In this document: one piece after another, positions 1 through 64,000 of the stretch
Position numbering within the stretch: the stretch's first letter is position 1
Layout of the letters: each line of letters starts with the position of its first letter
NCBI GenBank assembly: GCA_002269645.1
Contig: NIVC01003901.1
Coordinates: 38,050-102,049, forward strand
From: Macrostomum lignano
Lineage: Eukaryota
DNA: 64,000 bases
Reading direction: 5' to 3'
Notes under the pieces: model-generated
What the model was told of the DNA's origin: nothing
Databases searched by the model: none
Seen by the model: only the letters and a program-made list of their open reading frames with translations
Position numbers and translations under genes: made by a program

Positions 1-2503
1 TCGCTTCGTCGGACGGTGCGGAGCGGCGCACCTTGCGGGCCCAGCAGCAGGCGAGCAGTCCAGGTGGCCGCCGCACAACTCCTGCTGCCGCTGCCGCCGC
101 CGCCGCGGTGGCTGCCGCGCAGGCTCTGGCTTCGTCATCCACGACGGCTGGCGGTGGCGGTGGCGGTGGCGGCGGCGGCGGCGGCGGGGACGACGCTCAG
201 TCGAACGGACCACCAAGCTTCTCATGACGATCATCCTGGTCAGCGTGCTCAGCATTCTGCCCAGGTAAGTTCTTGCGCGCCTGACTGATGCTCTCATTAG
301 CGGTTCAGGAACTCCGAGCGATCAATCACCCTCAGTGAACTTGCAGCGGAAAAGTACACAGAGGTCACATCGAGCCGGGCTTCCTCTGAATTGTCGAGTC
401 TGACTGGTAATGAGAGCCCCTCCCCTCCCCCTCCAGTGACAAGCGCTGATATTGAGGCTCTTACGAGTATTTGGCCGCAGTGCCGGCCAAACTCGGAGGC
501 AAGACAAGCCTGGCGTGTCCTGTGGCGCAAGGATATTCGCTTTCGCAGGCTTCTGCGCCCTGCCGCCCCTCCGACTCGCATATTCCGCCTCGCAAACAAC
601 AGCTGTCTGGCCGCTAAAGCAGATGAGCGCTCACGGGCGACATCTGAGAGCCGCAGCTTTCACTTGCCAGCTCGGCTGCAAAGCCGGCGACTCGTTCCTA
701 GGAATAAACTGTCGATAGCGAGGCTCACTGATTAGGGCGGCAACTCATCTGCCCGTCAGCAGTTCGATTTTCTTTCCCTGCCCCCGGCTTCCTGCCGCCG
801 AGCAGAGGCTGAGCAGATCGGCTCCTGCAGAGTTCTGCTCAGCGATTTGACCGCTTGGCTGAGCACTGGCCGAGCACTGCTCTGCCTTCTACTGCTCACA
901 TTTTTCTACTCATAAATATCTAGGACCTTTATTGCTTCCGTGTTTAATCAACTCACTCTTATTATTTATCTCATTTTGCTTCCACAGCTTTTCTTCCTGC
1001 TTCTTCTCCGTCTCCGTAATTTCGTCTCATCCTCACCCTCTCATTCACCCTCTCCCTCACCCTCTCCCTCACCCTCTCCCTCACCCTCTCCCTCACCCTC
1101 TCCCTCACCCTCTCCTTCACCCTCTCATTCACCCTCTCCCTCACCCTCTCCCTCACCCTCTCCCTCACCCTCTCATTCACCCTCTCCCTCACCCTCTCCC
1201 TCACCCTCTCATTCACCCTCTCCCTCACCCTCTCCCTCACCCTCTCATTCACCCTCTCCCTCACCCTCTCCCTCACCCTCTCCCTCACCCTCTCCCTCAC
1301 CCTCTCCCTCACCCTCTCCCTCACCCTCTCCCTCACCCTCTCTCTCACCCTCTCCCTCATCCTCTCCCACACTCTCTCTTTCATAATCACCCTCTCCTTC
1401 ACCCTCACCCTCTTCCTCACCCTAACCTTCTTGCGCACCCTGAAGCCACGGCGGCTCAAGCTCAATCTTGAGCTTCAAGACTTCCCTGATCTTCCCCATC
1501 TGGTTACTTCCCTCTGCTCCCACAAAAATGCATCGGGCCGACTTGCCTCAGCTCGCAACGAATGGCATATTTTCAGCCTTTCAATCAGCAATTCGAGCTC
1601 TCAGCACTGCTTGTTTGCGTCATTTGTTTTCAATAATGTGAGCCTTGTTTACTTCTCCCGAGTGTGCAGTCGCGGGAAGCCCTGCGCTCTTTTAGCAACG
1701 TCCTCTCTTGTCTATTTTTCATCCATTTGAGAGCCAAAGAAGAGCTGAGGAGCAAAACTGCCATGCACTTTTATCAGGACTGGGATTTTGGCTCGGGGCG
1801 CTGGAAGTATTTTTGCCAAGATTATGCGGGTCATCAGCATTTCCAGACAGAACGGGTCATAAAATTCTCATCCAGCTTCCTGCTTCATCAAAAACTGGCC
1901 AACAGCTCGGCAGTTTCCCTTCGTCTGGCTTTGCGCTCCCCAGGGCGTCATTTTCCTGGTGCTCGGCTCGCTGTCGTCCCAGCAGGCGAAGAACTGCTTC
2001 ACCAGCCAGTTCTACGACCCCCTGGGAGATCTGTTCGACCTCATGACGCTGTTCAACCACAGCATCAACTTCATCTTCTACTACGGCATGTCCAAGCAGT
2101 TCCGCACCGCCTTCGACCGCCTGCTGCGACTCGCTTGCTTCCGCGGCGGCGGTGGCGGTGGCGGCGGTGGCGTCGGCGTCAGGGCGGCGGTGCTGGAGGA
2201 GGCGGTGGCGGCTGCGGCGGCGGCAATGGTGGCGCGGGTGGCGGCAGCGGCGTGGGAGAATGGAGGAAGCGGCGCTGGCGGTCGCGGCAGATGGATTCGA
2301 TCGGGTCGTCGCTGAGGTCAACCCTCCATAGCTCGGCCTCCGCCTCCGCCTCCCTGCGCGGGGCCCGCAACGGCGGAGCTGCGGCTGAAGCGGCGGACGC
2401 TAATTCGGCAACTTCAAAGGCGGTTGCGGCCGCAGACGTGGCTGCGGAGGCCGAGACTGGTGGCCACGTGCTGGAGCCGCTGCTCGAAGATAGCGCGGTC
2501 TGA
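1..2503 (+). CDS. Class A neuropeptide GPCR (myosuppressin/DmsR-FMRFamide receptor-like), 3' part: exon <1..264 (ICL3+TM6) and terminal exon 1944..2503 (TM7+tail); three apparent -1 frameshifts
   Basis: Exon A reads ..[19 protein letters not shown] then GTAAGT at 265. Exon B follows CAG at 1941-1943 and reads [39 protein letters not shown], matching the LPQG (TM6) and NxxINFxxYxxMSxQFR (TM7) pattern of this family. A continuous frame needs +1 nt near 206, 262 and 2285. Confidence 0.85.
1030..1420. repeat. 12-bp minisatellite (TCACCCTCTCCC)n in GPCR intron
   Basis: Tandem unit read directly; explains the spurious HPLP/SPSP/RVRE ORFs. Confidence 0.95.
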
Positions 2504-2612
2504 CCTTGACCTCTGTGACCTCTGTGACCTTTTTGACATTGACCGTGTTGACTGTGACTGGAACCTATCAGACATTTTACAAGCAGTAGGACTAAAAATG
2601 GTAATTCGTAGG

Positions 2613-3600
2613 CAGCACTCTCCCTCATTGGCACTCTCCCTCATTGGCACTCTCCCTCATTGGCACTCTTCCTCATTGGCACTCTCCCTCATTGGCACTC
2701 TCCCTCATTGGCACTCTCCCTCATTGGCACTCTTCCTCATTGGCACTCTCCCTCATTGGCACTCTCCCTCATTGGCACTCTCCCTCATTGGCACTCTCCC
2801 TCATTGACACTCTCCCTCATTGGCACTCTCCCTCATTGGCACTCTCCCTCATTGGCACTCTCCCTCATTAGCACTCTCCCTCATTGGCACTCTCCCTCAT
2901 TAGCACTCTCCCTCATTGGCACTCCCTGCTTGGCACTCTCCCTGCCTAGCACTCACCCTGCTTAGCACTCACCCTGCTTAGCACTCTCCCTGCTTAGCAC
3001 TCAACCTGTTTGCCACTCCCTGCTTGTCCCTCCCTGCTTGGCACTCCCTGCTTAGCACTCACCCTGCTTAGCACTCACCCTGCTTAGCACTCACCCTGCT
3101 TAGCACTCACCCTGCTTAGCACTCACCCTGCTTAGCACTCACCCTGCTTAGCACTCTCCCTGCTTAGCACTCAACCTGTTTGCCACTCCCTGCTTGTCAC
3201 TCCCTGCTTGGCACTCCCTGCTTAGCACTCACCCTGCTTAGCACTCACCCTGCTTAGCACTCACCCTGCTTAGCACTCACCCTGCTTAGCACTCACCCTG
3301 CTTAGCACTCACCCTGCTTAGCACTCACCCTGCTTAGCACTCACCCTGCTTAGCACTCACCCTGCTTAGCACTCACCCTGCTTAGCACTCACCCTGCTTA
3401 GCACTCACCCTGCTTAGCACTCACCCTGCTTAGCACTCACCCTGCTTAGCACTCACCCTGCTTAGCACTCACCCTGCTTAGCACTCACCCTGCTTAGCAC
3501 TCACCCTGCTTAGCACTCACCCTGCTTAGCACTCACCCTGCTTAGCACTCAACCTGTTTGGCACTCCCTGCTTGTCACTCCCTGCTTGGCACTCCCTACT
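2613..3600. repeat. Two abutting related 16-bp arrays: (CTCATTGGCACTCTCC)n then (CTGCTTAGCACTCACC)n
   Basis: Units read directly; transition near 2930-2960. Confidence 0.95.
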
Positions 3601-4384
3601 TGGCACTCTTCCCACTGTTTGCTATGCTGCGCGGCTGATGACACGGCAGCTGCCCAAGTCCCCAGTCCACTTTCGCAACATTCCCCAAGCCAATGCCTGC
3701 TAGCACTAATTAGCCCGCTTTTCAACTCGGCAACACAGAGCCGTTTGTTAATTATTCTCTGCTCACTGCTCTCCGCGCGCATCGCACCGAACATTATTTT
3801 ATACGGCAACTCCGACCACAGGTCTAACTAATGCTGAGAGTCAGAGCTCTGTGAAACACATCGAACTGCTAGATTTCTATTTTCACTGAACTGACTGTTA
3901 CTCGTATTTGCCCCCCCCCCCAAGTAACTCGCTGACGTGGCAGTGCAGCTGCGCTGTTCAAAAGCGATTCGACCCAGTTGCAGGCTACTGTGTCGAATCG
4001 TCAGTGACACCCGCGCCTCCCCGCTGTGTCTACGGACCACCCTGCAGCTGTTTGGCGAATTGCCGGTTCATTGCACCGGGAGACGAGAATGGGTAAACAG
4101 TTGTTGCTAAATCTCTAAACAGGGCCAGGTTGCTGCTGTATAGCAGTGGCTTGAACCTGTGGCTGCAACAGCACGATTTCGGGTAGTTATAAACTAACCA
4201 TAGCTGATTTCTGTGAAATATCAGCAGTTTTTTGTATCCTAATCCAGACTTACCTGTGAAGTGTTAAAGTACACGCGAACTCAAACTTACGAGCGGCAAA
4301 TTCCGAGTTTTTTGGGTTGTCGATTTTTTTGGCATGCTAATGGACAGCTTGAGTGATGTAGAAGGCGCACTCGCTGGCGGTGCC

Positions 4385-5415
4385 AACGAAGCCAGACCCA
4401 ATGCGACAGAAACAGACCCAATGGCACAGGTACAGAACCAATATCATAGACACAGACCCAATGGCACACGTACAGAACCAATGTCATAGACACAGACCCA
4501 ATGCCACAGACCCAATGCCACAGACCCAATGCCACAGACAGACACAATGCCACAGACAGACCCAATGCCACAGACCCAATGCCACAGACAGACACAATGC
4601 CACAGACCCAATGCCATAGACCCAATGCCCCAGACACAATGCCATAGACGCAATGCCATACACCCAATGCCACAGACAGACCCAATGCCATAGACCCAAT
4701 GCCCCAGACACAATGCCATAGACGCAATGCCATACACCCAATGCCACAGACACAATGCCATAGACGCAATGCCATACACCCAATGCCACAGACAGACACA
4801 ATGCCATAGACACAATGTCATACACCCAATGCCACAGACAGACACAATGCCATAGACCCAATGCCACAGACCCAATGTCACAGACCCAATGCCACAGACC
4901 CAATGCCACAGACCCAATGCCACAGACAGACCCAATGCCATAGACCCAATGCCCCAGACACAATGCCATAGACGCAATGCCATACACCCAATGCCACAGA
5001 CAGACCCAATGCCATAGACCCAATGCCCCAAACACAATGCCATAGACGCAATGCCATACACCCAATGCCACAGACAGACACAATGCCATAGACCCAATGC
5101 CACAGACCCAATGCCACAGACAGACACAATGCCCCAGACCCAATGTCACAGACCCAATGCCATACACCCAATGCCACAGACCCAATGCCACAGACAGACA
5201 CAATGCCACAGACAGACACAATGCCACAGACAGACACAATGCCCCAGACCCAATGTCACAGACCCAATGCCATACACCCAATGCCACAGACCCAATGCCA
5301 CAGACAGACACAATGCCACAGACAGACACAATGCCACAGACAGACACAATGCCACAGACCCAATGCCATAGACACAATGCCATACACCCAATGCCACAGA
5401 CCCAGTGTCACAGAC
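4385..5415. repeat. 14-bp-based minisatellite (CCCAATGCCACAGA)n with variants
   Basis: Tandem unit read directly. Confidence 0.95.
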
Positions 5416-5784
5416 AGGAGACGTGAACTGTGACACTGGGTGTGACACTGCCAATTTAGTCGTGTTTCAGACAGTAATTATGAATCAAGCAGGCTTGAAG
5501 TGCACGTTCACGTTTTACGGTTGAACTAGCAGAGACTGCCTGAGTTCAGCCTCTCTAGTAATGCTTCGGGTATCGCAAAGGCTGAGGTCTCCAAGGCTGC
5601 CATTAGAGAGGCAGTCTGACTAATTAAAGCAGCTCTGCTGTGGCCGGGTAATTAGGCAGGGGAGTGGCTGGGCGGAGGCGGGCCTTCAAAAGGCACCAGC
5701 GCTGCTTTCGCTTTGCCTAATGCTTCACTGCACTTTGCCCGCACTAGCATTGTTCTGTTGCACTACTGAGCTCAGAATGTTTTG

Positions 5785-6474
5785 GGCTTTGGGTTTGTGT
5801 CTGTGGCATTAGGTCTGTGGCATTGGGTCTGTGGCATTGGGTCTGTGGCATTGGGTCTGTGGCATTGGGTGTATGGCATTGTGTCTATGGCATTGTGTCT
5901 GTGGTATTGTGTCTGTGGCATTGTCTGTTACACTGTGTGACACTGTCTGTGACACTGTCTGTGACACTGTCTGTGACACTGTCTGTGACACTGTCTGTGA
6001 CACTGTCTGTGACACTGTCTGTGACACTGTCTGTGACACTGTCTGTGACACTGTCTGTGACACTGTCTGTGACACTGTCTGTGACACTGTCTGTGACACT
6101 GTCTGTGACACTGTCTGTGACACTGTCTGTGACACTGTCTGTGACACTGTCTGTGACACTGTCTGTGACACTGTCTGTGACACTGTCTGTGACACTGTCT
6201 GTGACACTGTCTGTGACACTGTCTGTGACACTGTCTGTGACACTGTCTGTGACACTGTCTGTGACACTGTCTGTGACACTGTCTGTGACACTGTCTGTGA
6301 CACTGTCTGTGACACTGTCTGTGACACTGTCTGTGACACTGTCTGTGACACTGTCTGTGACACTGTCTGTGACACTGTCTGTGACACTGTCTGTGACACT
6401 GTCTGTGACACTGTCTGTGACACTGTCTGTGACACTGTCTGTGACACTGTCTGTGACACTGTCTGTGACACTGT
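5785..6474. repeat. Reverse-complement copy of the 14-bp array (TCTGTGGCATTGGG, 5785-5925) grading into a pure 12-bp array (GTGACACTGTCT)n
   Basis: Units read directly. Confidence 0.95.
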
Positions 6475-7412
6475 AAGCTCGGATCGTCCACAGTTTCTCA
6501 GCTTCGTTCTTCCGATCCATTCTGAAATCGACCCTCAAAAGATGAAAGACAGTAAAGCCTGAGTTTCTAATTTAGCAAATAAATATGCAGCCGAATGCAG
6601 TTCGGAGGCGCGGTGGATTTCAGCTGACACTGAGTCGAGTCAGCTGATGTTTCACTATTTAAAGCGCAAAGCATTTCCTGGACAACCGGCTACTGTACAC
6701 AAATCGCAGTTGGAAAGGCGCAAAGAATAGCAAAACAGAGAAACATCGAGTCTTTCATGGCTAGAAGCAATTAAATTAGCGACTTAGACAGAGGTATGAG
6801 AAAGTTAAGGTTCGCAGAGGGGACAGCGGGCAAAGCAAAAATTGTTGCTATCGTGTAGAATTTGCTACGAAATTCAGTTCCTATTATCAAATTAATTCTA
6901 AGCTGCCGCTATCTTGCTACTAACAGTAGTGAGTGGCGGCGGGCGAAATTCGCAAAGCGGAGAAGGCGGGTCCGGGCTGCGGGAGGCCAAGGCGAGCGCA
7001 CAGTGCAGAATAAGTTGTCATGGACAGCTATGACCGCGGACGCAAACTGCAGGAGCTCTGTGAGTTCGGTGAGGGAGACATGTATGGCTGCCAATCTACA
7101 ATGCCAGCAAGCATAGGCGGAATACTGCCAGCCGGGCCGGGGCTCAAGGCTGCTGGTTAGAACTGGAACGAATGCCAAACAGAGGAACAAAACTTGAATG
7201 CAACAAACATATCAGATAATCTGCACAGCAACTACAGAGCATTTTTGTCAGTCAGTGAAAGCGAGAAGCGCAGCGGTGGGTCCGAGGATGAGGCGGCCAT
7301 CAGAGTCTTAGCAACAGTTTTTTTTCCAAATGAATCTCGGCACACTTTGAAACAGTTCCGTATCCAAAGGGAAACTTGCGGTTGCTATGCTGTTGACAGG
7401 CTGGCCAAGCCG

Positions 7413-12266
<4,854 letters not shown>

Positions 12267-12318
12267 TCTGAAATGAGAAGTTTGTTTACTTTTTGGTAAA
12301 GTATTTGTATATGTGCAT

Positions 12319-12692
<374 letters not shown>

Positions 12693-15621
12693 CCACTCCA
12701 TCGATAACTTGTTCTACCGAAGTCTTTACGCCCCAAATCCAATTGGTTTAACCCCAGAGGGGAAGAAGACCGGGCAGGGTATCCCACGCAAGACGCAGGC
12801 GCTGCTGCCCGCGCAGGCCCGGTTTCACTTTCCCGCCTTTGTCACGCGCGCCCCAAAGCTGTTCCATTAAAACAAAACACAGTCGGGCCTTTCCAGCTTC
12901 TCCACCCTTTTTCCATCCGATGGGGAAGAGAGTCTGAGCCCCGTGGGCCGGCTCTGGACTCGGACAGTATGGGATGCGGCGCTTGCCTTGGGCAGCTTAT
13001 CCAGCAAATGCCTATAAAAACTCTAACCGCCCAGCTCAAAAACAGTTGGCCTGTTGAAACTGGCAGTGTGCTGAAATCTGCGCCCGGGCTCCGCTGCGAT
13101 TGACCTGACTGGTGGGGCCGGGCTGGGCATTCCACAGCTGAGTGCTGCCCTTACACTAATCCGTACACTAATCCCCTGTGGATTAGCGTTAGAAGCAACA
13201 TGGATTTTAATGCATTTTTTTTCAATTCAAACTTGACACGCGCAAATCAGCTGATCGACGCTTCATTGTCTATGGGCCAAACCGGGCTATGATGGCAATT
13301 AGAATGAAAATGTGTCATTTCTGGGAACTCTCGTCAGCCGGAGCGTCAGCCACTAATTCCTAATAACTGCATTCATATTTCATGACTGATCCCAGCAATT
13401 TCCGATAGAAATGGGTTGCCGGTTGCGGAGGCGAGAAAAGAATAATATATTCCCTGGGAGCTGAGGACCGCGGAGCTAATCAAAACTCAGCAGTGGGATC
13501 GAATGCTGATCTGACCGGCCTCACGCAATGGGACCCACTCAGCCGCTGTGGTCAGTCCAACTCCAGAGCGACAACTCACACCAGGATGCTCAGGGATCTT
13601 AGCCCAAGCGGCACTCCCCAGCGGAAGCCGGGCCGGCACTTCAGCCGAGGCTCCGGCGCACTCACTTGGAAGACCAGCCAGCGCGACTTTCTCGCTGAAC
13701 TCGAGTGGCCGGTGGCGGCTATGCCAGGCGGGCGCGGCAGAGCGGCTGCTCAGATGGAAGCATCGCCTCAAAGTGCTCCGCCGCGGGGCTAGCAGGGCTA
13801 TTGTGCTGCGGCAATTGTCAAAACTCGGCTGGCATGAGGAATCGCCGGCTCAAGAGATGCAAATTTGGCATCGCCAAAGCACAGAGGGGGAGGGGCTGCC
13901 TACTGCAGATAAATGGCTTGGGGCAGCGGGGAGCAAAGGGGGAGTGGGAGAGACCGGGGAAGGGAGAGGAGAGGTGCGGCTTGGGGAAGTCCTCCAGCGT
14001 ACGCGGCAGGCGGGGTTGGCGCCGGCCTGGGGGTGGACCGCAGCCCGGGCTGGTCGATGGTCCGTAGCCGCGAGGGCAGGGAGGGGGCGGCCTCCACTTT
14101 CCGTCGCCCAAGCCAGCGGCCACTCAGCAGGTCGGAGCCGCTGAAGTGGAGAGGCTGCCTCTCCCCCTCTCTGTCTCTACCCTCTCCTTCTCTATTTTTC
14201 TTTGCACAGGCAGGGAGGAGCTCCCACCGGTCCTTCAGCCGCACCGTTTCTCCTCAGCACACACTGAGCGCCCGTCCCACTCTGACAATAATTCCACAAT
14301 GGGCATGCGGGGCTTTTAGTGGGCGTTTCTTATCTCATTCTCCTTTGACGATGAAATGTTTAATCAGCGGCCACTCGGAAGAACTGCCGGGCCAATAGCC
14401 TGGATGCGTGAATTAAAATGCGAAAATGGGACAGTTGTGAGCCGAGGCACTGAGGTACTTTAGCGCTGGCCAGGGAGAGCCGGTGCTCCTGCCGCTGGGC
14501 TGCTCTTATCTGGGGCTGCGGATCGGGCCGGCCTGGACTGCTGCCAAGCTGCCGATGCGTCAGCGACGCGGAGCGGGGGCGGGGGAGGAAGGCTGAGTGA
14601 CGGCAGTCAGCGATCCCGAGGCGAGAGGCGGGCTGACGAGCCCCCGCTAAACGGCAGAAGCTGAGGAGAAGAGAGTCGAAGAAAGAAAGAAAGAACGAAG
14701 GCTGCTGGCTAAAAAAGGTGCCGAAAGCAAGCCGAACCTCTGCCAGCGGGCGGGAGGAAAACAAAGGACTTCGGCTGGATTAAAAATAGAATCGAGGATT
14801 TGGGAAGGGAGCGGTTAGCGAGGAAGCGAGAGATTAGAGGGGGAGATTAGAGAGGAGAGAAGAGAGAGGAGAGAGGAGAGGGGAGAGGGAAGAAAGGAGA
14901 GGGGAGAAAAGAGATGGGAGAAAAGAGAGGGTAAAGAGGAGGTTGAGAGGGAAAAGGAGCCTGGAGGAAGCAGGGGATCGAGAAGACATGAGATTGATCT
15001 GGACTGCACTGAAAGAGGAAAGCGCTGCTGAACCAGGGCGCAACAAACCGGAGCAGTCCTGCCTGCCGGGCAAGCCTGGAGGCTGAGGGGCAGTGGAAGC
15101 ATTAATATTTATCGCCTCTGAACGGTCCAGCTGCCTCCGATCCGTCATCCCTGAACCAGCGCTCCCCCAGCCGAGCTTCCGGCAGGCGGACTTCTCCCGC
15201 TGACCCGGGGCGCGGCAGGTCCGCCGCTTCGAGAGCAAGCAGCAATCGATGCCGCACTGTCGAAGGATTTTGTTGCAGCCGGCTCTGCTTTTGCAGACAA
15301 GTTTCAGCGGCTATTCTTTTCGTTTTTCGTCTATTTTTAGCAGCAAGTTTTCTTTCATGTATTTGCTCTGCTATTGCCCTGTTTGTGAGCAAACTCGCCT
15401 GCCCCTTGCCTGGGGCGGCCTGAGGCGGCCGGCCGGTCCAACTGAGCCGGGCAGGAAGCTGCGAACTGCTGCACCGTTGATGAGGGAGTGGCTGGAAACT
15501 GGGCGAAGACGAGAACGAGACCTGAATGCGAAATGATGAAGGAGTCTTCCTGGAAAAGGAGGGCTGAGCAGCTTTGTGCGCTCAACACTGGAGAGTTTGC
15601 TGCTCAGCTAAGGGTGAGGGA

Positions 15622-17000
15622 TCTGGTGTGACTCTGAGGTGACTGATGTGACTCTGACGTGACTGGTGTGACTCTGAGGTGACTGATGTGACTCTGACGT
15701 GACTGGTGTGACTCTGAGGTGACTGATGTGACTCTGACGTGACTGGTGTGACTCTGAGGTGACTGATGTGACTCTGACGTGACTGGTGTGACTCTGAGGT
15801 GACTGATGTGACTCTGACGTGACTGGTGTGACTCTGAGGTGACTGATGTGACTCTGAGGTGACGGATGTGACTCTGACGTGACTGGTGTGACTCTGAGGT
15901 GACTGATGTGACTCTGACGTGACTGGTGTGACTCTGAGGTGACTGATGTGACTCTGAGGTGACTGGTGTGACTCTGACGTGACTGGTGTGACTCTGAGGT
16001 GACTGATGTGACTCTGAGGTGACGGATGTGACTCTGACGTGACTGATGTGACTCTGAGGTGACTGGTGTGACTCTGACGTGACTGGTGTGACTCTGAGGT
16101 GACTGATGTGACTCTGACGTGACTGGTGTGACTCTGAGGTGACTGATGTGACTCTGAGGTGACTGGTGTGACTCTGAGGTGACTGATGTGACTCTGACGT
16201 GACTGGTGTGACTCTGAGGTGACTGATGTGACTCTGAGGTGACTGGTGTGACTCTGACGTGACTGATGTGACTCTGAGGTGACGGATGTGACTCTGACGT
16301 GACTGATGTGACTCTGACGTGACTGGTGTGACTCTGACGTGACTGATGTGACTCTGAGGTGACTGATGTGACTCTGACGTGACTGGTGTGACTCTGAGGT
16401 GACGGATGTGACTCTGACGTGACTGATGTGACTCTGATGTGACTGGTGTGACTCTGAGGTGACTCCAGGGTTCTCTAGGGTGACTCATTCGAGAATAATT
16501 GGTGACTCATTCGAGAATAATTGGTGACTCATTCGAGAATAATTGGTGACTCATTGAAAATGATTGGTGACTCATTGAGAGTGATTGGTGACTCATTGAG
16601 AGTGATTGGTGACTCATTGAGAGTAATTGGTGACTCATTGAGAGTGATTGGTGACTCATTGAGAATGATTGGTGACTCATTGAGAGTGATTGGTGACTCA
16701 TTGAGAATGATTGGTGACTCATTGAGAATGATTGGTGACTCATTGAGAGTGATTGGTGACTCATTGAGAATGATTGGTGACTCATTGAGAATGATTGGTG
16801 ACTCATTGAGAATGATTGGTGACTCATCGAGAATGATTGGTGACTCATTGAGAATGATTGGTGACTCATTGAGAGTGATTGGTGACTCATTGAGAATGAT
16901 TGGTGACTCATCGAGAATGATTGGTGACTCATTGAAAATGATTGGTGACTCATTGAGAATGATTGGTGACTCATTGAGAATGATTGGTGACTCATTGAGA
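15622..17000. repeat. 20-bp array (GTGACTCTGAGGTGACTGAT) followed by 21-bp array (GGTGACTCATTGAGAATGATT)
   Basis: Units read directly; switch at ~16470; both share the GTGACTC core. Confidence 0.95.
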
Positions 17001-18439
17001 ATAGCAGTTTGATAGCTGGCTATATTTCGCCGGTGCTGTCTGCAATTCACTACTCACGGCCGAAACGGGGAGAGTTGCGAATCGATAGCTGAGACTGGAG
17101 AACGGAAAGGGGTCGCTGGCAGAGGAGGAGGCCGCGGCTTGCGTGTTGGGGAAGAAATGCGAGCTGGGAAGCCACTTGAGGTGCCAGAGAGGCCACCCCA
17201 GATGCCACTGCAGGCGCCCCAAGCAGACAATGCAAAAAGCTGGCTATATTGCGGCGCCCAGATGCAGTTGGGGACACGGCTGAGTGAAATTCCCGAGGCT
17301 CCGTGACCTGCGACTGCTGTTGCTGCTGTCTTCCCATTATTGTTGCCATGACAACTACCAACTGTATGGAGGATGATTTGACAGCGCTGACATCCCATCA
17401 GCGGGCTTCTATCGCTAAGATGAGGGCTTCGCTCACAAACTCTGCATTCAGTATGCCTCTGGGGGAAAAGCCACACAGCTAAAATAGTCAGGTCGAGTCG
17501 CGCTACTACTCGAGTCAGTAGTGATTGTCAATTGAAAACTAAGGCCGCCAACTTGCTGCCGAGGGGAGGGGGGGCAGAGCTCAGGGTCGCAGCACAATGG
17601 AAACTGGGGATTCACTAGCCGGGGAGGGGGTCGGAAGGCGTGAAAGCGGAGGCTGGATGGAGCAGGGAGGCTGGGACAGGCAGAGCCTCGCCCAGGCCAG
17701 GCCCGGAGACAAAGCGAGCTGTCTTGCTGGCAGCGGGTGATTCCCACCTGTTGGGAGCGGAAAGCAACATTGTTGGAGGGAGCTGCTGCTGGGGAGTTGC
17801 AGATAGAGGAGGGACTCCCGCTAGTCCCCGGACTGATGAGGAGCGAGAAGGAAGCTGGGGGCATCAGGGAAGGGAGAAAGTAGGGGTGGCAATGGAGAGA
17901 CGGAGAAGAGGGGAAGCAGCGCACAAGATTTTAGAAAATTTGAGTTGCTCAGCGCTGGCTGCGCGAGGCGGCCGGATAGCCGGGTTTGAAAAATTTTCCT
18001 CCTCAATAGGAAACAAAGAGAGGCCCGGAGCAGATAGGGGAAGAGGCGGACGGCAGAAGGCGAGGCCGGGAGGGAAACGCCTCAAGATTATTATCCGCTG
18101 CTTCGGGCCAGCAGCATCCGTTGGGAGTCACCTGCCAAGGAGGGCACGGCCTGAGCAGGGAGCAGCCTTCATAATCCTGCTCCCCATTTCTAACCTGCCC
18201 CACTGTTTGCCTAATCCCCCTGGCGCACGCTCGGGCCGCCAGTGTCACGAAATCACTGAGTTGACGGTCGCCCGAGGCGGGACGGCAGCTGTAGGGCGGA
18301 TGCAGCAGCGCAGGAGAGGAAAAGTGAGAAACTAAAAAAAGTATGTCAGCAAGAAGCCACCCACGCGGAGGTGGCTGACCCCCGCTGGTCTTGCAATGCG
18401 ATTGCATTGGCCAACTGCGGGGCAAAGTGATGCACCTTT

Positions 18440-19370
18440 CAGAAATCGCCCCACTGAGAATCGCCCCCTGAGAATTGCCCCCTGAGAATCACCTTACTGA
18501 GAATCGCCCCACTGAGAATCACCTTACTGAGAATCGCCCCACTGAGAATCGCCCCACTGAGAATCGCCCCACTGAGAATCGCCCCACTGAGAATCGCCCC
18601 ACTGAGAATCGCCCCACTGAGAATCGCCCCACTGAGAATCGCCCCACTGAGAATCGCCCCACTGAGAATCGCCCCACTGAGAATCACCTTACTGAGAATC
18701 GCCCCACTGAGAATCGCCCCACTGAGAATCGCCCCACTGAGAATCGCCCCACTGAGAATCGCCCCACTGAGAATCGCCCCACTGAGAATCGCCCCACTGA
18801 GAATCGCCCCACTGAGAATCGCCCCACTGAGAATCGCCCCACTGAGAATCGCCCCACTGAGAATCGCCCCACTGAGAATCGCCCCACTGAGAATCGCCCC
18901 ACTGAGAATCGCCCCCCTGAGAATCGCCCCCAGAGAATTGCCCCACTGAGAATCGCCCCAGAGAATCGCCCCACTGAGAATCGCTACTTAGCTTTATAGT
19001 TGATGCCGAAGAACCAACCTTAATAGTACTGTTTGGGATAAATCACTTCTGAAAATCTTACCTGACAATAATCGTCCCTGATGAAAATCGGCCCAAATGA
19101 AAATCCTCCCTGATGATAATCACCCATGATGATAATCACCCTTGATAATAATCACCTCTGATGATAATCACCCATGATGATAATCACCCCTGATGATAAT
19201 CACCCTTGATAATAATCACCTCTGATGATAATCACCCATGATGATAATCACCCCGGTTGATAATCACCCCTGATGATAATCACATTTGATGATAATCACC
19301 CCTAATTAAAATCACCTCTGATTAAAATCGCCCTGGTTATAATCACCCCTGATCAAAATCGCCCATTTAA
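18440..19370. repeat. 15-bp array (CCCCACTGAGAATCG)n to ~18985, then degenerate 15/16-bp array (GATGATAATCACCCCT)
   Basis: Direct reading. Confidence 0.9.
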
Positions 19371-19995
19371 ATCCATCTCTTGGGAATTTCTCCCTTTGCT
19401 GCTCAACCCCTTGAGCGCAGAACAGCCTCACAGTCCCAATTAAGGCTGTTTCGCATTCTTCACTCAGCCATCCTGCAGCGGCTTACCGAATCCCATTTAA
19501 TTCCCCATCTTTGCAATCGAATTCAGCCCCCTCCAGTCTTTGATGCGAGCAGAAATCCAATTTAATCAGATTTTGATTATCAGCTGCTCTCAGCCTGAGC
19601 ACTAAGTGAGCAGCCGGACTCACCTGTAGGCATCGCCCCCCCCGCCCGCAGCTCTGTCCAGCTCCTTTAACACCCGGCCGCCTCGCTGACGGAAACTACT
19701 CGCTTCCGTCTAGAATTTCTTTTCTCCCCGACTCCCCGCTCCCCACTCGGACCTCCCAGGAAGTTAACTCGGTAAACAGAGGGCCCCAGCGGCTCAGATT
19801 CAGGCTGGGCCAGGAAATTCTGGAAAGACGGAGGGATGATGTGGGTGGGGGCATTAGTCCAGCGCTTCTGTGAGCGCATCGAGTCAGCAGCTCTCTAGGT
19901 TTGCTCTTCCCGAATTTCCCGTCTCGTATTTTTTGAACCGCTGTAGTTGGAGTTGCCAGCAGATGCAGTGCGAGTTTTATAAATTTGCTTAACAG

Positions 19996-20862
19996 GTAGG
20001 ATAGGACACAGGTGGGATGGGACACAGGTAGGATGGGACACAGGTAGGATGGGACACAGGTAGGATGGGACACAGGTAGGATGGGACACAGGTGGGATGG
20101 GACACAGGTAGGATGGGACACAGGTGGGATGGGACACAGGTGGGATGGGACACAGGTGGGATGGGACACAGGTAGGATGGGACACAGGTGGGATGGGACA
20201 CAGGTGGGATGGGACACAGGTAGGATGGGACACAAGTAGGATGGGACACAGGTGGGATGGGACACAGGTAGGATGGGACACAGGTAGGATGGGACACAAG
20301 TAGGATGGGACACAGGTGGGATGGGACACAGGTAGGATGGGACACAAGTAGGATGGGACACAGGTGGGATGGGACACAGGTAGGATGGGACACAAGTAGG
20401 ATGGGACACAGGTGGGATGGGACACAAGTGGGATGGGACACAGGTGGGATGGGACACAGGTGGGATGGGACACAGGTAGGATGGGACACAAGTAGGATGG
20501 GACACAGGTGGGATGGGACACAAGTGGGATGGGACACAGGTGGGATGGGACACAGGTGGGATGGGACACAGGTGGGATGGGACACAGGTGAGATAGGACA
20601 CAGGTGGGATGGGACACAGGTGGGATGGGACACAGGTGGGATGGGACACAGGTAGGATGGGACACAAGTAGGATGGGACACAGGTGGGATGGGACACAGG
20701 TAGGATGGGACACAGGTGGGATGGGACACAGGTGGGATGGGACACAGGTGGGATGGGACACAGGTGGGATGGGACACAGGTAGGATGGGACACAAGTAGG
20801 ATGGGACACAGGTGGGATGGGACACAGGTAGGATGGGACACAGGTGGGATGGGACACAGGTA
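19996..20862. repeat. 16-bp array (GGATGGGACACAGGTR)n
   Basis: Direct reading. Confidence 0.95.
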
Positions 20863-21404
20863 GAGGGTTCGGGAGAGGGGAGACGTAGGATGCGGTGAGC
20901 AGAGACTACATGGGAAATATCAGTAATGAAACCAGGAGACTCAAGAGGCAATGCAATAATTTCAGGAATTGTGTTTTTCCCTTGATTTCTTTGGATTTGA
21001 CAATTCGGCTCGCGTGCTGGCAGAAGCAATTTTGGCCGCTTTTTGTGCCCGAATGAATGCAGCAGGCGAGGGAGACGGCCGCCCTCAGTTATTTGCTATC
21101 CTCAATGCAATTAATTTGCAGAGCCCTCAGCCCCGAGCCGCCCAAATCAATGGCGTACTCTCTCTAAGCTTGCCTCGGAGCGCTTCGTGGCTCATTTGGC
21201 CGCGGGCGGCCAACCCGGACACCGCGGGTGGCGGGGGGGGGCGCACGTGACCTCGAATGCCACGATATGACAGCTGATCTTGAACTGGCGCACTCCTGGC
21301 TAATAGACAGTCCGAGTTGTGCAGCAATTGAAATATTCATATCAAATACTGGCGTCAGCTTCATGATGGACCGTCTGCTCTTTCAACAGGAAGCACTAGA
21401 GAGG

Positions 21405-23417
21405 CTGATACAAGCACCATCAGGGAGAATTCCCCAATATCTAATACAAGCACCATCAGGGAGAATTCCCCAATATCTAATACAAGCACCATCAGGGAGA
21501 ATTCCCCAATATCTAATACAAGCACCATCAGGGAGAATTCCCCAATATCTAATACAAGCACCATCAGGGAGAATTCCCCAATATCTAATACAAGCATCAT
21601 CAGGGAGAATTCACCGATATCTAATACAAGCACCATCAGGGAGAATTCCCCGATATCTAATACAAGCACCATCAGGGAGAATTCCCCAATATCTAATACA
21701 AGCACCATCAGGGAGAATTCCCCAATATCTAATGCAAGCATTTATCAGGGAGAATTCCTCAATATCTAATACAAGCATTTATCAGGGAGAATTTCTAAAT
21801 ATCCAATGCAAGCATCATCAGGGAGAATTCCCCAATATCTAATGCAAGCAATTATCAGGGAGAATTTCCCAATATCTAATGCAAGCATCATCAGGGAGAA
21901 TTCCCCAATATCTAATGCAAGCATCATCAGGGAGAATTCCCCGATATCTAATGCAAGCATCATCAGGGAGAATTCCCCGATATCTAATGCAAGCATCATC
22001 AGGGAGAATTCCCCAATATCTAATGCAAGCATCATCAGGGAGAATTCCCCGATATCTAATGCAAGCATCATCAGGGAGAATTCCCCGATATCTAATACAA
22101 GCATCATCAGGGAGAATTCCCCGATATCTAATGCAAGCATCATCAGGGAGAATTCCCCGATATCTAATACAAGCACCATCAGGGAGAATTCCCCAATATC
22201 TAATACAAGCACCATCAGGGAGAATTCCCCAATATCTAATGCAAGCATCATCAGGGAGAATTCCCAATATCTAATACAAGCATCATCAGGGAGAATTCTA
22301 AATATCTAATGCAAGCATCATCAGGGAGAATTCCCCAATATCTAATGCAAGCATTATCAGGGAGAATTTCCCAATATCTAATGCAAGCATCATCAGGGAG
22401 AATTCCCCAATATCTAATGCAAGCATCATCAGGGAGAATTCCCGATATCTAATGCAAGCATCATCAGGGAGAATTCCCCGATATCTAATGCAAGCATCAT
22501 CAGGGAGAATTCCCCGATATCTAATGCAAGCATCATCAGGGAGAATTCCCCGATATCTAATGCAAGCATCATCAGGGAGAATTCCCCGATATCTAATGCA
22601 AGCATCATCAGGGAGAATTCCCCGATATCTAATGCAAGCATCATCAGGGAGAATTCCCCGATATCTAATGCAAGCATCATCAGGGAGAATTCCCGATATC
22701 TAATGCAAGCATCATCAGGGAGAATTCCCGATATCTAATGCAAGCATCATCAGGGAGAATTCCCCGATATCTAATGCAAGCATCATCAGGGAGAATTCCC
22801 GATATCTAATGCAAGCATCATCAGGGAGAATTCCCCGATATCTAATGCAAGCATCATCAGGGAGAATTCCCCGATATCTAATGCAAGCATCATCAGGGAG
22901 AATTCCCCGATATCTAATGCAAGCATCATCAGGGAGAATTCCCGATATCTAATGCAAGCATCATCAGGGAGAATTCCCCGATATCTAATGCAAGCATCAT
23001 CAGGGAGAATTCCCCGATATCTAATCAAGCATCATCAGGGAGAATTCCCGATATCTAATGCAAGCATCATCAGGGAGAATTCCCGATATCTAATGCAAGC
23101 ATCATCAGGGAGAATTCCCCGATATCTAATACAAGCATCATCAGGGAGAATTCCCCGATATCTAATGCAAGCATCATCAGGGAGAATTCCCGATATCTAA
23201 TGCAAGCATCATCAGGGAGAATTCCCCGATATCTAATGCAAGCATCATCAGGGAGAATTCCCCGATATCTAATGCAAGCATCATCAGGGAGAATTCCCCG
23301 AAATCTAATGCAAGCATCATCAAGGAGAATTCCCCGATATCTAATGCAAGCATCATCAGGGAGAATTCCCCGATATCTAATGCAAGCATCATCAGGGAGA
23401 ATTCCCCGATATCTAAT
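21405..23417. repeat. 36-bp minisatellite (ATATCTAATGCAAGCATCATCAGGGAGAATTCCCCG)n, about 55 copies
   Basis: Direct reading; 35-bp variant units are also present. Confidence 0.95.
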
Positions 23418-23894
23418 GTGAGAATTAGCAGGGAGATTTGTGATGTGAGATCTGTTTCATCCCTTTCAAAAGCAATCAGTGGTCCTTGAATAAATTCTTT
23501 GGGTGGAAGAAACTCAAACTCAAGCTACCAGCAGCTCAGAATGGCATCTAAGCACGAGCTGTCAACACTGATCTGTATTTAATTTGCTTCACCACAATAA
23601 TTCCCATCTGACTAATCGGTCACGCCTCAAAAAAGTTAGTCGGGTATCCAACACAATAATCCATCGTATTAAGATGTGCCATCTTGGTAGCGCGTCTGGG
23701 ATGAATTAGAAAATTTTATTCTTTGGGAAATAAGATTAGTTGATGGATATTGAGATTAAGGATTTCAAGCTCATCTCATCCAGTTTAATCTGAGCATTAT
23801 CATCTTTTCAACTAACTCCAGAGCGCCCGTGCCATATGGCCGTTAAAATCTCTTGCCCTATCAAATTGTTCAACCCCCGGGGAGCTCCATCAGC

Positions 23895-24490
23895 CCTGCC
23901 CCTGCCCCTGCCCCAGCCCCAGCCCCAGCCCCAGCCCCAGCCCCAGCCCCAGCCCCAGCCCCAGCCCCAGCCCCAGCCCCAGCCCCAGCCCCAGCCCCAG
24001 CCCCAGTCTCTACCCCAGCCCCAATCCCAGCCCCCCCAGCCCAGCCCCAGCCCCAGCCCCAGCCCCAGCCCCAGCCCCAGCCCCAGCCCCAGCCCCAGCC
24101 CCAGCCCCAGCCCCAGCCCCAGCCCCCCCAGCCCCAGCCCTACCCCAGCCCTACCCCAGCCCCAGCCCCAGCCCCAGCCCCAGCCCCAGCCCCAGCCCCA
24201 GCCCCAGCCCCAGCCCCAGCCCCAGCCCCAGCCCCAGCCCCAGCCCCAGCCCCAGCCCCAGCCCCAGCCCTACCCCAGCCCTACCCCCCCAGCCCCAGCC
24301 CCAGCCCCAGCCCCAGCCCCAGCCCCAGCCCCAGCCCCAGCCCCAGCCCCAGCCCCAGCCCCAGCCCTCTCTACCCAGCCCCAATCCCAGCCCCACCCCA
24401 GCCCCAGCCCGAGCCCCAACCCCAGCCCTAGCCCCAGCCTTAGCCCCAGCCCTAGCCCCAGCCTTAGCCCCAGCCCCAGCCCCAGTCCCA
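23895..24490. repeat. (CCCCAG)n hexamer array
   Basis: Direct reading. Confidence 0.95.
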
Positions 24491-25334
24491 GCTCACCGTC
24501 TGGGTTCGGCCTCTACAAACGCATAGCTTCTATCCGGCGATCGGCTGCAAGACCTCGGACGGGACGGCGAGCCGGAGCGAGACCGCGACCTGGATGACCT
24601 GGCGAGCCGGGACCGCCTGACCTGGTGCTGCCGCTGCTGCCTGCTGTGGTCGTGCAGGTTCCGGCTCTGGTGGAACATAGACCGCTGGGCGCCTCCGTTC
24701 TCAGCCTGGCTCTTTGCCTGAGACTAAAGTCCAGCCAGCCTCGCGCCTGCTCGCCTCGGGGAGGATTTCTGTGGCTACTTAGCCGCAAAGCAATGATAGA
24801 TGTTGCTTCCAGGCAGCCAGCGCTGCTTGGCGCAGCTTTTCAGCTGGACGAGACCGAAAGGCGAAGGAGGAGGTGGGGGGGTTGAGAATGAGAGCGAGAG
24901 CCAGGCACCCAAACCCATCGATCTCAGGCAAGCCCGGCTGCTGCCATTGGCTGGGAGACTCTCGCCCAGGTCCCTGCCATGATATGCATTCTTCATCCCC
25001 AGCCTCCCCATGCAATTGTTTTGCCCCAGCAGCTGCTCCCGTCGCCAGGCCAGCATTTTCTGGAGAAGAGGAAAAGTGGGCCACAAATGGATGAAGAATG
25101 CGGCTTGAGTCCCGCTGTGGCTACCCAAGTTTCCCGCAATTTTTATCGGAGTCAAGGCTCGGAGGGTTCTCGCTGACACTCACCGCATTCATTGCCGATG
25201 TGTGACTCCATGAGAGCTGGGCAGATGCAGCGGCCATGGTTTGGGAATGGCAGTGGCGGAAGCAGCGGGGCCCATTGCAATGCAGAGGGGCGGACAGCCT
25301 GAGATAATTGGGGGAAAACACTGCAGTGTATACG

Positions 25335-25790
25335 CATGAGAGAAGCAATGTGATTTGCATGAGAAGCAATGTGATCAGCATGAGAAGCAATGTGATCAGC
25401 ATGGAAGCAATGTGATCAGTATGAGAAGCAATGTGATCAGTATGAGAAGCAATGTGATCAGTATGAGAAGCAATGTGATCAGCATGAGAAGCAATGTGAT
25501 CAGCATGAGAAGCAATGTGATCAGCATGAGAAGCAATGTGATCAGCATGAGAAGCAAAGTGATCAGTATGGAAGCAATGTGATCAGAATGGAAGCAATGT
25601 GATCAGAATGGAAGCAATGTGATCAGCATGGAAGCAATGTGATCAGTGTGGAAGCAATGTGATTAGAATAGAAGCAAGGTGATCAGAATGGGAGCAATGT
25701 GATCAGCATGGAAGCAATGTGATCAGTGTGGAAGCAATGTGATTAGAATAGAAGCAAGGTGATCAGAATGGGAGCAATGTGATCAGCAAA
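25335..25790. repeat. 20/21-bp array (ATCAGCATGAGAAGCAATGTG)n
   Basis: Direct reading. Confidence 0.93.
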
Positions 25791-26529
25791 GAGATGATAT
25801 GAGATCAAAGGGAGAAGAGAGCATAATAAGGGAGTGATGAGATTAAGATGAGGAAGAGGGGAGATCAGAAATTAGATGTAAGATCAGAATGTAGAGTGTA
25901 CATGAAATCAGAATGTAGAGATTAGATTGGAATGAGAGCGAGGTGAGATCAGAATGTATAAGTAAGATCAGAATGTAGAGATGAGATCAGGATGTAGAGA
26001 TGAGATAGGAATGAGAGAGAGAGGAGACCGGAAGGCGAGATCAGAGTGCGGAGGTGGATCAAACAGGATTAAGAGGGTACAGTCGAGACAGCCAGGATCA
26101 GGCGAGTTCGCGGTACCGAGCTGCCAGATCACGTGATGCAGGGACGCTGCTACAAAAGTCCTGACGAACCTAAAAACGACTGCATTTTGTCGTGACCTTG
26201 AAATTAGCATTGGCACATTGCCATCTGCATCTATTGATCCCCAGAAATTTCATGAAAATTCACTAATAGCTGCAGTTCCGTCCCAGCGGCCTGGCAGTCC
26301 ATAGCAACAATTCGTTTGTCGCTAAGCAAAAATTTCTAGCTAAGAAAGAATGCAGCAACGCGAGAGCCAAGCAAAGTGGAAAAAGAAAACGTGATAACTG
26401 GGGAAATTTTCCCAATATTTTTTGCACCTCTCACACGCTCCCGTCCGCTCGCCCTTCGATCTGAGGGCAGGGGATGAGTTAATAAAAATATCCCTGTCTC
26501 CGAGCCGCGCAAGCCAGTATTCACTTACA

Positions 26530-27385
26530 CGCTGACTCTCTCACTGGCTCTCGCACGGACTCTCACACTGACTCTCATACTGGCTCTCGCACTGACTCTC
26601 ACACTGACTCTCACACTGATTCTCACACTGACTCTCTCACTGGCTCTCGCACGGACTCTCACACTGACTTTCATACTGGCTCTCGCACTGACTCTCACAC
26701 TGACTCTCACACTGATTCTCACACTGACTCTCTCACTGGCTCTTGCACGGACTCTCACACTGACTCTCACACTGGCTCTCGCACGGACTCTCACACTGAC
26801 TCTCACACTGACTCTCACACTGATTCTCACACTGACTCTCACACTGGCTCTCGCACGGACTCTCACACTGACTCTCACACTGACTCTCACACTGACTCTC
26901 ACACTGACTCTCATACTGGCTCTCGCACTGACTCTCACACTGACTCTCACACTGATTCTCACACTGACTCTCTCACTGGCTCTTGCACGGACTCTCACAC
27001 TGACTCTCACACTGGCTCTCGCACGGACTCTCACACTGACTCTCACACTGACTCTCACACTGATTCTCACACTGACTCTCACACTGGCTCTCGCACGGAC
27101 TCTCACACTGACTCTCACACTGACTCTCACACTGACTCTCACACTGACTCTCACACTGACTCTCACACTGATTCTCACACTGACTCTCACACTGGCTCTA
27201 GCACGGACTCTCACACTGACTCTCACACTGACTCTCCCACTGACTCTCACACTGACTCTCATACTGATTCTCACACTGACTCTCACACTGACTCTCCCAC
27301 TGACTCTCACACTGACTCTCACACTGACTCTCACACTGACTCTCCCACTGACTCTCACACTGACCCTCACACTGACTCTCATGCT
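26530..27385. repeat. 12-bp array (CTCTCACACTGA)n
   Basis: Direct reading. Confidence 0.95.
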
Positions 27386-28167
27386 AGCTCTCTGCTGCTG
27401 GGCCTCTACCCCTGTGGTTCTCACACTGTGACTCTCTGTTGCTGGGACTATCAGGCTGCAGGTCTCATGTTGTGAATCTGACTTGAACTCTCACGATGCG
27501 GTGATTCTCACTCTTGACTCCACTCAGGTCAAGTGAGCTCACACAAGCCCAGAACGCAGAGAGCCGCAGGCAAGTCGCGTATCGCAGGCTTAACCTGGCA
27601 ATTTCTTGTCGCATTCAATGCCGAATTCATTCTACCTTATTGTCGCACCGTCATGCAATGCTGAAAGCTTCAAGGCCAGCGCCAATTATCCCGTATCTTC
27701 CAAACAAGCTATGCATGTAAGCCGGCGCTCTGATCTAATTCCCATATCTGGTCTGAATCTCAAGGCTTGTGCGGCACGCGACTCACCCAGCGCAGAGCCG
27801 GGGGGATTTGAACTGCACGAGAATTTGCCTTTGCCTTCGCTTTCAGGAGAGGAAGTGGGCGTTATAGGCAGTAATTTTTGTTGCTCAGCGGGATATCGGG
27901 ACAAAAGTTGTTTATTGCATCCGGCTGCGGGCTTCCTTCCCGGGAAACGGCGCAGACTCAGGGCGGCTCAGGCTAGCCAGAGGAGCGAGTTGGTCTCTGA
28001 CGCTTCTCAGGACCGGAGTGGAGTCAGTGCGACCTCGGAAACGGACTGTTGAAATTATGAAATATGATGAAGCGCTAAGCAGCTGGTTCAGATTCCATCC
28101 TGCAGTCATAAAACAGTGCCTATTGAAGTAGTTGGAATTCCGGACAGATTTACAGCTGCAACAAGGC

Positions 28168-28845
<678 letters not shown>

Positions 28846-29217
28846 TAATCTATCAGCATTTCAGTCTATTTCAGCGCAGCCGTCTTTCATATCTTTATTG
28901 ACAATGCAAAGGTGACGGTAACTCAAAAGAAGAAGCTCGGAAGGAACTAAAAAGCATTCAGGTGCTCTTGGCCTCAACTACGCAGCCAAATCGGACTGAC
29001 ATTCGGGCTTTATTTTTGTAGAAAAATCAGCAGGGGCTGAAGTGCCAGGTAATTCCACTTTCCGCTGTGGCAAAATCAATTTGAGCTGCCTAAATGAAAC
29101 CGGAGCGACAGCTGAGTGGGAGAGAAATTCGGCCTTACGATGGAGGCCAGAATCTGAGTTCCTGCTTGCTTCTGATGCAGTGCTATGGGATATGTGGTAT
29201 TGAGAATACCGCAAGGA

Positions 29218-29720
29218 GAGTAGGGTGCAGTTAGAGTAGGGTGCAGTTAGAGTAGGGTGCAGTTAGAGTAGGGTGCAGTTAGAGTAGGGTGCAGTTAGAG
29301 TAGGGTGCAGTTAGAGTAGGGTGCAGTTAGAGTAGGGTGCAGTTAGAGTAGGGTGCAGTTAGAGTAGGGTGCAGTTAGAGTAGGGTGCAGTTAGAGTAGG
29401 GTGCAGTTAGAGTAGGGTGCAGTTAGAGTAGGGTGCAGTTAGAGTAGGGTGCAGTTAGAGTAGGGTGCAGTTAGAGTAGGGTGCAGTTAGAGTAGGGTGC
29501 AGTTAGAGTAGGGTGCAGTTAGAGTAGGGTGCAGTTAGAGTAGGGTGCAGTTAGAGTAGGGTGCAGTTAGAGTAGGTGCAGTTAGAGTAGGGTGCAGTTA
29601 GAGTAGGGTGCAGTTAGAGTAGGGTGCAGTTAGAGTAGGGTGCAGTTAGAGTAGGGTGCAGTTAGAGTAGGGTGCAGTTAGAGTAGGGTGCAGTTAGAGT
29701 AGGGTGCAGTTAGAGTAGGG
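29218..29720. repeat. 16-bp array (AGAGTAGGGTGCAGTT)n
   Basis: Direct reading. Confidence 0.95.
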
Positions 29721-30245
29721 CACATTCCAAATGAATAATAATCGGAATTATTCGCAGGGACTCAGCACTCAGGGCGGCACCTCAAAGTAGGCTCAGCGCT
29801 CTGCAGCTGCGGGCGCTGAGAACTGCAGAAATGTTTTTGAAAGATGAAGAAAATCGCTGATAGAGCGGGAAGGGATAAAAAGAAATGAGATCCCGGAGTG
29901 AGAGATGGAGTCGGGAGGATAACTGCTACTTTATACTCATATTTTAAGGGGATATTTCCCGGAGTGGGACTTACTGAGCCATTGTTTGAGTTGAAATCCC
30001 GCAGCCCAGTTATCCGCATAGTCCCAGAGCTCACTATCGCAGTTTGAGCACCGCAGCCTTGGGGATTAAGGCCGGATTCGGTTGGCTCAAATAATCGAAG
30101 GCTCGGTGCCCCTCTAGATGGACAGCCCCAGAATCCCCCTGGCCGGCATCAAATATTCAGGAGAGCTGCAGCCAGGAGCGGCTTGCCGACAGAAACACGC
30201 AGGCGACGCGGAGTGAAATTCAGTAACGAGCTGCTTTAAAGCATT

Positions 30246-30251
30246 TTATTG
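30246..30251 (-). terminator. Candidate polyadenylation signal AATAAA of the nAChR gene
   Basis: TTTATT on plus, ~490 nt past the stop codon; no transcript evidence. Confidence 0.35.
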
Positions 30252-30504
30252 TTGCCATGGTTACGAGTTTTTTACAACGGATTTATTTGTTTGAATAACA
30301 CGAGCTGACATTCAAAATTGTGTTTAATTTTTCGGACAAAAAGTGGCGTGAAGAATCCAACCGTTGTTGTTTGATGGTTGGAAAAAGCTGCAAGAGCAAG
30401 CTCGTGATAGAAAATAGAAGATAACTTTTCATTCGGGCAGCCATCTGCCGCAGAAAAATTCGACCCAAGAATCATTCTGTATGAGATTTCTATCATTGAG
30501 ACTT

Positions 30505-30675
30505 CCCTCCTTAGGATTTCCCCTTAGGATTTCCCCTTAGGATCCCCCTTGGGATTTCCCTTCTTAGTATTCCCCCTAGGGATTTCCCTCCTTGGGATTA
30601 CCCCTTGGGATTTCCCTCCTTAGGATTCCCCTTGGGATTTCCCTCCTTAGGATTCCCCTTGGGATTTCCCTCCCA
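30505..30675. repeat. Degenerate ~14-bp array (GGGATTTCCCTCCTT) in nAChR 3'UTR
   Basis: Direct reading. Confidence 0.85.
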
Positions 30676-30739
30676 TCTAATTTCAATGTTCCCGTCTGAG
30701 ATTCGGCCTCCGGCTGGGATTCCCTCCCCATGAACTTCC

Positions 30740-33700
30740 TCAGCCTTTGTAGACGTCGGGCGCTGAGAACAGGATGGAGCAGGTGGAGATGACGGTGAAG
30801 CAGGAGAAGACGATCAGACAGAGCCGGTCCACCACACGAGCCGCGAATTTCCAGTCGCTGCTAATATCCGACGCCGTCGTGTCGTCGGCGATCTTCCGCG
30901 TGACGATGCGCAGCTCGTCCAGCACCACCGACAGACCGTTGGGGTTGCCGCCGCCACCGCCACCGCCTCCGCCTCCACCTACGCCGCAACCGCCCTCGAC
31001 ACCGCCGCTGACCGTCTGGACGCCGTTTTCCAAATCGAGCACGTTGGCCAGCAGGGACTTGGAGTGTCGCTGCGGCAGCCCCGCCGCTCCGGCGGTATCG
31101 CGGAACGACGCGCCACGGTGCGAGGCGGCGGCTGACGCGGCGGCCGCGGCGGCGGCAAAGTTCTTCGGGCGCCTCAGCCGGATGAACTCCTGCTCGGCCT
31201 CTTCCTGGCGGTGGTTCTTCATGCACAGGATGTTCGCCAGGTAAGTGCAGATGAACTTCTTCACCTGGAGGATTTTAGATGGTGAATTTTTGTGTAGAAA
31301 TTGAATTTCTACAGAAGTTGCTCTGATGGAACTTGAGCTCTGAGTCAGTGAACCAGACCTTTTGTCACGCCACTGAGAATGTGACACCTGGGAGCTGAAA
31401 CCAAAGTCCAGATGGAACACCTGGGAGCTGAAACCAAGGTCTGGATGGGACACCTGGGAGCTGAAACCAAGTTCAAGATGGAACACTGGGAGCTGAAACC
31501 AAGGTCCAGATGGAATGCCTGGAAACTGACACCTGGAAGCTGACACCTGGAAGCTGACACCTGGAAGCTGACACCTGGAAGCTGACACCTGGAAGCTGAC
31601 ACCTGGAAGCTGACACCTGGAAGCTGACACCTGACACCTGGAAGCTGACACCTGGAAGCTGACACCTGGAAGCTGACACCTGGAAGCTGACACCTGGAAG
31701 CTGACACCTGGAAGCTGACACCTGGAAGCTGACACCTGGAAGCTGACACCTGGAAGCTGACACCTGGAAGCTGACACCTGCAAACTCAGAATTGAATATT
31801 GAATTATCAAGCCAGTTAGCCTCACCCATCGCGGCACAGGATGCGACTCAGCGTCCCGGTGGTGATAGTTGAGCACGATGACGGTGAACACCACGGACAG
31901 GCTGCACATGACCATCGTGCAGGTGAAGTACATCACTGCAATGCAAAAATTGACTCCTGACATAGACGTTACTGTATTAAAATTGTTACCATTTCAATAA
32001 TTATGACCAGAAATTTGAGAGCCTCCTAGCCCAGTGGGTCAGCGCATTCGCAAAGTTAAGAAAAGATGGTCCCGGTTAGTACGCAGCTTAATAAGCTGGT
32101 TGAGTCATGAGCTCCAGCTCACGCTGCTGTGATTGGATAGAAATGCATGTACATGCACAGGGGTGAGCTGCGACCTTCACGCAGTCAAAGCAATGTACAA
32201 GCCTTTTGCAGCGGCAGTGCTGTTGCTGCACACCTGACCACCTTGAAGCAGGTGTAGATGCTCTTCTAGAACTATGAAATGTATAAACTCTTTCCACTGC
32301 TGCTACCACAGAACGAGACTCACCGATCAGGGGCACCGCCTCGGACGTCTTGGGCATGGAGTCGGCCACCAGCAGTTGAAACATGGACAGCGACAGCATG
32401 ATCATCACGCCTGCAATTGGAACAGTGTGTGACAGCATGATCATCACGCCTGCATTTGAAACAATGTTGTGCGTGACAGCATGATCATCACGCCTGCAAT
32501 TGGAACAGTGTTGTGCGTGACAGCATGATCATCACGCCTGCAATTGGAACAGTGTTGCGTGACAGCATGATCATCACTGTGTGTGACAGCATGAACATCA
32601 CGCCTGCAATTGGAACAGTGTTGTGTGACAGCATGATCATCACTGTGTGTGACAGCATGATCATCACGCCTGCAAGTGGAACAGTGTTGCGTGACAGCAT
32701 GATCATCACGCCTGCAAGTGGAACAGTGTTGCGTGACAGCATGATCATCACGCCTGCAAGTGGAACAGTGTTGCGTGACAGCATGATCATCACGCCTGCA
32801 AGTGGAACAGTGTTGCGTGACAGCATGATCATCACGCCTGCAAGTGGAACAGTGTTGTGCGTGACAGCCCGATCATCACGCCGGCATTTGAAACAGTGTT
32901 AGGTGTGCCGCATTTGCTAGACTGGTATTTCGACTAAGACCAGGTCTCTGGGGATAACCAGTTTCCTGTTCCCGGCGCTATTTTTTGGTTACCGGGTACC
33001 GGACACCGGGGTCTCGGGACAATTCTACCTGTAGCTTCACAGCCGGTTCGGCCGGCTACCCAGGACACGCACCCAAAGAGATTTTCTCGCCAGCATCCGG
33101 CGGCAGCAGGAAGGTGAGCAGCGACATAGTTGAGATGAGCACGCAGGGGATGATGAGGTTGATCCCGTAGTACAGAGTCCGCCTGCGGATCCGGATGAAG
33201 TAGCTCAGGTCGATGAACGGGTAGGGACAGCAGTCGTATTTGGCGGCCGTGCGCACGCCGGGGACGCCTGGCGGAGCGGAGAGTTAAGGGGGGGGGTTAA
33301 AGCAAATGAGACCCGGGTGGGAATAATTGGCTCTGGCACTCGGGACAAGATGCTGCGATCGATATAATGCACTATTATATCATTACTATATCACTATTGA
33401 TATGTTTGGACTGGCAGTGCTGTTATTTACAGTGGTGCTGTAATGGTGTTAGCAAAGACAAAATAGTCGATCTCTTGGTGTTGTAAATTTTATATTTATT
33501 CACTGTGAGCCAGTGGGATAGTTAACAGGACAAATCAATTATACAAGGAGTGTAAAGGAGCAACGTCAAGTCGCCAAGCAAAGCACGAGTCTACTGCGCC
33601 AAGTTGCTACTGGAAGTAGAGAAACTGCGTATAAAGTCTGATTTATCTAAAAAAAAATTCGTTCTCTTGCCTTCCAGGCTCCACTCGCCGCTGGTGATGT

Positions 33701-36659
33701 AGGTCTCCAGATCAGCCTGGCCGACCTCCGAGCAGCGCAGGGGGTCGCTGAGCCGCTTCTCCGTGGTGTCCAGCGATTCGTTGGAGCACTTGAGCCGCAG
33801 GTCCAGCGTGCCGCCGTCGTAGGACCAGGAGCCAAACTTCAGCTTGCAGATCTGAGTGTCGAACGGGAACCAGGTGGTGTCGATCTTGCAGGTGGAGCGA
33901 AACATGCCCGGCGGGATGAAGTTCATGTTGCCCGTGTGCTCAATCACCACGTTTGTCGGGTAGGTGCCGTCAAATTTTTCGTCCGCGCTGTGGGGCGGGG
34001 GGCGCGGGCAGTTTTTGGGTGAAGATTTTCGAGAGTTTCTGGCGCAGCTCGAAACCTTTATTGATTAATCGCTAGCGTGATGACTCAGTTGTGAGGACCA
34101 GGGTGGCATTATGTTGTGCCAGTTATTCACGTTGCGTTACCCGTTCGATGCGCACGATGCTCTTAATAATAATAATATAATTTATTACACGTGCCCCAAT
34201 TAGGGCCAGATGTGCAACCGACAACTCAGCCGCAGGCTGAGTACGCTGAATACAGGCTGCGTACGGCTGTTCAGTCCAAGGACTGGGGGGGGGGGTTCGC
34301 CACACACACCCTTAATTACCCCAGCTGATGCTGGCACCCATTTTACAGCTGGGTGAACTGAAGCAATGCAGAGTTAAGTGTCTTGTTCAAGGACACGAAC
34401 AAGGATCGCTAGAAGTTACCGTTGTATCAGGACGCAACACTGGCATGATAAATTCTAGTGGTCCTTGGACACGAATCGTTCCAGTAGGATCGAGAATCGA
34501 ACCCCCGAACTTCAAGTCGTGAGTCCGACGCTCTGACCACTGGGCTGCAACCCCTTTTGGCTTTTGATTTGGCCAAAGATGGCTCAAATCAATTTTTAAA
34601 CGGGTGTGAACAAACTGTACATTGATTTGAGCAGTCTGACCCGCGGAGCCAGCTATTAGTGGCAATGTGAATCGGCCTTTACACGGTGTCGCAAAAATTT
34701 GCATATACAAGGTTGATCATTGATTTGGTTCCTTAGTGCTTTCTATGCTGTTTTTGGTAGTTTTATTCATGAGTTCATGGCCCAGATTTTCAAATCGTGA
34801 CCTCCTTGAACCTGGAATGAACCGAAAAACTCCAGTTTGCATTGAAACGCCTCCCTCGCAAATCCACTGACCTGTTGTACAGCAGGATATCCGGCCGCCA
34901 CACTTTGCGAGGGTCGATGTTGATTTTTGTGATGCCACCAAAGTCCTTCGGGTCCCACACGAAATGATAGTCGTTCCAAGTCTGCAAGTGCAACAAGCGG
35001 ATGTGAGGTCAAGGTCTCTGATTTTGATAGCAAAACTTGTGCCCAGATAAACTGGCTTTTGTTTGTTGGCGTCAGAGCGGTGCTCCGGATCCGGGGTTCG
35101 ATTCTGGGTAGTTCGACTCGTACGTATCCTAGTGAGTGCTGAGGGTGAGTCTAAGTGCCTCCCCGCTGGCTACGAGTGTATTATTGGTCGACTATAAGCT
35201 GCACACAGCCAACATGCTTCCTGAAAATTTGAATTTAACAGATCTGACAGCCAACAGACTGATCGGCAAGGTTTACATAAGCTACCCGAGTGTTCTCAGT
35301 GGCCCTTCTTGCGTTGCTTAAGTAAGGACCAGTAAAAGCTTACGTTAAGACACTGGCGAATCGTGTAGTTTGTGTAGGTGGTGTGAATTTCGCATTGAAA
35401 TGCATTAGCGTTTATATGTATTCAGTCTTTTAGTTTTCAGTCAAAATTGAAATTTTGCAGCTGGACACATAGGCATAAAGTAACAATGGTTGGTTGCAAA
35501 AAGTGACGTCTCCGACTTACCAGGTCAAGCCAAATGTTGGCAAATAGGATCTGATTTTTCTCATCCTAAAATTTTATGGAAATTGGATTAATAATTTGAT
35601 GATAGTTTACCTTACCGTCAACAATTTTCACAGCTCACCACATCGATAATTTGCTGTAGCGAGACCTTGAACCAGACATAGAGGACGCCTGAGTCGTTTC
35701 TCACCGGGCGCTCAACCGGGTTGTGCACCTGCAGGGCGCTGCTGCGGTTGTTCGGGTGGAACAGGTAGTAGAGCAGGCGCCGCTCGTGGTAGCCCGTCTG
35801 GGACACTTCAGCCCGGGGTTCAAGGAAGGTCATTAGCATGCTGTTGTATTGAATCAAACCTATGGAAGACTTATAACATTCATCTGTTCGCGCTAAAGGA
35901 GTTCTGTTTGGATCTGTCGACACTGTACAGCGGAGTTGCATGCAGCCGCAATAGGAGAAACCCAGTGCACCGGCAATAGTGCATTCTGCACTGCTGCCGC
36001 AGATCGCCTGTGTTTCAAACCTAAACACCCAATCTCTTCATCGCCTTTTCTCTTACAGCAGCTGTGTGGAGCTTCTAACGATCGGGATCGAATGCTGCAG
36101 GAGGGCAGGGCTGCAGCAATCCCAGTTCTGAGCCGCACTGTCATTCATCAGCCCATTGACCGCCGGCAGCGCCGCACGGCCGCATGGCACCCGCAGGGCT
36201 CGTAAAGCAAATTAGTCGGAGCCCCTTGGACCCCCGCTGCCAGTCTACGGCTGGCCTAATTGGAATTGGCAGTCCCGAATGCGGACAGAGCTCGCGCCCG
36301 GCTCAGTTTGGAAGCAAAGTATTTGAAATGGTTCAGTTTTGGAGCGATTCCAGACTGTTGCAATCCGTCTGCCTGCCAGAGTGACCGATTTCTAACAAAA
36401 TTCTTTGCAATCTTGACTTGAGAAAATCTTGAACTTGCTGCCATCCCGGACAGCTATAGAAGCTTGCAGACTATCTGAAAGGTCAGCTTTCAAGAAACTT
36501 CTCATAGGAAATTTTTTGTCCTGACTTGTCTTGAACAGTGGGGATCTCGCTTAAGCTCTGAGCTATGAGAGACATCAACAAGCAGGATTTGAGTTCGTAC
36601 TCACCTGGTATTAGCAGCACAATCAGGGCTGCCAATAGCTCTGACTGTAGCAGCTGCAT
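30740..36659 (-). CDS. Nicotinic acetylcholine receptor alpha subunit, alpha7-like, 536 aa. Exons (plus coords): 36605-36659, 35639-35805, 35521-35565, 34872-34981, 33671-33987, 33073-33267, 32324-32410, 31826-31935, 30740-31264
   Basis: Signal peptide [22 protein letters not shown]; [24 protein letters not shown]; Cys-loop [15 protein letters not shown]; WSY; loop C YDCC (vicinal Cys, so alpha type); RRRTLYY; [11 protein letters not shown]; [10 protein letters not shown]; [11 protein letters not shown]. All junction phases join (total 1611 nt). Confidence 0.95.
31385..31782. repeat. 33-bp then 14-bp (CTGGAAGCTGACAC)n arrays in last nAChR intron
   Basis: Direct reading. Confidence 0.93.
32392..32890 (-). 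repeat. 39-44-bp minisatellite made of the intron 3' end, the AG and the first 19 nt of the nAChR M2 exon
   Basis: Minus-strand unit ACGCAACACTGTTCCAATTGCAG|GCGTGATGATCATGCTGTC is identical to the real acceptor at 32411/32410. Confidence 0.92.
34164..34554 (-). mobile_element. tRNA-derived SINE with CORE-like central domain and (ATT)n tail
   Basis: Minus strand: A-box-like GCAGCCCAGTGG and B-box GGTTCGATTC; then GTGTCCTTGAACAAGACACTTAACTC..CAGTTCACCCAGCTGTAAAATGGG (34336-34396), resembling the MIR CORE domain; 3' ATTATTATT tail. Confidence 0.8.
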
Positions 36660-37900
36660 TGCTCTAAATATTTTTTTAAATAATTTTGATCAGAATTTGC
36701 GGCAAGCCTTTGCATGCATTACATGTACTTTTGCTCTAAGTTGATCTTCTCTTGTCAGCGTTGTCGAGCCAGCTCCTGCTACTCTCAGTTCGATCCTCTG
36801 CAGCTTGCTTGCTTTCGATCTTGCCTTCTTTCACAATTTCCTTGTAACGGCTGCGATCGTCGAGTTGACCTCTCTCCAGCACGGGGACGCTCTGCAGCGG
36901 TGAAATAACAGTTTTAGTTGGAAGGCCGTCTGGTCGCATTCGAAGCGCACACAATGAGCGCCTCGGCTTGGGCCAATGGAAACTGCTGAGAGGCAATGCA
37001 GAGTCGGGCAGACGCGGGCTTGTGGGTTCGGGATTTGTCCCAGTTGTCGCGTGAACCCCCGTCCCTCTCTTCCCCTCTCAAGCGTCAGGTGGTGCTTGGC
37101 ATTCCAGCGAAGTCCGACAGGCCTGAGGTGGGACGGTCAGGAAAATCTTGGAGGCAGCAAGAAAAATACAGTTACTGGCGGGAACGGCTGCAGATTATGG
37201 AAGTCACTGGAGCTTTCGCTACGAATCCAGTGCAGGAGCCAGATACGTTATAGCGCACACACGGTTTTCATTTAGTGAACTTTTTGTTCCTCGATATTTG
37301 GCCATATTCCAATGCTGCACTCAAGGACCGCTGGACACAGGGTGTTAAAGTGGTTTCTGAGGGCTGATGTTTTCCTATAGAATATTAACTTGCCAGGATG
37401 AGATGATACTTTCCATACTTAGAATTTTTTTATTAAATACGAGCTACCGATCAAATATCCATTATGTCTTCGTTTTGAAACTTCTAATGGCTCTATTTAT
37501 AGTATAGCAGAAGCCAAAGATATTCAGAAAAATGCAATCTTAATTGTCTTTCACATTATAACACGACGAAGTGTGCATTTAACAACATAGTCTATGGTCA
37601 AACCGTGGTAATCATTATGTATTTCAACAAATACATCAGCATGCATTTAACGCAGGCGCACTCGTGACCAAGACCATTAAAGCACGCAGCAGCTATATAT
37701 TAATCCTATATTCGATAAAGACATGGTATTTTAAGTGCCAAAAACCAATGGCAAGGTAGACATAGACAAAAGCTGTGCAAGAAGAGCTGATTCTTTAGTT
37801 AGGTGTTAAAAAGACTAACATTGGTCCATTGATCCCAGATCAAGTTACTGCGAATATCATCGGCGCCAACAGCAGCGAGCGAGTGAAGCGACAGCTTGAG

Positions 37901-39901
37901 ATGTGGCAGGGCAGCGTAGAGCTTCTCATGCCCGACCGGCGCGGCGAGGTCCCCCAACGAGGCAGCTGCAGTCGGCGCCAGAGCCGCAAGAAAACCGCCT
38001 CGGCCACCGCCTCCGTGTCCGTGAGCTCCCGGAGCATATCCAGGCGGCTGCACGAGCTCCAGCTGCTCAGCCGGCGACTGCGCCAAGGCGACACTGTGCA
38101 ACTGTCGGAGCAGAAGGAGGCGACGCTAAGGAACGGCCGTGTAGAGCCGATCAGGACAGACCAGCCGTCGCCAAGACTTCAGTCCAGCCTCCGCAGGCCA
38201 AACCGCCTCGATGAAAGTCGGCGCATTGAAATCTGCATTGAGTTTCTCGTCTCCAGAACGAAGCAGAGGCGGCGCCGCCAGCATCCCCATAGGCGGTCGG
38301 TGGCAGAGCAGTCAAGCAACAGGATCCAGAGACAGTCAGTGGAGGAGCAGCCCAGCAACAGGATCCAGAGACGGTCAGTAGAGGAGCAGCCCAGCAACAG
38401 GATCCAGAGACGGTCAGTAAAGGAGCAGCCCAGCAACAGGATCCAGAGACGGTCAGTAAAGGAGCAGCCCAGCAACAGGATCCAGAGACGGTCAGTGGAG
38501 GAGCAACCCAGCAACAGGATCCAGTGCCGGTCGGTAGCGGAGCAGCCCAGCAATAGAAACCGGAACCAGCTCAGCGTACGCTCAAAGATCCCTCTTCCGC
38601 TGACAGACCAGCGGTCGGGGCTAGATCAGGCTACCAGAGCTACTTCGACATTCAGCCTGGGGTGCAGCGAGGGCGGCAGCTTCTCGACCTCGCGGAGCTC
38701 AGAGGGTGTCAGTCTGGTGCAGCTCAGACAGGAACATTGCCAGTTCCTGGAGGCCACACTCGTCCCACTGAAGGCAGGCGGTCCACAGCGCGGCCGAAAC
38801 AGTCTGCTGACACTGCGTTGCCTCCCAGACAACGCGATGTCGCTCATCAACAGGCACAGTCAAGCTTCGACCGGCGGCACAGAGAGCAGGGGAGGAGTCG
38901 TCGAGCTAACCAGCGAGTCGCCGACGCTACAAAAAACACCAAAAAAGGAGCCGAGCGGTCTGAAAAATCAGGCGCTCAAGAAAACAACGTCAGTTTCCCG
39001 GAGGTGCAGTCTAATCGCCCACTGTCTGACGGAGACTGGCTGGCCCAGTTTCGTCGCTGAAGATGCTCCTATGCCGCAGCTGCGCCAGGCGCGTTACCAC
39101 CAGGGCCAGCGCCCAGTTATCTCCTGCGCCATTCTTGGCGCCGACCTGGCCGGTCGGTTCGCCACGCAGCACCGGCCACCGATGCAGTTGTTGCCCGGCG
39201 CCATCTGCAAACGACGCCCGCCACAACCATCGCAACAGTTCAGCCAGGCGCTGATGCTACCGACTCCCCGGCTGCCATCAGTCGCTGAAGCCGTCTTGGT
39301 GCAACTGCCACGCGAAGTTGCAGAGCTCAGCACCTGTAGTCTCAACCAGTTCACCGGCCTACCGGGATCGGCGGCCAGACGCTCTGCCTCCCACCGGCTA
39401 CTCCTCCGTCCGCCCGGGTTCGCACGCGTCGCTAAAACCTTCCGATTTGCCGCAAAGACTCTCACCATCACCAGCAGGCTCGGGCCGATGGCTCCAGTTT
39501 GTGCCACCATCGATGAGCCGCAGAGCATCGAGGGCGCCAGTGCAGTTGGCACGGCTGGCAGGTGCTTCTTCTACGCCGCCAGCCACTGCCTGCGCTTGTC
39601 GGTAGGGCCGGTGACCGAGCCCGGCGTCCGACGCCTCCGCCCGCTCCCATCGGACGGTGGGCACGTTAGCAGCGAGCTGGCGCTGGCGTCCGCATCAAAC
39701 GAGACAGTTATCAGCTCACTGGTCCGGCAGTCCGAGGAAGAGAAGCAGCCAGTTAAAGCGGTCGCCCCATTTGCCGGCGACGTCGGCGGAGATATTGGCG
39801 GCTTCAATAGCTCAAAGGCGGTGCTGAGCGACGCCAGCGGGGACCGTCAACTGCTCAGCGACTTTGCTGTAGACGGCCTGCAACAACAGGGGGAACAATA
39901 G
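37901..39901 (+). CDS. Orphan R/S/Q-rich protein (~666 aa from first ATG; open frame from 37829) with about seven 13-aa repeats (SVEEQPSNRIQRR)
   Basis: 2-kb stop-free frame, GC3-rich 5' half, 39-nt repeat unit preserving frame at 38290-38560; no recognisable domain. Confidence 0.55.
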   Translation: MWQGSVELLMPDRRGEVPQRGSCSRRQSRKKTASATASVSVSSRSISRRLHELQLLSRRLRQGDTVQLSEQKEATLRNGRVEPIRTDQPSPRLQSSLRRPNRLDESRRIEICIEFLVSRTKQRRRRQHPHRRSVAEQSSNRIQRQSVEEQPSNRIQRRSVEEQPSNRIQRRSVKEQPSNRIQRRSVKEQPSNRIQRRSVEEQPSNRIQCRSVAEQPSNRNRNQLSVRSKIPLPLTDQRSGLDQATRATSTFSLGCSEGGSFSTSRSSEGVSLVQLRQEHCQFLEATLVPLKAGGPQRGRNSLLTLRCLPDNAMSLINRHSQASTGGTESRGGVVELTSESPTLQKTPKKEPSGLKNQALKKTTSVSRRCSLIAHCLTETGWPSFVAEDAPMPQLRQARYHQGQRPVISCAILGADLAGRFATQHRPPMQLLPGAICKRRPPQPSQQFSQALMLPTPRLPSVAEAVLVQLPREVAELSTCSLNQFTGLPGSAARRSASHRLLLRPPGFARVAKTFRFAAKTLTITSRLGPMAPVCATIDEPQSIEGASAVGTAGRCFFYAASHCLRLSVGPVTEPGVRRLRPLPSDGGHVSSELALASASNETVISSLVRQSEEEKQPVKAVAPFAGDVGGDIGGFNSSKAVLSDASGDRQLLSDFAVDGLQQQGEQ

Positions 39902-42386
39902 CTGTACTGATGACTCGAACGGGGGCCATCTCCATCGATATTCGCCTGTTCGTCTGCGGCGGTAGCCGTCAAGTGGCAGCGTTTAATCTGGAGAATCTTC
40001 AACAGCGGCACCGTTGTCCGCTCTATGCGTTGAAACAAATTGAAACAGTCTGAAACAAGCTTTTTAGGCTATGTACGAGTATTGTCCCTTGGCGCTTGCA
40101 ATGAAAACGGGACCACCTGAATGACTAGCGAATTTATACAAATATATTTTATTATACGAGCTAGATAAGGGGAAGGAGCTTTTAGTTGGAGATGGCAGCG
40201 TCTTTTATAGGAAAATCGTCCAACAGTCGTCTGCCTTCGTTTGTTACTAACGTACAGTTAAAAACAAGAAAACTTGAGCTGTTGATTTGTACTTTTTTAT
40301 TTGAGCTTGAGCTGAAGATATAATGAGGCTTCTTCCAATGATATACACACATATAGGCTACTCAATGCTTATATAATCACATTTTGAAATGTCTTTAAGT
40401 GAGTATAATTGCGCTAGGAATTAAAAGTAAATTTGAGAAAAGAATAATAATTTGGATGTATAATTTGGAATCAGTTTTATCATACATTTATACAGATTTA
40501 ACTTTAAAATAAATGAAAAATAATGTCACTGCCCCATGTCAAATGAACTATATTACATTTCAAAGATTAAATTTCCAAGCGGCAATCCTACACTTCGTTC
40601 AGGTATCGGGTAAATTATTTTGACTTCAAATTTGCGCTCAGCGAACAATTCTAAGAATTCTCATGCTGAAACACTCACGAGTGTATATCTCAGTTTAAAA
40701 GTGTAGGGTTGACGTGGTACGAGCCGTATAGTCTATGATCTGATCCCCAAGAAAAGATATTGAGCAGTTTCTGTGGCGTCGCTTTTTTCTACTGGGTAAG
40801 AGCGCCGCCACTATACACATTGATTGTTTCTTTTTGCCCTTAGCTGACAATTACTTGACTAAATTTTGTTTAGGCCTAATATTTTATAGTTTGCAGTTTA
40901 CATCTTATTTACCATTGATACACAAACTCGTTAGTGTTTGTTTTACTATGAAAGTTCTTAGAACTGTTCGCTAAGCACAAATTTGAATGAAGTCAAAATG
41001 TTCTCTAACATCCTCGCGCGAATATCTCGAAGTGGTAGGATTGCCTTTGGCTTTGTAAGCTTTCTGATTAGGCCTATAAGATCAAGATGCCAATTTTATA
41101 GGGCCTATAATGTTAAATAAAACCTTTTACACCTTTCAAAAAATCTATTTTATTCGTGTATTTGGTTTTATTAAAATAAAAAAGCTAGAATAATATAATA
41201 TAAAAATGTATAAAAAAATAATATGCTGTTATAAGACACTATGTATAAGACACTATGTATAAGACACTATCTGGGCTTTAACTTAATGTAACCAAATAGA
41301 TAGCAAAACTGTTTTTTATGGTCTTCATATATAGGAAGCAAAATGGCTACCAGGTATTTTTATGCAAATTATGGTCATGCCACAGGGAAGAAAGTTTATT
41401 TACAATAATAGTTACCAAATTACATTAAGTAAGCTTAAAGCTAGCTAAAGTTGGAGAGAAGAACCACTATTTACTATAAATATTAATAAGTTACTGTAAC
41501 CTCTGTAACATATTAAGCAGGGACTCCTAAAAATAGCATCATTGGATGGGAAGCTCCCCACACAAATTTACCTTAGTGTGGCAACCCTTCCCAGCTATTG
41601 TGTGAGTAAAAAGGGGCATTTTATCTCTCAAAATGTTTCTTTCAAGAGTCTTAAACACTATTGGCATACAAAAGCGATTCATTTGGAGACATTGCTGCTA
41701 CTAATCTAAGAACCTGGACTATATGATGAAAATAAATGGCAATAATGGAGAAAATATTGAGTTAGCTATAGGGCCAGGTCTGAACAAACTTATTTAAGAA
41801 TAATTACAGAACTCGTGTGTAAACTAAGTTGAAATGTAATTGTAGCTATATTCATCATCTTGAAACATTTATTAAAGCTTTATAAATTGTTCATCAAACC
41901 ATAGAAAAGAGGCCAGGCAGCTTAGAGATATTTAGCTTCCTTCCGCTTTCACAATTAGAGAGCTGCTTGGCCAGGTTTTTCATTATGCAGTTGCAGAAAG
42001 CTTTTGCCAAGCTTGTCTTCACATTGTGGCAAATCACCAGCTATATAAAAGATTCCAGAAAGACCTCATTGTTGGCCATCTTATCCACAAGGCCACAGAA
42101 GACTTGCTGCTGCCAGGGTTTTTTTTTTGTGCGTAGAGTGTGCGTATGCACCCTAAATTTTAAAATCGCACCCTGAAATTAAAAAAGTAGGTGCGGTTTA
42201 GGTGCGGTCTTATAACCATTTTTCTTTAAAGGCTTAACCATGCTTAAGCTATTTTTTATGCACTGCCTTAAAATATGAAACAAAATAACTCTTTAAATCC
42301 TATAAGTCATATAGGCGATATAGCCTATAGCTATAGCCTTATGTAAGATATTAAAATATACATTCCCAGTTGTCTGAAATGTGAGC

Positions 42387-44977
42387 AATGTGAGGGTTTC
42401 ACGAGAGATATTCAGACAGGGGCTCCCTAAAACACGCCCCGCACCGGGCCCCGAACCGCTACACATTATAACATTTTTTGTCAATGCAGTAGGGGGCCTA
42501 TTTGATTGCAAGGAAAAGTTAAAATAGTAATGGAATAAATATCTTTATTTATTTTTTTAAATATTATTTTTTTTATATTCTCGTTTTCATTATTAAATTA
42601 TGATATTATTATTTTATTAATATTATTATTAATATCACTTATTGTTCACCGAATTTTATATTTCAAAGTAAAAAAACTAAATTTAATAAAAACTTGAAGC
42701 TTAACAGAAAACGCATTCTGAAGTGTCTTTAGTTATAGTCCAATTTGTTTTAATGTGTAGCGCTGCAGGGCGGTGCGGGGCGTGTTTTAGGGAGACCCAT
42801 TCCGAAGACAGACATTCAAAATGATTGTCTGTAACTTTAAACAAAATTGATCCGCTTCAACCATCTTTTTGGCAAATACTTACGCAAGTGTTGGGCGTCG
42901 AATAAGCTTTAATTTATTAACTGATGTAAAAATCCTGACATACATTGATTTAAAAATTGCTTAGCAACACTAGCTCTGATTAGAAATCGCTTTACTGTTG
43001 ACTAAAATTGTTTTGATCGTAGCAGCCTAAAAGCAGATACTGGATTTAAAAATGCTTCGATTTACTCTATACGCATGTCTCAGCTTTAAAATGACACCTC
43101 AGGCGTTGCAAAAGACAGCTTTGATGCTGAGATATTTGACACTAAACATGCATTGCTTTGCGCAAACTCACATTCAGAAATTTCACTGATTTTTTGTTGA
43201 TATTTGTGCAGTTGCCGTGTCCTTGTTTTTCATCAGAATCTCGTCAAATTCTAGTCATGTCTATACGCATGTCTCAGCTTTAAAATGACACCTCAGGCGT
43301 CGCAAAAGACAGCTTTGATGCTGAGATATTTGACACTAAACATGCATTGCTTTGCGCAAACTCACATTCAGAAATTTCACTGATTTTTTGTTGATATTTG
43401 TGCAGTTGCCGTGTCCTTGTTTTTCATCAGAATCTCGTCAAATTCTAGTCATGTCTATACGCATGTCTCAGCTTTAAAATGACACCTCAGGCGTTGCAAA
43501 AGACAGCTTTGATGCTGAGATATTCGAAACTAAACATTGCTTTGCTCAAACTCACATTCGGAAACTTCACTGATTTTTATTCAATATTTGTTCAGATGCT
43601 TGTCTACTTCTCCATTTATTAACCATCGCATGGAGCCTTGCTAACGTACAAGTGTATGTAGTTACTGTAAATGGGGTTTTTGTGACTCACTTAAACTTGT
43701 TTACGCATTCTGCAGCTATTCGCCGCCTTTCATTGGAGTGATTCATGGAGTCCAGTTGATAAATTTCCGCAAATTGGACTGCTTCTACGTCAGATCTCAA
43801 CATTTGGAACCGTCCTTGAACTATTTCAGAGTTAAGTGAGCTAATGGCATCAAATGGAAGGCTAGTGCTCGTACTCGTAAGCGAAGCAGGTTCACAATTG
43901 AAATGGTTGTATTCATGGCCATGGGATCTAAACTGATCTGTTTTACTTTCACGATCGCTTCGGTCTCAGAAGGAGCAGCAGTTGATGGACTGAGGCGAGA
44001 AGAAGATGTGTCACAACTTGAGCTGTTTTTAGAAAATATCTTTATCCAATTAAATATTTTCATGCGGCTCCTTAGGTTGTTCCGAATTCCGAGTCTAGAA
44101 GTCAAGACAGAAAAAAGTTAAGAACTGCTACGGTAGTCCGTAGGGATTGGAAAGCTTAGCAGTACATTAGATCCCACCGCTTACCTCATTCCAATTTGGA
44201 TAGCAGAATTGCCACGCAAAAAATGTAAAAACATAACAATAAACTATTTGCTTCATATTAATTGCCACTGACTGTTAATAAACGCGACGTCAATTTCTCT
44301 CAATAACAGTTGGAACATGTTTCTCGTACACTCGTATATTTATTTGAACCGCAAAGCGGTGAAAAAGTCATGATTGGTCGCCATATGTACAAATGTACAC
44401 TCACAGACTCACTGACTCAGGTACAATCTATGCAATATAAAGGCAGGAATCATTAAAAATCAAATACTTAAGACAGTTTAAGAGAAGTCCAGGTTTAAAC
44501 TGGACATGACTAGAATTTGACAAGTTTCTGATGAAAAACAAGGACACGGCAACTGCACAAATATCGATAAAAATCAGTGAAATTTCTGAATGTGAGTTTG
44601 CGCAAAGCAATTGTTTAATGTCGAATATCTCAGCATCAAAGCTGTCTTTTGCAACGCCTGAGGTGTCATTTTAAAGCTGAGACATGCGTATAGAGTAAAT
44701 CGAAGCATTTTTAAATCCAGTATCTGCTTTTAGGCTGCTACGATCAAAACAATTTTAGTCAACAGTAAAGCGATTTCTAATCAGAGTGTTGCTAAGCAAT
44801 TTTTAAATCAATGTATGTCAGGATTTTTACATCAGTTAATAAATTAAAGCTTATTCGACGCCCAACACTTGCGTAAGTATTTGCCAAAAAGATGGTTGAA
44901 GCGGGTCAATTTTGTTTAAAGTTACAGACGATCGTTTTGAATGTCTGGCTGAATATCTCTCGTGAAACCCTCACATT
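42387..44977. mobile_element. Non-autonomous foldback-type element with long terminal inverted repeats; left arm interrupted by a MITE and carrying 3 tandem 194-bp subunits
   Basis: 42809-43260 is the reverse complement of 44505-44947; 42387-42416 is the reverse complement of 44949-44977; 194-bp units start at 43067, 43261 and 43455. Confidence 0.8.
42417..42798. mobile_element. ~380-bp MITE (hAT-like CAGGGG end)
   Basis: TIR GGGCTCCCTAAAACACGCCCCGCACCG vs CGGTGCGGGGCGTGTTTTAGGGAGACCC; AT-rich interior; it splits the foldback arm. Confidence 0.75.
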
Positions 44978-45208
44978 CTAAACAAGACTCAAGAGAAATT
45001 GCACTCTGAGCCTTAAAATCGCACCTTGAAATTTGGCACAAGGTGCGATTTCGCACCTTATCTCTGGCGAAAAAAAAAACCCAGGCTGCTGCTGCTGCAC
45101 AGTCAGGAATGCCTTGAGGAGTGAGTCCTTCCATCTTATCTCTTCAAAGATTTTCTAGCAATGCATTGAAAATGCAAAAGCTAGTTCCATTGGCTAGCAT
45201 AGACCTCC

Positions 45209-47640
45209 TCAATTGATGTGATCAAAGAATGATGATGCCTCAGCTGGAACCCAATCAACATCCAATGGTGGCACCTCTTCCTGTTCAAGCAATAGCTTTC
45301 TACAAGAGTCACACTTACAGTTCTGCACAAACTTGCAAGCAACTGTGGCGGTGACATAGAATATTGCAGTCAGGTCTTCTAGCCAAGGATAGCTATCCAT
45401 CTCCAGCTGTGCAGCCAGCATGCTCACAGATTCCCAAACAGAGCCAGAGTTGGAGGGCACCTTGATGACACTGTCAATTTCCTTCAAGGAAAATTCCGAA
45501 TACTTCAAAAGGCTGACCACAGCAATTTTTTTGCTGTTTTCCTTCACCTGTCGTGCGGAAATGAAGAAATTCGCCCTGGACATTTGCCAAAGCCAGCCAA
45601 ATCGGTGCTCAATGCAGTCTGACTGAATCGCTCCAAGAAGCACATAGGAAAAGCCTTCATGGTTCAGCAAATGCCTTGCATAGCAGGCCAAGGCACGGCA
45701 AGTCATGCGGTAGGCAAAGAAGGTCTCCTTGGACATGCCAGGATTGCCTGACTCCTCCCAGCTGTCAAGAAAGTCAGCAAACTCCTCTAGAAACTGCAGC
45801 TTCCAGTCAAGCGATGAATGGACAGGATCCTGGCTGATGTCCCACTTGCACTTTCCTTTGTATGGCGACTTGACAATGAGGACATGCCAGAGCTTCAGCA
45901 CCAAGGTGATAAAGTCCACAGTGCCTTGCCAGGGCCTACCATCATGCTCAGAGTAGTAGCAGACAAGCATCACGGATAGACTCATTGAAGATGGCAACTG
46001 TGAGCTTCACTGAGGTCTTCTTGATGCTCTTCGGACTGAGAACAGTAGGATTCAGCTTGTGCGCTAGCTTCAGTGGCTTTGTAGCTTCCAACTTATATAG
46101 CTAGATGATGTGGTCAAATCAAGCTTCGGATCCGTGCAAAAGAGCTGGAGAGGAAGGGAGATGAAAGACTCCTCAACTCTGAAAGTTGTTGTAGATGTTT
46201 TTCAAGTTATGCACTAGATCGAATAGCACAAACACAGGCTAGCATGTTACTTCATCTATGAATGATGGATTGATGTTGCACCTTGAACTGCTGCACAGGC
46301 CTTTGGCAAATTTCCAATTGACGGCAGCGTTGTCCATGCACACTGCCATGACAGTGAACCCAAGCTTTCTCAGGACCTCCATGGCCTGCTGAAACCAATT
46401 GGAGAGCTTCTTTGCCATTAATGCAGAAACTGCGTGCATTGCCACCATATCCTTGAACTCTCCAATAACAGAGCTGATCATGAAGCAGCAAAGCGTTGAA
46501 GCCCATGCACTATCCTCATCAATGCCCATAAGCTGGCCATTGCTATATTCAATTCTACTTGCAACATAGATCTCGTCGATGACTAAGGTCACAACCTTCT
46601 CCATCTGTGACAGCTTTGAAGCTCTCAGAGCAAGGTAGCCTTCGCTGTCAAGGCCACTTGAAGATCCAACTCTTGCAGTAATTGACCTTAGCGTGCAATC
46701 AGATGGAAGGCAGATTGCATCTTGTTCAAGCATGGTCTTGTATGCTGAGGCACTAATGGAGTAGATCAAGTAGGAGAACACAAGGAGATCCTCGGAGTAC
46801 CTCCTGGTGTGTGATGGCTTCCTGCTCAGCTTCAGCTGCTCCAGGGCAAAGCTCACAGTACAATTGTCTGTCAGCCCTTCTGCTTCTTCCAAGAGATCTT
46901 GCACTGCATCTAGCAGACTGGCAACCTTGGTCTCAGAGGACTCTGCCTTGCAGGAATCTTCAGTCCAATTCTTGATTCTCGACATACAATTCACAAGTTG
47001 GCTGAGAGTCAAAGCTTTTCCTCCAGTCAGTAGGTCGCTAAACATGCTTGCTTTTAGTGGCAGTCCATTGGCTCCATATGTGATGGTAAGGTCTTTTGCA
47101 AGGCAAATATAGCAGGAAACACGGCACACTGGTTGTGTCTCTAGCATGTAGATGCACAGCTTGTTGTCCTGGATAGCCGTCTGAAATCTAGCTGGCTTGG
47201 TTGCTTCCTGCTCCAGCTTGCGCTGAATCTCCTGTAGGTCCATCTCGGCAATGGAGTCAGCTTCCAGAAAGACTCCAATCCTTTCCTTTAGCTCTCTTTG
47301 CTCTCTCTCCATGCGCTAAGACAATGTCACTGTCGTTGCTCGCGGTGCTTTCTTATCAAATGACAAGTAGATGGGAGTGTTTAGGAAGATAGACAGAACT
47401 GCTCCAGGCTTCAGACACCTCCTTGACAGTGACTCACTTCTTCTCTTATTTCGCGTGGCATTGGTATCCGCAGATGCTTCAATGAAGTCATGAGGATGAA
47501 AATGGCAAGAGCAAATCTTGGAGTACTTTGTTGGCTTGAAGTCTTTTCTCGGGTTTGCTCGCTTCCATTTCTCAAGAAGAGCAGCATCTTGGAAAAGGTA
47601 GCTGTAGAAGCTCACTCTAGATTCTGAGTTTATTATTTTG
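45209..47640 (-). pseudogene. Degenerate P-element/THAP9-like transposase
   Basis: THAP C-terminal half (W..ANPR..FKP....ICSCHF..HDF..LKPGAVLSIF), LPSDCTL, LVIDEIYV, FDLVHNLKNIYNN, KLAHKL..VLSPKSIKKTSVKL, YVLLGAIQSDCIEHRFG; several in-frame stops at 46000-46240 and a frameshift near 47315. Confidence 0.85.
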
Positions 47641-47769
47641 ACCCTGTTTTTGAACTTTTTAGACTCCCAAGGCAACAAAAATGAGTTATAAAGGTTAAAT
47701 AAGTTCAAGTTACTACATAGGGTAGTAGTGTATAATCTAGTAGAGGATATTGCCAAATTGCCATTCAGG

Positions 47770-48019
47770 AAAAGCTTGGTGCCACATGAATTCATGCCAT
47801 GCCAGCATGGCGCTGGAGTGCCATGGCAACATTGCATGTGTCACACATCTTGCTATTAGCGAGCAGGTGGTGTCTTGCCATCCATTGCATGGCTTCGTCA
47901 ACGTCTGGTACTAGTGCAACTAATTCTTGGTGGGTGACTTCAATGTCACACAGCAAGATGCTGTTGACAACTTTGGCAGCAAGCACGATAGATAGTGGCG
48001 CTCTAAGTCGGCTAGCCAT
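47770..48019 (-). pseudogene. Fragment resembling the N-terminal Zn-ribbon region of Merlin/ISXO2-like transposases
   Basis: DVDEAMQWMARHHLLANSKMCDTCNVAMALQR..DG pattern; no DDE domain visible. Confidence 0.4.
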
Positions 48020-50185
48020 TCAGTCAGTAGCTGAAAAGGTCAAAAACAGATTCAAAAAATAATTTAGAGCAGGAATCCAAAGGATTGCCTTATTATCATG
48101 CATTATTTTGGTTTAATCAATCATATTTATATATAGATACAATAATAGATTTGAAACAAATTATTCATAATATAAAAACTTTAATCTTTTTAGGGTTTAT
48201 GCCAATTTATTACCACAAGGCCATATATATCAAATATATCACTATCAGTTATATTAATGATACATATCTTTATTTTTTAACTGAATAGTCTTTTTTTTGC
48301 ATTACAAGTTTGTCACTTACAATTATAACCCATAGTCTAGATCATGCTAAGTGAATGCCAGAATGCTTTGAATCAATGAACGCTGACACTAATTGCAGTT
48401 GTGACAATAAAGGACCTTTTTTGCAATTGCAACAATAAAGAACATTTTTCGTAGTTTGCATTTTTACAATGTAAGTTTCAATTAAAACTAAACTAATGAT
48501 ACAACCTATATGTATATATGGACTGCTGACTGACTAACAATTTATTTTGTTTTTGTTGTTGTGTTATTGTACATGTTCCTGCTAATAAACTATTGATATC
48601 TTTTCAATTATTTACATTTATCCTAGTTAATACTGTCAGAAAAACCACTTATAATTTAGCTTTGAATTGTAAAAACTTTCTGCAACAAATGACTTTGAAC
48701 ATCTATCTCTTATATGCCTTACACTGATATGCCTTAATGCACATTGCATGCTATTTGTACATGCTCACAACTACACTTTCTTTCAGTGATACACTAATAT
48801 TTTGAAATGCATGCTATGCATGCTGACATTTTCAAATGCATGCCGGAAAACTCTGTCATGCACTACATCTTATGGAAATAGGATTATAAACTGCCAAAGT
48901 AATGATATAATAAGCCTAGATATTTATGAAACTTAAAATTTATATATTTATTTTAACACTTCTCTTATGTATAAAAGTTTTATTATTAACAAAACTATAG
49001 TTTATTAGCATACTAGGCCTAATGCAAAATGGAGTGCCTAATTAAATAGTAGTGCTACCAAGGGGGCAATGGGTCAATTGCCCCCCTTAGGTAGGGACTA
49101 GAAATAATCAAAGAGGGGTTCAAGTAAATTTTTGCTAAAATACAGAGCCACTTCCTCTATTATCTCTCCCCCATATATGTTTTTACTCTCTAGAATCTGC
49201 CTTTTCCCTTAACAAATTTCTAGTTGCATTATTGTAAATCTCAAATACAAAAATAAAGAAATTAAATAAGTTCAGAGCCATAAAAATGTTTTACCTCAAA
49301 CATTAGGCCTAATATAATAATTTTTGTACTTAAAACCAAAAATTACACTAAGTTTTACTAAGACACTAAAGAGTGCTATTCATTTTTAAAGGCATTCTGA
49401 CAATGATTAATACCAAAGATAAATATTTTGCTTATTTAACTTATAAAACTATAATATTTAATTTCTAGAAATATCTATTTTTGTTAGTTTTATACTTAAA
49501 ATAAAAAATTTTCTTTGCTTTTAAGTTTAATTTTGTTATGAATAAAGGCATTTATAGTTACTAAATTTAATATCCAATAAACCTGCTTAATTAAATAGTA
49601 TAGAATAGTAGAATAGTCTAGAATAGTATGGAATTTATATATAGAATGCATTTTCTACAATGTCACAGTATATCTTGATACTAGCATATTGTCAATGCTG
49701 CCATTTATGGTAGCCATCATACTGCATCTATTGAAGCTTGACAGATTGTGGCCATAGACATTTTGACATTCTGTTCAAACTTATTGTCACTTTGATATTG
49801 ATATTGATATCTATAACAAGGAATAGAATTGCAGCTTGAGCCATCAATTGACAACTATATATTTCTTGGTAGTTGGTATACTATTCTGACTCACTCCTGC
49901 AGCTGTGCCAAGATTTGAAATAGGTTCTAGATTAGGTTCCAGATTTTCTTGCAACTTTTTGTCTGTTATAGCAATGACACTCTGGTGCTAAGTGAGAGCA
50001 TATATAGGTAGGCCAACTATATACAATTTCTCTTTGTGTTTAGCAGACATCATGGCAATTTGCAATTCCTTGCATTTCATTTAGATCAACTATTTGAAGT
50101 ACACCTTTTTGAAGGTCAATGTCTTCTGTTGTAACAATGAATAAAATGACTTTCAAATCTAGTTCACAATGAGCAGCCACCATGA

Positions 50186-50376
50186 CAGTGGTGCAACCAA
50201 GAGGGAGTTAAGAGCAGTCACCCCCTTAGATAGAGAGCAGAAAAAACAAAATGGAGGACCAAGCAAATGTTTGCCAAAATATAATAACAGAGCTATATCC
50301 CTTCTATTGCACTTGGGTCTTTACCTTCCAGAATCCATTGGTGTCTTCTCTCAACAAATTTCTAGTTGTGCTACTG
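50186..50376. mobile_element. Old ~190-bp hAT-like MITE; related degenerate copy at ~49050-49235
   Basis: CAGTGGTGCAACC.. and ..CTAGTTGTGCTACTG form an imperfect TIR; both copies share AAATTTCTAGTTG near the 3' end. Confidence 0.45.
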
Positions 50377-50549
50377 CATTATAACTTCATCTAGGGTTTG
50401 CACAGTGCCTCCCATCAATACAATGCTATTGCATTGCTGCTTTATTATAGCTCCTACTCCATTAACTGCGCATTTGCCATGGCCCATTTTGGTAAAAAGC
50501 TACTACAAATAATGCACTCATTTTTTGTGGCAGACAATCAAAAGCATAC

Positions 50550-51246
50550 AGATTAAACCAATTTCTTCTACTGGCTGATAGAAGAGTCTAAGATTATAGT
50601 AATCTTGGTAATTTAAAAAAATCTATCCTAGAAATACTTTAGGACAGGCAAAAGATTCACTCCTATTGGGTTGCTAGTCTTGCAATTGTCTGCTTACAAT
50701 GTTGAAAAGCAACAAGATTTTGACTTAGGTGATAGTATACTCCTTGATAAATGATCACTTCATGCTTGGAACCAAAGTGACTCAATTGCACTTCATATCC
50801 ACATTTCTTAGAATAGTTCTCACAATTAGCAAAACAAGATGACCATGTTTCTGATGAAATTTTAGCTCCTAGATGGCTTGGTACTAATGCCTAAGCCTAT
50901 AAAGTTTACTTGGTGTTGTGAAATTTGCAGGCTCCACTGTTAAGAGTTCAAATCCTAATGAATGACATTTTGCGAGCTTTGGACTGTCTGGATATCGTGA
51001 TCATACCTGATGCTATCTACAGAGCCCCAACATAGTATTTGGCAAATAATAGTTTTCATTTGTTTTTAACAATGCATAAAAACAGTGAAGAATTTTGCTA
51101 TCTCTTGCACAATGCACAGGCACCATTCTGAAATCCAGTTGCAAGTTGTTTGCTAGTAGCCAATCATTGAAGCATTGAACTGCTGCTGTATTTTTCATCA
51201 AGCTAGGCTGACACTGGTTGTCCATTTCAAATTGCTTGCCCTTCAT
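50550..51246 (-). pseudogene. Possible highly decayed Crypton/DUF3504-type tyrosine-recombinase fragment
   Basis: KNTAAVQCFNDWLL..ILHCFYALLKTNENYY..TM..L resembles the N-terminal Crypton motif; downstream is stop-ridden (..RLFYQP..). Confidence 0.35.
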
Positions 51247-51544
51247 ATAAATTTATAGAGCCTGTTAAGCCCACTAATCATTGAATTAGTGCTGATGGTT
51301 AAATTAGTCACTAATTTAGGTTAAAGTCTTTCAATTCTTTAAAAAAGCTTGGCAAGGAGTCTTATTTGGGTAAAAAAAAACAGTTAAAAACTATAAGTGA
51401 TGATTGATTCAGCATATCTCACACAAAAAACTAGTTTAACTCTGCAGAATCTGTCCTCTGTCTTAATGAGCGCCCGCATTACTAACAGTATTATCATCAC
51501 CTCATTCCAGCTGCAAGTCAGCCAGCCAGATTAGTCTCTGAGCC

Positions 51545-51768
51545 ATGGGCAGCTACCTGAGCAGCGCTAGCGCGCCAGAGCGAATGCTGGAGGGCGGCGT
51601 TCCAGCCAGCGAGCGCCGCGTCCTCATTGCTCTGGACGGCTCGCCTGGCGCCCAGAAGGCCTTCAACTTCTGGGCCAACGCGCCTGGCAGCCGCAACGAC
51701 GAGTTGATCCTGTTCAGCTCGCTGGAGATGCCGAATGTGCTCACTGGCCTGCTGCTGCTGCCGTCTGG
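51545..51768 (+). CDS. Universal stress protein (UspA family), exon 1 only
   Basis: RRVLIALDGSPGAQKAFNFW..NDELILF is the USP beta1-alpha1-beta2 motif; GC3-rich; donor GTGAGT at 51769. Later exons were not found in the window. Confidence 0.8.
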
Positions 51769-51899
51769 GTGAGTTGAGGTGGGCGGCTTCTTGAGACTCT
51801 GCTGTGCAGGGGAGCTCAGGGTAGGATAGTCGGTGGGCTTCTTCGTGAGGTTTTTTTGTTTTTAGATCATCAATCTTGATGCTTGAAATTTGGGTCTAT

Positions 51900-52375
51900 G
51901 AGAATTTCCGGCTGAGGTTTGCCCGCGCAAGCTTTTCCCGCCGAGATTTTCTCACCGGGTTTTCCTGTCGAAGTTTCAAGTCAAATCCGATCGGATTCGA
52001 TTTGAAATCTAGTCTAGTTTATGTCTAGTCTAGTCTAGTCTAGGCTAGTTATAATTTAGTCCAGTATTGTCTATAGACTGGATTTGACTTGAAATTCCGA
52101 TTGTAAAAACCCTGCGGGAAAACCTCGCTGCGGGAAAACCTCGCTGCGGGAAAACCTCCTATGGGAAAAACTCGCTGTGGGAAAACCTCGCTGCGGGAAA
52201 ACCTCCTATGGGAAAAACTCGCTGTGGGAAAACCTCGCTGCGGGAAAACCTCCTATGGGAAAAACTCGCTGTGGGAAAACCTCGCTGCGGGAAAACCTCC
52301 TATGGGAAAAACTCGCTGTGGGAAAACCTCGCTGCGGGAAAACCTCGGCGGGAAAACTTCCTGCGGGAAATTCTG
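51900..52375. mobile_element. Foldback MITE-like element whose right arm is expanded into a tandem array (GGGAAAACCTCGCTGC..)
   Basis: TTTCAAGTCAAATCC (~51975) pairs with GGATTTGACTTGAAA (~52080); TTTTCCCGCCGAG with CTCGGCGGGAAAA; GAATTTCC with GGAAATTC; (TCTAG)n centre. Confidence 0.65.
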
Positions 52376-52894
52376 GTGCTCCCTGAAATTTGCATCGATT
52401 TCTACGAATATGTGTCTGCTCATTTGAAGTTGAGCGAGTAGAGACATTTTTCATGTTGGTTCAGCAACTAAGCCGATATTGCAGTCAAGTTGCTTTTGTA
52501 ATTCACGATTTGAAACATTCGCAATCCCCGAGATCATGATCGAAACAGAATATTTTCGACATCTCGTCCGACCTCTACTGCTCATGGAGACGCAGGGAAG
52601 TTTGGGGTTCGATTGCTTGTTACCCAATGTAAAGCTATGGGAAAGCAGCTGACGTCATTGCTGGATCTACTAGCGTATGCCATTTTAACACAGCAGTCCA
52701 GCGGATTTCTCGACTGTAAGCTTCTAGGCGTCTCCCAAAAGTGAGATTCGAGTTCAGATTAGTGAAATTCGTCAGGACCGGCTTCTGAGTTCCTACGGGC
52801 TTAGCATCTGATTTTAACCACAGTGCCAGGAGGACACGCACGCTCGAGGTTCCATTTAACTAGCCAGACTAGCCATGATAAATAATACGCTTCA

Positions 52895-53408
52895 CATTCT
52901 CCTCGTGTTACTCCAATGTGATTGTCCAGTGTGTTACTCCAATGTGATTGTCCAGTGTGTTACTCCAATGTGATTGTCCAGTGTGTTACTCCAATGTGAT
53001 TGTCCAGTGTGTTACTCCAATGTGATTGTCCAGTGTGTTACTCCAATGTGATTGTCCAGTGTGTTACTCCAATGTGATTGTCCAGTGTGTTACTCCAATG
53101 TGATTGTCCAGTGTGTTACTCCAATGTGATTGTCCAGTGTGTTACTCCAATGTGATTGTCCAGTGTGTTACTCCAATGTGATTGTCCAGTGTGTTACTCC
53201 AATGTGATTGTCCAGTGTGTTACTCCAATGTGATTGTCCAGTGTGTTACTCCAATGTGATTGTCCAGTGTGTTACTCCAATGTGATTGTCCAGTGTGTTA
53301 CTCCAATGTGATTGTCCAGTGTGTTACTCCAATGTGATTGTCCAGTGTGTTACTCCAATGTGATTGTCCAGTGTGTTACTCCAATGTGATTGTCCAGTGT
53401 GTTACTCC
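52895..53408. repeat. 26-bp near-perfect array (GTGTGTTACTCCAATGTGATTGTCCA)n
   Basis: Direct reading, about 20 copies. Confidence 0.96.
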
Positions 53409-53447
53409 ACTCTGATGGCGACATCTGCGCGCCAATTGAGATCCAGC

Positions 53448-54292
53448 TCAATCGTATTTCATCTGTAACTCTTTCGTTCTCACTAAATCAATCAGTATCC
53501 CACTATTAAAGAAACAATCTGTCCTAGGGGAGCGGCATTGGGTCAGGTGTCGCAGTTGACTTCTCGGAGGTTCTTCCAATTGGTCAATGCGTCTATGTAC
53601 GAGTCTCCTACCTATGGATAAGAGGGATGAGACCTGCAGTCGCGTGATCAGGGTGGTCAAGGCAGAGCGGCTCAGTGGTAAAATAAACGCATCTGGTTTC
53701 CGACCACGACCCGGCGAGAAAGCGGATGGAAAGTCTTACCTGCTGTTCGGCGCTCAGAGCAAAGTTGCACCGTGTTGGATGTTCGATTCTGTGTCGAATT
53801 CTATCTATTAGGCTTGAAAGCTGGATCTCGTTAAGTCTAAAACGCATAGCACTCTCGGCTGGATCTTCTTCAAAAAAATTTATTCTTGCCTTAAATTGTC
53901 GATGGCGTCTATCATTGACTCCTTCCTCATCAGAATCCGATTCGCTGTCCGAAAACATTATAATCCTAGCTTGTCTAAGAGTGAAAATTGGCCCTTGAAC
54001 TCTTGCTTAGGAGTCAAGAGTTAGGAGCGAAATTTTCTCATTCTATAGAACACGCGCTCCTAGAATCACTCCTAAAAGCCAACTCCTAGCTCCTAGACTT
54101 CCTCTCCTAATTCTATAGCATGCCACGGACCTTAATGAGTTCTCCTAAATTCACCCAGTAGTCTCCTAACGTCCTTAAGGAGCCTCCTAGCTTTTAAAAT
54201 TTACTCTTTATTCTATAGCACAGAAAAGCCAGCTAAGAGTTAGGACACTATTAAGGATTTAGGAGTTAAGAGTATTCTATAGCACGGGCCCC
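53448..54292 (-). mobile_element. Truncated PIF/Harbinger element: HARBI1-like transposase N-terminus (53958..53608) plus one end with subterminal repeats
   Basis: FRLNE..LIDRIRHRIEHPTRCNFALSAEQQVRLSIRFLAGS motif; end GGGCCCGTGCTATAGAAT (minus) at ~54290; repeated TTCTATAGCA motifs at 54040-54285. Confidence 0.75.
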
Positions 54293-54967
54293 TTTAAAAA
54301 AGCCAATGCCGCGATATGGTGCTAGGCAGGCATAAAAAATAACTCAAAGGGCCGCTTGCACTTAGCAGGGCCGACTTATATATTTGGCTATGACTAATTG
54401 CGTAATAAATCAATTATTGAAGTGAATGGTTGGCTGTGCGTACTTGTACGGGGCAGTGATAGCGCCGGACTAAGTGAGCGAGAGAGAGAGAGGAGGCAGA
54501 TGTACACTGCCCCACAGACTCCTGGTTCGCTTCTGTGCGCAGCCACATTAATTTGAGGCTTGTGCGCAAAAATTAGCTTTAAGGATTGTCGTGCGATTCA
54601 CAGCCATGAGAGCCGACCCCCCGAGGCTTAAAGTGTGACTATTGGCAATTCGGGACCGCTGTACATCCTGCATGAGTGCGTGCCTGCGTACAGCATTAGC
54701 GCGCTTGTACGAGTATGTGTTCAAGAGTCAGCGGAATGTGCAGAATTGCCTCACCGCCGGTGATGGGGAGTAGTAGGGGAAATGTGGACTCTGCCGCAGG
54801 AATTTCCGTGGGAAAACCACGGGCCTGTAGTGTGTAAACATAGCGCCTATGTAAATGCATTGGTGGACTCTGCCGCAGGGAAAGCCATGGAAATTCCATG
54901 GGGCCTTAGTGAGAGAACATAGGCCTATGTTTTTCTATTGCTGTATGTCTGCTGCAGTGGTTTAGTC

Positions 54968-54975
54968 TATATAAG
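54968..54975 (+). promoter_or_regulatory. Candidate TATA box (TATATAAG) upstream of the first Polinton ORF
   Basis: Canonical TATAWAW, 85 nt before the ATG at 55053. Confidence 0.5.
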
Positions 54976-55052
54976 GACCAAAAAATCTCTTTGATTCATG
55001 AAAAAACGATTTTTTTTTCGACGAGATAGTTTATTCTGTTAGATTTTAAGTC

Positions 55053-55817
55053 ATGGACATCGGCGAAGGATATAAACTCCAAATACAGGAGTATGAAGGA
55101 GTTATGTTCATTGCTATCAGAAAATTTTACCGACATGGCAGCACTGCGAGTTTGAAACCTGGAGTCCCCGGCTTCAATTTGAACATCCGTCAGTGGGAGA
55201 AGCTCAAGGAGTTGAAGCGATCGCTTGTCAAGGCGGCCTTGGACAAACAGCCAAAGGTTGTCAAACTCGGCTTCGATAAGTTCATCGAAGTGAAAAACGG
55301 CATTATCTGGTTAAAGCGATTGCCGGAGGACTGCTGCGACGAGTTTCTTAAGCGGAACACCGTGCCGCTGACACCGCCGCTGTGGCGAAAGCTGTGGCAG
55401 TACGCGGATTGGATCGACGAGCAGCTATCGGCTCCACGTGAGATTTCCGATGCATACGAGCTGGAGTCGGGATCTTCCTCCAACAGCATCGAAAATGAAG
55501 ACGATGCTGGCGAAAACGCGGAAGAGACCAAGCCGGTAGTGAAGGCGGAGGACAATGCTCCTGCTGCTGCTGGCGAGGCTGGCATGCCATCCAATCTGCA
55601 AATCGACACAGCGTTTGCCACTTCAACGCCTCTGCAACTGACCAAGCCAGCAGCTGGAGCGATTCCTCGGCAGGACACTGATCTGCAAGAGGACCCAGTC
55701 TGGTACCAATTCCGAGCTCAAGCAGCCGCCGCTGAGAACGCCAGGAAACGCAAGCAGCCGCCGTTCGCTCTGCGCAGATTGGATGCCATGAAGCTGCCCA
55801 GGCCGTGCTTCGACTGA
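55053..55817 (+). CDS. PC4 (Sub1/p15)-like ssDNA-binding protein, probably two tandem PC4 folds plus acidic tail
   Basis: IQEYEGVMFIAIRKFY..KPGVPGFNLNIRQWEKL matches PC4 (F.G...DIR..Y..KPG.KG.SL..EQW..L); a weaker second copy reads KLGFDKFIEV..VPLTPPLWRKL. Confidence 0.75.
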   Translation: MDIGEGYKLQIQEYEGVMFIAIRKFYRHGSTASLKPGVPGFNLNIRQWEKLKELKRSLVKAALDKQPKVVKLGFDKFIEVKNGIIWLKRLPEDCCDEFLKRNTVPLTPPLWRKLWQYADWIDEQLSAPREISDAYELESGSSSNSIENEDDAGENAEETKPVVKAEDNAPAAAGEAGMPSNLQIDTAFATSTPLQLTKPAAGAIPRQDTDLQEDPVWYQFRAQAAAAENARKRKQPPFALRRLDAMKLPRPCFD

Positions 55818-55985
55818 TTGCAGACCCTCTGACATTGAGACAAACTCTGTGCTACGAGCTTTTTATCCAGACCTGCTTTCCATCTCTTTGTTTGAAAATA
55901 AAAAATATATGCTTGCTTTCACATGCGCTATACATTTTCAATGTCTTAAGAAAACCTAAAAAAAAATGTTTCTTTGTTTCTGAAA

Positions 55986-57053
55986 ATGGAAAAAATTTAT
56001 TTCAATCCAAATCAGCCTGCGAGCTATTGCAGTTCTTCAAAACTGCAACATGAACTGCGAAAAAGAGGCGAGCATATTGGAGTCAAGAGCATTGAGCAGT
56101 GGCTAAGTCAGCAGCCAGTACACACTCTGCATAAGCCAGCTAGAGTACGATTTCCAAGGGCGCCAATAATAGTGAGGGCCATTGATGATCAGTGGGAGAT
56201 GGATCTGGTGGAAATGATTCCGTTTGCAAAGTATAATCGCGGGCATAAATACATTCTCACCTGCATTGATGTTTTGTCTAAATTTGCAATGGCCCGAGCA
56301 CTGAAGTCTAAGAGCGCGGCAGAAGTGAAATCTGCGTTTGAGAGCATGCTGAAGAGCTCAAAGCGGCAGCCGCGCACTGTCCGCACAGATCAGGGAAAAG
56401 AGTTTGTCAACGCAATTTTTCGCCAGTTCTGCATAGACCGGGGGATTCTGGCGTTTCCAACTAGCAGTGAGCACAAAGCAGCCATAATTGAAAGATGGAA
56501 TCGAACTTTAAAAAGCAAGATGTGGCGTTACTTTACTCACAACAGCACTCTACAATGGCTTGATGTGCTGCCTAAACTGGTCAAGTCCTATAACAATACT
56601 TTCCACAGAAGCATCAAGACTACACTAATGAATGTCAGCAAAGCAAACGAGACTGAAGTGTGGATGAACCTTTATGATGGGAAAGCGATTGAGACAGTTG
56701 AGAAACTGAGAAAACCGAAGTTCTGTGAAAACCAATCAGTGCGGATTTCCAATGCACCCAGACTCTTCAGGAAGGGATACAAGGCGAACTGGAGCGAGGA
56801 GGTGTACACCATAGTGTTTAGGGCACCAAAGCATTATCCCTACATGTACAGGATTCGAGACATGAAGGGGGAAGACATAAGAGGCCTCTTCCACGAGCAT
56901 GAGCTGCAAGCTGTTCCGGACTCGCAGCGGCTGTATGTAATCGAGAAGGTTCTGAAGACTGAGAAGCGGAAGGGTAAGATCCGATATCTCGTCAAGTGGG
57001 CCGGCTACAAGTCCACTGACTGGGTGGATGAGAAGGACTTAAGAAAAGTGTAA
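55986..57053 (+). CDS. Polinton retroviral-type (rve) DDE integrase with C-terminal chromodomain
   Basis: WEMDLVEM, YILTCIDVLSKF, RTDQGKEF, IIERWNRTLK; chromodomain YVIEKVL..RYLVKWAGY..WV. Confidence 0.95.
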   Translation: MEKIYFNPNQPASYCSSSKLQHELRKRGEHIGVKSIEQWLSQQPVHTLHKPARVRFPRAPIIVRAIDDQWEMDLVEMIPFAKYNRGHKYILTCIDVLSKFAMARALKSKSAAEVKSAFESMLKSSKRQPRTVRTDQGKEFVNAIFRQFCIDRGILAFPTSSEHKAAIIERWNRTLKSKMWRYFTHNSTLQWLDVLPKLVKSYNNTFHRSIKTTLMNVSKANETEVWMNLYDGKAIETVEKLRKPKFCENQSVRISNAPRLFRKGYKANWSEEVYTIVFRAPKHYPYMYRIRDMKGEDIRGLFHEHELQAVPDSQRLYVIEKVLKTEKRKGKIRYLVKWAGYKSTDWVDEKDLRKV

Positions 57054-57083
57054 GATACCGACATTGTGCAGCCATTCCCAACT

Positions 57084-57893
57084 ATGAGAAGCATCATCAT
57101 TTGTAGCGAAAATGCTGAAGGTACTCCTAGTGACTTTCATTTTCACCTGCCTTCACCTATTTACTTGGATCGAAATGTGGACTATGAGGCAGGTCTGGCT
57201 GAAATCCATCTGCCTGCTGCATGGTTCAATGTTGACGAGCCTTACTGCTTCACTGTCTCAGATGGAAGAGAGCATGAGGCCCTGGTTCTTCAACCCGGAC
57301 GCTTTGCTAGAGTGGAGGAACTGGTTGAGCGCATGAATGAGCTGCTGGCCAACTCTGAGTCACTGTTCTTCGATGCAATGAGCGAAAGGGAGTCTGAAAT
57401 GGAAGCTGATGAGTCCGGTTTAATGGGGCGAAGCAGCGCTAGAGATATTGGCATAAAGTTTGAAATCCAAGAGTTGAGAACGGTAGTGCTCAACAACACG
57501 GCTCGAGCAGAATTGTTCCTTCCATCAAGTAAAATTCTGCAGTGGCTGGGATTCGGAAACCAGCCTGTGAAGATCCCACCCGGACGGCAAGTGTCACTCT
57601 GCTGCATCGGTTGTCCGCCCACCAACCTGATCAACTTGCACTGCAGCATTGTGGAGCGAACAAACTGTAACTGGAACTCCGTGCTGCGAACTGTGAGCAT
57701 GTCATCCGATGTCGAATGGGGCAGCTACATGAGCAAAGTGTTTAAGAAAGCAATTTTCTTCCCGATTCAGAAAGCTAATTTTCTACATGGCATTAGATTT
57801 CAACTGCGTGACATCTTTGGCTACTCACTGACTGCTCGGAGCAGCAGCCCTGTTCTGCTCACAGTTCATATTCGGGAAAGGCTAATACAATGA
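57084..57893 (+). CDS. Polinton minor capsid protein (penton/PX)
   Basis: SDFHFHLPSPIYLD..YEAGLAEIHLPAAWFN N-terminal motif; position in cassette. Confidence 0.8.
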   Translation: MRSIIICSENAEGTPSDFHFHLPSPIYLDRNVDYEAGLAEIHLPAAWFNVDEPYCFTVSDGREHEALVLQPGRFARVEELVERMNELLANSESLFFDAMSERESEMEADESGLMGRSSARDIGIKFEIQELRTVVLNNTARAELFLPSSKILQWLGFGNQPVKIPPGRQVSLCCIGCPPTNLINLHCSIVERTNCNWNSVLRTVSMSSDVEWGSYMSKVFKKAIFFPIQKANFLHGIRFQLRDIFGYSLTARSSSPVLLTVHIRERLIQ

Positions 57894-58300
57894 ACTACCA
57901 ACAGCTGATTCGTCAGTATTCAGGGACTCTGGCAGGAAGCCAAAAGCCGGCGCTCTATGGCTGTGGGAGTTTTCCAGGAATCATGACTTACCAGCCTCCT
58001 CCAGAAGCTTCCACAAAGTCAATATCGCTATCAAAGCCAGCCCATACCACCGCCAGCGGTAGCAGCAGCAACAGCAGAAGCAATAGAAACAGACCAAAGC
58101 AGCGACTAGTCAAACAGGGCAGTAAGAAGCAGACAAAAAAGAAGAAAAAGAGTAAGACGGAGAAATCACCGAAAAGAAGCCAGTCAGGGCGAAATAAACC
58201 TAAGAAAGGGAGGTCTAAAACTCAAAGCAAGAAAACAGGCAAAGGAAAGCAAAAAGTGAGCAAAAAGACTGTGAAACGTGTTCTGGACTCGCTCTCATAG
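57890..58300 (+). CDS. Small K/R-rich putative virion core (pVII-like) protein
   Basis: Very basic C-terminal half; LYGCG adenain-type site; ATG overlaps the upstream stop (ATGA). Confidence 0.65.
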   Translation: MNYQQLIRQYSGTLAGSQKPALYGCGSFPGIMTYQPPPEASTKSISLSKPAHTTASGSSSNSRSNRNRPKQRLVKQGSKKQTKKKKKSKTEKSPKRSQSGRNKPKKGRSKTQSKKTGKGKQKVSKKTVKRVLDSLS

Positions 58301-58302
58301 CA

Positions 58303-59585
58303 ATGGCTTACGGATTCAACCCGAGACTCGATTTGTTCAAGTCCCCCATGCTGCAGACTGCCATTGAAAAATCCACATATGTTGATATTCACCCCGTGAA
58401 CTCTATTGCTACTAACTCACCTATTGAATTCGACTGTCATCCATCGGCTGATGAGTACACTGATCTGCTGAGCTCATTCCTGTATATTCGCTGTCGCCTA
58501 GTCCGGCTTGGCGGGGCTTTGATGAGGGAGGAGGTTCGAAATGCCGATGGAGTTGTCACTGAGCGCAGAGACAGTGGGGTGCACCCAGAAAACTTTGTCC
58601 TGTCTACGGCATTCTCAGATGTAATCGTGAGCATCAACCAGCGCATTGTCTCAGGCGGAGACCAGCTCTACCCCTACCATGCCTACCTAAAAGCTCTCAT
58701 GGGCTCATCCGATGCTCAGCAGTTAAAGTTCTACCCCGCCGGATTCCTGGAACCCGAAACTGCTGCTGAGGGGCATGCCGAGAGACACCGGGAGTCCCGC
58801 TGGGTGGAGTATGCGGGACCACTGCTCAGCGACATCTTCCAGTGTCCTGTTCTGCTGCTGAACAATTTACACCTGCACATCAAGCTGATGCCCAGTGATG
58901 CTGCATTCGCCATTCGAACCCCAGATGATAACAACACAGCCTACCGAATGGAAATCTCCCACTGCATTCTGAACCTGCGCCGAGTCAAAGTGGCGCCTCA
59001 CATCAGCCTGGCGCATGAGCAGGGACTGACCAATCAGAACGCACTCTACCCCATCGAGCGAACCGAAATGCAAAACTTTATTCTACCCCAGGGAATTCAG
59101 TCAAAAAACATTGAAGGATTCACCCATGGCAAACTGCCGAAGTTCGTTATGCTGGTCTTCGTGAACCACCGAGCCTTCAATGGCCATCACCATTCCAGCC
59201 CTTCGAGTTCCAGAGCTTCAACCTCAGCCAGCTAGCACTAAAGAAAGGTGGTGAAGCCATGTGCCACGCTGCATTTGCACCTGAGAATAATTCATTCGTG
59301 AGAGAGTACTTGCACTACCTGAAAAGCTGTCAGTCAGCCAGCCCTAGCAACTCGGTTCCGTGGGTCCCCTACCAGTTGTTCTCCAACGGCAACACAGCTT
59401 TCGCATTCGATCTCACGCCTGAGGGAGCGGCCCTGTGGTACGGACAGAAGGAGGGCAATTTGCGGCTGGAGATTCGCTTCCGACAGGCCCTGGAGGAGCC
59501 TGTATCTCTGATTGTTATGTGCCTGTATGACTCACTGATTGAGGTCACCAAGCACAGGGAGATTCTGTTAGATTTTCCATCCTAG
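58303..59585 (+). CDS. Polinton major capsid protein (double jelly-roll, PY/hexon), split by one -1 frameshift at ~59200; ~427 aa when restored
   Basis: LDLFKSPMLQTAIE..IHPV..PIEF, FQCPVLLLNN, YPIER; restored frame gives SPFEFQSFNL..F.NGNT.FAFDLTP..GNLRLEIRF..L.EP. Confidence 0.9.
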
Positions 59586-59608
59586 GAGTACGCTGGCGCA
59601 ACGCTAAT

Positions 59609-60127
59609 ATGGATGCTTTTCAACTGCTTAAACTGGCTAAAAGCTTTTTGCCACAAAATAACTATTTAATTATTGTCTTGAATTCAATAAATAAAACATC
59701 TTATGCTTTAAACTTTATTCAGCGAGCAACTCTCAAAAGAAATTTATCTCGATGTAAGTTTATTTTCTTTCTGCTTCAGTACAGCTCATCCTTCGGTCAC
59801 TGGGTGGTTTGTTATGCTGATAAGGAGAATTCCATAGAACTCTTTAACTCTCTGGGCTGGGACTCCAGCACTTTAGAGATCATTCACAGAGCACTGAAAT
59901 CCTTTTGGTATTCTCCATTCTACTTACGTAGCAATGTGAATCGAATTCAGAGCTGTGACTCTGCTAAATGCGGTTTGTTCTGTCTCTTGTTTGCCTATCA
60001 AAAGTTTCGTTTCAAGCGCTCGTTTGAGTGGGTTCTGCGGCACCTCCATGCAAATCAGCAGAGCCACTTGAATGAGAGAATGCTGCAAAGGTTTGAGAGT
60101 TGCTTAAGAAAAAAGAAATTTAATTAG
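59609..60127 (+). CDS. Adenain-like cysteine maturation protease
   Basis: GHWV (H64), LFNSLG, IQSCDSAKCGLFC (Q114, C121). Confidence 0.88.
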   Translation: MDAFQLLKLAKSFLPQNNYLIIVLNSINKTSYALNFIQRATLKRNLSRCKFIFFLLQYSSSFGHWVVCYADKENSIELFNSLGWDSSTLEIIHRALKSFWYSPFYLRSNVNRIQSCDSAKCGLFCLLFAYQKFRFKRSFEWVLRHLHANQQSHLNERMLQRFESCLRKKKFN

Positions 60128-60160
60128 ACTTTCAAAATTAGGGATTTAGCTCAACAGGCG

Positions 60161-60814
60161 ATGGAAACACGTGAGCGGATAAACTGTTATGATGTGCGCC
60201 TGCGACAGGGAAGCTGCATGATTGTCAGCGGGCCTACAAATGCAGGAAAGACAACCTTCGTGAAACATCTGATACAATACAAGGATGTCCTGTTTGATGT
60301 GAAGCCTGGGAGAGTTCTGTGGTACTACGGGATTTCACAAGCAGCACACTCTGAGCTCAGCAGTCTCGGCGTGCACCTGCAGCAGGGATTTCCCAGCAGT
60401 ATCGAGACCGCACTGAGACCCAATGACCTGGTTGTATTTGATGACCTGATTGAAGAAACTTCCAATTCTGCTGCAATGCGAAATGTTTTCACTGGAATTG
60501 CCCATCATTTGCCCTGCTTTCTGGTTATGCTCACCCAAAATGTATTTTTTAAAGGGAAGGAGTTGCGAACAATGAGTCTGAATGCGATGTACTTTGTGAT
60601 CATGAAGAACCCCAGAGACCAGCTGCAGATTGCAGCGCTGGGCAGGCAGTGCTTTGCTGAGAAGCCCGGATTTCTGCTGTCAGTGTTCAAGCACGTGACA
60701 TCGCACGGCAGGGGAGCCTACCTGCTCCTGGATTTTCACCCTTCCACCCCTGATGAGCTGCGCGTCCGGGCTCGAATCCTGCCCAATCAGCGACCCCACC
60801 TGGTTTACACTTAA
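60161..60814 (+). CDS. A32/FtsK-like genome-packaging ATPase
   Basis: Walker A GPTNAGKT, Walker B LVVFDDL, HH..LTQNVF, SLNA.YFV.MKNPRD, YLLLDFHP.TPD.LR.R. Confidence 0.95.
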   Translation: METRERINCYDVRLRQGSCMIVSGPTNAGKTTFVKHLIQYKDVLFDVKPGRVLWYYGISQAAHSELSSLGVHLQQGFPSSIETALRPNDLVVFDDLIEETSNSAAMRNVFTGIAHHLPCFLVMLTQNVFFKGKELRTMSLNAMYFVIMKNPRDQLQIAALGRQCFAEKPGFLLSVFKHVTSHGRGAYLLLDFHPSTPDELRVRARILPNQRPHLVYT

Positions 60815-60861
60815 GAATAACAGCCGAGATTTCGCCATTTGCTCTATATTCTGCAACACTA

Positions 60862-61179
60862 ATGATAATGGAAACATTTGACTCTCATGAAAGTTTGTTT
60901 GATGTTCTCGCGTCACCGAAATATTCCATCAGCTTTAAACGTCTGTTGATCAGAGCGGGTCCAAAAGCCGTACGTGAATTTCTCATTGAGGCCTGCTACA
61001 ACCTATTGCAAAACACTCTGTCGTTCTCACTCACTGAAAAGGCAGCGCTGGTGAAGCAAAAGCAAATAATCCGCAAAATTTCTACACATAGAAGAACTGC
61101 GGATCTGCTAAATACGGGTTTTATCAAAATTCTCTACATTCTAATAAAGCTAGTGAAGAAAAAGAAGCAAAATGAATAA
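60862..61179 (+). CDS. Polinton conserved small protein (PW-like)
   Basis: LIEACYNLL....LSLTEKAALVKQKQIIRKI pattern; hydrophobic C-terminus. Confidence 0.6.
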   Translation: MIMETFDSHESLFDVLASPKYSISFKRLLIRAGPKAVREFLIEACYNLLQNTLSFSLTEKAALVKQKQIIRKISTHRRTADLLNTGFIKILYILIKLVKKKKQNE

Positions 61180-61894
61180 GTTCTCAGAAATGGTTCTGAT
61201 CCCCAAGTCAGAGTACGACATGCTCACACAGAATTTGAAGCCAGTCGAGTCTGAAATGGACACTGCTGTGAGATATGCGCAGAGGAAATGCAATGATATT
61301 TTGCTTGCCGAGGATTGCCCAGACGATGTGAAAGCTGCCATGTACCATGATGCGATGAAGAGTTTGCTGGTCAAGCGCAAGCGGACTGGAAAGGATGGTG
61401 CGGTACCTGCGAGTGATGCAAAGATGCTGAAAACAGATATTGCACCAAGCAGCTGGGGGGAAAAGATCACCCAATCCGTGCCGCAGAAGTTTAAAGCGAG
61501 AGCCCGCAGTCTATGGGCCATCCTATCTGGCAATCCCTCTCTGATTCGGGTGTCCGAAAATGGCGAGGCGCAAATTTCTGGGAAGACAATACCCTCCTCA
61601 AACATTCTGGATTTGTTTCACAGTGCGGTGAGGGATTCGAAATGTGCCAACGAGCCGGTAGGCTGGAGTGAGTTTGTCTCATTGCTTCAAGACAAAAAGC
61701 TTAACATCCCAGCTTCGGCTATAGGAAAGTCAGTAAGGCAGCTAATTTCTAAACCGGCTGTTTCTCCAGAGGCCACCCCTGCACATCATACAGTTAAGGG
61801 ATTCGGGAGTGAGAGAGCCTGGCTACACCTGAGCAGGAAAAAAAACTATTTAAGAAGGGGAACTGAGTCGGCTTCCCGACATCTTGCGTCTTGA
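61172..61894 (+). CDS. Polinton conserved protein (PZ-like)
   Basis: VPQKFKARARSL..GEAQISGKTIPSSNILDL..P.GWSEF..L..NIP pattern. Confidence 0.7.
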   Translation: MNKFSEMVLIPKSEYDMLTQNLKPVESEMDTAVRYAQRKCNDILLAEDCPDDVKAAMYHDAMKSLLVKRKRTGKDGAVPASDAKMLKTDIAPSSWGEKITQSVPQKFKARARSLWAILSGNPSLIRVSENGEAQISGKTIPSSNILDLFHSAVRDSKCANEPVGWSEFVSLLQDKKLNIPASAIGKSVRQLISKPAVSPEATPAHHTVKGFGSERAWLHLSRKKNYLRRGTESASRHLAS

Positions 61895-61906
61895 AACCAT
61901 CCGATC

Positions 61907-62403
61907 ATGAACTATATTGACTTCCAAGGCTTCCCACGCGAGAGATCGAGCAGAGATTTCGTTGTGAAGGAGCTGGCCATTGCCCAAGTCCGGGCTGGCA
62001 GTTACCATATCACTCATCACGTGTACGCCTCTCCGTTCTCATGGGACAGAATCTCACCTGAGATGCAAGTACATTACAGAAAGCTCTCAAAGAATTTGCA
62101 TCATTTCAAGTGGACAGATGGATCCCGACCGTACATGCATTTGGCTAATGACATTCTAAACATTGCTTACGGTCCCACCTGGACAAGCGGGGTGAAAAAG
62201 TCCATCTTTCTGACTGAGCTGCTTGGCAGACAGGTGTACAACCTAGAGGATCTGGGATCACCTTTGATTCAAGCATCTGATACTGGTTGTGCAGTGAAAA
62301 ATGTATTACTGTACTACAACTGGCTGAAACCGAAGTTCTGTATCAACTTAAGAAGCGAGGTGTGCCCGCACCACTCAAAAGCTCGCAAAGACAGCACCAC
62401 TGA
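61907..62403 (+). CDS. DEDD/RNase-H-fold exonuclease-like accessory protein; probable -1 frameshift at ~62328, restored stop at 62401-62403 (ORF track runs to 62752)
   Basis: IDFQGF..FVVKELA, H..W.DG..Y, CAVKNV pattern; adding one A to AAA at 62327-62329 gives ..WLKTEVLYQLKKRGVPAPLKSSQRQHH*, ending 17 nt before the next ATG. Confidence 0.55.
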
Positions 62404-62420
62404 CAGAAAGGACTCTCTAA

Positions 62421-62984
62421 ATGAGTACACCTGCGACAGCCCTGCGAGTGACCAATCTGGTCGGCGGCGTGGATCTGAGACTTGCTGGAGACAGGGGTGC
62501 CCAGTTGCCTCTGCGGGAACTGGCTCTCAGCATGGCTCATGTCATCTATCGCCCCGTCTGGCCCCGAGTGCTTATCAAGAGGATGCGGAGTCCCAGAGTG
62601 ACTCTATTGCTCTATCCGACTGGACAACTGAGTATCTGTGGCGCCCGGAGCTACTCGGCCTCAGTCAGGGCCGCTCGTCGCTTCGTGGCTATGCTGCATC
62701 GCAGAGTGCCTGCTCAACTGCTGCCTCATCAAACTGTGCATGTGCGGATTAAAACTATTACTGCGCATGGGAAAATTGACTTGTGCAGAGCACTTCCCCT
62801 CGCTAATCTTGTGAACACTTTACCAAATGCTCAATATGAGCCAGAGTCATTTTCTGCTTTGATCTGCAAACTAAGCTTCTGCAAATGCCTGCTTTTTCAC
62901 AATGGCTCATTCGTTCTCAGTGGTGCAAAAACAATGAGCATGCTAATTTCCGACTTTTCCTTGCTTGTCCGTTTTCTGTGCTAA
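62421..62984 (+). CDS. Divergent TATA-box-binding protein (TBP)-like protein encoded by the Polinton
   Basis: Two TBP repeats: VTNLVGGVDL..LPLRELAL..YRP..VLIKRMRSPRVTLLLYPTGQLSICGARS..AARRF and IKTITAHGKI..LPLANL..YEPESFSALI..CLLFHNGSFVLSGAK, aligning with TBP NIV..YNPKRFAAVIMRIREP.TTALIF.SGK..TGAKS / YEPELFPGLI..LLIF.SGKVVLTGAK. Confidence 0.88.
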   Translation: MSTPATALRVTNLVGGVDLRLAGDRGAQLPLRELALSMAHVIYRPVWPRVLIKRMRSPRVTLLLYPTGQLSICGARSYSASVRAARRFVAMLHRRVPAQLLPHQTVHVRIKTITAHGKIDLCRALPLANLVNTLPNAQYEPESFSALICKLSFCKCLLFHNGSFVLSGAKTMSMLISDFSLLVRFLC

Positions 62985-63009
62985 TAATAACCATATGTTT
63001 CAACAATTA

Positions 63010-63015
63010 AATAAA
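63010..63015 (+). terminator. Candidate polyadenylation signal AATAAA at the end of the plus-strand viral cassette
   Basis: 26 nt after the TBP-like stop, in the AT-rich gap between converging genes. Confidence 0.45.
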
Positions 63016-63699
63016 AAGACGACAGCTGAACAAAAATATAATAATCTTGCATGCATATACCACGTATTAAGATGCGTGCATTTTAATCAATATACCTGAA
63101 AATCAGACTTCGATCGACTTTTTCTTTATTTTCATAACTGAAATCGCAATATTAGTTTGAGTATAGAAAATTTAATCAGACCACAACCAACTCAAGAAAA
63201 AAAGCACACCCATCACTCAGATTATGCACTGCTAAGACAAATAAAAACGAACAAGAACTAGCAGAAATGAAAAAGGAAGCAATATTTTTCAGATAATCAT
63301 TGGATAATGGTTACAAAAAATATGAGTAGCAAAGCTAGCAAAGATAAAAAAAGGACAGTAACTCAGTTCATTCAATTGTGCAAAAATTCAAGGATAATAA
63401 AAAAGGGAAAGCCAGACCAATATGCCGCAAATTATTCCAACATGGCTTTCACAAGTTCGTATTGAAATAAATCTGGAACAACTCAACTCGAAAATGTTAC
63501 GTCAGTTAGTTGCTTAGAGACTACAAATATGTAACTAACTGAATTGGCTCTATTCGTTCCAGCATTGTCATTATCATCATCATCCATCATTATCATCATC
63601 ATCATCATTCAGATTAATTAAACCACTGAAACAATTCATGGAGTACATAAGTAAAAGTCAATAAATTTCAACGCCAAGGTTACACAGATGTGCAAAGCA

Positions 63700-64000
63700 T
63701 CACTCTAAGCAGTCCGCTGTCCTTTTCGGACTACCCCTGATTAACAGCTGAAAGTGGCCGAACGGAAGACTTGAGTTCGAGCCAGTCCACGCTCGCTTGT
63801 CCTCCCAGATACTGAGAGCGAGCTTACGTTGCTCAATGGTGAAAACGCGATGTTTCTCACTTCCAATTCGACGAACAGTGAGCGACAGCTTTGAAGCCCC
63901 CTTGAAAATCTTGACGTAGTCGTCGTGGGAGACTTCATTCTTCAGCACGCTTCGTTGGATGCCTTTTGCTTTTGCTTTGCATGCCGCCGAGCTTTCAGCG
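63700..64000 (-). CDS. C-terminus of protein-primed family B DNA polymerase (pPolB); runs off the window
   Basis: Frame open to 63999: KAKAKGI..DYVKI..IGSEKHRVFTIEQRKLALS..EDKR..SLPFGH, typical of Polinton PolB C-termini. Confidence 0.88.
   Translation of the reverse strand, partial: AESSAACKAKAKGIQRSVLKNEVSHDDYVKIFKGASKLSLTVRRIGSEKHRVFTIEQRKLALSIWEDKRAWTGSNSSLPFGHFQLLIRGSPKRTADCLE

Follow-up and report, generated by a model that had tools for sequence, protein, structure and literature searches.

A TATA-Binding Protein Gene in Polintons of Macrostomum lignano and a TATA-Like Box Ahead of Its Neighbouring Genes: A Candidate Late-Gene Switch

Gene Content and Layout of the Element

The window, that is, the whole stretch of 64,000 nucleotides of DNA that was analysed, comes from the flatworm Macrostomum lignano and contains a Polinton with genes for PolB, an rve integrase, an adenain protease and a P-loop ATPase. 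The left end of the element, which starts with AGTAGT, lies on the plus strand at 54769–54900; a similar end occurs in another copy, and contigs of two sequencing runs diverge from the window sequence at exactly 54769. At the right end of the window copy, only an inner piece of the terminal repeat was found. To the left of the element lie two tandem arrays, a GGGAAAACCTC-rich repeat (52110–52370) and an array of a 27-bp unit (52925–53410), and a broken THAP/P-element-like transposase occupies 45209–47837 on the minus strand.

The genes of the 8.2 kb cassette lie on the plus strand. A PC4-domain gene (55053–55817; Pfam PC4, E 3.6e-6) is preceded by a canonical TATA box, TATATAAG, at 54968–54975, which is a candidate early promoter. 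It is followed by an rve integrase (55986–57053; Pfam rve, E 2.4e-16) with a chromodomain (Chromo, E 1.1e-4, under the cut-off). The next three genes encode what we take to be a minor capsid protein, so named by its position (57084–57893), a core protein, which is small and basic (57890–58300), and the major capsid protein (58303–59585). The last is divided here into two frames (58303–59235 and 59259–59585) and forms a single 427-aa ORF in copy L037. None of the three has a library match, and the capsid candidates found no match in Pfam, PHROGs or PDB sequences. Downstream lie an adenain-type protease (59609–60127; Pfam Peptidase_C5, E 9.3e-5, over the cut-off) and a P-loop ATPase (60161–60814), a putative packaging ATPase by its Walker A motif and its position, with weak Pfam P-loop matches. 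Two unnamed ORFs of 105 aa (60862–61179) and 240 aa (61172–61894) are conserved, and next to them lies a nuclease-like ORF (61907–62752), whose Maelstrom-like character is a lead only (Atlas, 0.87). Contigs of three sequencing runs, presumably of RNA, cover most of the cassette, much as those of a fourth run of unstated kind do, and so give no distinct sign of expression.

The TBP Gene and Its Fold

The final gene of the plus-strand run, at 62421–62984, encodes a TATA-binding protein (TBP) with an altered DNA-binding face. The original prediction of an intronless 187-aa ORF that closes the cassette was confirmed: the frame is single and unbroken, and what comes next is the convergent C-terminal end of PolB, of protein-primed type (63700–64000, minus strand; Pfam DNA_pol_B_2, E 9.4e-9 and 9.5e-7). 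The PolB gene of this copy is split over four ORFs and runs past the window.

The proposal that the protein is a bare two-repeat TBP saddle also held. The Pfam TBP profile matches strongly (E 4.5e-22) in two stretches that correspond to both repeats, as expected for family PF00352, and all 35 distinct PDB sequences that match the ORF are TBPs or TBP-containing constructs. The AlphaFold2 model has a pLDDT of 93, and Foldseek aligns it to solved TBPs with TM scores of 0.75–0.84. At the sequence level the protein is 20–28% identical to solved cellular TBPs and 8–14% identical to the named giant-virus matches in BFVD.

The 281-codon nuclease-like ORF, read in another frame, extends over the first 332 nt of the TBP gene, and its low-complexity tail stays open across TBP codons 1–110 in 52 of 53 gene pairs. 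The rough chance of such a stop-free overlap is 0.000–0.003 in ten related lineage-1 copies; for two copies of lineage 2 it comes to 0.014 and 0.13. The tail itself showed no protein-level conservation, with pN exceeding pS in the alternative frame in eight of nine pairs. The open overlap may hinder reinitiation at the TBP ATGs from an upstream mRNA.

DNA-Binding Face and Stirrup

Residues were compared by aligning the element TBP with host TBP and are given in yeast numbering unless they are named as residues of the window protein. In lineages 1 and 2 (the window type and a second lineage described below), N69, V71, T112, L114, F190, F207 and the two stirrup glutamates are kept relative to host TBP. 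In the window protein, N69 corresponds to N12, F190 to F144, F207 to F159, and the stirrup glutamates to E140 and E142. All aligned rows, 14 of 14 and 11 of 11, have these two glutamates, and the stirrup Glu is invariant across all three lineages found. Thus, an acidic stirrup and both phenylalanine equivalents of repeat 2 are present as had been predicted.

The same is true of the predicted remodelling of repeat 1 and the change of the second asparagine to threonine. The F99 position is taken by P48, with W47 adjacent, and F116 by Y65, so that only two of the four intercalating phenylalanines of canonical TBP are kept, one being replaced by Tyr and one falling at a Pro/Trp position. The canonical pair of asparagines and the repeat-2 proline are likewise incomplete, as N12 is retained while window residues T112 and S145 stand in place of N159, the second symmetric asparagine, and P191. 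The DNA face of repeat 2 is altered as well (Q158K, V161T, P191S and V203K). F116Y, T124C, Q158K, N159T, V161T, P191S/N and V203K are common to lineages 1 and 2, and F99 is lost in both, in a loop that contains a conserved Pro-Arg. With one intercalating phenylalanine missing, DNA binding could perhaps be weak. According to passages of PMC12529657, the repeat-2 proline gives a preference for T as the first letter of the TATA box, and acidic TBP residues contact TFIIB.

Copies, Selection and Phylogeny

The genome holds at least 152 matches to the TBP, and those of nearly full length are between 38% and 100% identical. With 150 of 237 candidate matches scored, these figures are not copy numbers, and element copy counts are inflated by duplicated haplotypes, since the host TBP and TRF2 cores, each in one uninterrupted ORF, are each present three times in the assembly (L059–L064). 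Among 90 loci examined, 83 carry a TBP match, of which three are the host gene. All 80 non-host loci, not independent events because some of the 90 overlap, have adjoining element genes (a core Polinton gene in 70, accessory genes in ten), so the linkage of this TBP to Polintons is not peculiar to the window.

A second Polinton lineage has the same gene order, with 34% identity in TBP, 41–46% in the capsid protein and 40–47% in the ATPase. One of its copies has terminal inverted repeats and a 6-bp target-site duplication. The PolB and PC4 ends are swapped in lineage 2 relative to lineage 1, and TATATAAT is found near both ends of lineage-2 copies (L087, L032), before PolB and before PC4.

Selection was assessed on 69 intact TBP ORFs, 40 of them distinct, in pairwise comparison with the window type. 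For residues 9–104, dN/dS is 0.09–0.17 in nine more divergent lineage-1 copies; for residues 112–180, it is 0.03–0.20 where synonymous sites are unsaturated. These values, far under 1 at about 0.1–0.2, indicate purifying selection. Repeat 1 is constrained like the ATPase, with a pN of 0.06 in seven of eight copies. Repeat 2 is more variable (pN 0.17–0.26) and has been exchanged through recombination. In one subfamily (L022–L030 and L037), identity to the window is 95–99% until mid-TBP and about 54% in PolB. Synonymous divergence in these copies leaps from 0.12 to 0.81 between the two TBP repeats, which points to recombination within the TBP gene.

A tree was built from 159 sequences and 177 columns, after removal of nine fusions, fragments or near-duplicates and of one row that could not be aligned. 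One clade, with a support of 0.90, unites lineages 1 and 2 with seven other database proteins and stands apart from TBP and TRF2. Its lineage-1 and lineage-2 members are 22–28% identical to host TBP. No TBP donor is claimed, because deep nodes are weak and branches are long. Other datasets supplied several relatives of the protein (P0002-4, P0009, P0019, P0158-60 and P0171-74). A search of viral and metagenome contigs for related loci gave no confirmed relative, and the phage records searched gave no match.

The lack of introns and of an N-terminal extension might suggest a retrocopy of host TBP that landed in one element as neutral cargo. This reading is refuted by the separate clade and the low identity to host TBP, by the linkage to element genes, by the occupation of the same slot in deeply split lineages, and by the dN/dS of 0.1–0.2. 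Judged by these comparisons, the element TBP is an old, long-resident Polinton gene.

A paralogue, P0001, which is 78% identical to the element TBP, carries a gene-model name, and passages of PMC5730564 describe models with names of this type as built using RNA data. The name may hint at RNA support, a link weakened by the mapping of reads to a multi-copy gene.

A TATA-Like Box Upstream of Genes in Lineages 1 and 2

A recurrent motif, YWTAAGAA, precedes many of the cassette genes. It is TATA-like, its first letter being a pyrimidine and its sixth a G. In the window, CTTAAGAA lies 41 nt before the integrase (55945–55952), 46 nt upstream of the gene for the putative minor capsid protein and inside the integrase frame (57038–57045), 58 nt before the ATPase and inside the protease frame (60103–60110), and, across the stop codon of the ATPase, 52 nt upstream of the 105-aa ORF (60810–60817). 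The form TTTAAGAA stands 149 nt before the basic-protein gene (57741–57748) and 58 nt before the nuclease-like gene (61849–61856); in other subfamilies the box before the latter gene is TATATAAGAA, which is also a canonical TATA. Within the upstream coding frame, CTTAAGAAG lies 74 nt before TBP (62347–62355). All of these boxes, found by motif match, are on the plus strand.

The cassette has seven YWTAAGAA motifs on its plus strand, compared with 0.70 expected and a maximum of three in 300 shuffles, and one on its minus strand. All seven stand 41–149 nt before a start, ahead of seven of the 11 cassette genes. The motif was derived from the same sequences, and an unbiased test was therefore run, in which the best shared 7-mer was found in six of 11 upstream windows, a result equalled in one of 5000 random draws.

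Enrichment is confined in extent. YWTAAGAA is absent from the PolB arm of the window element and is not enriched across the whole window (9 versus 7.81 expected). The whole L037 locus has five boxes against 2.02 expected, a number reached in 12 of 200 shuffles, and with a looser pattern L110 has five against 5.05 expected, all five on the coding strand. The protease is without the box (0 of 9 starts), as is the 240-aa ORF, where even the looser pattern occurs in 1 of 67 starts. The capsid gene has a box in six of eight starts, although it is absent in the window's subfamily.

Ahead of TBP, the box is found in 55 of 55 lineage-1 starts, counts that are not independent because the element copies are related. 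It requires a TTA codon in the upstream frame, a codon used for 14 of 168 leucines. CTTAAGAAG occurs once in each of 55 of 122 loci and in none of the other 67. Relative to the upstream genes, the boxes do not share one reading frame. In lineage 2, a WTAAGAR core precedes largely the same genes, and the core TAAG is present in every lineage-1 and lineage-2 box. Across copies, the distance from box to ATG varies between 28 and 149 nt.

Such variable spacing, together with the tight packing of the genes, would suit a box that acts in RNA processing or translation, in which case the TBP might serve to bend DNA during replication, integration or packaging. Passages of PMC5730564 report that in flatworms trans-splicing of multi-gene precursors yields many of the transcripts. 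However, several boxes precede the stop codon of the upstream gene and are ill-suited to a 3′-end signal, no common pyrimidine tract with AG follows the boxes, and a DNA-bending role would not need the TFIIB-contacting glutamates. This explanation is regarded as quite improbable.

Canonical TATA Boxes as Candidate Early-Type Promoters

Canonical boxes mark a different set of positions. PC4 has the same canonical TATA ahead of it in L089, a subfamily copy with 44% identity in PC4. In most subfamilies of lineage 1, TATAWAAG is found before the nuclease-like gene; it also stands before TBP in 17 of 18 lineage-2 starts and before the TBP unit in all 12 lineage-3 loci (L111–L122). The window's own subfamily (L001–L030 and L037) has no TATAWAAG ahead of the TBP unit.

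A Third Lineage with Another TBP-Like Gene and Another Box

A third lineage, whose capsid protein is 26–35% identical, was considered as a TBP-less Polinton control and was dropped from that role because it carries a TBP-like gene. The frame in question (L099, 2537–3617; L107, 2010–3218), which has diverged further, has a Pfam match of E 1.2e-4, just under the cut-off, and a profile match to the family of E 6.7e-5. It is without a conserved ATG, and it contains a variable basic stretch (L099, 3077–3143; L107, 2548–2744) bounded by a splice donor and an acceptor that are both conserved. This arrangement suggests that the gene is probably a spliced fusion to an upstream domain of 180 aa. Four relatives of this domain, from other datasets, end alike, and 91 genomic matches were counted. 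The upstream domain has no Pfam match and does not resemble the nuclease-like gene, and its structure model is too poor to be searched. A Fic-domain gene also occurs in this lineage (L099, 765–1544; Pfam, E 8e-14), and no PolB match was found in the lineage-3 stretches examined.

The box of lineage 3 is of another type. TAYAAATA stands ahead of the lineage-3 genes and is found eight and nine times in two loci, all on the coding strand, compared with 0.56 and 0.70 expected, and YWTAAGAA shows no enrichment there (2 versus 1.58, and 0 versus 1.64). TAYAAATA is absent from the cassette of the window. One of its forms, TATAAATA, is a canonical-looking TATA, with one copy in the PolB arm of the window element. 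The pattern fits a co-variation of protein and box, although it comprises just two box types in one genome.

The same comparison bears on the possibility that the box is read by the machinery of a helper virus, as virophage promoters mirror those of giant-virus helpers, with a separate role for the TBP. The TAAG core of all lineage-1 and lineage-2 boxes resembles baculovirus late promoters, and promoter sharing with helpers is a theme of virophage papers. Yet no helper is in evidence, lineage 3 is without the TAAG core in the same genome, and all three lineages keep a TBP gene, which in most subfamilies stands behind a TATA of early type. A reading of the box by helper machinery is very improbable.

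A further reading treats the box as a weak TATA-like promoter served by host TBP/TFIID or by TRF2, with the element TBP as a decoy that titrates TFIIB or TBP partners and dampens host transcription or defence. The stirrup glutamates, invariant in all three lineages, and the loss of an intercalating phenylalanine would suit this role, and the host genome has both TBP and TRF2. Moreover, passages of PMC4740812 indicate that most yeast promoters are TATA-like, with two mismatches or fewer, and are served by TFIID. A decoy, however, would have no need of a conserved non-canonical DNA face, where repeat 1 has a pN of 0.06, nor of the same substitutions fixed in lineages that are 34% identical, and the box differs where the TBP type differs. 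The decoy had been one branch of the original prediction; the conserved face and the change of box with TBP type weaken it, leaving it unlikely.

Proposed Mechanism

Fold, linkage to Polinton genes, purifying selection, the box and its placement are established, and from them we infer DNA binding, transcription starts and timing. In the favoured reading, to which a probability of about 0.6 is assigned, an element TBP of altered specificity switches on late genes through host TFIIB and polymerase II. This was the other branch of the original prediction, and it gains from the shared box in lineages that share the substitutions and from the different box that accompanies a different TBP, while still depending on inference.

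In a first step, host TBP/TFIID would read the canonical TATA boxes that precede PC4 and the TBP unit and those in the PolB arm, although the missing TATAWAAG before the TBP unit counts against such an early trigger in the window's subfamily. In a second step, the element TBP would bind YWTAAGAA, which it is expected to prefer over TATAAAAG. Repeat 2 reads the 5′ half of a TATA box and repeat 1 the 3′ half. The lost repeat-2 proline would relax position 1 of the box, and the remodelled repeat 1, with its conserved Pro-Arg and Tyr, would read the AGAA half. In a third step, the acidic stirrup would recruit host TFIIB and polymerase II to the integrase, capsid and ATPase genes and their neighbours. 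As the lineage-1 TBP gene carries the box itself, it could amplify its own expression.

A broader proposal, put forward tentatively and at somewhat less than even odds, is that animal Polintons run a one-protein, sigma-factor-like cascade. In each lineage, the TBP face would have co-evolved with its own late box (YWTAAGAA or TAYAAATA), using host TFIIB and polymerase II.

Significance

We know of no account of how Polintons, which have no RNA polymerase, control the timing of their virion genes. A conserved TBP with a matching box would name both the switch and its target. If the favoured reading is true, these elements are a minimal case of a virus that reprograms polymerase II by one protein, and they provide a natural altered-specificity TBP that is useful for understanding TATA recognition. 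If co-evolution is also true, they offer naturally evolved, partly orthogonal TBP–TATA pairs and a handle on the timing of particle making. As transgenesis and 5′-end data are available for the worm, late-gene activity is directly measurable.

Comparison with Known Systems

The elements share PolB, the rve integrase, the adenain protease, the ATPase, AGTAGT ends and, in a lineage-2 copy, the 6-bp target duplication with Polintons/Mavericks (adintoviruses), and differ from them in the added PC4 and TBP genes and the internal promoter-like box. Host TBP and TRF2/TLF have the two-repeat saddle and the acidic stirrup in common with the element TBP. Host TBP, unlike it, keeps all four phenylalanines and both asparagines, whereas TRF2 has lost phenylalanines in a different pattern and belongs to a separate clade.

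A TBP in a Polinton is less novel than earlier assumed, given well-studied herpesvirus mimics and a legend label; the pairing of TBP and box is the new part. The label, 'TBP', is applied in the legend of Fig. 5 of Starrett et al. (PMC8502044) to a gene of a MELD virus or a related element with adintovirus-like PolB. It is a legend entry only, in a section mostly on non-animal datasets, and may bear on novelty; the main text of that paper has no occurrence of 'promoter' and its supplement text none of TBP. One nematode Polinton preprint contains none of the terms TBP, TATA or promoter, and a literature search, with subscription journals largely outside its scope, returned no paper that pairs a Polinton TBP with a promoter box.

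The TBP-like factors of Nucleocytoviricota and mirusviruses also represent a viral TBP fold. Viral TBPs are described in passages on mirusviruses (PMC10132985) and on mirusvirus-like algal elements (PMC10675990). In poxvirus, stage-specific promoters are served by VITF-3 (PMC12917281, abstract), whose partners are an RNA polymerase encoded by the virus and a TFIIB-like protein; in the elements described here, of roughly 13–18 kb, no RNA polymerase or TFIIB-like gene was seen.

The closest functional parallel is provided by the TBP mimics of beta- and gamma-herpesviruses. As with KSHV ORF24 and its TATTWAA late promoters, a viral TBP fold is proposed to act on a non-canonical late box with host RNA polymerase II (PMC12529657, in passages), and here too a short, non-canonical TATA-like motif stands ahead of putative structural genes. 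The same passages describe ORF24 as a large multi-domain protein that works in a six-factor complex and binds Pol II directly, with four essential phenylalanines kept and the acidic TFIIB residues absent. The element TBP, in contrast, is a bare saddle of 187 aa in which the acidic stirrup is retained and one phenylalanine is lost, and it has no evident viral partners. By analogy, it would work like the herpesvirus mimics, but it is not a member of their group.
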